64,000 nt of DNA from Candidatus Eiseniibacteriota bacterium. Lineage in GTDB: Bacteria > Eisenbacteria > RBG-16-71-46 > CAIMUX01 > VGJL01. Under the pieces are notes generated by a model. The model was not told where the DNA came from. It did not search any database and was given only the letters and a program-made list of their open reading frames with translations. Location: positions 704,001 through 768,000 of the forward strand of contig CAWBWI010000006.1 of NCBI GenBank assembly GCA_963792585.1. Direction: 5' to 3'. A program made the position numbers and the translations under genes. Below, in pieces: positions 1 through 64,000 of this stretch (its first letter is position 1; the number at the start of each line of letters is the position of its first letter).

Positions 1-2
1 GC

Positions 3-2240
3 GAGCCCGAACGCGGAACCGAGATAGAGACTCACCTGACCCGCTCGGATTGGACCGCCCGGCGCTGCATCCATGGAGACGAGCAGGTCGTCGTAACCGT
101 CGCCGTTGACGTCACCGGCGGAGGTGACCGCGCGGCCAAAGTTCGCGTTCTGGTATCCCCCGCGAGCCTCCCAGTCCGCGAAGGCATCGGGTCCCCCCGC
201 CGAACCACAGAAAACCCGGACCCGACCTTCGCCCGCCGTCTCGCCGAAGCCGTGGCCACTAAGGATGATGTCGGAGAAACCGTCACCGTCGATATCAGCC
301 GAACTCAGGGAGTAACCGAGTTGCTCCTGACTGAGCGGTGAGCCAACAAAGGATGCGAACAATGCCAAGCCTGCGGATCCACCCTTCCAGAGCTCGACCA
401 TTCCCAGCACGAAGTTACCCTCACGGTAATTGGGGTCGGAGATCAGCAGGTCGTCGTAGCCGTCGGCATTCACGTCGCCGGCCCGACTCAATCCGTATCC
501 GTAGAGGACGGTGGATCCGGTGGTGTTGTCGGCCGGAAGAGTCTGGAACGGGACGTCCGAGAGACCCGTCTCGCTTCCCAGGTAGATGCGAACCACGCCG
601 CGTTGATTCGGACCGACGGTCTCCTGCGGGGCGCCGACCGCGGCATCATCGAAACCATCGGCATTGATGTCGCCGATGATCTCCACCGCCTGGCCGTACC
701 GATCGAAGTCATGGGCCCCGGTGCGCAACCAGGAGGGATTCGTCTGCGGCGGCCCGGCGGCACCTGCGTATATGAAGACAGCTCCGACATCGGGCAACGT
801 GCCGTCGAAACTCTGAGCACCCACCATGATGTCGGAAAAACCGTCCCCGTTCGCGTCCCCCGCGGTCACCACCGACTTGCCAAACAACTCTCCGAGCTGG
901 TCTCCGAGAAATGTGAAGGCCGCTGATGTCGGCACGCCGGCCGGCACCCCAAGAAAGACGAGCACCGCCCCCTCATCCGCTTGGTTACCGTCCCAGCCGA
1001 AGGCTCCAATGGCGAAATCGGCCATCCCGTCCCCATTGAGGTCCCCTACGGCTCCGAGGGCGTTCCCCAGGGCCCCTCCGACCTGGTTCGACTCGTAGAT
1101 CGCCACCGGTGTGGTCGAGATTGGCGTGGGGCTGCCTAGATACAGGAATGCGCGGCCCTCGTTGGCCTGTCCGTTGTCGAATGATTGCGCACCGACCAGG
1201 AAGTCGGCATAGCCGTCGCCGTTCACGTCGCCGGCATTGGCGATGGCCGAGCCGTAGGCCGCGCTCTCCTGATTGCCTTCCACTTGCCATGCCGGGGTCG
1301 TGGCCAGGCCGTGTGCTGAGCCCAGGTAGAGAAACACTTTGCCCTCGCTCGTTTCGCCATTGGTAAAGCGAAACGCCGCGACGAGGACATCGCCGAAGCC
1401 GTCGCCGTTCACGTCCCCGGCGGTCGAGACCTGGGAACCGAACCGCACTCCCGCGACATTCGATTCGACGGTCCAGGCGGGGGTCGTGGCGATGCCGTTC
1501 GCAGATCCGAGGAATACCTGGGCACAACCTTCGCCAGCCTGCCCGTTGCTGAAGGCCTGGCTTCCGACAATCAGGTCCTGGACGCCGTCTCCGTTGACGT
1601 CACCCGCACCCTTCACCGTCTGGCCGAACAGGGCGTCGGCCTGGGAGCCAACCAGAACCACGTCCGGCGATCCAAAGATCGTGTGATTGTCGCCGTAATA
1701 CACATGGACGGCACCCTCATCTCCCGCACCCGCCATGGGGATGCCGATGGCAAAGTCATCCCAGCCGTCGCCGTTCACGTCGCCCAGGCAGGCAACTGCG
1801 CTTCCGAGAAGTGCTCCGGCCTCATCGGACTCGAAGATCTTCGCCGGGGTCGTCGAGAGCCCGGCCGACGTGCCGTAATAGAGGTAGGCGCGGCCCTCCG
1901 TCGTTTGCCCGTGGGCGTAGAACCGGGCGCCGACCAGAAGGTCCGAGAACCCGTCCACGTTCACGTCTCCGGCGGTGATAGCGTTCTCGCCGAAGAGGCT
2001 GCCGCCCTGATCGCCGATGATTTCCGCTGAGGGTGTGTTCGAAATCAGGGGAGCCGCTTGGACTGGACCGCCGGTCCCGAGTGCCGCGAGCACGATCAGC
2101 ACCACAGCCGAATGGAACAACCAAGAACCAACCTCCAACGGCCGTCTGGCAAGGGGCAGACGCGCGGCAACACGGTTCTTGGCTCCGAGGGAAAGGGGTC
2201 CCGAGTTTCCTAACGGGCTCCATCTATCGGGGGATCGCAT
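3..2240 (-). CDS. Secreted FG-GAP/integrin-alpha beta-propeller repeat protein, 3' end beyond window start
   Basis: Manual translation from ATG 2240 (AAGGAG upstream): hydrophobic signal-like segment, then at least 11 GD(V/L/I/A)N(G/A)DG(F/Y)xD-type repeats. The frame stays open to the window edge, so it is absent from the ORF track. Confidence 0.9.
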   Translation of the reverse strand, partial: MRSPDRWSPLGNSGPLSLGAKNRVAARLPLARRPLEVGSWLFHSAVVLIVLAALGTGGPVQAAPLISNTPSAEIIGDQGGSLFGENAITAGDVNVDGFSDLLVGARFYAHGQTTEGRAYLYYGTSAGLSTTPAKIFESDEAGALLGSAVACLGDVNGDGWDDFAIGIPMAGAGDEGAVHVYYGDNHTIFGSPDVVLVGSQADALFGQTVKGAGDVNGDGVQDLIVGSQAFSNGQAGEGCAQVFLGSANGIATTPAWTVESNVAGVRFGSQVSTAGDVNGDGFGDVLVAAFRFTNGETSEGKVFLYLGSAHGLATTPAWQVEGNQESAAYGSAIANAGDVNGDGYADFLVGAQSFDNGQANEGRAFLYLGSPTPISTTPVAIYESNQVGGALGNALGAVGDLNGDGMADFAIGAFGWDGNQADEGAVLVFLGVPAGVPTSAAFTFLGDQLGELFGKSVVTAGDANGDGFSDIMVGAQSFDGTLPDVGAVFIYAGAAGPPQTNPSWLRTGAHDFDRYGQAVEIIGDINADGFDDAAVGAPQETVGPNQRGVVRIYLGSETGLSDVPFQTLPADNTTGSTVLYGYGLSRAGDVNADGYDDLLISDPNYREGNFVLGMVELWKGGSAGLALFASFVGSPLSQEQLGYSLSSADIDGDGFSDIILSGHGFGETAGEGRVRVFCGSAGGPDAFADWEARGGYQNANFGRAVTSAGDVNGDGYDDLLVSMDAAPGGPIRAGQVSLYLGSAFGL

Positions 2241-2485
2241 GGTTTCTCTCCTTGGGTAGAGGCTTGCCCGAACCGGAATCGGTTCGGCCCCGCCGACTGG
2301 CGGACTGACCGGCACATGCAACTCCTAGGCCAGGTGACCATCCACGGGGAGAGAAGGACTTAGCGGCATCCTGCGACGGCTGATGGGCGTGCGCACCGGT
2401 GTGCGGGTGTGCGCGCACACCATCCATGAGTCGGTCCGCTTCTGTTCAGATGGAGTCTTCGCGGAGCGCGGGATGCAGAGGTCGC

Positions 2486-3976
2486 TCAGCGCCCCGCTGG
2501 AGGCGAAGGCCCAGGGCTTCCGGCAGCCCGAGCAGGCTCTGTACCGCGGGTCGCTTCCAGTTGTTCTTGAAAGAGCCTGTAGGAGATCGTCGCGATGGCG
2601 AAGAGGATCCACATGAAATACAGGTACACGTTTCCACGCTGGTGATCTGAGCGCACCTGCGCCAACGTGAACTGGATGATCTGAATGTGGGCCAGAAGCA
2701 GCGTGATGCGGCTCAACGTCCATGGTGCCCGTGAGAATCTCCAGGCCAGCGAACTCTTCCAGATGAGCTTGCCCAGCATCCAAACCCATGTCGACAACCC
2801 CAGGATTCCGATGGTGTACATGTACCAGAGAAAAGCACTGTGGGGCCAGAGGTAGCCGAATCCCCCCCCACCAGCAATGTCGTAGAAAGGCCCATGGCCG
2901 ATCAACGGATGTTCCTGGATCTTGGACATGATGCTCGTCCACGCCACGACCCGCGTCTCCGGAATCCCCCGTACAAACTCACTTCCCAGCAAACGCGCGA
3001 CGATCCGGACGTCGGCGATGTTGCGGCCCGTATAGAGCTGAACGGCTCCGATGAGCAAGAAGATCCCCAGGAATCCAAAGATGATCTTCTTCCGGCTCAT
3101 CCGGTGACGTAGGAACCAGAGGGCGAGAAGACCACCGATAATCCAGATGACGGCGCCGCCCCGATTGACCGTCAAGACGAGCATGACCACTGAAAGAGCG
3201 GCAAGAGTGTAGTAGCCGATCCTCGCAAGCCCGCTCTTTGTTCGCTGGGCGAGGAGGATCTCCACATAGAAGACGATGGCGCTGAAGTCCGCCAGTAGCC
3301 CGTGTGAGCCGAAGACTCCTCCAATCCTCACCCCGGTAGGATCGCTTTGCCCGGCCCGGTAGATGAACCAGTCGGGGATCAGCAGTTTTCCGTGCGTGAA
3401 GAACTCATACAGAGCGGTGATGTCGACGAAGAGCGCGGTGATACAAAGGGCCTTCAGAAGCGAGTAAAGATGAGACTCCTTCTGAATGGCATTGACCAGA
3501 AGGACATACAGAAGCGCGCCGGCCGCGAGGAAGGTAGCGCTCTTCAATCCCTCGCTGAGGGCGCGGCCGGTGCTGACGTTGACGAAGGATAGCAGATGCG
3601 CCCCAAGGTAGAGGAGAATGGCCCAGTCGATAGGGGTGCGGACCGGGTGGGGCATCTTCCTCAGCCGCACCTGAACGAGCCACAGAATCGCGAGGAGGCA
3701 CAGGAAGATGACGTTCGTGTCTCCGATGAAGATGAAGGTCGGAGCGGGAAAGACAACGACGAAGAGGATCAAAGCCGACGCAAGCGGCAGGGAAGCGACT
3801 GCGCCAAAGAAGATGAGGCCGAAGAGCAACTTGATGTAACGGGGCGTCGGGTTGATCGACTGGTAGGCGACGAATGCGCCCAAGATCACGGCCAGCGGCA
3901 GATAGACCCATGGACTCTGGATGAGTTCCCGGAGGGATCGAGAATAGCCGATCTGCGTCCCGGTTCTTGTTCGCAC
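2486..3976 (-). CDS. O-antigen ligase/Wzy_C family polytopic membrane protein
   Basis: About 12 hydrophobic segments; 'NRGG', 'R..AW......I.EHPLIGHG' and 'PHS' motifs typical of WaaL/Wzy_C. Start uncertain (ORF open to 4087; GTG 3976 chosen). Confidence 0.8.
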   Translation of the reverse strand: MRTRTGTQIGYSRSLRELIQSPWVYLPLAVILGAFVAYQSINPTPRYIKLLFGLIFFGAVASLPLASALILFVVVFPAPTFIFIGDTNVIFLCLLAILWLVQVRLRKMPHPVRTPIDWAILLYLGAHLLSFVNVSTGRALSEGLKSATFLAAGALLYVLLVNAIQKESHLYSLLKALCITALFVDITALYEFFTHGKLLIPDWFIYRAGQSDPTGVRIGGVFGSHGLLADFSAIVFYVEILLAQRTKSGLARIGYYTLAALSVVMLVLTVNRGGAVIWIIGGLLALWFLRHRMSRKKIIFGFLGIFLLIGAVQLYTGRNIADVRIVARLLGSEFVRGIPETRVVAWTSIMSKIQEHPLIGHGPFYDIAGGGGFGYLWPHSAFLWYMYTIGILGLSTWVWMLGKLIWKSSLAWRFSRAPWTLSRITLLLAHIQIIQFTLAQVRSDHQRGNVYLYFMWILFAIATISYRLFQEQLEATRGTEPARAAGSPGPSPPAGR

Positions 3977-4172
3977 ACCCACCCCCGGTGAGTCCGGTCG
4001 TGACCTACGAAACAGACCCAATGGTCTTCCATTAGATCGGCAACCCTGCGAGTCCGCATGATAGATGCTGGCCCAAGGCAGCGCCACTTGACACCCCGTG
4101 GCGGGCCGGATCTCTACCGGCGGGGAGAGACGAATGGCGCTCTAACTATATTGTCTATATTGAGTTAGAATC

Positions 4173-5546
4173 TCAACGAACTTCCATGAGGTAGAGGAAT
4201 CGATCGGAATTGCGGATCTTCTCCGAGGCGAGGACTCGGTAGCGCCCTGTGAACGCCTCCTCGAACCCCTCGAGGGTGTAGTTCGAGAAGATGTCCTCGC
4301 GGGAAGCGAGGAGCTTCCGAACCTTCGGGTCCGTCTTCGGTACGAACTCGATGATCAAGTGCCTCCCTAGATCGGCAAAGTGCTCTGCGATTCTCGGCAG
4401 GGGCAGGTTGTTCGCGATGGCGAGATGATGCACGAGCGCAAGAGCCATCACGGCGTCCGCCGGACCTCGTTCCCGCAAGGACATCCGCTCCTCGTTGGCC
4501 CACCCAATCGATGCGCTCGGGTTCGTGAGATCGAGGACCAACGGAAGCAGGTCCGTTTCCTTGTCTCGAACGACCTGCCGATAGTTGAGTTCAACCGCGG
4601 CCGGGTCGACATCCCACGCAACCGTGAAGATTCCTTTCCGGCTCGCCAGGCGGCTGTGAAGACCCGTGTTTGCCCCGAGATCCCAGAGGGATTTTGGCGC
4701 CGCCTTGTCGAGAAAAGCCTCGACGAGCTGCTTCTTGTGCTCGAGCCCCGTGTTGTCATAGCTGTCTCCCTGGTAGTACTCGCTCCAGGTGGTTCCACTG
4801 GGAGTCCACCCCAGGCGAGAGACCAGACCGCGGAGGCTCTCGATGAAGTTCGCCAAGGCGCGCCGGCTGATCTGACGCTGCGTGCCCTTCGAATCCCCGA
4901 CCCGATCGGCGTACTTGCGCTGCATTCTCGCGTGCGCGTGGATGTGGAGCTGAATCGAGAAATCGAGCTTGGTTCGGGCAGGGAGCAGCTTCGACGCGAG
5001 TTCCAACGGGATTCCGTCGATGTAGATGCGCAAGAGCTGACTCAAGGAGACATCGCGGCGGGACATCAACGTCAACGGCGCCAGGAAATGTTGACAGAAC
5101 TGACGGTAGGCCACCCAAGGAGCACCATCGCGATACGACTCGAACGAGAGAGTGTCGATCAGTACCGGACGTCCCCTCACGAATTGAATGTTGTAGGCGC
5201 TCGCGTCCTTGAGGCACATCCCGCGTTCCAGGGCGCGCCGCTCAATCTCGAGGGTGAGAAGCGCCGCGTCCTTCAACTGACCGAAGCTCCATTCGTAGGG
5301 ATAGGAGATGAACGCGAGCTGCTCCGGAACGATGACCTTGTAGGCTTCGCCGGTTCGGGCCAGATCTCCACTGACCTCGGTGTGCTTCAGAAGGAGACCA
5401 GCCTCACTGAGTTCTTCGTATAGGCCGGAAGCGACCAGTTTCTCATAGTCGTTCTGGTAGCTTCTATTGACCTGCCGGTAGAGAACTCCCTCGTGCTTGA
5501 AGAGGAACCCGCTTGGATCTCGGAACGAGGCCCTGCTGTGGAGCAT
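4173..5546 (-). CDS. NoeA-like protein: N-terminal kinase-like domain plus C-terminal class I SAM methyltransferase
   Basis: N-terminal 'SFRDPSG' as in NoeA homologues; 'LKDASAYNI...LIDTLSF'; SAM motif 'WDLGANTG'; 'LALVHHLAI'. Confidence 0.85.
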   Translation of the reverse strand: MLHSRASFRDPSGFLFKHEGVLYRQVNRSYQNDYEKLVASGLYEELSEAGLLLKHTEVSGDLARTGEAYKVIVPEQLAFISYPYEWSFGQLKDAALLTLEIERRALERGMCLKDASAYNIQFVRGRPVLIDTLSFESYRDGAPWVAYRQFCQHFLAPLTLMSRRDVSLSQLLRIYIDGIPLELASKLLPARTKLDFSIQLHIHAHARMQRKYADRVGDSKGTQRQISRRALANFIESLRGLVSRLGWTPSGTTWSEYYQGDSYDNTGLEHKKQLVEAFLDKAAPKSLWDLGANTGLHSRLASRKGIFTVAWDVDPAAVELNYRQVVRDKETDLLPLVLDLTNPSASIGWANEERMSLRERGPADAVMALALVHHLAIANNLPLPRIAEHFADLGRHLIIEFVPKTDPKVRKLLASREDIFSNYTLEGFEEAFTGRYRVLASEKIRNSDRFLYLMEVR

Positions 5547-5598
5547 GTCTCAGGCTAGGTCCAGGAGGTGGATGCCATCGGCGGAGTCGTCGTCCCCG

Positions 5599-5814
5599 CT
5601 ACTTCCTGGGGCGTCGGAAGAGGAGTGCCAACCGGCTGATCGACTTGCGAAAGACAACGGCCACGGTGACCAGACCCGCCGCGAGAAGCTGAAGGATCAG
5701 GCTGCCCGTTCCTGGATCGATGTACGCGTACGCCTCCCGAGGGAAGAGTAGGAGGAGAAGTGCAGCGGGAACGCCCACCGCGCCAATCAATCTCAAGACA
5801 ATCCTCGCCACCAT
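5599..5814 (-). CDS. Small membrane protein with AYIDPGTGS motif
   Basis: 71 aa; GAGG upstream; two hydrophobic helices flank 'AYAYIDPGTGSLILQ'; basic C-terminus. Confidence 0.75.
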   Translation of the reverse strand: MVARIVLRLIGAVGVPAALLLLLFPREAYAYIDPGTGSLILQLLAAGLVTVAVVFRKSISRLALLFRRPRK

Positions 5815-6075
5815 ATCCTCCGGTTCATGATGCGGATCCGAATCGAGAGTTCCCCGAGGCCACAGTATCTATATCGGCGCAGCCGCCGCCAAATCAAGCC
5901 TATCCTCCCTTCGAGCGGCCTGTCCAGCGAGGAATCCCCCCGTGACGGGTCCACCGGACCTCTCTGTGACTCCACGGCTTGCGATCAAACTCCAGTCCTC
6001 TCCGGACACGCTGGCGAGAGGCCCGTATGCTTGACCCACCTGATTGGGGTGCCCTAGACTGCGATCCATGCAATC

Positions 6076-7746
6076 ATGGACTTGGGCGTGCGATTCCGCG
6101 CGCGATATGCAGCTCGAGGGGCGTCGGGGGCTGCCCGCCGCTCCGACGCGACTTGGAAGCATCCGGCTTCCGTGAAACCACGACTCCCCATCCACCCTCT
6201 TCTGCTCGCGCTCTTCCCCGTTCTCACGCTCTATCGGGAGAACATCGGAGAAATGCCGGTGACGGACATGGTGGGCCCCCTCTTGTTCGTCTTGGGCATC
6301 ACCGCGGCCCTGCTCATCCTGATGAGCCTCATCACGCGGCGCCCGGAGAAGACAGGCATCGCGCTGACGGCGTTTGTCCTCTTCTCGTTCTTCTACACGG
6401 CCGCCTTCGAGGCGCTGCAGGGCGTCCTCAATCCCCTCGGGCTCGTCCAGGCCCTGAAGAATCGGACCTTCTTCCCCGTGTGGGTGGTCCTCTTCCTCGT
6501 GATTCTGGTCCTCGTGGTCCGAACCGGTCGCGAGCTGAGAAACATGAGCAGGACGCTCACCATTGTCGGGATCGTCCTCTTCGCCATGGCGATCGTCCGG
6601 ATCGGGACGTTTCTGATCGTTCATCCGGATGTCGCCCGGGCGAACACGGACGCGATGAGAATGAATGCAATCGCGGAGTTCGGGGCCCCCATCGCGCTGG
6701 ACCGTCCGGCTGACCCACCCGACATCTACTACTTCATCTTCGATCGGTACCCAAGCAGCGAGGTCTTGCGGGACTTCTACCAATACGACAACGAGCCTTT
6801 CCTCGACATGTTGCGCGCGGCGGGGTTTCGGATCATCGATGAGGCCGTCGCCAATTATCCGATGACCCATCTGTCCCTGGCCTCCTCATTGAACATGAAC
6901 TACCTTGGCGCCACATACCAAGGACGACTCCACTACACGCCCTACGTGAGGCATAGTCTCGTCGTTCAGACACTCAAGAGAGCGGGATACCGGTACATCC
7001 ACCTCGGAAGCTGGTACGAGCCGACCCGAACAAGCCCCCTTGCCGATCGAAACGTCAAAGACCCTTTGATGATCTCGGAATTCGGAACGGCTCTTCTCGC
7101 TACCACGCCTTACCACCTGTTCGTTCCAAGCAACGACCGATACAGACAGGGGCTGTTCATACTGGATCACATGGAGCAGGTTTGTCGCGAACGTGGCCCG
7201 AAATTCGTCTTTGCCCACGTGCTGCTTCCGCATCCGCCCTATGTCTTCGACCGGGACGGGTCTCGGGTGCTGGACAGACAGGGCGCGTCGAGAGCGGAGA
7301 AAGAGAATTTCCTCAATCAACTTGAGTTCTTGAACGGCAGGATTGCGCGCATCATCGAAAGCCTGAAGGAGGATTCGCGGACGCCGCCGATCATCATCCT
7401 CCAGGGGGATGAAGGCCCTTACCTGGAGTTGGACGAGAAGGGGATCAGTGAGCCGGAGATGTGGCGCAAGAGGGCCGGGATTCTGAATGCCTACCATCTT
7501 CCGGGTGGAGACACGGGTCTCTATGACACGATCACCCCGGTAAACACGTTCCGGCTCCTGTTAAGCCGTTATTTCGGGGCCTCGCTCGATCTCTTGGATG
7601 ACCGGACGTACTACTGGTCTTCAACGAAGGCGGACGGCGGCATGACGGAGCCGTATGGGTCCTTTCCGTTCATAGAGATCACGAAGAGCCTCAAGTCTTC
7701 CGGCAAGGGGAAGCGGGCTCCTCGGGAGGAACCCGGGGACCGCTAG
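6076..7746 (+). CDS. Membrane-anchored sulfatase/alkaline-phosphatase-fold transferase (LtaS/EptA-like architecture)
   Basis: About 5 N-terminal TM helices, then 'PDIYYFIFD', 'NYPMTHLSLASSLN', 'HVLLPHPPY', 'IILQGDEG'. Start may be GTG ~6172. Confidence 0.8.
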   Translation: MDLGVRFRARYAARGASGAARRSDATWKHPASVKPRLPIHPLLLALFPVLTLYRENIGEMPVTDMVGPLLFVLGITAALLILMSLITRRPEKTGIALTAFVLFSFFYTAAFEALQGVLNPLGLVQALKNRTFFPVWVVLFLVILVLVVRTGRELRNMSRTLTIVGIVLFAMAIVRIGTFLIVHPDVARANTDAMRMNAIAEFGAPIALDRPADPPDIYYFIFDRYPSSEVLRDFYQYDNEPFLDMLRAAGFRIIDEAVANYPMTHLSLASSLNMNYLGATYQGRLHYTPYVRHSLVVQTLKRAGYRYIHLGSWYEPTRTSPLADRNVKDPLMISEFGTALLATTPYHLFVPSNDRYRQGLFILDHMEQVCRERGPKFVFAHVLLPHPPYVFDRDGSRVLDRQGASRAEKENFLNQLEFLNGRIARIIESLKEDSRTPPIIILQGDEGPYLELDEKGISEPEMWRKRAGILNAYHLPGGDTGLYDTITPVNTFRLLLSRYFGASLDLLDDRTYYWSSTKADGGMTEPYGSFPFIEITKSLKSSGKGKRAPREEPGDR

Positions 7747-7928
7747 GCAGTGGTCCGTCGATCGGTGGTCCCCATCTAGGAATCGTATCCGGGGCGTCGA
7801 ATCGCTCGGAAAGCGTTGCAGTTCGCCCTCACCCTGTGCAGTCTGCATGGCGTCCCGTGGCCACACCCGCGTAATCCCGCATCCTGACGTATCCACCGAC
7901 CGGAACGCTTCTTGCGGGAAGACGCGAT

Positions 7929-10900
7929 GTGAACCGAACCCTTCTCGTGATCGGACTGCTCTTCGGCCTCGCCGCCCCCGCTCTCGCGACCCGGGGCGTG
8001 GCCAACTATCCCAAGGTGCTCACCTACTCATCGGCCATGAGCGAACTCCCCCCGGCGGTTCGGGATACCCTCTCCTGGTACGACGTCATCGTTTGTATGG
8101 ACCGACCCACGACGCTCCAGGGATTGCGCGAGCGCAATCCGGACCAGCGCTACCTGTGGCAGGTCCAGCCGCAGTACTCCGAGCCCTTCACCGGAGAGAA
8201 TCCCTGGTGGTTGCCGGACACCACGTGGAGCGTGAAACGCCTCTTCATGCTTTACGTGAAGCAGAATGATTGGTACCTCCGGGACATCAACGGCGAGATC
8301 GTGACCGACGGCGTTCACCTGCTGGTGAACTGGACCCGTTACTGCCCGGTCGGAACCTATGGATCGGCCAAGGGCCTTCGCGCCTCCCAATGGATGGCGA
8401 GCGTGGGGCTTCCTGCCGTCATCCTATCCGGCCGAGGCATGCCGCCATGGAGTTGGGACTCTCACGACTCCTACAACGGTCTCATGTTCGAGATCCTCGC
8501 GGACTGCCTCGGGTCCTACGGATGGGGGCCGCTTCAGTATGCGGACCCGAATCAGGACGGCATCCCGGAAGGGGTCACGCACACGTGCACCGGTGGCGGA
8601 ACCGACGATCCGCTCTCGGTCCTCTTTCGTGAGGAGAACGAGGAGTTCTACGAGAGACTCTCGGCGGCGTTTCCCGCCGACTTCGTCTTCACCATCAACG
8701 AAAACACGAGCCCCGTAGGTCCCTGGTGGCGCACCCGTCTCTCCGGCATGAAGCTGGAAAACTGGATGCGCGGCCTCGGCGCCGGCTGGCTGGACTGGTG
8801 GGACTACTTCTATGGGATCACCCCACCGGATTTCCCGGGTGTGAATTGGGGTTCCGGGTACTACTGGGCCGAGCAAAATTACGACAGGCCCGTCGCCGAT
8901 CGGCTCAAGGGCTGGGACCTCTCCTTCATCGTCACATGGAAGGAGCAGAACAAGAGCGGGGTCGAGAACTTGCAGCAGATGCGTTTCGGGCTCGGCACCG
9001 CGATGCTTGGCGATGGGTACTTCAATTACAGTCTCGATGATCGTCATCCGCAATGGCAGCCGGAGTTCGACTGGGATTTCGGTGATCCCATGGGGGATTT
9101 CGCCCGCGAGCTGTATGGGTCGGACACCTTGTACGTCCGCACATTCACGAAGGGGATGGTCGCGGTGAATCCCAACGCGACCGCCGTGGATGACGTGCCC
9201 GCGCATGACTCGCGCTTCACCTTCTGGTTGCCGGTCGAGGATCTGCAGGGCGAACCGGCGGGGCAGGATGCGATTCGCGCAAACTGGACGACACCCCAGG
9301 GAGATCACAACGACGCGGATTCGTTCGAGCTTCGCTATGCGACATCGCCGATCACGATGGAGACCTGGGCGGACGCGGCGCCTTACGCCGGCAATCCGAT
9401 CATCGCGACGCCGGGCTCACCGGTCGACGTTCGCATCGACGGCCTCGCCTCGGGACAGACTTACTCCCTCGCGGTTCGGACCCGCACTCAGGGTCGGCCC
9501 GAGCCCATCCTGTCGAACATCGCGCAGGCGGCGACCGACGGGGTTCCGGATACGACGCTGCCGGGGATGATCGTCGATCTCCGCGCCACCGACGTGGGGC
9601 AGGACTGGATCCAGCTGGCCTGGACTTCCGTAGGCGATGACGGGGACATCGGCATCGCGGCCCATACCCGCATCCGCATTCTCCTGGACGACTCGATCGA
9701 GGACGAGACCGATTGGAATCGTTCGATCGTCGTGAACGGTGTGGGCGCACCCCGACCGCCGGGCGCCACCGACACGTACCGGATCCGGGGTCTCGCCGCG
9801 GGACGCAGCTACGGCATTGCCGTGCGTGCGCAGGACGACGTCGGCCACCTCTCGCCCCTGCACCCCGCCGTACAGGTTCGAACGGACGATGCGCCGCCCC
9901 CGCCACCGGTCGATCGCGAACCGCCGGCGACGATCACCGACCTCGCGGGAGAAACGGGGGACCCGGGTGAGATCCGGATCCGCTGGAGCGCGCCCGGAGA
10001 CGATGGCTGGGAGGGCCTTGCCGATCACTACCTGATCCGATACCTCCGGAATCGCGCCATCGCGACCGAGAGTGACTGGACCAGCGCCACGCCCTACACC
10101 CGGGACCTTCCCGAGCCAGGCGCAGCTCGGTCGCTCCAGAGCATCGATCTGACCGGCCTCACCCCCGGCGCCTCCTATGGCATCTGCGTCCGGGCGGTCG
10201 ACGATGGGGGCAACGTCGGCGGCATCTCGAACGCCCTTGTCCGCGCCGCAGGAGCGGAGACTCCCCCGCCTGTAGATGACATCCCTCCGAGCGCGATCGC
10301 GGATCTGGTCGCGGAATCGGTGACCGAGACCGGCGCGATCCTGACCTGGACCGCAACGGGCGACGATGGTGACCAGGGCACCGCGATGGTCTACGAGTTC
10401 GGGCTCCTGAGAGGCCGGGCGATCGCGGGCCAAGCCGACTGGGTTGCCGCCGATCCCAAGGATGTCGCCCTTCCGCAACCCGCTCGAGCCGGCACCAGGC
10501 AGACCTACTCCCTCACCGGTCTTGATCCGGGCACGATCTACGGGGTCGCGATGCGCGCCCGCGATGAGGCGGACAACCTGAGCCCACTCGGTCCTCCGAC
10601 AACCATCGAAACCGCGGCACCCCCACCACCTCCTCCCCCGGATCCGCAACCGCCGGCAGCGATCGCCGACCTGCGGCTCGTCGCGGTTGGGGTCGATACC
10701 GCCCGGATCGAGTGGACCTCTCCGGGGGATGATGGTGACGTCGGGCAGGCCCTGCTCTATCTGATCCGGCTTCGGGTCGGCGGCACCATCGCAACGGAAG
10801 CGGACTGGCAGGCGGCGACGGTAGTGGACACCTCCGGCATCGGTCTCCCCGCAACGGCGGGAACGACGGAGCAGTGGACCCTGAGGGGCCTCGCACAGGA

Positions 10901-12644
10901 GACCCACTATGGACTCGCCATTCGGGCGGTTGACGATTCCGCACTGGTCGGCGGCATCTCGAATCCTCTCGAGTGGACGACGGAATCCCCGCCGCCCGAG
11001 CCGACCCAACCCGAGATGATCGTCGACCTGACGGGCACAAGCCATGGACCCCATTGGGTCGAGCTCGCGTGGACGGCGCCGGCCGTTCAACCGACTGGAG
11101 TTCCCGCCTCACGCTATCGGATCGCATACCGTGTCGGGACGGAGCCGATCGGATCGGAGGAGGCGTGGCTTTCCTCGCTTCAGCCCGATGCCCCGCTGCC
11201 CGTCCCCGCGGACCCCGGCACTCAGGAGCGCTGGACCCTCGAGGGGCTCGCGCCCGCAACCCACTATGCGATCACCCTGCGCGCGGAGGACGCGGCAGGG
11301 CATGTCAGCGACCTCGGTCCCTCCCTCCGCGTGGAGACGAGCGCAGCGCCCGACACGACGGTCGATCCGCCACCGCCGCCGCGTGATCCACCGCCCGCGC
11401 CGATCCTGGATCTGGCGGCCATCGACCGGGGCACCACATGGGTCGACCTGACATGGACCGCGGTCGGAGGGGACAGTCTCGACGGCAGGGCAGCGCGGTA
11501 CGATGCCCGCGTACTCCAGGGCCGCGCCATTGTCGATGAGAGCGATTGGAGCGCCTCGCCGTCGGTGGAGACGGCGATGCCGAATCCGGCGGTGTCGGGG
11601 ACGATCGAGCGCGTGCGGATCGAAGGGCTCGCGCCCGGCATCGCGTACGGATTCTCCGTCCGCGCGGTCGACGATGTGGGTCAGGCGTCCGCGCTGACCG
11701 GGGGGGTCCTCGTCACGACCCTCACCCCACCACCGGAACCGCCCGCTCCGATTCGAGACTTGACCGTTGAGGAGATCACGACCAGCGGGGCGCGCGTTCG
11801 CTGGTCCCATTCGTCCGATCCGGGGGATCCCGGGGCTCCCGCACGTTTCGTGGTGGGAATCTCGCGCGATCCCATCGATGGCGCGACGTGGCCCCAAGCC
11901 CGCAAGCATCCGAACCCGCCCCTTCCCGGCGATGCCGGCGACATCGTGGTTGCCGTCTGGGACGACCTCGAAGAAAGCACGCCCTACTGGACGGCCGTGC
12001 GTGTGCAGAACGCCGACAGCCTCTGGTCGACCCTGGTCGCAGTGGCGTTCACGACATCCACCGCACCGGACCTGGCCCCTCCCGCGACCCCATCGGGCCT
12101 CCGGATCGCCGGCATCGATGATTTCGGGCAGACGCGTCTCGAATGGGATCCGTCATCGGACGCCGACCTCGCCGGCTACCGCGTCTATGGGCGATCCGAC
12201 GGAGGGACATGGCACGTCCTGGTCGCCGAGATGCTGTCCGCGAGCGCATCGAGCGTCGTTCTGACCGCACCCCCAGGCACCGAGTTCGCATTGGCCGCGG
12301 TCGACATCGCGGGCAACGAGAGCAGCTTCAGTTCCCCCGTGCTCCTCGAGGACCGCATCCTTGGCCTGCGAGGACCATTCCCCCATCCCGTGACCGACCG
12401 CTGCCGCTTCGAGGTGGATCTGCCGCTGGGAGTCCCCTCCACCGAGGTCGTGCTCCGTATCCTGGATTCCACAGGCAAGGAGATCCGGCGCGTGGAAGGG
12501 GGCACACCGGTCGGAGTGGGTGTGATCGGGATCCCCTGGGATCGGAAGGACGGCACGGGGCACCCGGCCGCGCCGGGATTCTACCTCGTCGTCCTCGAGG
12601 CTGGCGGAAGAACCCTGCATCGACGGATCTTCGCCGCGCCCTGA
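7929..12644 (+). CDS. Large secreted protein: putative glycoside-hydrolase-like N-domain, about 9 fibronectin type III repeats, FlgD/T9SS-like C-terminal domain
   Basis: Signal peptide; 'MRFGLGTAMLGDGYF...W.PEFD.DFG.P.G' (GHL15-like, from memory); repeats 'PP..I.DL......L.WT..GDDG..G.A..Y'; C-terminal 'PFPHP...ILDSTG..IR...WD.KD..G.P..PG.Y'. Confidence 0.85.
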   Translation: MNRTLLVIGLLFGLAAPALATRGVANYPKVLTYSSAMSELPPAVRDTLSWYDVIVCMDRPTTLQGLRERNPDQRYLWQVQPQYSEPFTGENPWWLPDTTWSVKRLFMLYVKQNDWYLRDINGEIVTDGVHLLVNWTRYCPVGTYGSAKGLRASQWMASVGLPAVILSGRGMPPWSWDSHDSYNGLMFEILADCLGSYGWGPLQYADPNQDGIPEGVTHTCTGGGTDDPLSVLFREENEEFYERLSAAFPADFVFTINENTSPVGPWWRTRLSGMKLENWMRGLGAGWLDWWDYFYGITPPDFPGVNWGSGYYWAEQNYDRPVADRLKGWDLSFIVTWKEQNKSGVENLQQMRFGLGTAMLGDGYFNYSLDDRHPQWQPEFDWDFGDPMGDFARELYGSDTLYVRTFTKGMVAVNPNATAVDDVPAHDSRFTFWLPVEDLQGEPAGQDAIRANWTTPQGDHNDADSFELRYATSPITMETWADAAPYAGNPIIATPGSPVDVRIDGLASGQTYSLAVRTRTQGRPEPILSNIAQAATDGVPDTTLPGMIVDLRATDVGQDWIQLAWTSVGDDGDIGIAAHTRIRILLDDSIEDETDWNRSIVVNGVGAPRPPGATDTYRIRGLAAGRSYGIAVRAQDDVGHLSPLHPAVQVRTDDAPPPPPVDREPPATITDLAGETGDPGEIRIRWSAPGDDGWEGLADHYLIRYLRNRAIATESDWTSATPYTRDLPEPGAARSLQSIDLTGLTPGASYGICVRAVDDGGNVGGISNALVRAAGAETPPPVDDIPPSAIADLVAESVTETGAILTWTATGDDGDQGTAMVYEFGLLRGRAIAGQADWVAADPKDVALPQPARAGTRQTYSLTGLDPGTIYGVAMRARDEADNLSPLGPPTTIETAAPPPPPPPDPQPPAAIADLRLVAVGVDTARIEWTSPGDDGDVGQALLYLIRLRVGGTIATEADWQAATVVDTSGIGLPATAGTTEQWTLRGLAQETHYGLAIRAVDDSALVGGISNPLEWTTESPPPEPTQPEMIVDLTGTSHGPHWVELAWTAPAVQPTGVPASRYRIAYRVGTEPIGSEEAWLSSLQPDAPLPVPADPGTQERWTLEGLAPATHYAITLRAEDAAGHVSDLGPSLRVETSAAPDTTVDPPPPPRDPPPAPILDLAAIDRGTTWVDLTWTAVGGDSLDGRAARYDARVLQGRAIVDESDWSASPSVETAMPNPAVSGTIERVRIEGLAPGIAYGFSVRAVDDVGQASALTGGVLVTTLTPPPEPPAPIRDLTVEEITTSGARVRWSHSSDPGDPGAPARFVVGISRDPIDGATWPQARKHPNPPLPGDAGDIVVAVWDDLEESTPYWTAVRVQNADSLWSTLVAVAFTTSTAPDLAPPATPSGLRIAGIDDFGQTRLEWDPSSDADLAGYRVYGRSDGGTWHVLVAEMLSASASSVVLTAPPGTEFALAAVDIAGNESSFSSPVLLEDRILGLRGPFPHPVTDRCRFEVDLPLGVPSTEVVLRILDSTGKEIRRVEGGTPVGVGVIGIPWDRKDGTGHPAAPGFYLVVLEAGGRTLHRRIFAAP

Positions 12645-12777
12645 CGATCGCCCGGTCACAGGGCGATCGGGAGGAAATCGGTAGAACCGAACCAACCGGA
12701 TCGGGCCGAGGCGACCCCACGTACGCTCCAACTCGAAACCGACCCCTGCACGATACCGCTCCGGGTCGACGGAGGCG

Positions 12778-12807
12778 TTGACCCGATCCCTCGATATCGC
12801 GTATACT
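12778..12807 (+). promoter_or_regulatory. Sigma70-type promoter
   Basis: TTGACC-N18-TATACT directly upstream of the 12824 ORF. Confidence 0.55.
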
Positions 12808-12823
12808 TATCCCTACTTGAAGC

Positions 12824-15079
12824 ATGGGTTGTGCCTTAGCGGCCTGTTGCATTGATCCGACAACGGCTCCCTGGGAGGGGTGCATGCTCTCTGTCGCCGC
12901 GGCTGCTCGACATGGCTGGCCCTTGCATCTCGCCCGTCTTGCTGAATCCGGGAGACGGGTCGTCCTTCCCTTGATGGCGACGCTCGCCGCCATCGCTTCG
13001 TACGGTCAACCCGCAGCCGCCTATCGCTTGAGCCTCGACATCCGGGACACCCTGGGAAATCCGCTGCAGGCGCGGGTCCGAATCGTGGATCAGACCAACC
13101 ACCTTCATCCCGACTCGATCGATGCGGCACGCCTCTGTTTCCTGGGGGCGGGAGGATACTTCTACGCGGACAGCGCGACGTGGGTTGATGTCCCGGCGGG
13201 CGTGACCCGGGTGACCGTCGGCAGGGGTTTCGAGTGGAAGCCCTACAACCGCACGATCTATGTGCAAAGCGATACTCTGGTCCAGGTGACCCTCGAACGC
13301 CTGGTCGATTTCGGCGGGATGGGTTGGTTCGGTGGAGACCTACACGCACACACGCAGCACGAGCCCCTTGATTACTCGATCCCTCCCCTCACCGCGAAGC
13401 TGATGGCGCGCGCGGAAGGACTCTCCGTCCTTCATCTTCTCGATCAGGAAACCAATTTTACCGGCTACCCGGATGCGACCTCGGACGCGCAGACCATCCT
13501 CTACTATTCGTTCGAGTACAGGAACCAGGCGTACGGGCACGTGCCCCTACCGGGCCTTACGCAAGTGATCCCGCGCAGCTGCTGCTTCTATCCCGGACAG
13601 GCCTGGCCCATGATCGTCGATCTGCGTAAGGACATCGTTCCCCTGAAGGGCCCGATGATCGTCCTTGGGCACCCCCACACGACCAATGACTACTACCTGG
13701 ACGGCACATGGCCCGGGGCCGGACTCGGCCGCGAGCTCCCCGTGCTGGCAGCGTTCGGCATGCTCGATGCGATGGACGTCGTTTCGTTCAGCAACGTTCC
13801 CTATGGCGACTGGAACGAGTGGTACGACATCCTGTCCAGCGGCGTGGCCTGCCCCGCGTCGGCGGGGACCGATGTGATCCTCACCGGGTTTGCCAGCAAC
13901 CCTGTCGGAGGTTGGCGCGTCTACACCGATCTGGGCGCCGGGCAACCCCTCGACTACTGGGCTTGGGTCGACGCGCTGAAGGCGGGACGCACATTCGTCA
14001 CGAACTACCCTCTCATCTCCGAGTTCACCGTGGGTGGGCACGGTCCGGGGGAAACGATCAATGTGACGACCGGTGATGTTCTCGATGAAGAGATCCACAT
14101 ACACGCATACTGTGCCGTCGGCCTCAGCAAGATCTCCATCCTGGCGGAGGGTTCCGAGGTCTGGTCCATGAGCTTCGCTGGACAGATCCCCCCCGTGTTA
14201 GAGACCGACCAGATCGTGCACCTGCAGATCCCTACACCGTCCTGGTTGGTCGCCAAGGTGGAGGGTCTCACCGGGAATCCGCACGCTGCGGTCGGCGCGC
14301 CGCTGGCCATCACCTCGGCGATACGGACCTTGCGCGACGGGCAACCGATCCGCCGGACCGGGGCATCCGGACGAATGCTCGATTCCCTCGATCGCCTCGC
14401 GAACTTCGTCGACATCCGCGGCAACTGGGAGCACACGTGGGAGCGGGATTCGGTCATGACGCGCATCGACCGGGCCCGGGCATTCTACAACCAAGCCTTC
14501 GTGGTCGCCCCCAACCCGTTCCTGTTGGTCGCCCCGGCAGACGGCGATTCGGTCGCGACTGGAGACCTCACCCTCCGGTGGCAGACGGGAGGGGATCCCG
14601 AGGTCGGCGATCGCATCAGCTACGTTGTCCGGATCGCATCCGACTCCACCATGGCGCACCCCTTGAGTTACAAGACGGGCCAGAACAGCCTGAATGGCAT
14701 GCTCTTGGTGCCGGACCGCTGGTACTGGTGGAATGTGGACGCGGTCGACCGCGGGGGCAATACGACCCGATCCACACCCACGATCTCCAAGTTCTTCGCT
14801 CGAAGCGCGACGTCGGATGTCGCGGGCGCACAACCGCGGCTCGTGCTTCCGCGCGGCGTGCCGAATCCCAGCACGGGCATCGTGCGCTTCGAGGGGCTGG
14901 CCGAGCCGGTTTCCATCGTGGACGTGACCGGCCGGCGCGTCGCCGGTAGCGGCGACGGCGTCATGATGGTCGACGGCGTGCTGGTGTGGGACGGAACGAT
15001 CCACGGGCACCCGGCCCCTCCCGGCATCTATCTCGCACGGGGTGGCGCAGCCACGGTTCGTGTGATTCGCCTTCCCTAG
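12824..15079 (+). CDS. Secreted PHP-fold (CehA/McbA-like) metallohydrolase with FlgD/T9SS-like C-terminal domain
   Basis: 'WFGGDLHAHT', 'GHPH', 'AGTD', 'LKAGRTFVTN.P'; C-terminal 'PNPS...VDVTGRRV...WDG....PAPPGIY'. True start probably ~12883-12974. Confidence 0.8.
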   Translation: MGCALAACCIDPTTAPWEGCMLSVAAAARHGWPLHLARLAESGRRVVLPLMATLAAIASYGQPAAAYRLSLDIRDTLGNPLQARVRIVDQTNHLHPDSIDAARLCFLGAGGYFYADSATWVDVPAGVTRVTVGRGFEWKPYNRTIYVQSDTLVQVTLERLVDFGGMGWFGGDLHAHTQHEPLDYSIPPLTAKLMARAEGLSVLHLLDQETNFTGYPDATSDAQTILYYSFEYRNQAYGHVPLPGLTQVIPRSCCFYPGQAWPMIVDLRKDIVPLKGPMIVLGHPHTTNDYYLDGTWPGAGLGRELPVLAAFGMLDAMDVVSFSNVPYGDWNEWYDILSSGVACPASAGTDVILTGFASNPVGGWRVYTDLGAGQPLDYWAWVDALKAGRTFVTNYPLISEFTVGGHGPGETINVTTGDVLDEEIHIHAYCAVGLSKISILAEGSEVWSMSFAGQIPPVLETDQIVHLQIPTPSWLVAKVEGLTGNPHAAVGAPLAITSAIRTLRDGQPIRRTGASGRMLDSLDRLANFVDIRGNWEHTWERDSVMTRIDRARAFYNQAFVVAPNPFLLVAPADGDSVATGDLTLRWQTGGDPEVGDRISYVVRIASDSTMAHPLSYKTGQNSLNGMLLVPDRWYWWNVDAVDRGGNTTRSTPTISKFFARSATSDVAGAQPRLVLPRGVPNPSTGIVRFEGLAEPVSIVDVTGRRVAGSGDGVMMVDGVLVWDGTIHGHPAPPGIYLARGGAATVRVIRLP

Positions 15080-15141
15080 AACCCGCGAATTCCCCTGCTC
15101 AGAGGGTCCCTCCCCAAGCTGAACCGCTCAGCGTGGGTGCA

Positions 15142-15594
15142 TCAGCCCGCTCTCAAGGCCGCCTGGACGACTTCCTCCAGGTGCTGCAGAAAGCGCGAGC
15201 GATCTCGCTTCTCGAACGGTGCGGGGCCGCCCGTGATCGTCCCGAGTTCGCGGAGGTGAGCCGAGATCGCCCGGGACGCGAGGGCATCGCCGATGGAATC
15301 TTCCGTGAAGATCCGACCGTTGGGAGCGAGCACCCGGGCACCCTTCTGCAGACACCGGGACGCCAGGGGAATGTCGGCGGAGACTACGATGTCGTTGCCC
15401 GCGACATGGTCCACGATCCAGTCATCCGCGGAGTCGAACTGCCCGTCCACGACGACCAGCGTCAGGTAGGTCTCCTGCGGAATGCGCATCCACGCATTGC
15501 TCACCAGCGTGACCGAGAGGCCGTGACGCCGGGCTACACGACTGATTTCCTGCTTCACGGGACACGCGTCAGCATCTACGAAGATGTTGACCAT
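15142..15594 (-). CDS. yaiI: YaiI/YqxD (UPF0178) family protein
   Basis: 'IFVDADACPVK', 'DSADDWI', 'DIPLA', 'TGGPAPF..RDRSRFLQ.L'; GGAGG before ATG 15594. Confidence 0.92.
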   Translation of the reverse strand: MVNIFVDADACPVKQEISRVARRHGLSVTLVSNAWMRIPQETYLTLVVVDGQFDSADDWIVDHVAGNDIVVSADIPLASRCLQKGARVLAPNGRIFTEDSIGDALASRAISAHLRELGTITGGPAPFEKRDRSRFLQHLEEVVQAALRAG

Positions 15595-15672
15595 TTCCCC
15601 TCCTGTCATGCCGGCTGCCGCGCGGTGGGGTCGAGGGCGAGCGCACGGTGCGCGCGGCCATCGGGGCCAGCG

Positions 15673-16227
15673 TCACTTCGTCAGCTTCGCAAGCAGGACG
15701 TCGCAGGCATTGTCGCCGCATCGTGTGATCTGGAGCTGCCCACCCTCCACCACGGCGCGGACCTTGTGCTTGGAGATGACCTCCCCATCGAGGAGTATGG
15801 CGACCGTGCCTCCCAGGTGCGCCCGAGTGAAGTCCTCCAACGGCTTCACCTGTTCATGGGAGAGAGTCACACTCAGCATGGTCCAGCCGCGGCCGTCCTT
15901 CCTGGCATCCGGGGGCCCGGAGAGGACCAGCGGCACATAGCTCTCGGTATCGAGTGCGAGATACTCCGGAGGCGTGGCCGGGTCGGCATCCGTGTACTTC
16001 CGATCATAGACCACGACGCTGTGTCCGGGTCCTTCCAGGCGCGCGCTGTCGGGCATCGATGCTTCCCGGATCACGGCATAGAGACCATTCGGGAGTGCCG
16101 TCGCCTCGTGCTCGCTCCTCGTCGAGGAACGCTCCTTTGGCGTGGAGTTCCGCGTGCAGGAGGGTGTCAGCCACAGCTGGGCCAGGAATATCATGCACAA
16201 GGTCAGACGCGCGAATCGGGGCGACAT
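15673..16227 (-). CDS. Stand-alone SecD/SecF P1-head-like domain, possible lipoprotein
   Basis: 'L..FTRAHLGGTVAILLDGEVIS...V...V.GG.LQIT' matches the SecD P1 head; signal ends LTPS-C; no SecD TM region. Confidence 0.65.
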   Translation of the reverse strand: MSPRFARLTLCMIFLAQLWLTPSCTRNSTPKERSSTRSEHEATALPNGLYAVIREASMPDSARLEGPGHSVVVYDRKYTDADPATPPEYLALDTESYVPLVLSGPPDARKDGRGWTMLSVTLSHEQVKPLEDFTRAHLGGTVAILLDGEVISKHKVRAVVEGGQLQITRCGDNACDVLLAKLTK

Positions 16228-16347
16228 CCTCACCCACCCTTTCTGGGGCCGCCATCCGGATCCGGTCCCGAGCCTGCGGCCACCCGGGAGGATACCCTCT
16301 TGCACGGGATTGGCGCACGCAGACACCCGCACGCGCACGCGGGGCCG

Positions 16348-16376
16348 TTGAGGAAAGATGCGGAACATGTTACAAT
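16348..16376 (+). promoter_or_regulatory. Sigma70-type promoter with extended -10
   Basis: TTGAGG-N17-TACAAT with TGn extension, ~180 nt upstream of 16557. Confidence 0.5.
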
Positions 16377-16556
16377 TTGGCGCCGAAACGGGACCATCTC
16401 CCGTGCCGGTGGGCGAGGTCGCCGGCGCCGACCGATCGGTCTCGCACCGTCGGTCGCCGGAACCGATTTCCGCGTCGTAGTATGAGTTGCTGACCTGGTG
16501 GTCGCCCGGCTGTCCCTTCGTGCTCGGGCGCGAAGGAACGAAGGAGGAAAGCATCC

Positions 16557-17483
16557 ATGAAGCGGATCATGCTGGCCGCGATACTCGCGATGTTCTGCGC
16601 GCAGGCCGATGCCGGTGTCGTCTACCAGCAGCCACCGCGCGCGAGCGGCGGGTTCTATCACTCCTCCTGGTTGGACCCCGACGGCAGCAACTACGACGAG
16701 TACGTGTGGGACAAGTTCGTGCTCGCGTCCACGGCGGACGTCGACACGATCGAATGGCGTGGCGCCTACGATCCCGCCTACTTCGGCGCGGGCGGACCGG
16801 TAGTCGATTTCTGGGTCGGGATCTACGCTTCCATTCCGGGAGGATCGGAACCCGATGTCGCGCATCCTCCTCTGGTCGAATACCAAGTCGGCGGCAATGC
16901 AGGCGAGACGTACGCGGGCGTCTTCGGAGGCGCAACGATGTATGACTACAGCTTCGCACTGCCGGTCGCATTCCATGCGCAGGCGGCCGTTCCGTACTGG
17001 GTGCACATCGAGGGATGGCAATGGGGGACATACCCGGACTGGAGCGTCGCGGCCGGCACGGGCGGCGACGGCTCCCACTTCCGCTGCCGACACGTAACAA
17101 ACAACCCAATTGCCGACGTACCCACCGGCTGCTATTTCAGCACGATCTCCGGTGATGCCGCCTTCACGCTGCTCACCACGGCCGTCGCCGGCGCGGAAGA
17201 CGCGCCCGGCACGGCCGACTTTACTCTGCGCGGCCAGTTGCCGAACCCGTCGCGCGGCGACCGGCTGGACGTCCTCTTCAACCTGCCGGACGCGGCACCG
17301 GCCGAGCTCGCGCTCTTCGACGTGGGTGGACGGCGCGTGGCATTCGAGCAGGTAGGCGCTTTGGGTGTGGGGCCGCACATCGTGGACCTCGCCGCGCAGG
17401 GGCCGATCGAACCCGGGCTCTACTTCGCCCGGCTCTCGCACGGCGGTCGATCGCAACGAGTCAAGGTGATCGTCACGCGCTGA
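16557..17483 (+). CDS. Secreted beta-sandwich protein with FlgD/T9SS-like C-terminal domain; passenger domain homologous to the tandem-array proteins
   Basis: AAGGAGG RBS; signal peptide ending ADA; 'QQPP...SS...DKF.L.....I.W.G.Y...YW'; C-terminal 'PNPS...LFDVGGRRV...PGLYFARL'. Confidence 0.8.
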   Translation: MKRIMLAAILAMFCAQADAGVVYQQPPRASGGFYHSSWLDPDGSNYDEYVWDKFVLASTADVDTIEWRGAYDPAYFGAGGPVVDFWVGIYASIPGGSEPDVAHPPLVEYQVGGNAGETYAGVFGGATMYDYSFALPVAFHAQAAVPYWVHIEGWQWGTYPDWSVAAGTGGDGSHFRCRHVTNNPIADVPTGCYFSTISGDAAFTLLTTAVAGAEDAPGTADFTLRGQLPNPSRGDRLDVLFNLPDAAPAELALFDVGGRRVAFEQVGALGVGPHIVDLAAQGPIEPGLYFARLSHGGRSQRVKVIVTR

Positions 17484-17509
17484 CGCAGCGCACGGGGGAA
17501 TCCGCCAGG

Positions 17510-19747
17510 TCAGTTCGCGCGACGACGCAACGTGAGTCCGTAGATCCGGAGGGGAACGCCGGGGTCGGCATCGACCGCAACCGAGAGACTCTCGCATCGG
17601 CTCAGGCGAAACGGAAGGGCAAGGGACGCGAAGTCGGAATGCCGGCCGGCGGGCACGAAGGTTGCCGCGGTGTACTGGATCCCGTCTGCGGCGACCCAGG
17701 CGCGGACCGTATCCGATTCGCGTGAGACGACCAGAATCGCTTCGTATTCGCCGCTGCCGTACCGCTCCTTGAGAACTTCCTCGGGCACCGACCAGGAGAT
17801 GCGGGCAGGCTCCTTGCCGCCGGCGCTCCAGCAACCGCCGGAGAACGACCGGGCGTCGATCTCCACCCGGAACCCGAGACACTCGCTCGGCGGGGCGCCA
17901 CACGGATCGAAGTAGTCACGGAACGGCCATGGAACATCGTTTCGTGCGAAGATGCCGTAGCAGTATCCCTGACCTTTCCTGTAGAGATCCTGCGCCTTGT
18001 ACTCATCGGAGCCGAGAAACAGGATCGGAGGCTTTCCGGCCTTCAGAGGCACCGGGAGAACGGAGACGAGGCGGTAGTTCGAGACGAACTCCTCGTGATG
18101 CGAGAGATCGAAGAGCCACGTGCTCTCCCCGCGCTCATTGTCCAGCCACTCGGCGATGAGATCGGGGTGCTGTGAGAGCACGTATCCGACATCCTTCTTC
18201 TCGTGCCCGGGATAGCCTTTGCCGAATCCGGGACTTGGCGTCCGTGCGATGTGGGCGTTGTTCAATCCCAACGCGTCGACCGATCGCAGATCGGAGAAGC
18301 ACGGAATCGCTCCGCACGCGCTCGTCGCGAGAACAGTTCCGTCCGGTGCGTTCGCGTTCAGCCATCTACCAAGCAGAGTCCACGAGGCGACGCGAGAATC
18401 CCGGTACCCCTCGGTGTCCAGGAATTCCCTCCGGATCCCGTACTGACGATAGACGGCGCCCGCGATGACGAGGCACACGACGGCGGCCACCGCGATCGTG
18501 CGAATCCGGGCGGCGGAGAGCCCCCCCGATCCGGCGAGGCGGCCTGCGGCATCCGCCGCGATGATCCACGGGATCACCGCGACGAGAAGCAGGAGCCGTT
18601 CTCCCATGAAGTCGCCGCCGATTCCGATGTAGTAGAGGCTGATCGTCAAGAAGAGCGAGATGAGATAGACCGAAGGCCACACCGGACCGATCTCCCGCCG
18701 TCGCGCGATCCGGAAAGCGATGCACGCAGCGGCGACAGGAAGCGCGACATGCATCCCAAGCAGCGAGTAGGCGCGCCGCAGATAGGTGATTCCCCGAGGG
18801 ATGGCCTGCCACGGAGGCCCTGTCTTCACGAGGAACGTGTTCGGCACGAGAGCATGGTAGAAGGCAAGTCGCCACGCGAGGTGGGGAAGGATCACGAGCG
18901 CTGCGCCTGCGAGGAGCGTGCCTGCGCACCGCCCGCGCAGGCCTGCGCGGTGCTGGATCGCGAGATAGGCCGCGGAAAGGGCGATGAAGGCGAAACCCTC
19001 CGGTCGGACGAGGGTCGCGATACCCCACAAGATCCCTGTGGCGAAGGCCCCCCTTGCGCCATTCGAGGCGACGATCGTCCTGCGGGCCCCCCACAGGAAG
19101 ATCCAGATGGCGAGCGGCATCTCCAGACCCGACAAGGCCCACCGGTAGTACGGGTGCTGAATCGAGACAAGGAGCACGGCGAGGGCGGCGATCGCGTCGC
19201 GCCGCCCTTTGGGCAGATCGGAACCCACGACCCGCGTGAGGCGGAAGACCTCGAGCAGCGCCAGGGCGAGAAAGAGGAGGCCGAGCAGGTGAACGGTCGG
19301 AACGACATCGAGTCCCGTTCGGGTGATGCCGGCCAGGAGCAGCATCCAGAGAACGCTCGTGTACCCCTCGACATGTTCACCGGGATTCCAGACCGGACCA
19401 TGACCGGCGACGAGGTTTCTGGCGTAGCGGAGGGTGATGTAGGCATCATCCTCTTGAAAATCGAGGGAGAGCGCGTGGAGCAACGTGAATCCCTGGAACG
19501 CGAAGACGACCACCGCCAGGAGGATCAGAAACCCCGTGAGCGCCGAACCCGGAGACGGACGGACCTGCACCGTCAACCGCGAGTCCCCAACCGCTGTCCG
19601 CCTGCGCCTTCCATCTGCTCCGTCCGCATGCACGCCCCTGATGGCCCACCCCGCCGTCGCGCTCTGGTTGCGCCGTAAACTATTGTACCCCGGCGGCATG
19701 GAGGAAACCAAGCATCGTTCCCAACGCCCCCGGGAAGACGCATTCAA
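17510..19747 (-). CDS. GT-C-type polytopic glycosyltransferase (AftB/PMT_2-like)
   Basis: 'EDDAYITLRYARNL..GHGPVWNPGE.VEGYTS', 'SGLE', 'RPEG', 'LVPNTF..K', 'GGDFM..R', 'D.LGL', 'GHEK'. Start probably downstream of 19747. Confidence 0.8.
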   Translation of the reverse strand: MNASSRGRWERCLVSSMPPGYNSLRRNQSATAGWAIRGVHADGADGRRRRTAVGDSRLTVQVRPSPGSALTGFLILLAVVVFAFQGFTLLHALSLDFQEDDAYITLRYARNLVAGHGPVWNPGEHVEGYTSVLWMLLLAGITRTGLDVVPTVHLLGLLFLALALLEVFRLTRVVGSDLPKGRRDAIAALAVLLVSIQHPYYRWALSGLEMPLAIWIFLWGARRTIVASNGARGAFATGILWGIATLVRPEGFAFIALSAAYLAIQHRAGLRGRCAGTLLAGAALVILPHLAWRLAFYHALVPNTFLVKTGPPWQAIPRGITYLRRAYSLLGMHVALPVAAACIAFRIARRREIGPVWPSVYLISLFLTISLYYIGIGGDFMGERLLLLVAVIPWIIAADAAGRLAGSGGLSAARIRTIAVAAVVCLVIAGAVYRQYGIRREFLDTEGYRDSRVASWTLLGRWLNANAPDGTVLATSACGAIPCFSDLRSVDALGLNNAHIARTPSPGFGKGYPGHEKKDVGYVLSQHPDLIAEWLDNERGESTWLFDLSHHEEFVSNYRLVSVLPVPLKAGKPPILFLGSDEYKAQDLYRKGQGYCYGIFARNDVPWPFRDYFDPCGAPPSECLGFRVEIDARSFSGGCWSAGGKEPARISWSVPEEVLKERYGSGEYEAILVVSRESDTVRAWVAADGIQYTAATFVPAGRHSDFASLALPFRLSRCESLSVAVDADPGVPLRIYGLTLRRRAN

Positions 19748-21474
19748 CGGCCGGGAGCGGGCGTAGGTCTAATGCCGGTCGCTCCGGATAGATACTGCTC
19801 AAGCGAGCCTGCAGCCGCTGGATCGGCCGCAATGTCGCGACGCAGCACGACGATTCCATCCTCGAAGAAGAGAGGGGCATACTTCGCATCCCGTAGGAGG
19901 TCCGTCACGACCCGAGCGACTTCTTGCTCCGATTCCAGATGCCGCCTGTCGAGAAGGTCGAGGATGGCCCACTCGGCGAGAGGATTGGCACGGCGGGTAT
20001 GGAAGACCCACAGTCTTTCGCGCGCGGAAAAGTGGGGAGCGAGATCGTTCGAGGCCAGCAGACTCGCGTCAGGCGGGATCATCCGCCGCGCTCGAGCGAA
20101 AGCCGCCCGGTTCGGGCGAGGGGTTATCCCATCCACGATCGTGTAGGGCCGTCCAACTCGTTTCAGCGCTGCCGGGTCCGCGAAGTTCGCCGCCGTCAGA
20201 CTGAAGAGCAACAGGGTCAGTAGGACCGCCCGGGAGCGCCCGGCGGCAAGAAGCCGGCGGTGGCCGGATATTGCAGCCCAGAAGAAGATAGGAAGGATCG
20301 GGGCATTGTACTGGAAGTAGATCGAGTTCTGACTGATCGCCGCCGAGGCGAAGGACAGCGCAAGATTCGGCAACGCGATCACGAGCCGGCCCGGCTCCAG
20401 CAGCGGGAACCCGGCGAAGGGCCAGAGGAGTTGGATCGGGAAGACGAGGCGGCGCACTCGGTGATAGTGCGTCGCGAAGAGATGCCATGGCTTTGTCACG
20501 AGGGTCTTCAGGATCTCGCCCGGCGAGTCGCCGAGCCAGGCATATCGGGCAAGGGTGTCGGAAGTCGCGCCGCCCCGAAAATGAGGGATCACGACGTACA
20601 GCGCCGTGACGGCCCAGACCACGCCGGCGGCCGTCCACGCGATTCCGAATCGCCTCTGGCGCCGGGCGATCATGCACCAGATTCCAATCCCGGCGACAGC
20701 AAGCCCGACCTCCTCGCGGGTGCCGAGAGCGAGCAGGAGCCAGACCCCTGCGCTCTTCAGCCGCCCCTCCTCGATCGCGTCGATCGCGGCAAGAAGGATC
20801 GGCAGGGCCAGAACCAGATCGTGGAAGTCGTACTTGTTCATGAACCCGATCGCGGGGGTGAGCAGATAAACGCCGGCCCAGAGCAGACCCTCAAGAGGAC
20901 GGCCCAGGCGGCGCGAAGCGAGCCGGTACACGGGCCAGGCGCCGAGCGCCAGCACCACGCTCTGCGCGATCAGCAGGACGCGGACGTCATCCCAGATCCA
21001 GAGGAAGGGGACGAAGACCGGCAGCGTCAGGGCGACGTGATCTCCAAGGTAGTTCGTCACCTCGATCGAGGAACCGAATCCCCGGCCGTGCGCAAGATTC
21101 CAGAGAACCTGATGCTGGATCGCCAGATCGAACCCGCTGGAATTCAGCCCCATATGGCGGAGGATCGAAAGGCAACTCCAGACGACGGCATAGCCCAGCA
21201 TTCCGGCCACGAGAACCCGGCGCGGGCCCAGGCGCTCGATTGTCTTCTCGAGCCGCGCCATGCATCGATCGGCGCCTGCGCGCAGCGCTTCGACGGCCGG
21301 GTGTCCCGCGGGCGCCAGGAATGCGCACAGGAGAATCGCGAAATAGGCGGCCAGCTGGATCAGGACCAGGACGAGGTCCGAGCCCCTCGCGACGGGGATT
21401 GCGGCGATCGAAGTGATGAGACCCAGTGCGGCTATGATTCGCAACCACGGGAAGGGATGCGAAGGCAGCTTCAT
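19744..21474 (-). CDS. DUF2079 family membrane protein (GT-C-like)
   Basis: 'GFDLAI..Q.LWN', 'YLGDH', 'LL..QS', 'YDFH', 'REE', 'FQYNAP'; ATG 21474 overlaps the upstream TGA (ATGA coupling). Confidence 0.85.
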   Translation of the reverse strand: MKLPSHPFPWLRIIAALGLITSIAAIPVARGSDLVLVLIQLAAYFAILLCAFLAPAGHPAVEALRAGADRCMARLEKTIERLGPRRVLVAGMLGYAVVWSCLSILRHMGLNSSGFDLAIQHQVLWNLAHGRGFGSSIEVTNYLGDHVALTLPVFVPFLWIWDDVRVLLIAQSVVLALGAWPVYRLASRRLGRPLEGLLWAGVYLLTPAIGFMNKYDFHDLVLALPILLAAIDAIEEGRLKSAGVWLLLALGTREEVGLAVAGIGIWCMIARRQRRFGIAWTAAGVVWAVTALYVVIPHFRGGATSDTLARYAWLGDSPGEILKTLVTKPWHLFATHYHRVRRLVFPIQLLWPFAGFPLLEPGRLVIALPNLALSFASAAISQNSIYFQYNAPILPIFFWAAISGHRRLLAAGRSRAVLLTLLLFSLTAANFADPAALKRVGRPYTIVDGITPRPNRAAFARARRMIPPDASLLASNDLAPHFSARERLWVFHTRRANPLAEWAILDLLDRRHLESEQEVARVVTDLLRDAKYAPLFFEDGIVVLRRDIAADPAAAGSLEQYLSGATGIRPTPAPGR

Positions 21475-22226
21475 GTCGCGGGCTTCCGCAGCTCTCTCCA
21501 GAGGTGACCCAACTCGCGAAACGCGCGGAGGATCACGGAGAGCTTCGCCCCGGTCTGCGATCCCGCCATGCGCGGGTAGTGGTGGACACCGATCTCCGCG
21601 ATGCGGGCGCCCCGCCTGCGCGCCCGGGTCAGGATCTCGACATCGATCATCGCCCCATTGCTCGTCAGATCCATCCGCTCGAAGATCGAGGCGTTGTAGA
21701 GCTTGAATGCGCAATCGACGTCGCGCAGCCACAGCCCGAAGAGAATCCCGACCGCTAAGGCGAAGATCGATGCGTTGAGCTTGCGGTTCCACGGGTCCCG
21801 CCTGTCGATTCGGAATCCCGTCACGACCTCGTGGTCGCCCCGCAGGGGCAGGAGCTTCTCGATCTCACTGAGATCGAACTGGTTGTCACCGTCCGTGTAG
21901 AAGATCCACTCGTAGCGGGCGGCGCGGATACCGCTGCGCAGGGCCGCTCCGTACCCCTGGTTTACGGGGTGATGGATGACGCGGATTCTTGGATCGCCCT
22001 TCGCGAGCCGATCGGCCATGGCTCCGGTGGCGTCCTTCGACCCATCGTTGACCAGGATCACCTCGTACTCGTCGGCGAATCGGGGCAGGATCTCCAGAGC
22101 CCGGCGGGCGGCCTCCTCGATGTTCCCTTCCTCGTTGAACATCGGGTAGAAGAGCGAAAGCCTGCCGATCCGCTCCGGCAATCCCGCGGTCGAAGGACGT
22201 TCGTGCGACGGCTCTGGTCTCTTCAT
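21471..22226 (-). CDS. Glycosyltransferase family 2, polyprenol-phosphate glycosyltransferase (DPM1-like)
   Basis: 'PMFNEE.NI', 'VNDGSKD.T', 'NQGYGAALRSG', 'YTDGDNQF', 'DVDCAFKL'. Confidence 0.92.
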   Translation of the reverse strand: MKRPEPSHERPSTAGLPERIGRLSLFYPMFNEEGNIEEAARRALEILPRFADEYEVILVNDGSKDATGAMADRLAKGDPRIRVIHHPVNQGYGAALRSGIRAARYEWIFYTDGDNQFDLSEIEKLLPLRGDHEVVTGFRIDRRDPWNRKLNASIFALAVGILFGLWLRDVDCAFKLYNASIFERMDLTSNGAMIDVEILTRARRRGARIAEIGVHHYPRMAGSQTGAKLSVILRAFRELGHLWRELRKPAT

Positions 22227-22480
22227 GGCTCGATCGGAGTCTTCCCCATCTCTGCTTGTCCGGTGTGGGACACACGATCCGCAGCCGTCTGGCCCGACCT
22301 CAAGTGTCGCGGTTCAAGCATAACATAGGCGGGAGGTTACGGGGATTGAGGCGGGGGCGGGGGCGAACGAAGACCACGGAGGTCAATGTCGGACCTCCGG
22401 GGCTCCTCGTTGTGCGGGCGATTGCGGGGGCTCCAGTAAACGCACCGGCAGCCGGTACGTCGGAGGCCCCCCCGATGAGA

Positions 22481-22630
22481 TCAACGAATCATGGTCAACC
22501 GAATCGCCTTGGTGTCGGCCGGAGATGCCAACCTCAGATAGTAGGCGCCGATCGGCAGCTTGTGGCCGAAGTCATCGTGGCCGTTCCACTCCACCGCGCC
22601 AGCCGCGAGCTGCACCGAGCAGAAGTCGAC
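22481..22630 (-). pseudogene. Orphan remnant of a FlgD/T9SS-like C-terminal domain
   Basis: Translation 'VDFCSVQLAAGAVEWNGHDDFGHKLPIGAYYLRLASPADTKAIRLTMIR*', preceded by in-frame TGA; matches the 'WDG.D..G..LP.G.Y..RL' tails of eight other proteins in the window. Confidence 0.6.
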
Positions 22631-22643
22631 TCAGGGCCGAAAT

Positions 22644-22772
22644 CTACTTGAAGATGCCGAAGTGCCCCAGGAGCCACCACAGTATTAGGAACACCACAAT
22701 CGTGGACAGGCATCCCCCACCCAGCTTCTTGGCGCCCCAACCGGCCGCGAGTCCTCGCAGAAGCTTGCTCAT
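22644..22772 (-). CDS. 42-aa small membrane protein
   Basis: GGAGGAG RBS; MSKLLRGLAAGWGAKKLGGGCLSTIVVFLILWWLLGHFGIFK. Confidence 0.7.
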   Translation of the reverse strand: MSKLLRGLAAGWGAKKLGGGCLSTIVVFLILWWLLGHFGIFK

Positions 22773-22824
22773 GTCTCCTCCAGTTTCAATGCGACACCAC
22801 TTCGAGTCGAATGGGTGGGCGACG

Positions 22825-23229
22825 TCATCGCACGAGCAACAGGACAAGGTTCAGCATGACAAGAATGCCGAGGACAACCACGGCGCCGGCCAGCCAAAGC
22901 AGGTGAATCCGATTGGCCTGAATGCGCTGAATGAGCTGTGTGTTCTGCTCGGCGAGCGCTTTGATGAGTTCGGAAGAGGCGAGCATCTGATTGTGCAGAT
23001 CCACCGTCTCGAGTTCCAGTGCGGCGACCTGACTCTGCAGTGTTGCGATGACCTGGTCCTTCGGCGAGAGAGTTGGTTGCGCAGTTGGAGGGATCGCTCT
23101 CGGCGAGGGCGGTTTCTTGGTGACGATGACGTTCCATAGCTTCTTCGCGCCATCGGCGACCTTGGGCGCGTTCTTCATGACCTCCGTCCAGGGAACACTC
23201 TGAAGGACCACAAGCCAACCGATGGGCAT
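22825..23229 (-). CDS. Conserved hypothetical protein, coiled coil plus C-terminal TM
   Basis: 'MPIGWL.VLQSVPW.EV..NAPKVADGAKKLW', heptad region 'SELIKALAEQNTQLI', hydrophobic tail. Confidence 0.75.
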   Translation of the reverse strand: MPIGWLVVLQSVPWTEVMKNAPKVADGAKKLWNVIVTKKPPSPRAIPPTAQPTLSPKDQVIATLQSQVAALELETVDLHNQMLASSELIKALAEQNTQLIQRIQANRIHLLWLAGAVVVLGILVMLNLVLLLVR

Positions 23230-23602
23230 GGAGAAACCTCTCTCGAGAATTGGGTCGCCTGGCGCCGCCGTTGGGCGGGCGGGATCAGCTACGACCGTGA
23301 ACCTTCTCCAGCGGGCGTTCAATCATATGATTGCAGAGGCCCGGACATTTCGACCGTGGTGGCAGTGCCAGGCATTCGCTCCAGGGCTCTGCAGGGGTGC
23401 CATTCACCCGGCAGGAGTTCTGAGAGAGGCATTTGCTGCTCCCACGGAACCCATGCGGGATGCAATGATAGCAGTCGTGATGGCTCCGGACGGGGGCGCG
23501 TCCAGCCCGGACCTCAGCTTGGCAGGGCAGCGGTGGACGGCGGCCATGGGGGCGACAGGACGTCAAGTCTCCCCTGCATCGGGAGAGAGGGCGAGGGACT
23601 CC

Positions 23603-24739
23603 ATGACAACGGAGCGATTCTACGCGACGCTCGGCGTGGGCATCGAGCAGATCGTCAAGGCCGAGCTTGATGCGATCGGCATCCCGGTGGCCCGGATCGA
23701 ACCCGGCCGGGCGCGCTTCGAAGGAAGCCTCGAGGACATGTATCGGGCGCTCATTCATCTTCGGTGCTCGTCGCGGGTCGTTCGTGAGATCGCGTTCTGC
23801 GAGATCGCGCTCGAAGAGGACGTCTACAGCGTGATCCGCGGCATCGACTGGTCGCCGTGGCTCAACCCGGACATGACCTTCCGGGTGACGTTCAACGTTC
23901 ACTCCTCGCTCTTCCGCAATTCGCAATTCGGCGTCTACCGTATCAAGGATGCCATCTGCGACCAGATGGTAGAGCGCCTAGGCCGTCGACCTTCTGTTGA
24001 CACGGAGTCGCCCGATCTCTGCGTCATGTGTTATCTCGAGAATCGACGCCTCTCGGTAGGTTTGGACGGAGCCGGAGCGCCCCTGCATATGCGCGGGTAC
24101 CGCAGAGCTTCGCACGAGACCAGTTTGCGGGAACATCTCGCGGCCGCCATGGTGCTTCAATCGCGCTGGAATCCGACGGCTCCGCTGCATGACCCGTTTT
24201 GCGGTTCGGGCACGATTCTCACCGAAGCGGCGATGATCGCGACCCGCACCCCGCCGTCGCGCTGGCGCAAGCGATTCGCATGCATGTCGTGGCCGGATTT
24301 CGACCCCGCAAGGTTCGACGCGCTGCGCACGGAGGCCGAGGCGGCCGTCTTGCCGGCAGCTGGATTGCGTATCAGCGGCGCCGACTGCTCGGCGAAGTGG
24401 ATCGAGGCTGCCCGCGCGAACGTTGCAGCGGCGGGATTTGCGGATGCAATTCGGCTCGAGGTGCGCGATGTGGCGGAGATGAAGCTCGAGCCTGGGTCCT
24501 GGGTGGTGACCAATCCACCCTACGGCATACGCATCGGTGACGAGGAGACCTACATGCCGGCGTGGCAGTCCTTTCGGGAGCGCCTGCGGGAGTTCCCGGG
24601 GACGCGGGTCGCCGTTCTTGCCGCGGAGGAGGGGTTCGAGAAGGTCCTTCGACTCCGGCCCTTCAAGCGCAATCGCATGAACAACGGATCGATACTGTGC
24701 GTGCTGGCTCAGTATCTGATCCACGAAGAGAGGGCGTGA
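23603..24739 (+). CDS. THUMP-domain class I RNA methyltransferase (RlmL/YpsC-like)
   Basis: 'IKDAICD', 'LHMRGYR', 'LRE.LAAA', 'DPFCGSGTIL.EAA', 'VTNPPYG.R'. Confidence 0.9.
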   Translation: MTTERFYATLGVGIEQIVKAELDAIGIPVARIEPGRARFEGSLEDMYRALIHLRCSSRVVREIAFCEIALEEDVYSVIRGIDWSPWLNPDMTFRVTFNVHSSLFRNSQFGVYRIKDAICDQMVERLGRRPSVDTESPDLCVMCYLENRRLSVGLDGAGAPLHMRGYRRASHETSLREHLAAAMVLQSRWNPTAPLHDPFCGSGTILTEAAMIATRTPPSRWRKRFACMSWPDFDPARFDALRTEAEAAVLPAAGLRISGADCSAKWIEAARANVAAAGFADAIRLEVRDVAEMKLEPGSWVVTNPPYGIRIGDEETYMPAWQSFRERLREFPGTRVAVLAAEEGFEKVLRLRPFKRNRMNNGSILCVLAQYLIHEERA

Positions 24740-24785
24740 TTCCTCCCATCGCAGATTAGGCATTGACGGCATGAAAGAGAATGAA

Positions 24786-24812
24786 GCGCTACCGCCGTCA
24801 CGGCGGGAGCGC
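24786..24812 (-). terminator. Hairpin 3' of array gene A
   Basis: GCGCTCCCGCC-N5-GGCGGTAGCGC followed by TTCATTCTCTTT on the minus strand. Confidence 0.55.
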
Positions 24813-24884
24813 CTCATCGCCACCAAACTCATTTGCGCCACCAGAAGCCCGCAGCGCCACTGCAGGCCTCCACGGCGACCACCG

Positions 24885-25736
24885 CTATCGATAGTCGCCC
24901 TTGACTCTTCCCCAGGTAGTGCTCTTCGTCGGGCTGGGTACGCACGGGTTCGGATCGCATGGCACGTCGTTGCCCTGGTAGTGGCCGCCGTACATGTTGC
25001 AGTCACTCCAGAGTAGGCTCGCGCATTGCCCGTCCTCGAAGCAGCACGCTCCGGGTCCCCAATCTATCTCACCAATGTTGTCGAATTCCTGACTTGCATC
25101 GAACGAGAAACCAAACACATCGATCACCGGCGTCCAGTCGGGATAGGAGAAGTAGGCACTCTTGAACGCAGTATCGCATCCGATAACACTGGCGGAAGCC
25201 ACCCGACCGCATTGGGGCGGGAATGAATGGTCGGCAACCTGCGCGCTGAACCAGTACAGCGTGTTCGCGCTGACCTGAAAACTCACCGGAGCTTGGTACT
25301 GGAAGATCGGGTAGAAGCCGCCTTGGCAGTAGACGTTCGTCTCGTTCGCGAAGGCACCGGGGTACTCGGCGAGCACCGTCAGAGGCACGCAGCCGCCGTC
25401 GTCGTAGAACCGAAGGTTCCAGTGCGTGGCAACGCCAATGTCGCCGCAGCCGTTGTTGTTCCAGTAACCGCCCCACCAGCGGGCGGTGCTGATGGTGCTA
25501 TTCGTGGTGAAGTAGAAATCGTTGGCGATCTCCGTCTCGAGGGCATACTGCCCGATGACCTCAGACGAAGCGATCAGTCCCTCGAAGTCGGGCGGCTCGC
25601 TCCAGAGCGGGTCTCGATCGGAGTCGGGGACGTTCGTGCCACCGCCACCGCCCCCGCTCATGGTGGGGTTGACAGCGAGCCCGCCGCCCGAGGCGACGGC
25701 ACTCAGCGCAAGGACAAGGGCGACCTTCCTCATCAT
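24885..25736 (-). CDS. Array paralog A: secreted Cys-rich protein with GACC module and TWGRVKGDYR tail
   Basis: Signal peptide, Gly6 linker, beta-sandwich domain, 'GACC...C...C...GG.YQG....CDPNPC', tail 'PTKSTTWGRVKGDYR'; AAAGGAGG RBS. Confidence 0.9.
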   Translation of the reverse strand: MMRKVALVLALSAVASGGGLAVNPTMSGGGGGGTNVPDSDRDPLWSEPPDFEGLIASSEVIGQYALETEIANDFYFTTNSTISTARWWGGYWNNNGCGDIGVATHWNLRFYDDGGCVPLTVLAEYPGAFANETNVYCQGGFYPIFQYQAPVSFQVSANTLYWFSAQVADHSFPPQCGRVASASVIGCDTAFKSAYFSYPDWTPVIDVFGFSFDASQEFDNIGEIDWGPGACCFEDGQCASLLWSDCNMYGGHYQGNDVPCDPNPCVPSPTKSTTWGRVKGDYR

Positions 25737-25883
25737 GAGGACTCCCTCCTTTCGCGTGTCGCAGAACTCACGTACGAACTGGGCCGGGACCGGGCTGGCA
25801 GTCGCCAGCGCGGCCGGTCTCCCTCAATTGCTGGACCGACAGATCCTCCCGGCACATAGCTCAGGTGGGATTTGCCACGAACA

Positions 25884-25913
25884 AGTATCCGCGCTTCGGG
25901 ACGGGAAGTCCAA
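25884..25913 (-). promoter_or_regulatory. Putative sigma70 promoter of array unit A
   Basis: TTGGAC-N18-GATACT; hexamers and spacing identical in all four units while the spacer sequence varies. Confidence 0.6.
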
Positions 25914-25931
25914 CGGGGATTCGAGGGAGAA

Positions 25932-25958
25932 GCGCTCCCGCCACCACGGCGGGAGCGC
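25932..25958 (-). terminator. Hairpin 3' of array gene B
   Basis: Perfect 11-bp stem GCGCTCCCGCC/GGCGGGAGCGC followed by TTCTCCCT. Confidence 0.55.
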
Positions 25959-26056
25959 CTCATCGCCACCAAACTCATTTGCGCCACCGGAAGCCGCCGC
26001 GCCACGGCGAGCTTCCCAAGTACTCAGCGTGACACTGCTCGTCGATCAGGACATGG

Positions 26057-26911
26057 TTACCGGTACAGGCTCTTGATCTGGCCCCAGCTCGCATCCTTCA
26101 CCGGGGTGACATCGCAGGGATTCGGATCACAGTCCACATCGTATCCCTGCCATTGGCCGCCCAGATATTCGCACTCGGCCAGCCATTCAACCATTTCGCA
26201 CTCGCCCTGATCGCCGATGCAGCATGCACCCTCGCGTCCGCCTATAGCAGGCTCGAACTCTTGGCTGGCGTCAAACGCAACTCCAAACACGTCGATCCCT
26301 GGAGTCCAGTCGGGATGCGAGAAGTAGGAACTCTTGAACACCGAGTCGCATCCGACGACGCCGCCGGAGGCAACGCGACCGCACTGGGGCGGGAACGCAT
26401 GATCGGCAGCCTGTGCGCCGAACCAGTACAGCGTGTTCGCGCTGACCTCGAGTGTGTACACCCAGCTCTCGTACTCGAAGATTGGGTAGAACCCGCCCTG
26501 ACAGTAAATGAAGACCTCGTGCGCGGGAGCGTTCACCATCTCGGAGAGCACGTTCAGCGGCATGCAGCCGCCGTCGTTGTAGAATCGAAGGTTCCAGTGC
26601 GTCGCGGCGCCGATGTCGCCACAGCCGTTGTTGTTGTAGTAACCACCCCACCAGCGCGCGTAGCCGATAGTGTTGTCTTGGGTGAGATAGAAATCGTTGG
26701 CAATCTCCGTCTCGAGGCCAAACTGCCCGATGACTTCCGACGAAGCGATCAGGCCCTCGAGGTCGGGCGGCTCGCTCCAGATAAGATCACGGTCGGAGTT
26801 GAGGACGTTTGTGCCACCGCCTCCGCCCCCACTCACGGTGGGGTTGACGGCGAGTGCACCGCCCGTGGCGACGGCACTCAGCGCAAGGACAAGGGCGACA
26901 TTCCTCATCAT
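26057..26911 (-). CDS. Array paralog B: secreted Cys-rich protein with SWGQIKSLYR tail
   Basis: Same architecture as paralog A. Confidence 0.9.
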   Translation of the reverse strand: MMRNVALVLALSAVATGGALAVNPTVSGGGGGGTNVLNSDRDLIWSEPPDLEGLIASSEVIGQFGLETEIANDFYLTQDNTIGYARWWGGYYNNNGCGDIGAATHWNLRFYNDGGCMPLNVLSEMVNAPAHEVFIYCQGGFYPIFEYESWVYTLEVSANTLYWFGAQAADHAFPPQCGRVASGGVVGCDSVFKSSYFSHPDWTPGIDVFGVAFDASQEFEPAIGGREGACCIGDQGECEMVEWLAECEYLGGQWQGYDVDCDPNPCDVTPVKDASWGQIKSLYR

Positions 26912-27056
26912 GAGGGCTCCCTCCTTTCACGTGTCGCAGAACCCGCGTACAAACCGGGCCGGGACCGGGCTGTCGCTCGCAGCGCGGCCGGCCTCGCCAC
27001 ACTCACTGGACGGGCAGATCCTCCCGGCAACGTCCCGGCCGGATTTGCCACAAGCA

Positions 27057-27086
27057 AGTATCCACGCTCTCGCAGTCGAGGTCCAA
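27057..27086 (-). promoter_or_regulatory. Putative sigma70 promoter of array unit B
   Basis: TTGGAC-N18-GATACT. Confidence 0.6.
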
Positions 27087-27206
27087 TGGGATTCGCGACC
27101 GGTGATGTATCAGTACTTGCTCACGCCCCTACGAGACATGCCGGCTTCCATCCCCGGCCCCCCCGGTGCGGTATTCGCTGAGAACGATGACCCGAACTCA
27201 ACAGAA

Positions 27207-27233
27207 GCGCTCCCACCGCCACGGCGGGAGCGC
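27207..27233 (-). terminator. Hairpin 3' of array gene C
   Basis: Same stem with one change that gives a G-U pair on the minus strand only; followed by TTCTGTT. Confidence 0.55.
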
Positions 27234-27331
27234 CTCATCGCCACCAATCTCATTTGCGCCACCTGAAGTCGCCGCGCCACGGCGAGCTTCCCAAGTACCC
27301 AGCGTCACACTGCTCGTCGATCAGGACATGG

Positions 27332-28192
27332 TTACCGGTACAGATTCTTGATCTGGCCCCAGCTCGAATCCTTCACCGGCGTGTTTTCACAGGGATTCGG
27401 ATCGCAAGGCACAAAGTATCCCTGCCACACACCGCCTAGATTCTCGCAAGCGCCCGGACTCTCAACCGTTTGGCACTCACCCTGATCGCCGATGCAGCAC
27501 GCGCCCCAGTCGTCGGGAGGGGGTATACCACCCTGTTCGAATTCTTGGCTGGCGTCAAACGCCACCCCAAACACATCGATCCCTGGAGTCCAGTCGGGAT
27601 ACGAGAAGTAAGCGCTCTTGAACACCGTATCGCATCCTGTGACGAAGCCGGCCGCCACGCGACCGCACTGCGGTGGAAACGCATGGTCGGCAGCCTGCGC
27701 GCCGAACCAGTACAGAGTGTTTCCTGTGACGTAGAGGTAGACGTTAGCTTCGTACCGGAAGATTGGGTACAACCCGCCCTGGCAGTACACGGAGGTCTCG
27801 TTTGCGAAGGCCCCCACTGTCTCGGAGACAGTGTTCAATGGCACGCAACCGCCGTCGTCGTAGAACCGGAGGTTCCAGTGCGTGGCGACGCCAATGTCGC
27901 CGCAGCCGTTGTTGTTCCAGTAACCGCCCCACCAGCGGGCAAGGCCGATGGTGTTGTCATCGGGAAGGTAGAAGTCGTTGGCAATCTCCGTCTCGAGAGC
28001 AAACTGCCCGATGACCTCAGACGAAGCGATCAGACCCTCGAGGTCCACTGGTTCGCTCCAGAGAACATCTCGACCGGAGTTGAGAACGTTCGTCCCACCA
28101 CCTCCGCCCCCAGTCACAGTGGGGTTGACCGCGAGCGCGCCGCCTGAGGCGACCGCGCTCAGCACAAGGAAAAGGGCGACCTTCCTCATCAT
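27332..28192 (-). CDS. Array paralog C: secreted Cys-rich protein with SWGQIKNLYR tail
   Basis: Start set at ATG 28192 (MMRKVAL) by homology and RBS. Confidence 0.9.
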   Translation of the reverse strand: MMRKVALFLVLSAVASGGALAVNPTVTGGGGGGTNVLNSGRDVLWSEPVDLEGLIASSEVIGQFALETEIANDFYLPDDNTIGLARWWGGYWNNNGCGDIGVATHWNLRFYDDGGCVPLNTVSETVGAFANETSVYCQGGLYPIFRYEANVYLYVTGNTLYWFGAQAADHAFPPQCGRVAAGFVTGCDTVFKSAYFSYPDWTPGIDVFGVAFDASQEFEQGGIPPPDDWGACCIGDQGECQTVESPGACENLGGVWQGYFVPCDPNPCENTPVKDSSWGQIKNLYR

Positions 28193-28338
28193 GAGGACTC
28201 CCTCCTTTCGCGTGTCGCAGAACTCACGCACGAACCGGGCGGGACCGGGCTCTCGCTCGCAGCGCGGCCGGTCTCGCCACAATCAATTGACAGGCAGATC
28301 CACGCGGTGCAGGTCCCCGGTCGGATTCGCCAGGTACA

Positions 28339-28368
28339 AGTATCCGCGCTTCTGGGCGGGAAGTCCAA
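28339..28368 (-). promoter_or_regulatory. Putative sigma70 promoter of array unit C
   Basis: TTGGAC-N18-GATACT. Confidence 0.6.
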
Positions 28369-28383
28369 CGGGGATTCGAGAGA

Positions 28384-28416
28384 GAGGCGCTCCCGCCGCC
28401 GCGGCGGGAGCGCCTC
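28384..28416 (-). terminator. Hairpin 3' of array gene D
   Basis: Extended perfect inverted repeat GAGGCGCTCCCGCCGC/GCGGCGGGAGCGCCTC. Confidence 0.55.
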
Positions 28417-28510
28417 ATCGCCACCAAACTCATTTGCGCCACCCGAAGCCGCCGCGCCACGGCCAGCTTCCAAAACACCTAGCGTCAGGCCACTCGTCGA
28501 TCAGAACTGG

Positions 28511-29371
28511 CTAATGGTACAGGCTCTTGATCTGGCCCCAGCTCGAGACCTTCACCGGGGTGACATCGCAGGGATTCGGATTACAGGACACATCGTACCC
28601 CTGCCATTCGCCGCCCAGATAATCGCACTCGCCCTCGCCTTCAGCCATTCGGCACTCGCCCTGATCGCCGATGCAACACGCGCCCCTGTCGGGGGGGGGG
28701 GGTATACCACCGTCTTCGAATTCTTGGCTGGCGTCGAACGCCACCCCAAACACATCGATCCCTGGCGTCCAGTCGGGATACGAGAAGTAAGCGCTCTTGA
28801 AGACCGTGTCGCAACCAACGACGGCGCCGGAAGCAACGCGACCGCACTGCGGCGGGAACGCATGGTCGGCAGCCTGCGCGCCGAACCAGTACAGAGTGTT
28901 TCCTGTGACGTAGAGGTAGACGTTAGCTTCGTACTGGAAGATCGGGTAGAACCCGCCCTGGCAGTAGATGTTGGTCTCGTATGCGAAAGCCCCCACTGTC
29001 TCGGAGACAGTGTTCAATGGCACGCAACCGCCGTCGTCGTAGAACCGAAGGTTCCAATGGGTGGCGACCCCGACGTCGCCGCAGCCGTTGTTGTTCCAGT
29101 AACCGCCCCACCAGCGTGCGATGCCGATAACGTCGTCATAGGGGAGGTAGAAGTCATTGGCAATCTCCGTCTCGAGAGCAAACTGCCCGATGACCTCAGA
29201 CGATGCGATCAGACCCTCGAGGTCCACCGGCTCGCTCCAGAGAACAGTTCGACCGGCATTGAGAACGTTCGTGCCACCACCTCCGCCCCCACTCACGGTG
29301 GGGTTGACGGCGAGCGCGCCGCCTGTGGCGACGGCACTCAGCGCAAGGACAAGGGCGACCTTCCTCATCAT
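28511..29371 (-). CDS. Array paralog D: secreted Cys-rich protein with SWGQIKSLYH tail; contains a C12 tract
   Basis: Start at ATG 29371 by homology; G12 on the plus strand at 28691-28702 encodes PPPP. Confidence 0.9.
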   Translation of the reverse strand: MMRKVALVLALSAVATGGALAVNPTVSGGGGGGTNVLNAGRTVLWSEPVDLEGLIASSEVIGQFALETEIANDFYLPYDDVIGIARWWGGYWNNNGCGDVGVATHWNLRFYDDGGCVPLNTVSETVGAFAYETNIYCQGGFYPIFQYEANVYLYVTGNTLYWFGAQAADHAFPPQCGRVASGAVVGCDTVFKSAYFSYPDWTPGIDVFGVAFDASQEFEDGGIPPPPDRGACCIGDQGECRMAEGEGECDYLGGEWQGYDVSCNPNPCDVTPVKVSSWGQIKSLYH

Positions 29372-29518
29372 GAGGACTCCCTCCTTTCGCGTGTCGCAGA
29401 ACTCACACACGTACCGGGTCGGGACCGGTCTCTCGCTCGCAGCGCGGCCGGTCTCGCCACAATCACTTGACAGGCAGATCCACGCGGTGCAGGTCCCCGG
29501 TCGGATTCGCCAGGAACA

Positions 29519-29548
29519 AGTATCCGCGCTTCTGGGCGGGAAGTCCAA
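29519..29548 (-). promoter_or_regulatory. Putative sigma70 promoter of array unit D
   Basis: TTGGAC-N18-GATACT. Confidence 0.6.
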
Positions 29549-29781
29549 CGGGATTCACGATCGGTGAGGTATCCCGTTCGACGTCCTGCATAGAGAAGGG
29601 GTATTCTGGAGTGGCGCTAGGTGGATCACTGGAGGGATTTACGCCGTTCCGCCATTGGTGATCACCAAACATGGTGGGGTCCGGACTAGCTGAGGAAACT
29701 TGTAGACGCGGCCCTTAGCCCCGACCGGCGTTCGCACCCGCACCCCCGGCTTACGTCACCGGCCCCGCGCGGCCTTTCCGT

Positions 29782-29811
29782 TTGTCGTCTATGCCGATGC
29801 TATGCTATACT
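29782..29811 (+). promoter_or_regulatory. Sigma70-type promoter with extended -10
   Basis: TTGTCG-N18-TATACT with TGn extension, upstream of the sugar transferase. Confidence 0.5.
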
Positions 29812-29876
29812 TTTCTGCTTGATAATGCCCCGGTCTCCGACGATCGCGACGGTGTTCCGGGGAGAAAAACACCTTT

Positions 29877-30758
29877 ATGAATGGCATCGGCGAATTCGAC
29901 GACCTCCCCGCGCATGGGCTCGACGACGTGCGATGGACGCTGCCTGATGGTGTCTTGGATGGGTCCGCCAGGACACCGTCGCCGACTGTGAGCGAGCTCG
30001 CCTCCAAGAGCGACTGCTGCTGCACGGAGCAACCCATCAACGTGCTGCCCCTCCCGGACCTTGCCGACCATCCCGCTCAGAACTCCATGGCCACCGGGCC
30101 GGAGCGTCTTGACGACCCGTCGCCATCGAAGGTCCCCTTCGGCGCTGCGAGCCGATGGAAGAGATGGTTCAAGCGCTCCTTGGACTTCACGCTCGCATTG
30201 ACCTTGCTCGTCATCTGCTCTCCGCTCGTCGCCGTCGTTGCCCTGCTCGTCAAGCTCACATCGCGGGGACCGGTCTTCTTCGTGCAGGAAAGGGTTGGAC
30301 TCAACAAACGGAAGTTTCCCCTGTTGAAGTTCCGGACCATGGTGGCGGACGCAGAGAAACGGCTTGCAGAGCTGGAGCACCTGAACGAAGCGTCCGGTCC
30401 GGTCTTCAAGATCAAGAATGATCCTCGCGTCACCAAGTTGGGCAGACTCCTTCGGCGGACCAGCATCGATGAGATTCCCCAACTCATCAATGTCCTGCAC
30501 GGCGCCATGAGCTTGGTGGGCCCTAGGCCCCTGCCTGTTCGCGACGTCAACGGCTTCAACAAGGAGTGGCAACGCCGGCGTTTCAGCGTGATCCCCGGCA
30601 TTACCTGCCTCTGGCAGATCAACGGCCGCAACAACGTGGACTTCGAAAAGTGGATGCAACTTGACCTGTATTACATTGATCATTGGTCTCTCTGGCTTGA
30701 CCTCAAGATCCTCCTCAAGACCGTCCCGGCCGTCATCAAGGGCTCCGGTGCATCATAG
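29877..30758 (+). CDS. Polyprenyl-phosphate sugar-1-phosphate transferase (Bac_transf; monotopic, WcaJ C-domain/PglC-like)
   Basis: 'KRSLD', 'GPVFFVQERVG', 'KFRTM', 'DPRVT..G..LRRTSIDEIPQL.NVL.G.MSLVGPRP', 'PGITCLWQ'. Start uncertain. Confidence 0.92.
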   Translation: MNGIGEFDDLPAHGLDDVRWTLPDGVLDGSARTPSPTVSELASKSDCCCTEQPINVLPLPDLADHPAQNSMATGPERLDDPSPSKVPFGAASRWKRWFKRSLDFTLALTLLVICSPLVAVVALLVKLTSRGPVFFVQERVGLNKRKFPLLKFRTMVADAEKRLAELEHLNEASGPVFKIKNDPRVTKLGRLLRRTSIDEIPQLINVLHGAMSLVGPRPLPVRDVNGFNKEWQRRRFSVIPGITCLWQINGRNNVDFEKWMQLDLYYIDHWSLWLDLKILLKTVPAVIKGSGAS

Positions 30759-30854
30759 GTACGAGCGGGCCGGCTGGCGGCCTGATAACAGCACGCGATC
30801 CTCTCGCCCTCGCTGCAATCCAGACGTCGGCCCGAGGGCCGGTGGGAGTTCCTC

Positions 30855-31955
30855 TTGAAGATCGCCATGATCGGCGCCCGAGGAATGGACTCTACCTACA
30901 GCGGTTTGGAAACCACGGTCCGCGAGGTGAGTATCGGCTTGGCTCGTCGCGGTCACGAAGTCACCGTGTTTTCCGCTGCAACGAGGGAACGTCCGCAACC
31001 TCCCGAGGTTCTTGACGGGGTTCGGATCGAGAGGGTCCCGACACTCGCGGGGAAACACACCGAGACTCTCGTCAGGGCTGCCTTAGCTTCCATCGCAAGC
31101 GGATTCGACTCCTTCGACGTCATTAACTACCACGCCGAGGGCCCAGGTCTGTTCGCCGCCGTCTCCAGGCTCTGCGGGAAGCGAACGGTGGTCACGGTCC
31201 ACGGCTTGGATTGGAAACGGGCCAAGTGGACCCCATTCGCCAGTGCTTGCCTGAGAATGGCGGAGCGGGTGGCCGTGCGCTCTGCCCACCGAATCGTCGT
31301 GGTATCTCGATTGCTCCAGCGCTACTTTGTTGACCGATACGGCAGAGAGACGGCCTTCATCCCCAATGCCTGCATCTCCCGCCAAAGGGCAACGTCCTGT
31401 CAGCAGCTCGAGACCCTGGGATTGACTCCAGGCAGATACTGCCTCTTCGCCAGTAGACTGGTGCCGGAGAAGGGGTGCCACGACCTCATTCAAGCCTACA
31501 ACACACTGGAGACGGATATACGCTTGGTCGTCGCCGGCGGCGCTCGCTATGAGGATGCCTACGTCGCCTCACTCAGAAGAGCAGCTGACCCAAACCACGT
31601 CTCGTTCGTCGGGCACGTCACGGGGCCCCTCCTGCAGGAGCTGTTTTCACATGCATATTTGTTCGTTCTCCCGTCCTATATCGAAGGTCTGTCGAACGCG
31701 TTGCTCGAGGCGATGAGCTACCAGAAGTGCGCGCTGGTCAGTGACATCCCGGAAAACCTCGAGGTCTTGCAGGAGAATGGGTTTTGGTTCAAGGCGGGCG
31801 ATGTCGGGGATCTTGCCGCCAATCTGAACCGGCTACTCAATGAACCGATGGCGGTGCTGGCAATGGAGGCCAGGCTTGCGCAGGAGCAGGGGCACGAGCA
31901 GACCTGGGACGCCATTGCCGGGAAATACGAGGCGCTCTATCGCTCCATGAGCTAG
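30855..31955 (+). CDS. Glycosyltransferase family 4
   Basis: 'KIAMIGARG....YSGLET', 'TVHGLDWKRAKW', 'RLVPEKG', 'PS.IEGL..ALLEAMS'. Confidence 0.92.
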   Translation: MKIAMIGARGMDSTYSGLETTVREVSIGLARRGHEVTVFSAATRERPQPPEVLDGVRIERVPTLAGKHTETLVRAALASIASGFDSFDVINYHAEGPGLFAAVSRLCGKRTVVTVHGLDWKRAKWTPFASACLRMAERVAVRSAHRIVVVSRLLQRYFVDRYGRETAFIPNACISRQRATSCQQLETLGLTPGRYCLFASRLVPEKGCHDLIQAYNTLETDIRLVVAGGARYEDAYVASLRRAADPNHVSFVGHVTGPLLQELFSHAYLFVLPSYIEGLSNALLEAMSYQKCALVSDIPENLEVLQENGFWFKAGDVGDLAANLNRLLNEPMAVLAMEARLAQEQGHEQTWDAIAGKYEALYRSMS

Positions 31956-32381
31956 CGCGCCTCGGTCATGCGTCCCCTCGCGGTTGGATGAGCACGACTG
32001 GATTCCAGCGCGACTGCACCGCTTCACCGGCGCCGCTCCATCCCGGCGAGCGGGTCACGCGGTAGAGGGAAGTCCCCGCAGGAGTCAGTTCCCCGGCGTC
32101 GAATCTTCCGTCCCCGAACCCCTGGTGGGTTCCTGCCGCCGGCGTTCCCAGGAGGATATTCCTCGAGTGGCTTGGCCGGCAGATCGTTCAGCCAGGGCCA
32201 GTGGGGACAGGACTCGTGGGATGCCCGAGATGTCTCGCCGTATGACTCGTGCCGATGGTGTATACTCGACGGTTATGTTTCTTCACCGCGCCGCGGCGGA
32301 GAGTCAAACCAGGATCTCCGCATCTGCAACTTGCCCGGGGTTCGGGTCCTTCGGTTCAGCCGGAGAGAGAGGATCGGAACG

Positions 32382-33101
32382 ATGCGCGTTTCGACATTCC
32401 TATATCTGCTGTTGGGTTGCTTGAGCGCGACCCTCGTCAAAGCCGACATCATCGACTTCGAGACCCTCCCGGGCGGCGCGCCGTCCGATGACCTCCCGAT
32501 CAGCACCCAGTACTTGGCCGACTTCGGCGTCACCTTCGGACTCGACACCGACGGCGACGGCTTCGCCGATCCGGGCGTCTACCCGATCATGGAAGCGCAG
32601 GGGGCGGACGGCACAGATGGTTTCAACAACGATACGCTGGGGCTCCGGGATACAGCCGCACCCGGGTTCGAGGGCGACCTTGGCCTATTCTTCCTCCGCG
32701 GAACGGCTCCCGTTCCCCCGATCGGACTCGTCGTTCTCTACGCGAACCCGGTCTCGGGGGCGACTGGGGACATATGGGACATCGACGGCAGCGGTTCGCA
32801 GGGCAGCGAACAATGGTTGGTGGAGGGGATGGGACAGGACTACGTCGACTACGGCGACCTCAGCGACGTCGTCGCAACCGACCTGAGCCCCGAGGGAACG
32901 GACTTGACGCTCGACGGGAAGCCCTGGACGTTCCTGCTCAATTCCGGTTCTCCGACCATCCACGCGATCCGGATCACCTTTGTCGGAACGAAGACCAGTG
33001 GAATCGGTCTTGCCTTCGATCGATTCTCTCCCTCGCTCGGTGATCCAACGCCGACCAAGCGAGCGTCCTGGGGGAGCATCAAGCGTCAATACCTGAACTA
33101 G
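32382..33101 (+). CDS. Secreted protein with SWGSIKRQY tail
   Basis: Signal peptide ending VKA, 'IIDFE' N-terminus, tail 'PTPTKRASWGSIKRQYLN'. Confidence 0.8.
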   Translation: MRVSTFLYLLLGCLSATLVKADIIDFETLPGGAPSDDLPISTQYLADFGVTFGLDTDGDGFADPGVYPIMEAQGADGTDGFNNDTLGLRDTAAPGFEGDLGLFFLRGTAPVPPIGLVVLYANPVSGATGDIWDIDGSGSQGSEQWLVEGMGQDYVDYGDLSDVVATDLSPEGTDLTLDGKPWTFLLNSGSPTIHAIRITFVGTKTSGIGLAFDRFSPSLGDPTPTKRASWGSIKRQYLN

Positions 33102-33288
33102 TTCGCCTACCCAGCCCCCAGCTTTCATGCAGCATGACGTCTGTCAGCCGGTCGTTTGCCCCCATCAACGCCTTCGTGGCGCACTTGCGGGAGGGAGAGG
33201 TCGGTCAAGATCGCGGCGCGTGAGATCCCGCTTGTATATACCTAGTACTGCAATGTATGGTCGCTCTATGTAAGGGAGGCGCGCCACG

Positions 33289-33642
33289 ATGGACATCGAC
33301 AAGGATCTCGTCGCTGCGTCCGCAACGCCGCTGGTGCTGTCCATCCTAACTGAAGGTGACAGCTATGGTTACGCCATAATCAAGCGCGTGGGCGAAGTGT
33401 CGGGCGGCGAGCTGCGCTGGACGGACGGCATGGTCTATCCGCTCCTCCACCGCCTGGAGCGCAAGGGTCTCATCGAAGCGCTGTGGGGTCAGTCGGAGTC
33501 CGGCAGGCGGCGCAAGTACTACCGCCTGACGCAGACGGGTGCCGAGTATCTCGCCCGCCAACGGCGTCAGTGGCAACTGGTCGATCTGGCGTTGCGAGGC
33601 GTCTGGCTCATGGTGGCCCACCCAGCTTCGCGACCGGCCTGA
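33289..33642 (+). CDS. PadR family transcriptional regulator
   Basis: 'LSIL.EGDSYGY.II', 'G.VYPLLHRLE..GLI...W', 'GRRRKYY.LT..G'. Confidence 0.93.
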   Translation: MDIDKDLVAASATPLVLSILTEGDSYGYAIIKRVGEVSGGELRWTDGMVYPLLHRLERKGLIEALWGQSESGRRRKYYRLTQTGAEYLARQRRQWQLVDLALRGVWLMVAHPASRPA

Positions 33643-33665
33643 GCCTCAATGGGGGAGAAGAACGG

Positions 33666-35033
33666 GTGACGAACGAGGGGTTGCTGGAAGAACGCATCGG
33701 AGAATGGCGGGACTACTTCCGGAAACGGCAGGCGGTCCGCTCCGTTGATATCGAAGAACTCGAAGATCATCTCCGCAGCCAGGTTGAAGCTCTTCGCGAG
33801 GCCGGCCTGGACGAGGATGAAGCATTCCTCGTCGCGGTCAAGCGACTGGGCGACCTGGATTCGGTGTCGCGTGAGTTCGCGCACGAATACTCCGAGCGCC
33901 TCTGGAAGCAGCTCGTGGTCACGCGGGGTGCCGGCGCCTCATCGCTCACCGCACACAGGGACGCCGCCGTGGCCGTCGGATTGGCAATGGCTGCGGCCGC
34001 CGCGCTCAAGATTCCCGAGCTCTTCGGTTTGCATCTTTCGGGCGGCGGCGCCGACACTTCTTTCTACTTACGCAATATCACTCTCTTGGTCCTACCCTTC
34101 CTCGCCGCGTTCTTTGCCTTGAAGCGGGGCCTCCAGCGAAAGGCATGGTATCGGTTGGCCATTCCGTTCGTTGCAGCGGGTCTGATCATGAACCTACTGC
34201 CATTCAGGCCGGAGGGTCACACGGTGGTGCTGGCCGCGATCCACCTTCCCATCGCGTTGTGGTTGACCGTCGGGTTCGCGTATACCAGCGCTCGATGGCG
34301 TAGTCATGAGCATCGCATGAACTTCGTGCGGTTCTCAGGCGAGTGGTTTATCTACTACACGCTCATTGCGCTTGGGGGCGGCATACTGGTGCTCTTCACG
34401 CTCTTCATATTCAAAGCCATCGGCCTGAACGCCGAGCCGTTGGTCCAACGATGGATCATCCCGTGCGGCGCCGCGGGGGCGGTCCTTATCGGGGCGTGGC
34501 TGGTCGAATCCAAGCAGAGCGTCATCGAGAGCATGGCGCCGGTACTCACGCTGCTCTTCACGCCGCTCTTTGCAGTGCTGCTCCTCGCCTTCGTGGTGAC
34601 CATGATCTGGACGGGCAATGCGATCGACGTCGGACGGGAAGTGCTCATCGGATTCGACCTACTTCTCGTGCTCGTGCTGGGCCTGCTGCTCTACGCGATA
34701 TCGGCACGCGACTCGCTGGCCCCGCCGGGAAGGTTCGACAGGCTCCGCCTGTTGCTCGTGATGTGTGCACTCCTCGTCGATGTCATCGCCTTGTGGGCAA
34801 TGGCTGAACGTATCTCGGAATTCGGTTTCAGTCCGAACAAGACGGCGGCGCTTGGACTGAACCTGCTGCTACTCGTGAATCTCGGCTGGTCGGCTGTGCT
34901 CTACGCACGGTTCCTGGCGAAGCGCTCCCCGTTCGCGCGCCTCGAGCATTGGCAAACTGCGTATCTACCTGCGTACGCCGTCTGGGCGTGGATCGTGGTG
35001 GCGTTGTTCCCGATTGTCTTCGGCTACCGGTAG
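33666..35033 (+). CDS. Membrane protein with permease-prefix domain, PadR-associated
   Basis: 'EELEDHLR......GL.EDEAFLVAVKRLG' prefix, then about 11 TM helices. Confidence 0.85.
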   Translation: MTNEGLLEERIGEWRDYFRKRQAVRSVDIEELEDHLRSQVEALREAGLDEDEAFLVAVKRLGDLDSVSREFAHEYSERLWKQLVVTRGAGASSLTAHRDAAVAVGLAMAAAAALKIPELFGLHLSGGGADTSFYLRNITLLVLPFLAAFFALKRGLQRKAWYRLAIPFVAAGLIMNLLPFRPEGHTVVLAAIHLPIALWLTVGFAYTSARWRSHEHRMNFVRFSGEWFIYYTLIALGGGILVLFTLFIFKAIGLNAEPLVQRWIIPCGAAGAVLIGAWLVESKQSVIESMAPVLTLLFTPLFAVLLLAFVVTMIWTGNAIDVGREVLIGFDLLLVLVLGLLLYAISARDSLAPPGRFDRLRLLLVMCALLVDVIALWAMAERISEFGFSPNKTAALGLNLLLLVNLGWSAVLYARFLAKRSPFARLEHWQTAYLPAYAVWAWIVVALFPIVFGYR

Positions 35034-35245
35034 GCCCCGAGACGCCCTGCGCTCGCGCGTCCGTCCGTTTGGAAGGCAAGGAAGCGGACTCAGTCCCGGC
35101 CGGCCCGCCGGGGCGATGAGTCTTCGCAGACCGTGGGTACTCTGGCCCTCTGGGACGACAAGCGCTACAATTGCTCCACGCTGTAAGCTGGAGCGGCCGG
35201 TGATCCCGACAAGACCCGCTTCCGCGTCGGCCGTGGAGGCAGTCC

Positions 35246-37321
35246 ATGTGCATCCCGAGCGCTCACTCATTCTGGTCCCGAGCCGCCGTGCTGCTCGTCT
35301 GGCTCATGATGCTCGCCGGTCCCTTGGCCGCCGGCTCCTCGCACCCGACGGACGCGCTCTCTATCGCAGATCCCGGTCCGCCTCGTCCGACAATGTCCAC
35401 CGGCCGGGATGCAGGGAATCCCGCCGCCGGGGACCCGTGGGGGTATCGCTGGAAGATCGAGCATGCCACCGAGTCGGTCATCTCAGGCGGTCCAGTTCCT
35501 CCGGCTCCCCCGGATCCCCCGACCGACTACGATGCCGAACACTACGCCATCCGCATCGACGTTCAGTTCGACACGCAGACGATCGCCGGAGAGGTGGATC
35601 TTCGTGCGCGCTCACTCGTGGCCCAGTTTACGCAGATGGAAGTCGATCTCCGCCAGAACATGGCGGTCGCTTCGGTCCGTCGCGGTTCGGTCCCTCTGGC
35701 CTTCACCCGATCGAACGATCGGATCCACATCAACTTGGACCGCGCGTTCACCCAGGGCGAGACGCTCACGGTCACGATCGCCTACTCCGGCTCCCCGCTC
35801 TCGGAGGGATTTGGCTGCTTCCGCTTCGCGACCCACGACGGGAGACCCGTGGCCTCGACATTGAGCGAACCGTGGTTCGCGAGGAACTGGTGGCCGTGCA
35901 AAGAGGACCCCGCCGACAAGGCGACGGCGGACCTGATGTTCACCGTGCCCGTCTCGATGACCGTGGTCTCGAACGGGACTCTGGTGTCGAATGTGGCGCA
36001 TGGTTCGACGCGGACCTTCCGCTGGCGAAGCGAGTATCCCATCGCCAGCTATCTCGTGTGCATGGCAGCGACCGACTATGTCCGGTTCGACGACACCTAC
36101 GTCGGGGCGCTGGGCGACTCCATGCCGGTCGAGTTCTACGCCTACCCGGAGGATGAGCAGACTTGCCGCGCCAGGTGGGAAGGAGAAGTCGAGAAACTCG
36201 AGTTCTTCCGCAGCGTATTCGGCGAGTATCCGTTCGTCGCGGACAAGTACGGCATCGTCGAGCAGATTCGCGGCGGGATCGAGCATCAGACCATCACGGG
36301 CTTGCCCCCGGACGGCCTTGGCGACTCGGTGCTCCTGTCGCACGAACTCTCCCATCAATGGTGGGGAGACATGGTGACCTGCGCGACGTGGCACGACATC
36401 TGGCTCAACGAAGGATTCGCCACCTACGCCTCGGGCTTGTGGCTAGAGCACGAGAGCTCCGGGGGCTATGCGGCATTCATGAACGACATCGAGGATGCGG
36501 CGCGCTCTGTCGGTCCCGTCTACCGGACCCGGATCGACACCCTCGAGGACATCTTCAATGCGGCCACCTACGAACGGGCCGCCTGGATCCTACACATGCT
36601 CCGCGGGGTCATGGGCGACTCGACGTTCTTCGGCGCGTTGCGGGACTATCGAGCCGCCTTCGAGTATGCGAGCGCGACGACGGCCGATTACCAGTCGGTC
36701 GTGGAAACGCGCGCGGGACGTAGCGTCTCGTGGTTCTTCGACGAGTGGATCTACGGCGCGGGTGAACCCGTGTACGAGTACTCCTGGCAAGCGGTCGCCC
36801 CCGATCGCGTTCTCGTGCACGTCGAGCAGGTTCAGGCCGGTCCGACCTTCCGCATGCCGATCCCGATCACTGTCAGCACGATGCTGGGATTCCAGCCGTT
36901 CGTCCTGGAAGATTCGCTTCGGTCGCAGACGTTTGACCTCCGGCCCGGCGGCGGTATCGCCGGCATGCAGTTCGATCCCCGGAACTGGATCCTGGAGACC
37001 CACCGCGAGGTTGCATTCCCAGCGGACGTGGAGAGTCCGAGCACGGCGAGCGTTGACGCCTTCCGGATCGAGATCGGCCCCTCCCCGACACGGGGAGAGA
37101 CACAGATCACCCTCGCGGTGTCCGCCGGCCCGGAGCGTCGCGTTCGGGTCGTGATGCATGACGTCACGGGACGGCTCTGCGCGGTCATCGCCGATCGTGT
37201 ATTCCCGGCGGGACGACACACGCTCGTCTGGAATCGCCCGCTCGCGAGAGGCGTCTACTTCGTCGACGCGTCGGGACCGACCGTCGGACGGGCGAGACCG
37301 GCCCGACTCGTCGTCGAGTAG
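35246..37321 (+). CDS. Secreted M1 family zinc aminopeptidase with FlgD/T9SS-like C-terminal domain
   Basis: 'WWPC..DPADKAT', 'GGIEHQT', 'HELSHQWWGD', 'WLNEGFATY'; C-terminal 'PSP...HDVTGR...H.LVW...GVYF'. Confidence 0.92.
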   Translation: MCIPSAHSFWSRAAVLLVWLMMLAGPLAAGSSHPTDALSIADPGPPRPTMSTGRDAGNPAAGDPWGYRWKIEHATESVISGGPVPPAPPDPPTDYDAEHYAIRIDVQFDTQTIAGEVDLRARSLVAQFTQMEVDLRQNMAVASVRRGSVPLAFTRSNDRIHINLDRAFTQGETLTVTIAYSGSPLSEGFGCFRFATHDGRPVASTLSEPWFARNWWPCKEDPADKATADLMFTVPVSMTVVSNGTLVSNVAHGSTRTFRWRSEYPIASYLVCMAATDYVRFDDTYVGALGDSMPVEFYAYPEDEQTCRARWEGEVEKLEFFRSVFGEYPFVADKYGIVEQIRGGIEHQTITGLPPDGLGDSVLLSHELSHQWWGDMVTCATWHDIWLNEGFATYASGLWLEHESSGGYAAFMNDIEDAARSVGPVYRTRIDTLEDIFNAATYERAAWILHMLRGVMGDSTFFGALRDYRAAFEYASATTADYQSVVETRAGRSVSWFFDEWIYGAGEPVYEYSWQAVAPDRVLVHVEQVQAGPTFRMPIPITVSTMLGFQPFVLEDSLRSQTFDLRPGGGIAGMQFDPRNWILETHREVAFPADVESPSTASVDAFRIEIGPSPTRGETQITLAVSAGPERRVRVVMHDVTGRLCAVIADRVFPAGRHTLVWNRPLARGVYFVDASGPTVGRARPARLVVE

Positions 37322-37407
37322 GTGCTGTCGCTTCTACAAACTCCGTCCGTCGGTCGCTCGACCTCCAGTCGGCGGCTTCGTCGCGCCCCCCCGGACAAGA
37401 GGCCCTC

Positions 37408-38463
37408 TCATTGGATCCGGATCAATTTCCTCAGGCTCACTCCGTCGATCGTCCGCAGGCGTGCAAAGTAGACGCCGGTCTGGACGTGGCGTGTGTGGTC
37501 GTCGAGACCATCCCACGACCAGACATGGGCGCCGGGAAGCCTCGCGGCATCGATCCGCCCCCGTACACGCCGTCCCGCCGCATCAAGGATCTCCAGCCGC
37601 ACCTCCCCTTCCGCAGCGGCCGGCGTCAGCCGGAAGCTGATCTCGGTTGACGCGCGAAACGGGTTGGGCGCGGCCGATTCGATCCTCGAGAGCGCCGCGA
37701 TCCCGGGCAGTCCCGTGTCGACCGCGGAGACAACGCCGCTGAGCAGCGCCCCTTGGATGATCCGCTTATTGCCGGTGGTCTGCTGGAGGAATACAAGCGC
37801 CCGAATATTGTGGAGATTCCAGTCCGGACCCGTGGGAATCGAGATGTGGACCGTCTCGACGTCCCCCGGAAGCGTAAGCTCGATCGGTTCATAGACGATT
37901 CCGCGCGCCACGCGGGGGAAGATCTCATCCCACGCCGGGACGGAGTCCTCCACCACGACCATGGTCGCGTGGAGGTCCGTGAGAAGCGCCAGATCGACGA
38001 GTCGGAACGCGGCATCGATGTGAATCTCAAACGGATCGGCGATGAATCCGCCCGTGATCTCCACCGGACTCACGCCGCCCGTCTCGGCGAGGCGTTCCTC
38101 CACGAGGTCACGAAGCGCCACATAGGTCTGCGTACAGCTTCCGATGCCGACATGGACCCGGCTGCCGTCGACCCGCACGTATGGATACTCGCTCAACCCG
38201 TACCAGTTCGCTCGGACCTCGGCCTCGGGGAGATAGAGTGGGTCGAACCCTGCCCAGTGCTCATCAATCCAGAACAACCGATCTGTACCGTACTCAAGCT
38301 CGAGCAATTCCAACCCGCACCGGGTGTCGTAGCAGGGCGGTCAGCCGAAGTAGTCCGCGAAGTGCTCGATGACGAGGAGTTTTGGCACTTCCGCCGTCGC
38401 AGCACCGGCTATCAGGGAGACGACAAGAAGGGTCAGCAGGGAAGCCACTGCTCTGCGAAGCAT
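37408..38463 (-). CDS. Candidate selenoprotein: secreted Omp28-like thioredoxin-fold protein (UxxC) with FlgD/T9SS-like C-terminal domain; UGA at 38341-38343
   Basis: Signal peptide ORF from ATG 38463 ends at TGA and continues in frame: 'KLLVIEHFADYFG-U-PPC'. Downstream Omp28-like motifs 'H...DP', 'R..WYG...YP....DG', 'VVVED', 'W...N....VFLQ....K.IIQ'. Confidence 0.8.
38311..38329 (-). promoter_or_regulatory. Putative bacterial SECIS element
   Basis: Stem ACCCG/CGGGU with GUG apical loop starting 21 nt after the UGA. Confidence 0.55.
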
Positions 38464-38768
38464 GGGGGCCCCTTTCTGCCGCTCGGCATGGTGGAGTTGC
38501 CTTGGTTTCGCGGCAGAAGGATGATAGCATGTCCGTCCCCGCATTGCCCGTGGAAGCGATGGGGGCCTGCGTCTCCCTGATATTGCGTCCGTATCGCGGC
38601 CGGGCTTGGCTGGATCCCGTTCATCGGCAGCCTGGCATCCCACGATCGGCTTCGTGGCATACATTCAGAAGGCACAGGTTTGGGATGGGACAATCAGACG
38701 GTTCCCATGGTTACTGCCGCCGGCGAAGCGTCCGACCTTCCTTGCCCCACCGTTTCGCATGAAACGAA

Positions 38769-38804
38769 GGGCGATCTTCTGTCAAAGCAGGGAGAAGATC
38801 GCCC
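38769..38804 (-). terminator. Intrinsic terminator-like hairpin after the BNR-repeat gene
   Basis: 12-bp perfect stem GGGCGATCTTCT/AGAAGATCGCCC followed by TTCGTTTC on the minus strand. Confidence 0.6.
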
Positions 38805-38840
38805 CACGGAATCAGAGGCTTGACCTAGGGTCGTTCCACC

Positions 38841-40296
38841 TCATCTCGCGAGAACCACCCGCCCCTTCATCACCCTTCCGCCCATCTCGATCCGGGTCAT
38901 GTAGACCCCCGACGGCAACGCTCGCCCCGCTCCGTCGCGTCCGTTCCATCGGATCTCATGCGAACCGGAAGGCTGCGATTCCTGCATGAAGCGGCGGACC
39001 AGCGCACCTGACGGATCGAAAATCTCCAGCGCGACTGACGCCGCCAACGGGAGGTCATACCAAATGACAACCTGTCCCGCGCTGGGATTTGGACCCGCAG
39101 ACAGGAGCCTCGGGGCCACCCCGGTTGGATTCTCATCTTCTTCTGCTCCCGCATTGCCCGTCGCGCCGCGCTTGCAGTAAATCTCCCAGTTCTGATCGCG
39201 ATCGTCGTGCCAGACGACGTGCACGTAAGCCCCGGAAACCGCCACCGATGGTTCCCTCGATTCGGAGAGATTGTCGGTCAGTCTCGCCTCCGGCTCCCAG
39301 GTCGTGCCGCCATCCAGCGAATCCTTGTAGTAGATCTCGGATGTGTCGCCGTTGCGGTTGTCCGGCCAGACCGCATGCACATGTGAACCTGCGACTGCTA
39401 CTGACGGATACCATGAGGCAGAAGCTTCGGCGAGCTCCACCATCCGTTTCCCAGGTCATCCCATTGTCAATGGAACGCGTGTAGTAGATCTTGGGGTCCC
39501 CAAAGCGGAAATCCGCATACACGACATGGACGATGGCATCCGAAACCGCCACCGAGGCAAACTGCGACGGCGTCGACACGATGCTCCTGTCCGTCTCCCA
39601 AGTCACACCATCATCGAGTGATCGCGTGTAATAGATCTGAGGACCTCCCCGCGTGTCCATCCATGTCACATGCACGATCGTTCCAGAAACCGCGATCGAT
39701 GCGAGGTTCTTGCCTGCCGGCGGAGCGGCCGGCGTGATATTCCTCGCCGTTTCCCACGTCGTGCCGTTGTCCGTAGAACGCGTATAGTAGATTTGAGGCC
39801 CAGCGCTCATGTCGGTCCACGCGACATGAACGACCGCACCGCATACCGCCACCGAAGGATGATATCCCACACCCGCCGTGGGTGTGAGGCACACATCCGG
39901 TCCCCACGTCCGACCGTTGTCTAGCGATTGCTTGTAGAATATCCTAGGCGGTCCGATGCGACCGTCATACCATACCACGTGGATAACTGAATCACGAACC
40001 GCCACCGAGGGGCGTTCGGACCAGGACACATCCGCCGTGAGACGCGTATCCGCTCCCCACGTTGTCCCGCTGTCCGTGGAGCTCTTGTAATAAATCTCGG
40101 TGTTGCCATCGCGATCATCGTGCCACACAGCATGGATCGTAGCGCCCGCGGCCGCCACACACCTGGCATTGTTGAAAGAAGTCACGGAAGCATAGGAATT
40201 GTCCGTCAGCCGCACTTCCGGCTCCCATTGTGCAAATGCCGTGAGCGGTGCCAACACGCATATGGCCAACGGCAGCAGACAACTGGTCTTGCGCAT
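38841..40296 (-). pseudogene. Secreted BNR/Asp-box (sialidase-like) repeat protein with FlgD/T9SS-like tail, frameshifted at ~39441
   Basis: Repeats 'S.AV....VHV.W.D.R.G...IYY..S.D.G.TW' continue across two frames; removing one G restores 'WETDVELAEAS'. Confidence 0.8.
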
Positions 40297-40916
40297 TTCT
40301 ACCTGCCTTTCGGTTTGTGTGCCAAGTGCCACATTGCTATCGGTGCCATTGCGCGTGGTCGAGACGGTATGCCCATCAGGAAGGTCTACAATTCGAAGAT
40401 CTGCTTGACCTTTGCGATCTCTATTCGACCATTTTCGCGTCTTGCGCATGATGTTTCCGCAAATGAATAGCAGACGAGCATTGGTGCTCCGGGATCGCAA
40501 CCCGGCACGATCGCGCATTCTCTGATCACCGCAGCCCGGCGACAATCCGCTCTAGAGAAGTCGCAAGGAATATAGGCCCGATAGGCCAGGGTTGTCCAAC
40601 TGCATCTTGGAATGAGAGGGATGCGTCAATCTAATGGGGCTTGATGCTCCAGTGCAGAGGATATCGGCGATTGGATCTGCCCTCAGTCGGGCGGCGCGAT
40701 CCCTCGCGGGACCGGACAGTCCTTCTCCAATCCGAGATGGTTGCGGTATCTGTGGTCGTACTCGAGATCGCCTCGGAGCGCGCGTCGGGGACAGGGTGAT
40801 CGGCCGGGACGTGATCGCCGTCCACCCGGCTCGTCCCGCACGTGAAATCATGTCGACGCTGCCAACGAACTTGCCCTACAGTGTTGCGCGTCGGATCTAG
40901 CCACAGGAGGAGGCCG

Positions 40917-41393
40917 ATGGAGGGTCGCCGAATCTCGAAGCCACTCAGGATCGTCCTGCTCGCCGCCGGTGCCCTGATCATCGTAGGCGTCACTCTCGGC
41001 ATCGTCTGGTGGAAGGAAATCAACAGGCTCTCCCCCGGGAGTCTCGCTGTGTTTGCCGCGGAGATTCAGGCTGCCCGCCGCGACAACATGATCAGCACGG
41101 CCGACATCGACCTGCTCGAGGAATTGCAGGCGATTGCAGCTTCAAAGGAATCGTCCCTATGCGGACGGAGTCTCAGCATCGTGGTTGGGTCGACTCCCTT
41201 GCTAAACGGTTCAATCTCGGATGGTGATCGTCGAGACATCGAGTTGGTGCGAGACTTCCTGCTGCCGAAGAACGGAAATCTGTCCGGAAGAGAATTTGCG
41301 GCATTCCTCCGTTCAAACCCACGGATCGGCGAGACGTATAGGGCGTATAGATCCACCGTTGAGCAGGCGATTGCCCGTCGGCGGCAGACCTAG
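40917..41393 (+). CDS. Hypothetical protein with one N-terminal TM helix
   Basis: AGGAGGAGG RBS; TM segment; its stop TAG lies inside the IS target duplication. Confidence 0.7.
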   Translation: MEGRRISKPLRIVLLAAGALIIVGVTLGIVWWKEINRLSPGSLAVFAAEIQAARRDNMISTADIDLLEELQAIAASKESSLCGRSLSIVVGSTPLLNGSISDGDRRDIELVRDFLLPKNGNLSGREFAAFLRSNPRIGETYRAYRSTVEQAIARRRQT

Positions 41394-43108
41394 CCCGCAT
41401 TTCTCACCAGGTGTAGGAAGAAGCTGATCGAGGGGCGTGCCGGAGGACGATGGATCCTCTCTCGCGCCCCTCGTCGCGCATCCGCCGTTCGATTCCCGAT
41501 CATGAGACCGGAATCTGGCGTCCTGGGAGGTGCGCCAGTCCGCCCGAGGCAGACTCCTCCCTTGTCTCCGTAATCGACGCGGATCTTTGGTGTTCGGGGA
41601 CCTTCGGGGATTAGCCTGGACTCGGATCGTGTCGTAGGTTTTCCATCACTTGGCGGAACAGGTCGGCATGTGGATAGCCGCTGGCCATCCGGAAACGGAT
41701 CCGGCGGACACTCACCGCGATGAGGGCGCCGATCTTCAGGAGTTTCAGACGGATCGTCCCGCACTGAGCTCGCGCCAGTTCCGTTCCCCGCAGTCCGACG
41801 CGCCGCAGGTACTGCAGCAGGACGTAGGCAAAGCTCGAGAAATAGAGTCGCAACTGATTCGACCGCATGCTGGTCGCGCTCGTCCGGTCGGCAAACAGAT
41901 CCAGCTGTTGTTCTTTGATCCGGTTCTCCATCTCGCCGCGGGCGCAGTAGATGGCTTCGTAGAGATCCCGGGCTGGTGCCGATTCAAGAGAGGTCACCAC
42001 GAATCTCGGATTGCTCCCCTTCTCCAGATGCTCCGCTTTCCCTACCACCCGTCGAGATCGACTCCAGCTCTCTCGGGTCCGGTAAAGGAAGTCCCGGAAG
42101 AATCGGGCAGGCTTTCCTGTCCGGCCATAGCGTTTCAGGGCCCGTTTCAACTCCCGGGCAATCTTGCGGATCAACCGAGAGTTCTTCGCCAACCCAAAGA
42201 CGTAGTCGACGCCCTGTTCCTCACACCAAACCATGATCTCTTCCCGTGCAAAGCCTGAATCCGCACGCAAGACGATCTGGGTTCTCGGCCACCGCTGCCA
42301 GATCTGATGAATGATGGGCGCCAACTCCTTGACAGTCCCCGCAGAGGCATCGATGTTCGACGGCCGCAATCGGGCCAGGAGCAGGTGCTCCCCGCAGAAA
42401 GCGTAGAGCGGCAGAAAGCAGTAGTGCCCGTAGTAGCCGTGGAAGAACCGCTCCTCCTGGGATCCGTGCACCGGGTCATCCGTAGCGTCCAGATCCAGAA
42501 TGATCTGTCGAGGGGCGTGATCGTAGGACTCCAGGAACAGATCCACCAGCAATCGGTCGAGCTTTCCAGAGTCGTAGGCGATCCGGTGATAACGATCCCG
42601 CTCGGTGGGAGGAGTGTGCTCCAACCGATTCAGAGTGCTCTTGCCGGCCAGGGCGCAGCCCCGGTCCCGCTCTCGGACCCGATCCTGGCCATCCGGGTCG
42701 GTCTTGCCCACCAGAACGGCAAGCAGGGGATCCCGACGGAGCTGATCGTGGTCGTTGAGGTCCTCGTAGCCGAGGGCCAGGCCATAAATCCTCTGGGCAA
42801 TCAGACCGTCGAGGGAATGCTCAGCCCGGGCAGGATCACGGGCGTCGGTGAAGCAGGAGGCGATCCGCTCCATCATCCGCGTGGTGGAAGCGATCTCTCG
42901 AAGCAGGAGGCCGCCCGCGTCGCTAGTCACATGACCCGCGTCGAAAGCGGCCTCTACGATTCGACGACCAAGGGGTTGGAACGCGAGTTGAGCGGAGTTA
43001 CAGTGTGTCTGCATCGGGCGGACCTCATGATTCGTTGTAGGTGCGTAGACAACACCCTTTTAACGAATCTGTCCGCCCGTTGCTATTCCCCTTGGTGAGA
43101 AATCCGGG
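41394..43108 (-). mobile_element. Complete IS1380-family insertion sequence (1715 bp)
   Basis: Terminal IRs CCCGCATTTCTCACCA / TGGTGAGAAATCCGGG (15/16 match); CTAG on both sides (41390-41393, 43109-43112). Confidence 0.95.
41611..43014 (-). CDS. tnp: IS1380 family DDE transposase
   Basis: 'TSDAG.LLL', 'GYEDLNDH..LR.DP', 'LDLDATDDP.HG.QE', 'RADSGF', 'Y.ARGEMENRIKE'. Confidence 0.96.
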   Translation of the reverse strand: MQTHCNSAQLAFQPLGRRIVEAAFDAGHVTSDAGGLLLREIASTTRMMERIASCFTDARDPARAEHSLDGLIAQRIYGLALGYEDLNDHDQLRRDPLLAVLVGKTDPDGQDRVRERDRGCALAGKSTLNRLEHTPPTERDRYHRIAYDSGKLDRLLVDLFLESYDHAPRQIILDLDATDDPVHGSQEERFFHGYYGHYCFLPLYAFCGEHLLLARLRPSNIDASAGTVKELAPIIHQIWQRWPRTQIVLRADSGFAREEIMVWCEEQGVDYVFGLAKNSRLIRKIARELKRALKRYGRTGKPARFFRDFLYRTRESWSRSRRVVGKAEHLEKGSNPRFVVTSLESAPARDLYEAIYCARGEMENRIKEQQLDLFADRTSATSMRSNQLRLYFSSFAYVLLQYLRRVGLRGTELARAQCGTIRLKLLKIGALIAVSVRRIRFRMASGYPHADLFRQVMENLRHDPSPG

Positions 43109-43682
43109 CTAGAACGTCCCGCCTCCATGATTCGCCCCATACGTCCGTAACCTGTCGCACCCCGTTCCGGGATCGACACGTTGTGTGCGTGACCTCCCTC
43201 CCCGCGCCGAGAGCATCGAGTTTCGGCGGGAGCATGACGACCCGGCGGCCCAGAGCGGAGTCCTTCCCCAACGGCTCACTCTCGCTGACAGCGACGCCGC
43301 CGCAAGAACCTTCGGAGCCGGGCGATCCTCCTCCCACACGACGAGGAACCGCCCAGCTCCTTGGGTGACGCAGGAGGGAGCCCGCGTCGGCACCGTTGAA
43401 CGCCATCTCGTATCCGCGTTCCCCCATTTCGCAAGCGGCTGGGCTAGACTGGGGATCCATCGGGGCGGCTCCGGTGAATAGTCGATTCGATGGCTCGTTC
43501 TGATACGCCCTTCCGACGCGCGGATCCGGGTCTCAATCGCGCCCGTCACCGGAGGCCGAAGCCTCGCAACCGCGCGTTAGGCTTATGCTTGGCCTACGGC
43601 TGGCCAAGAGAGACCCCATTGTTGGACCCGGCCCGGGACAGGGCCGGGACGCGGCCGGGACCTCAAAGCAGGATCGAGGCAG

Positions 43683-43988
43683 ATGGTCAAGCACATCGTC
43701 TTCTGGACTCTGAAGGACTCGGCGCTGGGGCGCCCCAAGGCCGAGAACGCCCGCCTGATGAAAGAGAAGCTGGAGGGGCTCGAGGGGCTCGTCCCGGGTC
43801 TCCTCCACGCCGAGGTTGGCATCGATTTCGGCGGGGGCGATCAGTCGTACGATATCGCCCTTTATGCGGAGTTCGACTCGCGGGAGAGTCTGCGCGGGTA
43901 TCATGACCATCCCGCCCACCTCGCGGCGGTTTCGTTTATCCGCGAGGTGCGTGAGCGGCGTTGCGTCGTCGACTATGAGCTGGAATAG
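43683..43988 (+). CDS. Dabb (stress-responsive A/B barrel) protein
   Basis: 'MVKHIVFW.LK', 'Y..HP.H', 'VVDYE'. Confidence 0.9.
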   Translation: MVKHIVFWTLKDSALGRPKAENARLMKEKLEGLEGLVPGLLHAEVGIDFGGGDQSYDIALYAEFDSRESLRGYHDHPAHLAAVSFIREVRERRCVVDYELE

Positions 43989-44001
43989 AAGGAGGCCATC
44001 G

Positions 44002-44364
44002 GTGCCTACATTGATACCGGCCCCCACGGTCATCCAGGCTGCGGGGAACAAGCCGAAGCGGATCGAGGAGTTCGTCGGTCAAGTGAACACGGCGCAGGCG
44101 CACGTGAGCGTCGCGCGCATGGTTTCGCCGGAGGGATGGCAGGAGCCCGGGCAGCGGCCCGAGTTCGAGGAGATCACCATCGTCCTTCGCGGGACGCTGC
44201 GCGTCGAGCACGAGGGTGGATCCTTCGACGTGTGCGCGGGACAGGCGGTGTGGGCCGCCCCCTACGAGTGGGTTCGCTACAGCACGCCGGAGGCAGGCGG
44301 CGCCGAGTATGTGGCGGTCTGCCTGCCGGCCTTCACACCCGAGACGGTGCACCGGGATGCCTAG
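44002..44364 (+). CDS. Cupin domain protein
   Basis: 'GNKPK.IEE.VG.VN', 'W.EPGQ.PEF.E.T.VL.G', 'VRYSTP', 'AVCLPAF.P.TVHRD'; GTG start after AAGGAGG. Confidence 0.88.
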   Translation: MPTLIPAPTVIQAAGNKPKRIEEFVGQVNTAQAHVSVARMVSPEGWQEPGQRPEFEEITIVLRGTLRVEHEGGSFDVCAGQAVWAAPYEWVRYSTPEAGGAEYVAVCLPAFTPETVHRDA

Positions 44365-45223
44365 GACTCCACCGGAAGGGGCGCCCGGCGGCCCCCCCGC
44401 GCGGGGCGCTCCCGCCACGATCCAGTCGGTCGCGCCGACCGTCTGCGCGTTAATGGGGATCGCGCCACCGGCGATCTGCTCGGCCCCCCCGCTCGATGCG
44501 GTCCTCGGCGCCGCACGTTCGGCCGTCGGAGATGCGGCAATCACGCGCTGCCTGATCTACGCGCCGGATGCGATGGGAGAACATCTCCTACGGGTCGACC
44601 CGTCCTTCTTCGAGGCGGCCCTGCGCGTCGCGCCGATCCGCGCGCGCCTCCGGTCGGTCACTCCCCCGAAGACCCCGGTCTGCTTCGCATCGATGTTCAC
44701 GGGGGCCGAACCCGCCGCCCACGGCATCCGTCGCTATGAAAGGCCGGTGCTGCGCGCCGACACGCTCTTCGATGCGCTGATCCGTGCGGGCAAGAAGGTC
44801 GCCATCGTCGCGGTCACTGACTGCAGCGTCGACATTATCTTCCGCGAACGGGCAATCGACTACTTCACCGAGCCGTACGACGGTGAGGTGACCGCTCGTG
44901 CGTGTGAACTCATCGAGGCGGACCGGCATGACCTCGTCCTCGCCTATCACCAGGAGTACGACGACCGGCTCCACGAGACGGAGCCATTCGCGCCGAGGGC
45001 CTTCCTGGCGGCGCGCACGCACATCGATTCCTTTGTGAAACTCTCCGCAGCCATCGACGAGCACTGGTCGTCGCACGTCCGGGCGATCCTGTTCACACCG
45101 GATCACGGCGCTCATTGCGATCCGACGACCGGCAGGGGCGCTCACGGAGAAGACTCCGCCGAGGACATGGAAGTCGGCCACTTTTACGGGATCCGCCCGG
45201 GAAGGACCCCGGACCACGCCTGA
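44357..45223 (+). CDS. Alkaline phosphatase superfamily (phosphodiesterase-like) protein
   Basis: 'YAPDA.G', 'SV.PPKTPVCFASMFTG..P..HG', 'EYDD..H', 'DHG.H', 'HG'. Confidence 0.8.
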   Translation: MPRTPPEGAPGGPPARGAPATIQSVAPTVCALMGIAPPAICSAPPLDAVLGAARSAVGDAAITRCLIYAPDAMGEHLLRVDPSFFEAALRVAPIRARLRSVTPPKTPVCFASMFTGAEPAAHGIRRYERPVLRADTLFDALIRAGKKVAIVAVTDCSVDIIFRERAIDYFTEPYDGEVTARACELIEADRHDLVLAYHQEYDDRLHETEPFAPRAFLAARTHIDSFVKLSAAIDEHWSSHVRAILFTPDHGAHCDPTTGRGAHGEDSAEDMEVGHFYGIRPGRTPDHA

Positions 45224-45310
45224 GCGCTGATGCGTCTTTCTCGCCGGATGCTATGATAAAGGCGGGGTCGGTGACGTATTACACGCCGTGGGCCTGCGGG
45301 AGGAATCGCC

Positions 45311-45793
45311 TTGGTGGAGATCCGCGAGTATCGCGAAGCCGACTGGGATGGGCTCTGCAGGGTCCACGATCTCGCCCGACCGATGGAGCTGGTCGGCTCG
45401 TGCGATCCCCGTGGCTTCATCCCGCTCGCCGAGGACCCCGAGGCTGCGGACCTCAAGCGCTGCCGCCTTCTCGTCGCCTGCGATGGGGGGACGGTCGTCG
45501 GGTTCGTGGGAACCAATGACGACTACCTCGCGTGGCTCTATGTCGACCCGGCCTACCACGGTCGCGGCATCGGACGCGCGCTCCTGCGCCGCGCGCTCGC
45601 CGGCATGGGCCCGACGGCATGGACGATCTCGCTCGAGGGCAATACCCGCGCGCTCCGCCTCTACCAGAGCGAGGGCTTCGAGATCGTCCGCACCTTTCAG
45701 GGCGACAATGCGGGATACCCTTGCACCTGCCACCGACTCGAGAGGAGCATCGTGGGGTCACCGCCGGACAACAAGGGCAGAGGGGAGGTCTGA
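45311..45793 (+). CDS. GNAT acetyltransferase
   Basis: 'LYVDPAYHGRGIGRALL', 'N.RA..LY...GF'. Confidence 0.9.
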   Translation: MVEIREYREADWDGLCRVHDLARPMELVGSCDPRGFIPLAEDPEAADLKRCRLLVACDGGTVVGFVGTNDDYLAWLYVDPAYHGRGIGRALLRRALAGMGPTAWTISLEGNTRALRLYQSEGFEIVRTFQGDNAGYPCTCHRLERSIVGSPPDNKGRGEV

Positions 45794-45794
45794 C

Positions 45795-46145
45795 GTGCGG
45801 ATCATCGACTTCTCGGCCGAGCGAGCGCGCGCGATCACCGGATTCTCGAGCAACGGCGCGACCAGCGTCCATTGCGGGGACGGCGAGGGCCACGCCCACA
45901 TCTATTACCTGCGCTTCGAGCCCGGCGGGATGATCGGCCCGCACCCTGCCGGCTACGACCAGTTGCTCCTCGTCGTGACCGGCTCCGGTTGGGCCGCCGG
46001 GAAAGATGGAACGCGCAGCGCTCTCACGGAAGGACAGGCTGCGTACTTCAAGTGCGGCGAGATCCACTCCAAGGGAAGCGATTCCGGAATGACGGCGATC
46101 ATGGTGCAGGCAAGCGAGTTGCTGCCGGTGATTCCGGCTTCCTGA
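45795..46145 (+). CDS. Cupin domain protein
   Basis: 'GG.IG.H.A...QL..VV.G.GW', 'GE.H..GS..G'. Confidence 0.85.
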   Translation: MRIIDFSAERARAITGFSSNGATSVHCGDGEGHAHIYYLRFEPGGMIGPHPAGYDQLLLVVTGSGWAAGKDGTRSALTEGQAAYFKCGEIHSKGSDSGMTAIMVQASELLPVIPAS

Positions 46146-46209
46146 GTCACCATGGGCATGGGTGCGACCGGCGAGCCGCCCTCGCATCCGTCCACGAAGG
46201 AGAATGGCC

Positions 46210-46698
46210 ATGAACGTCCCTGCCGATCCGAAACGGGAGCTGCTGCGCCACCTCGTCGCGACGATCAGCTATCGCGGCGGCAAGGCCTTCCGCGACCCAC
46301 CGCCGGGTTTCGCGTCGTTCGGAGTCGGAGGTGGAACACGCGATGCCATCGGGATCCTCGCCCACATCGACGATCTACTGGAGTGGAGCCTGCGGCTCGC
46401 GAACGGCGAGCGCGCGTGGCGCCCGCAGCCGGAGGTCGCCTGGGATGCGGGCGTGGCGCGCTTCTACGCGGCCCTCGCGGCGCTCGACGCCCACCTCGCA
46501 TCCCCCGGGCCGCTGCAGTTCGGAATCGAGGAGATGATCCAGGGACCGATCGCCGACGTCTTCACGCATATCGGCCAGATCTCCCTTCTGCGGCGATGCG
46601 CAGGGTCCGCGGTTCGCGCCGAGGTGATGATCCTATCGAAGATCCAGGCGGGCCGCGTCGGTCCCGACCAGGAGCCTCCGGTGCGCGAGTTCGATTGA
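46210..46698 (+). CDS. Hypothetical protein, DinB-like four-helix fold
   Basis: 'LLRH.VAT..YR', 'ILAH..DL..W', 'QGPIAD..THIGQI.LLRR'. Confidence 0.7.
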   Translation: MNVPADPKRELLRHLVATISYRGGKAFRDPPPGFASFGVGGGTRDAIGILAHIDDLLEWSLRLANGERAWRPQPEVAWDAGVARFYAALAALDAHLASPGPLQFGIEEMIQGPIADVFTHIGQISLLRRCAGSAVRAEVMILSKIQAGRVGPDQEPPVREFD

Positions 46699-46738
46699 GG
46701 CCCGGTGGCGTGTGCAGAAGGCGGGAGATCGCGAGTCG

Positions 46739-47365
46739 ATGAACGGCAAGCTCTGTCCGAAGATCATCCTCGAGGGGACCCGCTTGACCCTGAAGACCGA
46801 GATCGCCTTCGCCCTCAACGAGCACCCGCGGATTGTCGGACCGCGCAAGTATCGTTACCACTCCCCCTTGATCTCCGCCGAGTGGTGCGCGTTCACGAAC
46901 TTCCCGTGGGGTCGGGGCCCCATCAATTACGAGCATGCCGAGGAAGCGATGGCGATGGAGACATACGCCACCTGGGTGCGACTATTCGAGCTGCAGCGGT
47001 ATTACTCATGGATCATCGATCGCTTTCACGTTTCCACCCAGGCATACCAGCTGCGCAATCGCGCGAATCGGGTCGATTTCGCATGGCTCGAGGAGCGACT
47101 CCTGCCTCTCGGCTTCCGTCACGTCCTCTGCGTGCGAAGCACGGAGTCATTCGCGGCGGCCCGCGCAGCGCGCCTCCGGGTTTCGGGGAATCCATCGCAA
47201 TACGATGACCTGCAAGCGATCGTCGACGAGCAGGAGACCTTCCGGAGTCTGATCGATGCTTCCGCGTTGCCCAGTGTGACGATCGATGTGTCGGATGATG
47301 ATGTCGGGGGCGCCGCCGATCGGATCGCCGATTGGCTCGAGCGGACCGGCGGGCTCTACGCCTGA
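46739..47365 (+). CDS. Thymidylate-kinase-like protein with atypical P-loop
   Basis: 'IILEGTRLTLKT' at the Walker A position; 'IIDRFHVSTQAYQ' matches the TMK DR..S..AYQ motif. Confidence 0.6.
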   Translation: MNGKLCPKIILEGTRLTLKTEIAFALNEHPRIVGPRKYRYHSPLISAEWCAFTNFPWGRGPINYEHAEEAMAMETYATWVRLFELQRYYSWIIDRFHVSTQAYQLRNRANRVDFAWLEERLLPLGFRHVLCVRSTESFAAARAARLRVSGNPSQYDDLQAIVDEQETFRSLIDASALPSVTIDVSDDDVGGAADRIADWLERTGGLYA

Positions 47366-47422
47366 AGCGCAAGGGTGCTATAGTTCTGACCATTCACGGC
47401 CCTTGTCGGAAAGGAGACGAAG

Positions 47423-47803
47423 ATGAGTACGCCGCAAGCTCCCCCGATCGGCGCGATCGCCTGGCGGGATCTGACCGTGACAAATGCGGAGGGCATCCGA
47501 GACTTCTATTGCCAGGTCGTCGGCTGGACGGCGACGGCCCACCCCATGGGCGAGTACGAGGATTACGTGATCCATTCCGCCGACAACGCGACGCCCGTCG
47601 CCGGGATCTGTCATGCGCGCGGAGTGAACACGAAGATTCCTCCGCAATGGCTCATGTACGTCCACGTCGCCAATGTCGATGAGAGCGCGCACAAGTGCGT
47701 CGAGCTGGGCGGTCGCGTGATCGACGGACCCCGTGAGATGGGGAGCCTGCGCTTTTGCGTGATCCAGGACCCCGCCGGGGCGATCATGGCGATCATCGCC
47801 TGA
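47423..47803 (+). CDS. VOC/glyoxalase family protein
   Basis: 'W.DLTV..A....DFY..V.GW', 'W..Y..V.NVD', 'IQDPAGA'. Confidence 0.9.
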   Translation: MSTPQAPPIGAIAWRDLTVTNAEGIRDFYCQVVGWTATAHPMGEYEDYVIHSADNATPVAGICHARGVNTKIPPQWLMYVHVANVDESAHKCVELGGRVIDGPREMGSLRFCVIQDPAGAIMAIIA

Positions 47804-47819
47804 TTGCCGGGAGACGATC

Positions 47820-48614
47820 ATGGGTATTCCGATCTACCAGGTAGATTCGTTCACGGAGACTCCGTTCCGGGGGAATCCCGCCGGTGTCTGCATCCTCTCC
47901 GTCCCGCGGGACGTGACGTGGATGCAGTCGGTCGCGCTCGAGATGAATCTCTCCGAGACGGCGTTCCTCGAGCGGCGTGACGACGCATTCGGCTTGCGGT
48001 GGTTCACCCCTGCGGTCGAAGTGGATCTCTGCGGTCACGCGACCCTCGCGAGCGCGCACATCCTCTGGGAGATCGGCATGCTCGAACACGGCGCTGAGGC
48101 GCGTTTCCACACCCGCAGCGGGCTCTTGACCGCGCAAGGACGCGCCGGGGAGATCGAGCTGGACTTCCCAGCGACGCCCAGCGAGCGCGTGACGCCGCCG
48201 CCCGGATTGTGCGAGGCGCTCGGCGTGACCCCCCGATACGTCGGGCAGAGCCGGTTCGATTACCTCGTCGAGGTCGGCACCGAGGAGGAGGTCCGCGCGG
48301 TGGCGCCGGACTTCGCTGAGTTGCGCACGCTCGGCGTGCGGGGCGTGATCGTCACGGCTCTCTCCTCGACGCCCGGGATCGACTTCGTCTCCCGTTTCTT
48401 CGCGCCGGGCGCCGGGATCGACGAGGATCCCGTTACGGGCTCCGCCCACTGCTGCCTCGCCCCCTACTGGGGTGAGCGCCTCGAGAAGCGGGAGATGCAC
48501 GCGTACCAAGCTTCTGCGCGCGGCGGCCGACTGCGCGTCCGCCTTCAGGGATCGCGCGTGCTGCTGGCCGGTCACGCGGTCACCGTCCTTCGCGGCGAGC
48601 TGGTCGACCACTGA
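47820..48614 (+). CDS. PhzF family epimerase-like protein
   Basis: 'QVDSF...PF.GNPAGV', 'NLSETAF', 'RWFTP..EVDLCGHATLA', 'EDPVTGSAH'. Confidence 0.95.
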   Translation: MGIPIYQVDSFTETPFRGNPAGVCILSVPRDVTWMQSVALEMNLSETAFLERRDDAFGLRWFTPAVEVDLCGHATLASAHILWEIGMLEHGAEARFHTRSGLLTAQGRAGEIELDFPATPSERVTPPPGLCEALGVTPRYVGQSRFDYLVEVGTEEEVRAVAPDFAELRTLGVRGVIVTALSSTPGIDFVSRFFAPGAGIDEDPVTGSAHCCLAPYWGERLEKREMHAYQASARGGRLRVRLQGSRVLLAGHAVTVLRGELVDH

Positions 48615-48629
48615 GAGGATCGCCGAGCC

Positions 48630-48992
48630 ATGCCCATCCTCGAGATCGAGATGATCGGAATTCCCGCCGAGGACATCTGTCATAGGCTGGCCCGGACGAT
48701 CGCCGACGCCGCTGGACGCGTCCTCCGTTCGGATCCTCAGGAGACGTGGGTCCGTCTGCGGATCCTTCCGGCCGATCAATATGCCGAGAACGGCGGCGCC
48801 CCCGAGGGACTCGCGCCCGTCTTCGTGAGCGTCCTGCGGCGGCGTAACCCCGAAGGAGATGATCTGAGCCGAGAGGTCGCGGAGTTGACCTCTGCGATCG
48901 CGACCGCGTGCGGTCGTCCGAAGGAGAATGTGCACGTCCGTTACGAGCCCCCGGGCGCGGACAGGCAGGCCTTCGGCGGCCGGTTGATCTAG
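48630..48992 (+). CDS. Tautomerase-like protein
   Basis: N-terminal Pro after Met (MPILEIE), two beta-alpha-beta halves, 'ENVHV.YEP....R.AFGG'. Confidence 0.7.
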   Translation: MPILEIEMIGIPAEDICHRLARTIADAAGRVLRSDPQETWVRLRILPADQYAENGGAPEGLAPVFVSVLRRRNPEGDDLSREVAELTSAIATACGRPKENVHVRYEPPGADRQAFGGRLI

Positions 48993-49013
48993 CCGCAGAG
49001 AGCCGAGGCTGCG

Positions 49014-50804
49014 TTGGATGCCCTCTCGCAGAACGTCGTCATCCTTCGGGACGACCTGCGCGATCGCTGGATCCGCTTCACGAACCCGCGGGAGATCGTG
49101 CAGGCTGACGATCTCGACGCGGTTCTCCCCGCGATCGAGAGGATCGAGCGGCTCGTCGATACGGACGGGCTCCACGCCGCTGGATTCTTATCCTACGAGG
49201 CCTCGCGGGCCTTCGACATAGCCCTCACGGTCAAGGAATCGCGCGGCGTCCCTCTACTGTGGTTCGCCATCTACGAAGGCTCCGAAGTCATCGATCTGCC
49301 GCCCGGGGACGGCGCGCCGATTCTTCCCGCGCAGGCGTGGACACCCTCGGTCTCTCCCGATCGGTACCGGGAAGCAGTGGAACGCGTGCGCGCATACATT
49401 CGCGATGGCGACACCTACCAGGTGAACTACACCTATCGATTGAGCGCGCCGTGCGAGGTGGAGCCGTGGACGTTCTTCCTGCGTCTGCTCGGGCCGGAGC
49501 CGCCGCCGTTCGCTGCGTTCATCCAGACGCGGGACTGGGCGATTGCGAGCGCTTCCCCCGAGCTGTTCTTCGATGTCGCCGGGGGGCGCATCCGTTCCCG
49601 GCCGATGAAGGGGACCGCATCGCGGGGCCGCACCCTCGCGGAGGACCGGGAGCGCGCCGCCTTCCTCGCCTCCTCCGAGAAGGATCGGGCGGAGAACCTG
49701 ATGATCGTCGACATGGTCCGTAACGACCTCGGCCGGGCCGCGGTCACGGGCACGGTCGTCGTGGACGAACTCTTCGGCATCGAGAAGTACCCGACCGTCT
49801 GGCAGATGACATCGACCGTGAGCGCGCGAACCGACGCCGGCTTTACGGAGATCCTCAAAGCCGCATTCCCGCCCGCCTCGATCACGGGCGCGCCGAAGGC
49901 CCGTACGATGGAGATCATCGCGGAGCTAGAGACGACCCCGCGCGGCGTCTACACCGGCGCGATCGGGTTCGTGTCGCCGGGACGGCGGATGCAATTCAAT
50001 GTGGCGATCCGCACCGCGAGGATCGATCGGCGCAACCGCACCGCCGAGTACGGCGTCGGCGGCGGAATCATCTGGGACTCGCGCCCCGAGTCGGAACTCG
50101 AGGAAAGCAGGATGAAGTCGCGGATCCTGGGCCACGCGCCCGCCGCATTCTCGCTTCTGGAGACGATCCTCTGGACTCCGGAGGAGGGATACGCGCTCCT
50201 CAATCGACACCGGCGACGGCTCGCGGAGTCGTGCGAGTACTTCGCGTTTTCGCTCGACCTGGAGGCGATCGATTCTGAGCTGAATCGGATCGCCGGCTCG
50301 CTTCCCGCGCGGGCGCATCGCGTGCGTCTGCTCGTCGCGCGGGATGGTCTCGTACGCGCGGAGGCGACGCCTCTCGGGCCGGTATGCGCATCGGGGCCCT
50401 GGCGCGTTTGCCTCGCTCCTTCGCCGGTGGACGTATCCGATCCCTTCCTCTATCACAAGACCACGAATCGTCGCGTCTACGACGCTGCTCGCGCCGCCTG
50501 TCCAGGTTTCGACGATGTGATCCTCTGGAATGCGAAGGGCGAGATCACGGAATCGTGCATCGCGAATGTCGTGGTCGAGATCGGCGGAAACCTCTTCACC
50601 CCGCCGGTCGCGTGCGGCCTGCTCGCGGGGACCTACAGAGCCCGGATGCTCGAAGAGCGCCGGGTCGCGGAGCGGGTCGTCTCGATCGAGGAGTTGCTGG
50701 CGAGCCCTCGCCTCCTGCTCGTGAACTCGGTGCGAGGGGTGGTGGAGGTCCGGTTTGCGCCGATTCCGACGGCCGCGCCGACGCGGCCGGCGATAGGACG
50801 CTGA
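49014..50804 (+). CDS. pabB: Aminodeoxychorismate synthase component I fused to class IV aminotransferase/ADC lyase domain
   Basis: 'GDTYQVN', 'SASPELF', 'RPMKGT', 'KDRAEN.MIVDMVRNDL', 'FPPASITGAPK'; C-terminal 'YHKTT.R', 'TE....N', 'GLL.GT.R'. Confidence 0.93.
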   Translation: MDALSQNVVILRDDLRDRWIRFTNPREIVQADDLDAVLPAIERIERLVDTDGLHAAGFLSYEASRAFDIALTVKESRGVPLLWFAIYEGSEVIDLPPGDGAPILPAQAWTPSVSPDRYREAVERVRAYIRDGDTYQVNYTYRLSAPCEVEPWTFFLRLLGPEPPPFAAFIQTRDWAIASASPELFFDVAGGRIRSRPMKGTASRGRTLAEDRERAAFLASSEKDRAENLMIVDMVRNDLGRAAVTGTVVVDELFGIEKYPTVWQMTSTVSARTDAGFTEILKAAFPPASITGAPKARTMEIIAELETTPRGVYTGAIGFVSPGRRMQFNVAIRTARIDRRNRTAEYGVGGGIIWDSRPESELEESRMKSRILGHAPAAFSLLETILWTPEEGYALLNRHRRRLAESCEYFAFSLDLEAIDSELNRIAGSLPARAHRVRLLVARDGLVRAEATPLGPVCASGPWRVCLAPSPVDVSDPFLYHKTTNRRVYDAARAACPGFDDVILWNAKGEITESCIANVVVEIGGNLFTPPVACGLLAGTYRARMLEERRVAERVVSIEELLASPRLLLVNSVRGVVEVRFAPIPTAAPTRPAIGR

Positions 50805-50816
50805 AGGAGGCACAGG

Positions 50817-51587
50817 TTGCTCAGGTTCGCCGTCACGCGCGAGGTGAGCCCCGCAATCGTTCGCTGCGAGCTGACGCACCTCGATCGGCAGCCGATCGAC
50901 CTTTTCCGCGCCCGCGCGCAGCACGATGCGTACATCCGCGCCCTCGAGGGACTCGGATGCCGCATCGTGCGCCTTCCCGCCGAGCCCGATCTCCCCGATT
51001 CGGTCTTCGTTGAGGATGCCGCCGTCGTGCTCGACGAGGTCGCGATCCTGACGCGTCCCGGAGCGACGTCGCGGCAACCAGAGGTGGAGACGGTCCGTTC
51101 CGCCATTGCGCCCTATCGGCGTACCGCCGCGATCCAGCCGCCCGCGACGCTCGACGGCGGCGACGTGCTGGTGCTTGGCAAGCGTCTCTATGTGGGCGCC
51201 TCCTCGCGCAGCGACGCGCGCGCGGTGGAGCAGCTCTGCGGGCTCCTCGCGCCCTTCGAATATCAAGTGACGCCGGTGCCGATCCACGGCTGCCTCCACC
51301 TGAAGTCGGCCGTGACGCGGATCGCTTCCGACTGTCTGCTTCTCAACGCTGACTGGGTCGACGGATCGACGTTTCCGGATATGCGCCTCGTCCGCACGGA
51401 CCCCGAAGAGCCCTTCGCGGCCAACGCCCTGCTCGTCGCGGGAGTGGTGATCTACCCCGCCGGCTTCCCACGCACGCGAAAGCGGATCGAGGCGGCCGGC
51501 GTGCCTGTCGTTACCGTGGACGTCACGGAGCTGGCCAAGGCCGAGGGGGGCGTCACCTGCTGCAGCTTGATCTTCGACGCTGAATAG
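50817..51587 (+). CDS. ddaH: Dimethylarginine dimethylaminohydrolase (amidinotransferase fold)
   Basis: 'A..QH..Y...L', 'PDSVFVED', 'LDGGDV', 'LHLKS', 'KAEGGVTCCS'. Confidence 0.92.
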   Translation: MLRFAVTREVSPAIVRCELTHLDRQPIDLFRARAQHDAYIRALEGLGCRIVRLPAEPDLPDSVFVEDAAVVLDEVAILTRPGATSRQPEVETVRSAIAPYRRTAAIQPPATLDGGDVLVLGKRLYVGASSRSDARAVEQLCGLLAPFEYQVTPVPIHGCLHLKSAVTRIASDCLLLNADWVDGSTFPDMRLVRTDPEEPFAANALLVAGVVIYPAGFPRTRKRIEAAGVPVVTVDVTELAKAEGGVTCCSLIFDAE

Positions 51588-51722
51588 CCGCGCCGGCGGC
51601 ACGATCCCTGCGATGCGCTATAATCATCGATGCGCGATGCGGGTCGACCCGGCAACGAAGACGATCCGCCTCTAGGGTCGTTCCAAGTAGGAAGCCATGG
51701 ACGTCAAACAAATGGGGTAGGG

Positions 51723-53969
51723 ATGAATTCCGGCGGTCGCGTTCGCTCCCGGGGCATCGTCCTCGGAATCCTAGCCATCCTCTGCGCGCATGCGGGCGAT
51801 GCCACCGCGCAGGCCACCCGCCCGCCCGTGGTCACCCGTCCTTCCTACGAGAACACCTACGCGAAGGATTTCATCATGGACGCGCCGTGGCGGGTTGCCG
51901 ATGCGTCCACGACGATTCCCCTTACGATCATTCTCAAGGACTGCGATACCGATGACGTGCGCCAGCTCCACTGGATTCGCTGTTGGGACGTGACCGGTGG
52001 CGGTTCCACGACCCTTTGGGACCACAACTTCGGCGACGAGCGGATCGGCGACGATCCGACCGAGGCGAACGACTGGACCTACGTCACGACCGTGACCGAA
52101 GGGCACCCTTCCCTGCCCAACGGTACGCTCCTTACCCCGGCGAACCTGGGATACGCTGCGGGCGACGTGATTCGGCTGCGGGTGTCCATCTATTACAAGG
52201 ACGACATCTTCAATTATACGGAGACGCGCAACCTGCGCGTGCGTGTCGGCGACGGTGCTTTCCCATGGCCTGCCGGTTGGTATGGCGGGGACATGCACAC
52301 GCACACGATGTACACCAACAACGTCGCCGAATCGGGCGCGCCGATTCCGGCGCAGCGGCGGGCGGCCGCCGCGATCGGGCTGCACTGGCTCATCACCACC
52401 GATCACTCCTGCGACATGGACGAGACGGGCGACGGCGACTGGTCCTACGCCACACCCGCGTGGGAGTACACACTGCAAACCCCATCAGGCGCGCAGACCT
52501 TCCAGCGCATCACATCGAACTACGGGACGACCTGGGACGCGACCGGCGCCGACATCGTCGACTTCCAGGGACCCGACTTCCGGTTGGTCCGCGGAGCCGA
52601 GGTGAACCTTGCCTCGATCGATGTCGATTCCCGTGCGAAGACGCTCCACTGCCTATTCGTCGACAACGGCTACGTCTCCTCTCCGTGGTCGGGGGCGCTG
52701 GGCGAACGCCCCGTCTTCCCCACCGTTCCCGATGGACTTGCGCAGGTCACCGGTTCCGGTTTCGCATTCTCCGCCCATCCCCTTTCCGATCTCGGCGCGG
52801 AGTTCGGCGGCCTTGACTATGCCGTCAACGGCGCGCTGTGGGGGGATCAGGATCAGGCGACGGCGCTCCTGTTCGAGGGCTATCTCGGGCTCGAGGCATT
52901 CAACACGCGGCCGACGAGGTACTCGACCAACGAGACCGACCCTTGGGCCGACTTCGACGCGGGCGTCTCGCCCGACCGCCCCTATCCCGCCGAGCTGCTG
53001 GAGGGCATCGCCGCCTGGGATGTTCTTCTACGCACACACCTCGTGGAGACGCCCGGCGCGGACCGCTTCTCGCCCGCGCGCCGCGTCTTGCTCACAGGCG
53101 GGAGCGACGCGCACGGCGACTTCAACTACACGACGAGCCTCGCGCTCGACAGCTACGCCACCGACAACGCCATCGGAAAGGTGCAGACCGTCGCCCACGT
53201 TCCCGGCCCGTACGGGCCCGGGAACCTGCCGCCGGCCGGGGCGATCCTCGACGCCATCCGCCTTGGGAGGATGTTCGTCACCGACGGCCCGTTCATCGAG
53301 ATGGGCATCGACCGGGACAATGACGGCGATTGGTACGAGGCCGAGGATCTCCAGCTCGGCGACCAGGGGAGCGCAAACCCGAACGTGTCCCTGCCCCTGC
53401 GGATCCGCTGGGCATCGCTCCCCGAGTTCGGGCCGATCACATCCGTTCGCATCTTCGCCGGGAGCACCGCCGCGACCTCCCTGCTGCTCGCCTTCGATCC
53501 GACCCTGTCCGGCGAGGGCTATCTCGGGTCGTCCCAGCTCGACCTGCGGGACTACCACCTCCACGGGCCGCATTACTTCCGGGTCGAGTGCCTCACGTCG
53601 GACGGTGACGCCGGGCATCGGGCGTATGCGAATCCGATCTGGGTCGACTTCAGCACGACCGCGGACGTGGTGGACGGGTGGGCTCCGGTGACGGTCGCAT
53701 CTCCCCGAGTCGCGCCGGATCCGTCATCGGGAATCATACGCATCGAGTTCACCCTGCCGAAGGGAGCCTCGGTGGGTTGCACAATCCACGATGCGGTCGG
53801 CCGTAGAGTTCGGAGGCTGTCCGAAGAGCAACGGTTCTCCGCCGGGGGCCACAAGGTCGAATGGGACGGCCGCGACGACCGGGGCGGAGCCGTTCCGTCG
53901 GGGGTCTACTATGGAGTCCTCACACTCGACGGTGTAGAATCGGTCCACAAACTCCACCTGATACGATGA
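51723..53969 (+). CDS. Secreted PHP-fold metallohydrolase with FlgD/T9SS-like C-terminal domain
   Basis: 'GGDMHTHT', 'TDHS', 'AHP', 'GGSDAHGD', 'G..FVTDGP'; tail 'WDGRDD.G..VPSGVY'. Confidence 0.82.
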   Translation: MNSGGRVRSRGIVLGILAILCAHAGDATAQATRPPVVTRPSYENTYAKDFIMDAPWRVADASTTIPLTIILKDCDTDDVRQLHWIRCWDVTGGGSTTLWDHNFGDERIGDDPTEANDWTYVTTVTEGHPSLPNGTLLTPANLGYAAGDVIRLRVSIYYKDDIFNYTETRNLRVRVGDGAFPWPAGWYGGDMHTHTMYTNNVAESGAPIPAQRRAAAAIGLHWLITTDHSCDMDETGDGDWSYATPAWEYTLQTPSGAQTFQRITSNYGTTWDATGADIVDFQGPDFRLVRGAEVNLASIDVDSRAKTLHCLFVDNGYVSSPWSGALGERPVFPTVPDGLAQVTGSGFAFSAHPLSDLGAEFGGLDYAVNGALWGDQDQATALLFEGYLGLEAFNTRPTRYSTNETDPWADFDAGVSPDRPYPAELLEGIAAWDVLLRTHLVETPGADRFSPARRVLLTGGSDAHGDFNYTTSLALDSYATDNAIGKVQTVAHVPGPYGPGNLPPAGAILDAIRLGRMFVTDGPFIEMGIDRDNDGDWYEAEDLQLGDQGSANPNVSLPLRIRWASLPEFGPITSVRIFAGSTAATSLLLAFDPTLSGEGYLGSSQLDLRDYHLHGPHYFRVECLTSDGDAGHRAYANPIWVDFSTTADVVDGWAPVTVASPRVAPDPSSGIIRIEFTLPKGASVGCTIHDAVGRRVRRLSEEQRFSAGGHKVEWDGRDDRGGAVPSGVYYGVLTLDGVESVHKLHLIR

Positions 53970-54015
53970 GCCGGATCGTCGAGCGGGACGGTCCGCACGT
54001 TCGAGGGAGGCCGCC

Positions 54016-54528
54016 GTGCCCGATCCGGGACTGACGCTCGAGGGTGAACAACTTCAGCTCACGAGTACACGCGGGCAGGATCTCCCCGACCTGATCGCGC
54101 TCTGGAATGATGGAGAGGTGATGCGGTGGGTCGGATTCCCGAACGGTCTCGGGTACACCGCGGAGAAGGCGGCGGCCTGGCTCGAGGGAGTCAGGACCAG
54201 CTCTCGCTCCTACCACTTCTGCGCCCGCGCGGGGACCGGCGAGTTCCTGGGGGAGGTCTTTTGCAAGGTGGATGACGGGAGCCGCCGCGCCGGACTCGAC
54301 ATCAAGTTCGTGCAGGCCGCGCGGGGACGCGGTCTGAGTCGCGATGCGCTCCTGACATTGATCGATTGGATCTTCCGCGACCTCCCCGGCGTGGACGCCG
54401 TCTGGACCGAGCCGGGGGCGGGTAACCTCGCCGCTCAGACGCTCTATTACTCGTGCGGGCTTCGACCGACGGAACGGCCCGCGGGGATGCACAAGGCCGA
54501 TTCGTACTGGGAGCGACGGAAAGGGTGA
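54016..54528 (+). CDS. GNAT acetyltransferase (RimJ/RimL-like)
   Basis: 'L...WND.EVMR.VG', 'ARGRG', 'N.AA..LY...G'. Confidence 0.85.
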   Translation: MPDPGLTLEGEQLQLTSTRGQDLPDLIALWNDGEVMRWVGFPNGLGYTAEKAAAWLEGVRTSSRSYHFCARAGTGEFLGEVFCKVDDGSRRAGLDIKFVQAARGRGLSRDALLTLIDWIFRDLPGVDAVWTEPGAGNLAAQTLYYSCGLRPTERPAGMHKADSYWERRKG

Positions 54529-55316
54529 CTCCCGTTCTTCATGACCTCCGGAGTCGGCCGGACCTGGCGGCGCAGATCCCGGCGATCAGCAGGGCATCAT
54601 GGCCCCCGTTCCTCCTGCACAGCGATGTCGAGAACTGGGAGAGTCTCCTCTCGCGGTTCCCGGAGTTTCAGTTCGTCCTTTGTGAGCCCGGAAACGAGGT
54701 GATCGCCGTCGGCCACGCCGTTCCGATCCCGTGGGACGGCTCGTCGGAGGATCTTCCGGAGACGATCAATGGAATCCTCCGGCGCGCGAACGCGACCCTC
54801 GATGCCGGAGGACCGACCCACGCCCTTTCCGCGCTCGCGGCGATGGTGCGGCCCGATCATCGGGGGCACGGCCTCAGCGCCGCCGTCATTCAAGCGATGC
54901 GCAATCTCGCCCACCGGAGAGGCCTCCGATCGCTGGTCGCCCCCGTGAGGCCCACACTCAAGAGCCTTCACCCCGAGATCTCGATGGAGGAGTACATTGC
55001 GCGAACCCGCGCGGACGGCATGCCATACGATCCCTGGATTCGCATCCACCTCCGGCTGGGCGCACACTTTCGTCGCATCGTCCCCACCTCCCTTGTTGTC
55101 GAGGCAACGGTGTGCGAATGGGAGGAGTGGACCCGGCTGCGCTTTGCTCGCAGCGGAGCGTTCGCGGTTCCCGGCGCGCTCCGGATGGTGTCGATCGACC
55201 GCGAGGCGAATCGGGGGCGTTACGAGGAACCCAACGTGTGGATGGACCATCCTATGAGTGAGACCCGTGCACCACGAGATGAATCTTCGATGCGGGACGA
55301 TCGGATGGCCCGGTGA
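54525..55316 (+). CDS. GNAT-fold acyltransferase
   Basis: 'WP.F..H', 'V.P..RG.GLS', 'APVRPT.K', 'P.DPW.R.H.RLG', 'Y.EPNVW..H'; GTGA overlap with the upstream stop. Confidence 0.8.
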   Translation: MTPVLHDLRSRPDLAAQIPAISRASWPPFLLHSDVENWESLLSRFPEFQFVLCEPGNEVIAVGHAVPIPWDGSSEDLPETINGILRRANATLDAGGPTHALSALAAMVRPDHRGHGLSAAVIQAMRNLAHRRGLRSLVAPVRPTLKSLHPEISMEEYIARTRADGMPYDPWIRIHLRLGAHFRRIVPTSLVVEATVCEWEEWTRLRFARSGAFAVPGALRMVSIDREANRGRYEEPNVWMDHPMSETRAPRDESSMRDDRMAR

Positions 55317-56041
55317 CCGTTCGCGGGTCCGATCCGATCGTCACCTGCGCATGGGGCGAGCAGGGGATGCGCGCCGTCGCGGGCGGGTGCGACGTGGTCG
55401 TGATCGTGGACATCCTCTCCTTCACGACGGCGGTCGACGTGGCGGTCTCGCGGGGGGCGGCGATCTACCCCCATTCCTACGGGTCAGAGACCGCTCGCGC
55501 CCTGGCCGACTCCGTCGGTGCGCGCCTCGCGGGGCCGCGCTCTGCGGGAGGCCTGTCCCTCTCCCCCGCATCGCTCGAGAAACTGGCGCCGGGAGAGCGT
55601 CTCGTCCTGCCGTCACCGAACGGCTCTCGGATTTCGGTCGCATCCCCGTGTGAGGCGACCTTCGCGGCCTGCCTGCGCAATGCGCGCGCCGTGGCGGCCG
55701 CCGCCCGTGCGGTCGGGCTGCGGATTGCCGTCATCGCCGCCGGCGAGCGCTGGCCCGACGGGAGCTTGCGTCCGGCGATCGAAGACTGGCTTGGCGCGGG
55801 CGCGGTGATCGAGCACCTGGGTGGAAGTCTGTCCCCCGATGCGTTCGCGGCCCGGGCGGCCTTCCGCGCCGCGGGTCCCGACGTCGGCGATCTTGTCATT
55901 GACTCCCTCTCGGGGCGGGAACTCCTCGAGCGCGGTCACTCGCGCGACCTCTTCTTGACCGTCCAGGTCGACGCGAGCGCATGCGTTCCGAGGCTGATCG
56001 ATCACGCCTATTGCGACGCGTCGCATCCCCTCTCCCGATGA
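55313..56041 (+). CDS. 2-phosphosulfolactate phosphatase (ComB) family protein
   Basis: 'VVIVDILSFTT', 'SLSP', 'SPNGS', 'ACLRNA.AVA', 'AAGERW', 'EDWLGAG'. Confidence 0.88.
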   Translation: MTVRGSDPIVTCAWGEQGMRAVAGGCDVVVIVDILSFTTAVDVAVSRGAAIYPHSYGSETARALADSVGARLAGPRSAGGLSLSPASLEKLAPGERLVLPSPNGSRISVASPCEATFAACLRNARAVAAAARAVGLRIAVIAAGERWPDGSLRPAIEDWLGAGAVIEHLGGSLSPDAFAARAAFRAAGPDVGDLVIDSLSGRELLERGHSRDLFLTVQVDASACVPRLIDHAYCDASHPLSR

Positions 56042-56069
56042 CGACGCCGACCCCGCAAGGAGACGCGCG

Positions 56070-56501
56070 ATGATGCTCCGTCCGATGGTCGAGGAGGATG
56101 CGGCGGAAGTCGCAGGCCTCTCGGGCCAGCTCGGTTACCCGACCGACCCGCGCGAGATCGCAGAGCGGATCCGTGCGCTCGCGGGCGACCTTGATTCCGC
56201 GATCCTCGTCGCCGAGTCCGATGATCGCCGTCTCGTGGGATGGATCCACGTGATCGGCCGGCGCTTCATCGAGTCCGCCCCGTCGGCCGAGGTGATCGGT
56301 CTCGTCGTCGACGCCGCGGTGCGCCGCGCAGGCGTCGGGGCCGAACTGCTCGCCGCCGCGGAATCCTGGGCGAGCGCGCACGGCTACGCGTCGATGCGGA
56401 TCCGCTCGAACACCGCGCGCGTGGAGGCGCGTCCATTCTACCTCAAGCACGGATATGCGATCGCCAAGACGCAGTATGTCTTCCGGAAGGACTTGCGATG
56501 A
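56070..56501 (+). CDS. GNAT acetyltransferase
   Basis: 'L..QLGYP', 'LVVD...RR.GVG..LL', 'R..A..FY...GY'. Confidence 0.9.
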   Translation: MMLRPMVEEDAAEVAGLSGQLGYPTDPREIAERIRALAGDLDSAILVAESDDRRLVGWIHVIGRRFIESAPSAEVIGLVVDAAVRRAGVGAELLAAAESWASAHGYASMRIRSNTARVEARPFYLKHGYAIAKTQYVFRKDLR

Positions 56502-56562
56502 GCCCACCGCGAACCGATGCGCGCGGGGCTCGGGGTGCGTTCCCGTGCCGGAAAGGAAGCGA

Positions 56563-57363
56563 CTAGGCCGCTTCGATCCGCCACTCCCCGGCATCGAGCG
56601 CGCGGACCGTCTCATCGAATAACTTCTGCGCCCGCGCCTGGTACGCCTCCACCTCATCCACCGACGGCGGGAAGACCAGCCGCTCGATCTCGGCGACCAC
56701 ATCGGCCGGCAAATCGCGATCGAGGTACCGGAGGCCGTAGTCGTAGCGATCGGGGCAGTGACGCATGCGCAGGATCTCGACGACGAACCGGATCGTCTGC
56801 GTCATGTAGGTCATCATCGCGTCGGCGGCCGCGCGACGGCGGGCGGCCTTCACCGTGAGGTTCTGGAAGAGTGGAAAGACCTCGCGCAGGACGGCCAGCC
56901 GCTTCTCCATTTTGGCGGTGTGCGCTGCACGATCGAACGGCGCCGCCTCTACGAGCCCCTCCTTGTCGAAGAGGACGAGCGCGTCGCCATGCCGTTCGCG
57001 CTCGAGGAACCAGTCCTTGCTGCTCCTCTTCAGGACCACGAAGTCGACGAAGTGGCATGCGTCGGCGTCGCGCAAGCTCAGGAACTCCTGCTCGTGACCG
57101 TGCCACGTGGGGCTCGGCAGGCGGAAGCGGTGCGCGATCGGCGACAGACGTTCGAGGACCTCGTGGGTGATCTCGAAGCACTGCTCGACCGCGTCGTCGT
57201 CGACGACGATCTGGATGTCGATGTCCGACCATGCGTCGGTTCGGCCGCTGGCGTCGCTTCCACCCAGCCACGCGGCATGCACGAACGGCAGCGGCTCGAA
57301 GGCCGCGGCCAGCGCGTCGATCATCATCTGCCGGCTGATCTTCTTGGAATCCACCTTCCCCAC
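56563..57363 (-). CDS. Pol-beta-type nucleotidyltransferase domain protein
   Basis: 'WLGGSDASGRTD.WSDIDI' (GS...DxD), followed by a helical C-domain. Confidence 0.8.
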   Translation of the reverse strand: MGKVDSKKISRQMMIDALAAAFEPLPFVHAAWLGGSDASGRTDAWSDIDIQIVVDDDAVEQCFEITHEVLERLSPIAHRFRLPSPTWHGHEQEFLSLRDADACHFVDFVVLKRSSKDWFLERERHGDALVLFDKEGLVEAAPFDRAAHTAKMEKRLAVLREVFPLFQNLTVKAARRRAAADAMMTYMTQTIRFVVEILRMRHCPDRYDYGLRYLDRDLPADVVAEIERLVFPPSVDEVEAYQARAQKLFDETVRALDAGEWRIEAA

Positions 57364-57376
57364 CCTCCCCCGATTC

Positions 57377-58141
57377 CTAGTTCAGTAGCGTCCCGATCCG
57401 ATTCAAGCGCACACGGTCCCAGGGTGCGCGGTCGGAATGCTCGAGATCATAGGACATCGTCACCACCCGCGCCCGGCCGATGATGTTCTTCTCCGGCACA
57501 GCACCGAAGAAGCGGCTGTCCGCCGAGTTGTCCCGGTTGTCCCCCATGAGGAAGACCGACCCGTCGGGCACGCGCAGGGGACCGAAGTTGTCGCGGTTGC
57601 CAAGGGCCGGCACGATCCCGGAGTGGACGAGTCCCTTGCGAAGGGTGCGGGGATCCCTGTGGATTGCGTGCCCGCCATCTTCCTCGGGAAGGCCATTGAC
57701 GAGCAGTTGCTTGTCGCGGATCTCGACCGTGTCGCCGCCGAGGGCCACGACGCGCTTCACGAAAGGAATCTTCGCGTCTTCGGGAGTCTCCACGATCACG
57801 ATGTCGCCGCGCCGGGCGTGACGGAAACCGGGGAGTTTCCAGGCGGGCAAGTGAACGCCGATTCGGGTCGCGGGGATGCCGATCCAGTGGGGGGTGCGGG
57901 GACCAAGGGTCAGCTTGTCGGCCATCAGGTAGTCCCCCGTCATGATGGTCGTCTCCATGGATCCGGTAGGCACCTGATAGGCCTGCACGAGACCGAACTG
58001 GAGCGCCAGCAGAAGGAGGACTCCCGAACCGATTTCTCCGAGGATACGCACGATGCGCGGGCCGAGCCCCTGAACCTCGCTCACAACCTCTAATGCATTG
58101 TCGTGTATATGTTTAGAAGGACTGGAACGGCGACGGAACAT
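57377..58141 (-). CDS. lepB: Signal peptidase I
   Basis: 'VPTGSME.T...GD', 'RGDIV', 'FVKRVVA..GD', 'MGDNRDNSADSRFFG'. Confidence 0.95.
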   Translation of the reverse strand: MFRRRSSPSKHIHDNALEVVSEVQGLGPRIVRILGEIGSGVLLLLALQFGLVQAYQVPTGSMETTIMTGDYLMADKLTLGPRTPHWIGIPATRIGVHLPAWKLPGFRHARRGDIVIVETPEDAKIPFVKRVVALGGDTVEIRDKQLLVNGLPEEDGGHAIHRDPRTLRKGLVHSGIVPALGNRDNFGPLRVPDGSVFLMGDNRDNSADSRFFGAVPEKNIIGRARVVTMSYDLEHSDRAPWDRVRLNRIGTLLN

Positions 58142-58356
58142 GGTGGAGATCCTCCCCGTGGTCGTTGGACGCGGTGGCCGCCTGCTGACACCATGGATAC
58201 GGCTTACGGTTCCCGAGGCATTCAGGTTCCGCAGTCGGGACACGGGATCGGCCCGCGGGCCGCAACAATGCAGGCCTTGGGAGACGTATGGTCCCGGTAA
58301 CCGGCGCGGCCGAATCGGCCGCGCCCTCTCGACCGATCGAAAGGAGACAGAGCCTC

Positions 58357-58737
58357 ATGGAACGGACCTGGAAGCCGACCGTCGCGGGTATCCTCGACCT
58401 CATCGCCGCCGGTTACGGGCTGATGGGAGGATGCGCGCTGCTCATGCTCGCCGGCATGTTCGCGTCGAGGATGTTCGGAATGGGCGACGAGGGGCCCGCG
58501 TTCGGGCGGTTCTTCACGACCGGTCTCTTTCACATCCTCGGTTGGGCGCACATCCTCTGTGGGATGCTGGCGATCCCCGGCGGGATCCTGAACCTGCAGC
58601 GAAGGGCCTGGTCCTGGGCGGTGATCTTCAGCGTCGCCGCAATTGTCGCGGCTTTCGTCCCCGGCCTCATCGCTCTGATCCTGACATCGATGTCGGAAAA
58701 GGAATTCAAGTCCGCCGGGGAACCCGCGCGCGTGTAG
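58357..58737 (+). CDS. Hypothetical membrane protein (3-4 TM)
   Basis: AAGGAG RBS; 'MERTWKPTVAGIL'; hydrophobic helices. Confidence 0.75.
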   Translation: MERTWKPTVAGILDLIAAGYGLMGGCALLMLAGMFASRMFGMGDEGPAFGRFFTTGLFHILGWAHILCGMLAIPGGILNLQRRAWSWAVIFSVAAIVAAFVPGLIALILTSMSEKEFKSAGEPARV

Positions 58738-58786
58738 GACGCGAGACGGCCGCCCAGACCCATGAACGGTTTTCTCTCTATTACTA

Positions 58787-60007
58787 CTAATTGACGACCA
58801 CGAGGCGTCCTACGCTTGCTCCGTGTTCGCCCGCGAGGCGGATGAGGTAGTGTCCCGCCGCGAGGCGCCGGCCGTCCTCGCGTCGCGGCTCCCAGGTGAT
58901 CCGATACTCTCCCGCCGTCACGGGGCCGTCAGCGAGCTTTGCTACAGTCCGCCCGGCCACGTCGGTGACCGTGATCCGGAGATTCTCCGTGCCCGCCACG
59001 GCATAGGTCAGCTCCATCGAGGCACGGCAGGGGTTGGGAGCGATTCCGCCAATCGTGAGTCGTGCGGGATGCGCCATCTGCTGGTCGGAGGCGGAGGCGA
59101 CGGGTTCTCCGAATCGTTGAACGCGGTTGTTGTACTGATCGGCCACATAGATGGAACCTTCCAGCCCGATGCCGATCCCGATCGCACCGTTGAACTCACC
59201 CGGACCGCTGCCGAATGCGCCGAATGCATCGACCAGGTCGCCGGAGGTCGTGAAGACCCGAATCATGTTGTGGTTGAAGTCGGCGACCCACAGCTGGCCG
59301 AGTGTGTCCACCTCGATGTCGGTCCCACCGGAGGTCGACGCATCGAAGCTGGCGAGGTAGTCCCCTCCCGTCGTGAACTCCTCGACAACGGGCTGATCCC
59401 ACTGCACGACGTACACGATTCCGTCCACCTCGACCACGCCCGAGGTCTGGCTCCCTCCATTGCTGCTCCAATCGAGTAGGGAGACGCCGGTGGAGGTGTA
59501 CTTGTGCACGGAGAAGTCGGTGTAGCCCGACACATAGACGTCGCCGGCCGCGTCGACCGCCACGTGATCGGCATTCGTGCTCGGAATCGCCCACGAGAGA
59601 AGGAACGCGCCTTCGCTGGTGAACTTCTCGAGCCGCGCGCCGGCATAGTCGCAGATGTACGCCTCCCCGCTCGGGTCGAAGGCGATACCGTAGGGCGTGT
59701 GGAACTCTCCGTCGCCGCTCCCGGTGCCGCCGAATGCAAAGAGCAGCTGCCCGCCGGTGGGCGTATAGACGCGCACCGAATCGTCATCGCACGAGACCCA
59801 TACGCGACCCGAAGGATCGACGTCGACATCCTCCACCGAGGCGGGAACCTCCCATTCCTCGGCGTAGGGCGGGATGACGGCGCGTGCGTGGTGGGCGAAT
59901 CCGCCGGTGGCGGCGAGGCCCGCGAGCGAGACGAGCATGAAGTGCAGCGCATGGTGGATGCGCCGCGAGCCACCTCCCTCGAGGGGAAGGAAGAGACGTG
60001 GAAACAT
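58787..60007 (-). CDS. Secreted NHL-repeat beta-propeller with FlgD/T9SS-like C-terminal domain
   Basis: 'GSGDGEF..PYGIA.D..G..Y..D' repeats; tail 'PNP...DVAGR.V..L...W......G..L..G.Y..RL'. Confidence 0.88.
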   Translation of the reverse strand: MFPRLFLPLEGGGSRRIHHALHFMLVSLAGLAATGGFAHHARAVIPPYAEEWEVPASVEDVDVDPSGRVWVSCDDDSVRVYTPTGGQLLFAFGGTGSGDGEFHTPYGIAFDPSGEAYICDYAGARLEKFTSEGAFLLSWAIPSTNADHVAVDAAGDVYVSGYTDFSVHKYTSTGVSLLDWSSNGGSQTSGVVEVDGIVYVVQWDQPVVEEFTTGGDYLASFDASTSGGTDIEVDTLGQLWVADFNHNMIRVFTTSGDLVDAFGAFGSGPGEFNGAIGIGIGLEGSIYVADQYNNRVQRFGEPVASASDQQMAHPARLTIGGIAPNPCRASMELTYAVAGTENLRITVTDVAGRTVAKLADGPVTAGEYRITWEPRREDGRRLAAGHYLIRLAGEHGASVGRLVVVN

Positions 60008-60250
60008 CGAAGCCCTCCTGTCCTTCTGCGGCGCTGTTGGGGAACGGGGGATCTTACTCGAATTCCACCCGAATCGGTGACTTGATTCGGATATCAGGTT
60101 GTAATTGACGAGTTTTTGTCGCGGTCGCCTGACCGGTTCGGTGCATGACGCTCGGCGCGAAGGATAGAGGATGGAGGGCGGTGCGCCCGCCTCTTACGTG
60201 CCCGCTTGCGACGGTCGGAAGGACGAGCTCCGAGGCTCCTGTGTGCCCGC

Positions 60251-61672
60251 TTACAGCTGATGCAAAGACGAGCTCGCAGGCTGGTGTGTCCCGGAGGATC
60301 GGCGCTCGACCGTCGGGAGGAGGAGACTGAACACGGAGCCCCTGCCGAGTTCGCTCCGCATTCGCAAGTCCCCTCCCATCCGCTGGGCGAGGCTCTTGGC
60401 GAGGGCAAGTCCGATCCCCAGGCCACCGATGGCCCGCGTGGTGGTTCCGTCCAGCTGGCGGAACGAGTCGAAGAGAACCGGGATCTGATCAGGGTCGATT
60501 CCCGGCCCATCGTCCTCGACTTCGATCTTGAGCCAGCTCTTGCTCTCCTCCTCAACGATCGCGGCCCGAAGGACGATGTGGGAGCCCTGAGGGGTGAACT
60601 TGACCGCGTTGTCGACGATCGCATCGAGAATCTGCCAGACCCGGCGCGCATCGAATCGCACCGACGGTCCGGCGCAATCCAATCGAATGGTAAACTCCCG
60701 CAGGCCGCCGACGATGCCGGGCAATCTGTCTCCGTAGAACTGCTCCAGCAGGGCCCGGACGTCTCCCGTCTGGATCTGGATATCGAGGTCGTCCCTCGAG
60801 ACATTCGAGAAATCGAGAAGTCGCTCGATGAGCGCCTTGAGCTTGCCGCTCTCCTCGATGGCGATCTTCAGGAAATCAGCTCTCGCCGTATTGTTCAAAT
60901 CCCCCAGCAGAAGCTCGAGGTACGCGATGACGATCGTGAGCGGCGTGCGGAGTTCGTGATTGACGTTGCTCAGGAACTGATTCTTCAGACGATCCAGTTC
61001 GTTCAGGTCCTCCGCCGCCTGACGGAGCTGCCGGTTCTTCTCGAGCAGGTTGTTGTAAAGGTTCGTATTCTCCAACGCCACGCCGAGCATTCCAAGGGAA
61101 CTCTGGATAGCCTGAAGGTCGACCGCCCGGAACGGTTCCCCGCTGATTCTGCCTCCTATGGCGACGAATCCGGTAAGCTTTCCATGGATCTGAACCGGCG
61201 CGAACAGCGCGAGACCCGTCTCTTCGACGAGTCTGCGATCCGCCAAGTTCATCGACTTCGCGAGGACCGCAGCCTCGACCGGATGGGGATCATCGAAAGC
61301 GCGCAGCGCGGCGGGAGAGACGAGCGCGGCGCCGATCGCAGGGACCCAGCGTCGCGGGATCCCATGGCTCCGCATGGACACGGGCGGCTTGATCGTCTCC
61401 GCGGGCAGGATCCAGAGCGCCGACTTGGATGTGCCCAGCTGCCCCATCAGGTTGAGGAGAACGCTGTCGATGATCTCGTACAGGCTCCTGGATAGAGCCA
61501 GTTCCTGGCCCAGCTCCAGAATCGAGCGCAGGCTGTGTTTCATCTGCGCAGCGACGCTCGTGAAGCCGTCCTCCGTCATCATCGGTTCGATCCCCGACGG
61601 GACCGAATCGGGATCAGGCGGCATTGCGCTCGCCGTAGGCTCCCGAGGTTCCATAGGCATTGCCTCGGGCAA
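60251..61672 (-). CDS. GAF-containing sensor histidine kinase
   Basis: 'LDRLK..FL.NV.HELRTPL', 'DNAVKFT', 'DDGPGI', 'GGLGIGL'. Start uncertain. Confidence 0.9.
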   Translation of the reverse strand: MPEAMPMEPREPTASAMPPDPDSVPSGIEPMMTEDGFTSVAAQMKHSLRSILELGQELALSRSLYEIIDSVLLNLMGQLGTSKSALWILPAETIKPPVSMRSHGIPRRWVPAIGAALVSPAALRAFDDPHPVEAAVLAKSMNLADRRLVEETGLALFAPVQIHGKLTGFVAIGGRISGEPFRAVDLQAIQSSLGMLGVALENTNLYNNLLEKNRQLRQAAEDLNELDRLKNQFLSNVNHELRTPLTIVIAYLELLLGDLNNTARADFLKIAIEESGKLKALIERLLDFSNVSRDDLDIQIQTGDVRALLEQFYGDRLPGIVGGLREFTIRLDCAGPSVRFDARRVWQILDAIVDNAVKFTPQGSHIVLRAAIVEEESKSWLKIEVEDDGPGIDPDQIPVLFDSFRQLDGTTTRAIGGLGIGLALAKSLAQRMGGDLRMRSELGRGSVFSLLLPTVERRSSGTHQPASSSLHQL

Positions 61673-62012
61673 GCGCCTCGACCGCCACCACCTCGTCCCG
61701 ATCGATGCTCAGAAAGCCGTCCAGATTGAGCAGCTTCACCACCGAATCCACGGCGGTCGAGAGAGCGGCGAATCGAATGGAGAGACCCGACTCGTGGAAC
61801 TCCTCGACGAGGGCGAGGAGCGCCCCAATTCCGCTCGACGCGATGAAGACGACTTCCGAGAGATTCAAGACGAGACTCATGTGACGGTCCTTCACGTCAC
61901 GGCACTTCCGTAGCAGGTCGGGAGTCGTTCTCGCGTTCATCGTTCCGGACACGCGCAGAACGGCGGTCTGCGGTGGGAATGCGACTTCCGTCATCGAAAG
62001 ATCATCGGACAT
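61614..62012 (-). CDS. STAS-domain anti-sigma-factor antagonist
   Basis: 'L.V.G', 'LVLNLSEV.FIASSGIGALL'. Confidence 0.9.
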   Translation of the reverse strand: MSDDLSMTEVAFPPQTAVLRVSGTMNARTTPDLLRKCRDVKDRHMSLVLNLSEVVFIASSGIGALLALVEEFHESGLSIRFAALSTAVDSVVKLLNLDGFLSIDRDEVVAVEALARGNAYGTSGAYGERNAA

Positions 62013-63999
62013 TGCTACAACTCCTCTGCTCGACGTTGAGGATTGTGGGATCGAAGACGAGGATCGTCGCGTTTCCGTCCCGGCTCGCGGGCTGGTAGAT
62101 GACCTGAGCCATCACCTTGTGGATGATGTCGAGGCCAAACCCGCGAGAGCGACGACGGACTTTCGGATCCCGGAGGTCGGAGGCTTCCCAGTTGTCGGGT
62201 GAGAAGGCCTTCCCATGATCCAGAATCACGAACGCGCCCGAAGGCGGAGAGTCCGGTCCGACGGCCGCATGCGCGTGCGCGTCGGCGACGGCCATCTCGG
62301 CGAAGTCGGCAGCCTTCTCCCCCGGGATCCACCAAACATTGAAAGTGCACTTGCTGTCCCCGCCATATCCGTGCTCCACGATGTTCGCGCAGGCCTCGTA
62401 GATCGCCGACGCCACCAACTGCATCGGCGTGGGCTCGAGATGCCGCAACTCGGGCAAGGATTCCAGCCAGCATGGGATTTCATCCATCTCGTCCAGAACC
62501 GCAGGCAGGTCCAGCCGGACGCCGCGCTCTCTTGCGAGCGTGATCCATCTCGATGGAGCACCTTCCATGTTCCGTTCCTTTCCGCTGTCCGACGGCGGTA
62601 CCAGTTCGAGCGACTGGGAGCGCTCGCGACTCACCACCAGGATCGTCTCGTCATCGCCGCGCGGCGTGCCTTCACGCCACTCGTCTAGGGCGAGACGGAG
62701 ACCGTCGATGACCGAAGCGCACCCCTCCGCGGCCTTCGCTTGAAGAACCGCGACCATCCGCTCGAAGTCGAACTGCGTCTTTCCCGAGAGGTCGAATGCT
62801 TCGTTGACGCCGTCGGTATACTGAACCAGCATGTCCCCTTGCTCGAGGGAGATCGCTTCATCGGAAAGGGTGCGACGAATCGCCCCGCCCCGGATCGCCG
62901 CGAGCGGGATTCCCTTCGAACGAACCTGGTCGATCTGGCGCGTTGCCGCACGGTAGATCATCAATGGTTGGTGACCCGCCGAGGCGAAGGTCAGGATCCC
63001 GGTGGCCGGATCGAGGATTCCGTAGAACATCGTCACGAAGCTGCCCGGGTTCAGGGTCTCGCCGAGCCGCTGGTCGAGCTGAGCGAGCATGGCGGTGGGC
63101 GAATCGTACTCGTCCCGGTATGCGCGCAGGAGCACCGAGAGCATCGACATCACGAGACAACCGGCAAGACCCTTGCCGGATACGTCCGCGACCGCGATCG
63201 CGATCCGGCCGTCGGCCAGACGGAGGACATCGTAGTAGTCCCCCCCGACCTCGGAGGCCGCCCGGTGGGCTCCATTGATGAGGAAGCTTCCGGCTACCGT
63301 CGGCGACTTGGGGAGCAGAGACGCCTGCATGTCCCTGGCAAGGTCCATCTCGTGGGACAGCCGCTCCTTCTCCACCATTTCTTCCTGGGCGACCTTGAGG
63401 CGCGATGCCATCTCGTCCACCGCGTCGCCGAGCATCCCGAGTTCGGTGCGGCTGCGTAGACGGATCGGCGCGTCCAGGTTTCCCGCTCCGATCCGCTCAA
63501 GGCCGGCCCGGAGGGAACCGATCGGTCGCAGCAGAACCGTCATGAGAACGAGAGCCGCGGCAACGCCGAGGCACAGCACGATTGCGAGAATCAGGGTCTG
63601 CTGCCGGTGCGCGGCGGCGATGATCCCCGTGATGTAGTCCCTTCGCAGGCCGACGGCGGCCGTGCCGATCGTCGGTCCTCCGACCCGGTTGACCGGCGCC
63701 GACGCAATCACCGTTTCCTTGTTGCCGACCAGGCTCTCTCCGGAGCGTAGCGTGATACCGCTCGCCTCGGGTCTGAGATCCGACGGCAGGACCATCTTCG
63801 TCCCGAGCATCCGGGGATCCGCATGACCCTGGATGATCCCCTCATGGTTGGCGACCACGGCCAGGCTGAGTTCCGGCTGATCGGACTGCATCTCCTTGGC
63901 CAGAGGGAGCAGGACGAGTTCCGGGAGATCGGTGAGGAGTGCGGAGGAGCTGGCGAGGGCCAGATTCCGCGCCTCGAGCAGGAGCCGGGTTTCGATCTC
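62002..63999 (-). CDS. HAMP + SpoIIE (PP2C) phosphatase fused to RsbW-like Ser kinase; 5' end beyond window
   Basis: 'VGGDYYD', 'ADVSGKG', 'YTDGV.EA', 'DD.T'; C-terminal 'EA..N..EHGY', 'D.G..F', 'RGFGL'. Frame open past ATG 63891 to the edge. Confidence 0.92.
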   Translation of the reverse strand, partial: EIETRLLLEARNLALASSSALLTDLPELVLLPLAKEMQSDQPELSLAVVANHEGIIQGHADPRMLGTKMVLPSDLRPEASGITLRSGESLVGNKETVIASAPVNRVGGPTIGTAAVGLRRDYITGIIAAAHRQQTLILAIVLCLGVAAALVLMTVLLRPIGSLRAGLERIGAGNLDAPIRLRSRTELGMLGDAVDEMASRLKVAQEEMVEKERLSHEMDLARDMQASLLPKSPTVAGSFLINGAHRAASEVGGDYYDVLRLADGRIAIAVADVSGKGLAGCLVMSMLSVLLRAYRDEYDSPTAMLAQLDQRLGETLNPGSFVTMFYGILDPATGILTFASAGHQPLMIYRAATRQIDQVRSKGIPLAAIRGGAIRRTLSDEAISLEQGDMLVQYTDGVNEAFDLSGKTQFDFERMVAVLQAKAAEGCASVIDGLRLALDEWREGTPRGDDETILVVSRERSQSLELVPPSDSGKERNMEGAPSRWITLARERGVRLDLPAVLDEMDEIPCWLESLPELRHLEPTPMQLVASAIYEACANIVEHGYGGDSKCTFNVWWIPGEKAADFAEMAVADAHAHAAVGPDSPPSGAFVILDHGKAFSPDNWEASDLRDPKVRRRSRGFGLDIIHKVMAQVIYQPASRDGNATILVFDPTILNVEQRSCSNVR

Positions 64000-64000
64000 G

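Follow-up and report, generated by a model that had tools for sequence, protein, structure and literature searches.

A selenoprotein type homologous to the one reported here was predicted as early as 2008, as the GOS_C 'hypothetical protein' with 74 Sec and 312 Cys sequences of Trx-like fold (PMC2398784), and it corresponds to NCBIfam NF045500 'Omp28-related selenoprotein', given with UxxC in Table 1 of PMC13188914. According to the same source, the bSECIS consensus has a loop of 3-9 nt, a stem of 4-16 bp, a G in the first two loop positions, a spacing of 16-37 nt and an MFE <= -7.5 kcal/mol (PMC13188914). HBP35 of Porphyromonas gingivalis (PDB 5y1a), which has CxxC and not Sec, is described with Cys-dependent thioredoxin activity and hemin binding (PMC2907840), and its CTD is what brings it to the surface (PMC3120885).

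We found a divergent branch of this selenoprotein type at 37408..38463 of the window (the whole stretch of 64,000 nucleotides that was analysed). The family shares homology with NF045500 and GOS_C in both the thioredoxin and the Omp28 Ig domain (about positions 37-268 of the model), and like them has a hydrophobic leader and places Sec at the same first UxxC position, the flanks being E-D-F-x-x-x-x-U-P-Y-C-P in two supplement sequences of GOS_C compared by eye. However, the 351-aa protein has a FlgD/T9SS-like tail, a one-residue insertion before U (H-F-A-D-Y-F-G-U), and an R-C-G SECIS-loop motif and a Cys49/Cys110 pair that are absent from the two GOS_C sequences viewed. While 32 of the 34 aligned family members match NF045500 at E<=0.01, the 351-aa protein has no match at E<=1; against the cut-off of 200 bits the paralogues score 16-49 bits and the best relative 73, and none of the 201 genomes of the phylum passes. 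Regarding the Omp28 family (PF11551; lipoprotein model NF033782; PDB 2r2c), it matches neither model and lacks a lipobox Cys, and the Cys paralogue alone passes PF11551 in the genome (cut-off 34.9 bits). Having no match to NF045500 or PF11551, it is not a member of either, and would resemble GOS_C and HBP35 in its way of working. Identity to HBP35, whose host is a canonical Bacteroidota T9SS organism unlike the host here, is only 14%, so that any activity is borrowed from the fold. The full-text literature searched, with subscription journals and bioRxiv supplements outside its scope, returned no paper joining Omp28 and selenoprotein, Eisenbacteria and selenocysteine, or selenoprotein, type IX secretion and selenocysteine.

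Reading frame and the in-frame TGA

On the minus strand, an ATG (38463-38461) opens 40 codons with a signal peptide that close at a TGA (38343-38341), and the same frame runs on as PPCYDTRCG... to a TGA at 37410-37408, giving the motif region ...EHFADYFG-U-PPC-YDTRCG... with TGA translated as U (Table 1). The downstream ORF 37408-38313 (301 aa, TTG start in the ORF list) has no signal peptide. Both ORFs are as the initial annotation had described them, and its view that gene callers split one 351-aa protein agrees with the public protein collection, which holds exactly the 301-aa form. The N-terminal Sec signal peptide expected of T9SS cargo is predicted from hydropathy and the A-x-A motif only; homologues have a similar leader preceding VP(K/R).

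Table 1. Features of the selenoprotein gene (window coordinates)
Feature	Position	Strand	Basis
Selenoprotein gene, 351 aa, TGA codon 41 read through	37408..38463	-	frame translated with TGA as U; orthologues G004, G005 and G014 equally long
Shine-Dalgarno-like AAAGGGG, 5 nt 5' of ATG	38469..38475	-	putative, read from sequence
Predicted Sec/SPI signal peptide, residues 1-24 (MLRR, hydrophobic core, A-T-A cleavage site)	38392..38463	-	hydropathy maximum 2.9
Thioredoxin-fold domain, residues 25-128	38080..38391	-
In-frame TGA (Sec41), first position of U-P-P-C, directly before helix 1	38341..38343	-	homologue column and structure model
U41-P-P-C44 redox motif	38332..38343	-	invariant U/C at first and C at last position (34 aligned rows)
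bSECIS hairpin ACCCG-GUG-CGGGU, loop G at +21 (38320)	38313..38325	-	pairing conservation; absence from Cys forms
Cys49 codon, overlapping the SECIS loop; likely structural disulfide partner of Cys110	38317..38319	-	co-occurrence in rows
Pro94, invariant in alignment; predicted cis-Pro loop of thioredoxin fold (Y-P)	38182..38184	-	precedes model strand E72-75; cis conformation putative
Cys110, start of helix 3	38134..38136	-	structure model and row comparison
Omp28-type Ig-like beta-sandwich, residues 132-245	37729..38070	-
FlgD-Ig/T9SS type A-like C-terminal sorting domain, last residues RKLIRIQ	37411..37671	-	PF13860 33.2 bits (cut-off 27)

Frame breaks occur elsewhere in the assembly. The SprA homologue (G000:C4:17198-21309, minus strand) lies in several frames here, whereas it is one long frame in most genomes of the order, which suggests indel errors in the assembly, and the upstream BNR-repeat gene with a FlgD/T9SS-like tail (window 38841-40545, minus strand) lies in two frames (39133-40545 and 38841-39443), probably through an assembly indel or as a pseudogene. 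We therefore checked the TGA site against other contigs. The site is spanned by contig 3 of DNA run X2 (depth 5.9), a run that may belong to the source study, and by contigs of three RNA-library runs that come from three further studies and carry a relative differing at 18 of 241 letters; no listed difference falls at the TGA or the hairpin in the bridging contigs of the four runs (15 of the 18 differences listed). Since both DNA and RNA contigs bridge the site without a listed difference at the TGA, it is not a sequencing slip: independent contigs keep TGA, and not the TGC or TGG that would point to an assembly error. The identical TGA is found in the orthologues of G004, G005 and G014 (77, 46 and 50% identity over the two N-terminal domains).

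Two readings dispense with selenocysteine altogether. A true stop (nonsense pseudogene, assembly error or two separate ORFs) could appeal to the frame breaks (SprA in pieces, and one paralogue and the BNR gene each in two frames) and to a hairpin that is weak taken alone, but the TGA is common to orthologues at 43-77% identity and to the contigs of four runs, the SECIS covaries and is lost in Cys forms, and the sequence past the TGA has neither a signal peptide nor the fold's first strand; this reading is very improbable and, judging from the conserved TGA, refuted in practice. Genome-wide reassignment of UGA to Trp or Gly, which nothing favors except the in-frame TGA itself, is more improbable still, given that TGA terminates 301 of 585 long high-GC3 ORFs and the selenoprotein gene too, that homologues have Cys at the Sec column, and that tRNA-Sec is the sole UCA tRNA called at default stringency. 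The hidden selenoprotein gene is real and its interpretation as a selenoprotein is supported; almost certainly it encodes one 351-residue protein whose TGA codon 41 would be decoded as selenocysteine.

Selenocysteine machinery, Sec/Cys column and SECIS hairpin

The selABCD set on which the initial annotation depended is complete: selA, selB, selC (tRNA-Sec) and selD are all present in the genome above curated cut-offs, tRNA-Sec reaching 68.4 bits (cut-off 47) with a canonical cloverleaf, and the selD gene has an in-frame TGA of its own. selA exceeded its cut-off in 57 of the 61 genomes searched and in 32 of the order's 34 remaining genomes, where both misses are incomplete genomes.

Every one of the order's 34 other genomes has homologues of the protein, as do 41 of the phylum's 201 genomes at E<=1e-15, and a same-order homologue with the source label Ca. 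Eisenbacteria (P0002) matches locus L018 in the motif region. The Sec column is TGA in 55 and TGC/TGT in 25 of 80 distinct homologues and Trp in none; these rows are non-random (best matches plus hand-picked stop-free and short matches), include near-identical sister genomes and carry the [U/C]xx[C/U] motif by design, our script having flagged none that lack it. The concern that Trp or another non-Cys residue might align to the TGA was thus not borne out among the 80 motif-selected genomic rows, while Ala or Ser occurs in 2 of 45 full-length database representatives (P0004, P0041), which indicates that the Sec residue can be lost and that some relatives do without the nucleophile. This column is TGA in four paralogues on the same contig and TGC in a fifth. 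The in-frame UGA hence aligns to Cys of homologues, which is a criterion for bacterial selenoproteins in sequence comparison.

The four TGA paralogues are long forms in which about 330 additional residues separate the Ig domain from the tail (G000:C6:966194-972815 and G000:C6:898987-900950, both minus strand; one, 972106-972815, is frameshift-split), and the x-x dipeptide of U-x-x-C varies among paralogues (PP, TY, PY, GY, GF, GA, SY). A quick tree of 79 rows has a 52-row core clade (SH-aLRT 99) of 45 TGA and 7 Cys rows, the latter at six separate places, indicating repeated Sec-to-Cys reversion. The gene at 37408..38463 belongs to a clade of four short forms (99), which is marked by F-G-U-x-P-C and the one-residue insertion. 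The tree suggests that Sec is present in more than one branch, including distant TGA homologues.

The hairpin ACCCG-GUG-CGGGU with its loop G 21 nt past the UGA was found as the initial annotation had proposed, and its 3-nt loop opening G-U, 5-bp upper stem, 21-nt spacing and location within the coding region agree with the bSECIS consensus. The isolated hairpin, in contrast, is no better than chance and, at -5.9 kcal/mol, marginally short of the -7.5 limit (it reaches -7.8 if imposed on a 45-nt window). For the 60-nt strand a different structure has the lowest energy (z -0.06; 92 of 200 shuffles do equally well), and the hairpin becomes the best fold only with the first 9-12 nt 3' of the UGA omitted, a stretch that a ribosome would cover. 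A looser hairpin rule matches 86 of 405 noisy TGA candidates in the genome; the exact geometry follows 362 of 121,493 TGA triplets (0.3%). Because the lone hairpin is weak and has a competing fold on the naked strand, the case for a SECIS rests on conservation in homologues. In 33 TGA rows, 92.7% of the stem cells are paired and 12 are compensatory (both sides changed), equalled by 0 of 500 shuffles, with slid stem partners scoring far below the true register, although kinship among rows inflates these counts. Downstream of the Sec column, a stem of at least 4 pairs with G at +21 is present in 43 of the 55 TGA rows and in 0 of the 25 Cys rows, and the loop-G codon is CGG in 30 of 33 rows, compared with 30% of Arg codons genome-wide. 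The closing G-C of the stem is replaced by A-U in the clade of the gene at 37408..38463. The SelD hairpin of the genome has its loop at +21 too.

Three Cys-reverted homologues (L018, L071, L089) retain the 5-bp stem and have lost the loop G (CGG to CGC), and are natural SECIS loop mutants. More distant TGA homologues (L097-L105) have no GUG loop at +21 and may use another SECIS register.

Predicted fold, export and function

In the predicted structure, the thioredoxin and Omp28 Ig domains superpose as one unit on the HBP35 fold. The initial annotation had called the product an Omp28/thioredoxin protein: the fold is supported by the structure model and a fold search, but the protein scores on no Omp28 model. 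The first Cys-type residue of the protein is U41, and its leader has no lipobox Cys. His69 (position 46 of alignment A1) is almost invariant. Cys49 and Cys110 are both present in 50 rows, both missing in 29 and present singly in 0, a pattern that amounts to about two evolutionary events and not 79; they likely form a structural disulfide, to judge from co-occurrence.

The tail scores 20 bits with TIGR04183 (cut-off 23) and 12 with Pfam Por_Secre_tail PF18962 (cut-off 27), below both, while the short-form relative P0009 clears the TIGR04183 cut-off (24.3). The best structural matches of the tail of the 351-aa protein are FlgD structures. A search of the own genome returned 150 matches, mostly to the C-terminal tail alone. 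SprA, PorV and PorU homologues are present in the host genome, SprA in pieces. The GldM and GldN models had no match in 35 genomes, and none in any control genome either.

In the neighborhood, an exported M1 aminopeptidase with a tail-like C-terminus (window 35246-37321, plus strand) is convergent with the selenoprotein gene, and the same layout occurs in G004 (66% identity). This convergent peptidase is the only conserved neighbor, and with G004 only, so that no partner gene is indicated. A c-di-GMP-II-GAG riboswitch match within the 3' end of the peptidase gene (window 37265-37312, plus strand) is sub-threshold (27 bits; gathering 40) and probably due to chance. An intact-looking DDE transposase (PF13701, 524.8 bits), which we take to be of the IS1380 type, lies at window 41611-43014 (minus strand).

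We consider it probable that the protein as a whole is an HBP35-like thioredoxin, exported and active in thiol-disulfide exchange on the cell surface. SelB-tRNA(Sec) would, with near certainty in view of the Sel genes and the hairpin's conservation, bind the GUG-loop hairpin at +21 so that Sec is inserted, and the signal peptide would very probably carry the chain over the inner membrane. By analogy with HBP35 in P. gingivalis, it is reasonably likely that the Ig-like tail routes the protein via SprA/PorV, and that PorU cuts the tail and anchors the rest. In the proposed catalysis, disulfides of the substrate would be attacked by the Sec41 selenolate and the mixed bond resolved by Cys44, the enzyme most likely being a reductase or isomerase that acts on other exported proteins, with Cys49-Cys110 as structural disulfide and the Omp28 Ig domain as docking surface; taken jointly, these assignments are probable. 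CTD sorting to the surface and the enzyme activity are what we infer from tail and fold.

Other readings keep the selenoprotein and differ in its location or chemistry. A periplasmic protein, acting like TlpA or DsbC on envelope proteins, with a FlgD-like tail that is a generic Ig domain or directs it along another route, would suit the tail scores below the T9SS type A cut-offs and the FlgD structural matches, and re-reduction would presumably be easier there; we nevertheless regard it as unlikely, as the same tail closes very many unrelated long ORFs of the genome, which also encodes PorU, PorV and SprA, HBP35 as structural homologue is exported via its CTD (PMC3120885), and the C-terminal end, like the KVLVP of HBP35, alternates between polar and hydrophobic residues (PMC2907840). 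Somewhat less likely again is an exported selenoprotein whose U-x-x-C binds or reduces metal, haem, peroxide or sulfur species and not protein disulfides: the C-terminal part of HBP35 binds hemin (PMC2907840), the wide dipeptide variation among paralogues suggests several substrates, and His69 is near-invariant, yet an invariant Pro ahead of strand 3, combined with U/C where helix 1 begins, is the usual thioredoxin dithiol arrangement, and HBP35 does not require its CxxC for hemin binding. Elsewhere in the genome, a TlpA-like candidate selenoprotein (...NFWHYT-U-GPC..., G000:C3:1081711, minus strand, with a 7-bp hairpin at +18) is a possible periplasmic redox partner.

The preferred reading, surface thiol-disulfide exchange by an exported selenoprotein, introduces no new mechanism, the decoding of Sec being ordinary. 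It corrects a systematic annotation error, as public calls shorten the family, including the 301-aa form of this gene: 105 of the best 150 database relatives (87 of the best 100) start past the Sec site and therefore lack the signal peptide and active site. Moreover, the clade provides a clean series of natural reversions from Sec to Cys in which the loop G of the SECIS is lost. If the proposed export is true, a type IX-like system would bring this selenoenzyme to the outer cell surface. Further, we tentatively propose, as a joint reading that is rather doubtful in its entirety, that one order of Ca. Eisenbacteria may use multi-copy surface selenoenzymes delivered via SprA/PorV/PorU, possibly without a PorK-N motor, with U-x-x-C dipeptides tuning redox, a disulfide service for a tailed secretome of >100 proteins, and a SECIS loop doubling as a structural-Cys codon; the product of 37408..38463 would be the minimal three-domain U-P-P-C member of this paralogue set. 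Were this joint reading true, the SECIS loop would be the Cys codon of a structural disulfide, and protein stability and Sec decoding would constrain the same three bases.
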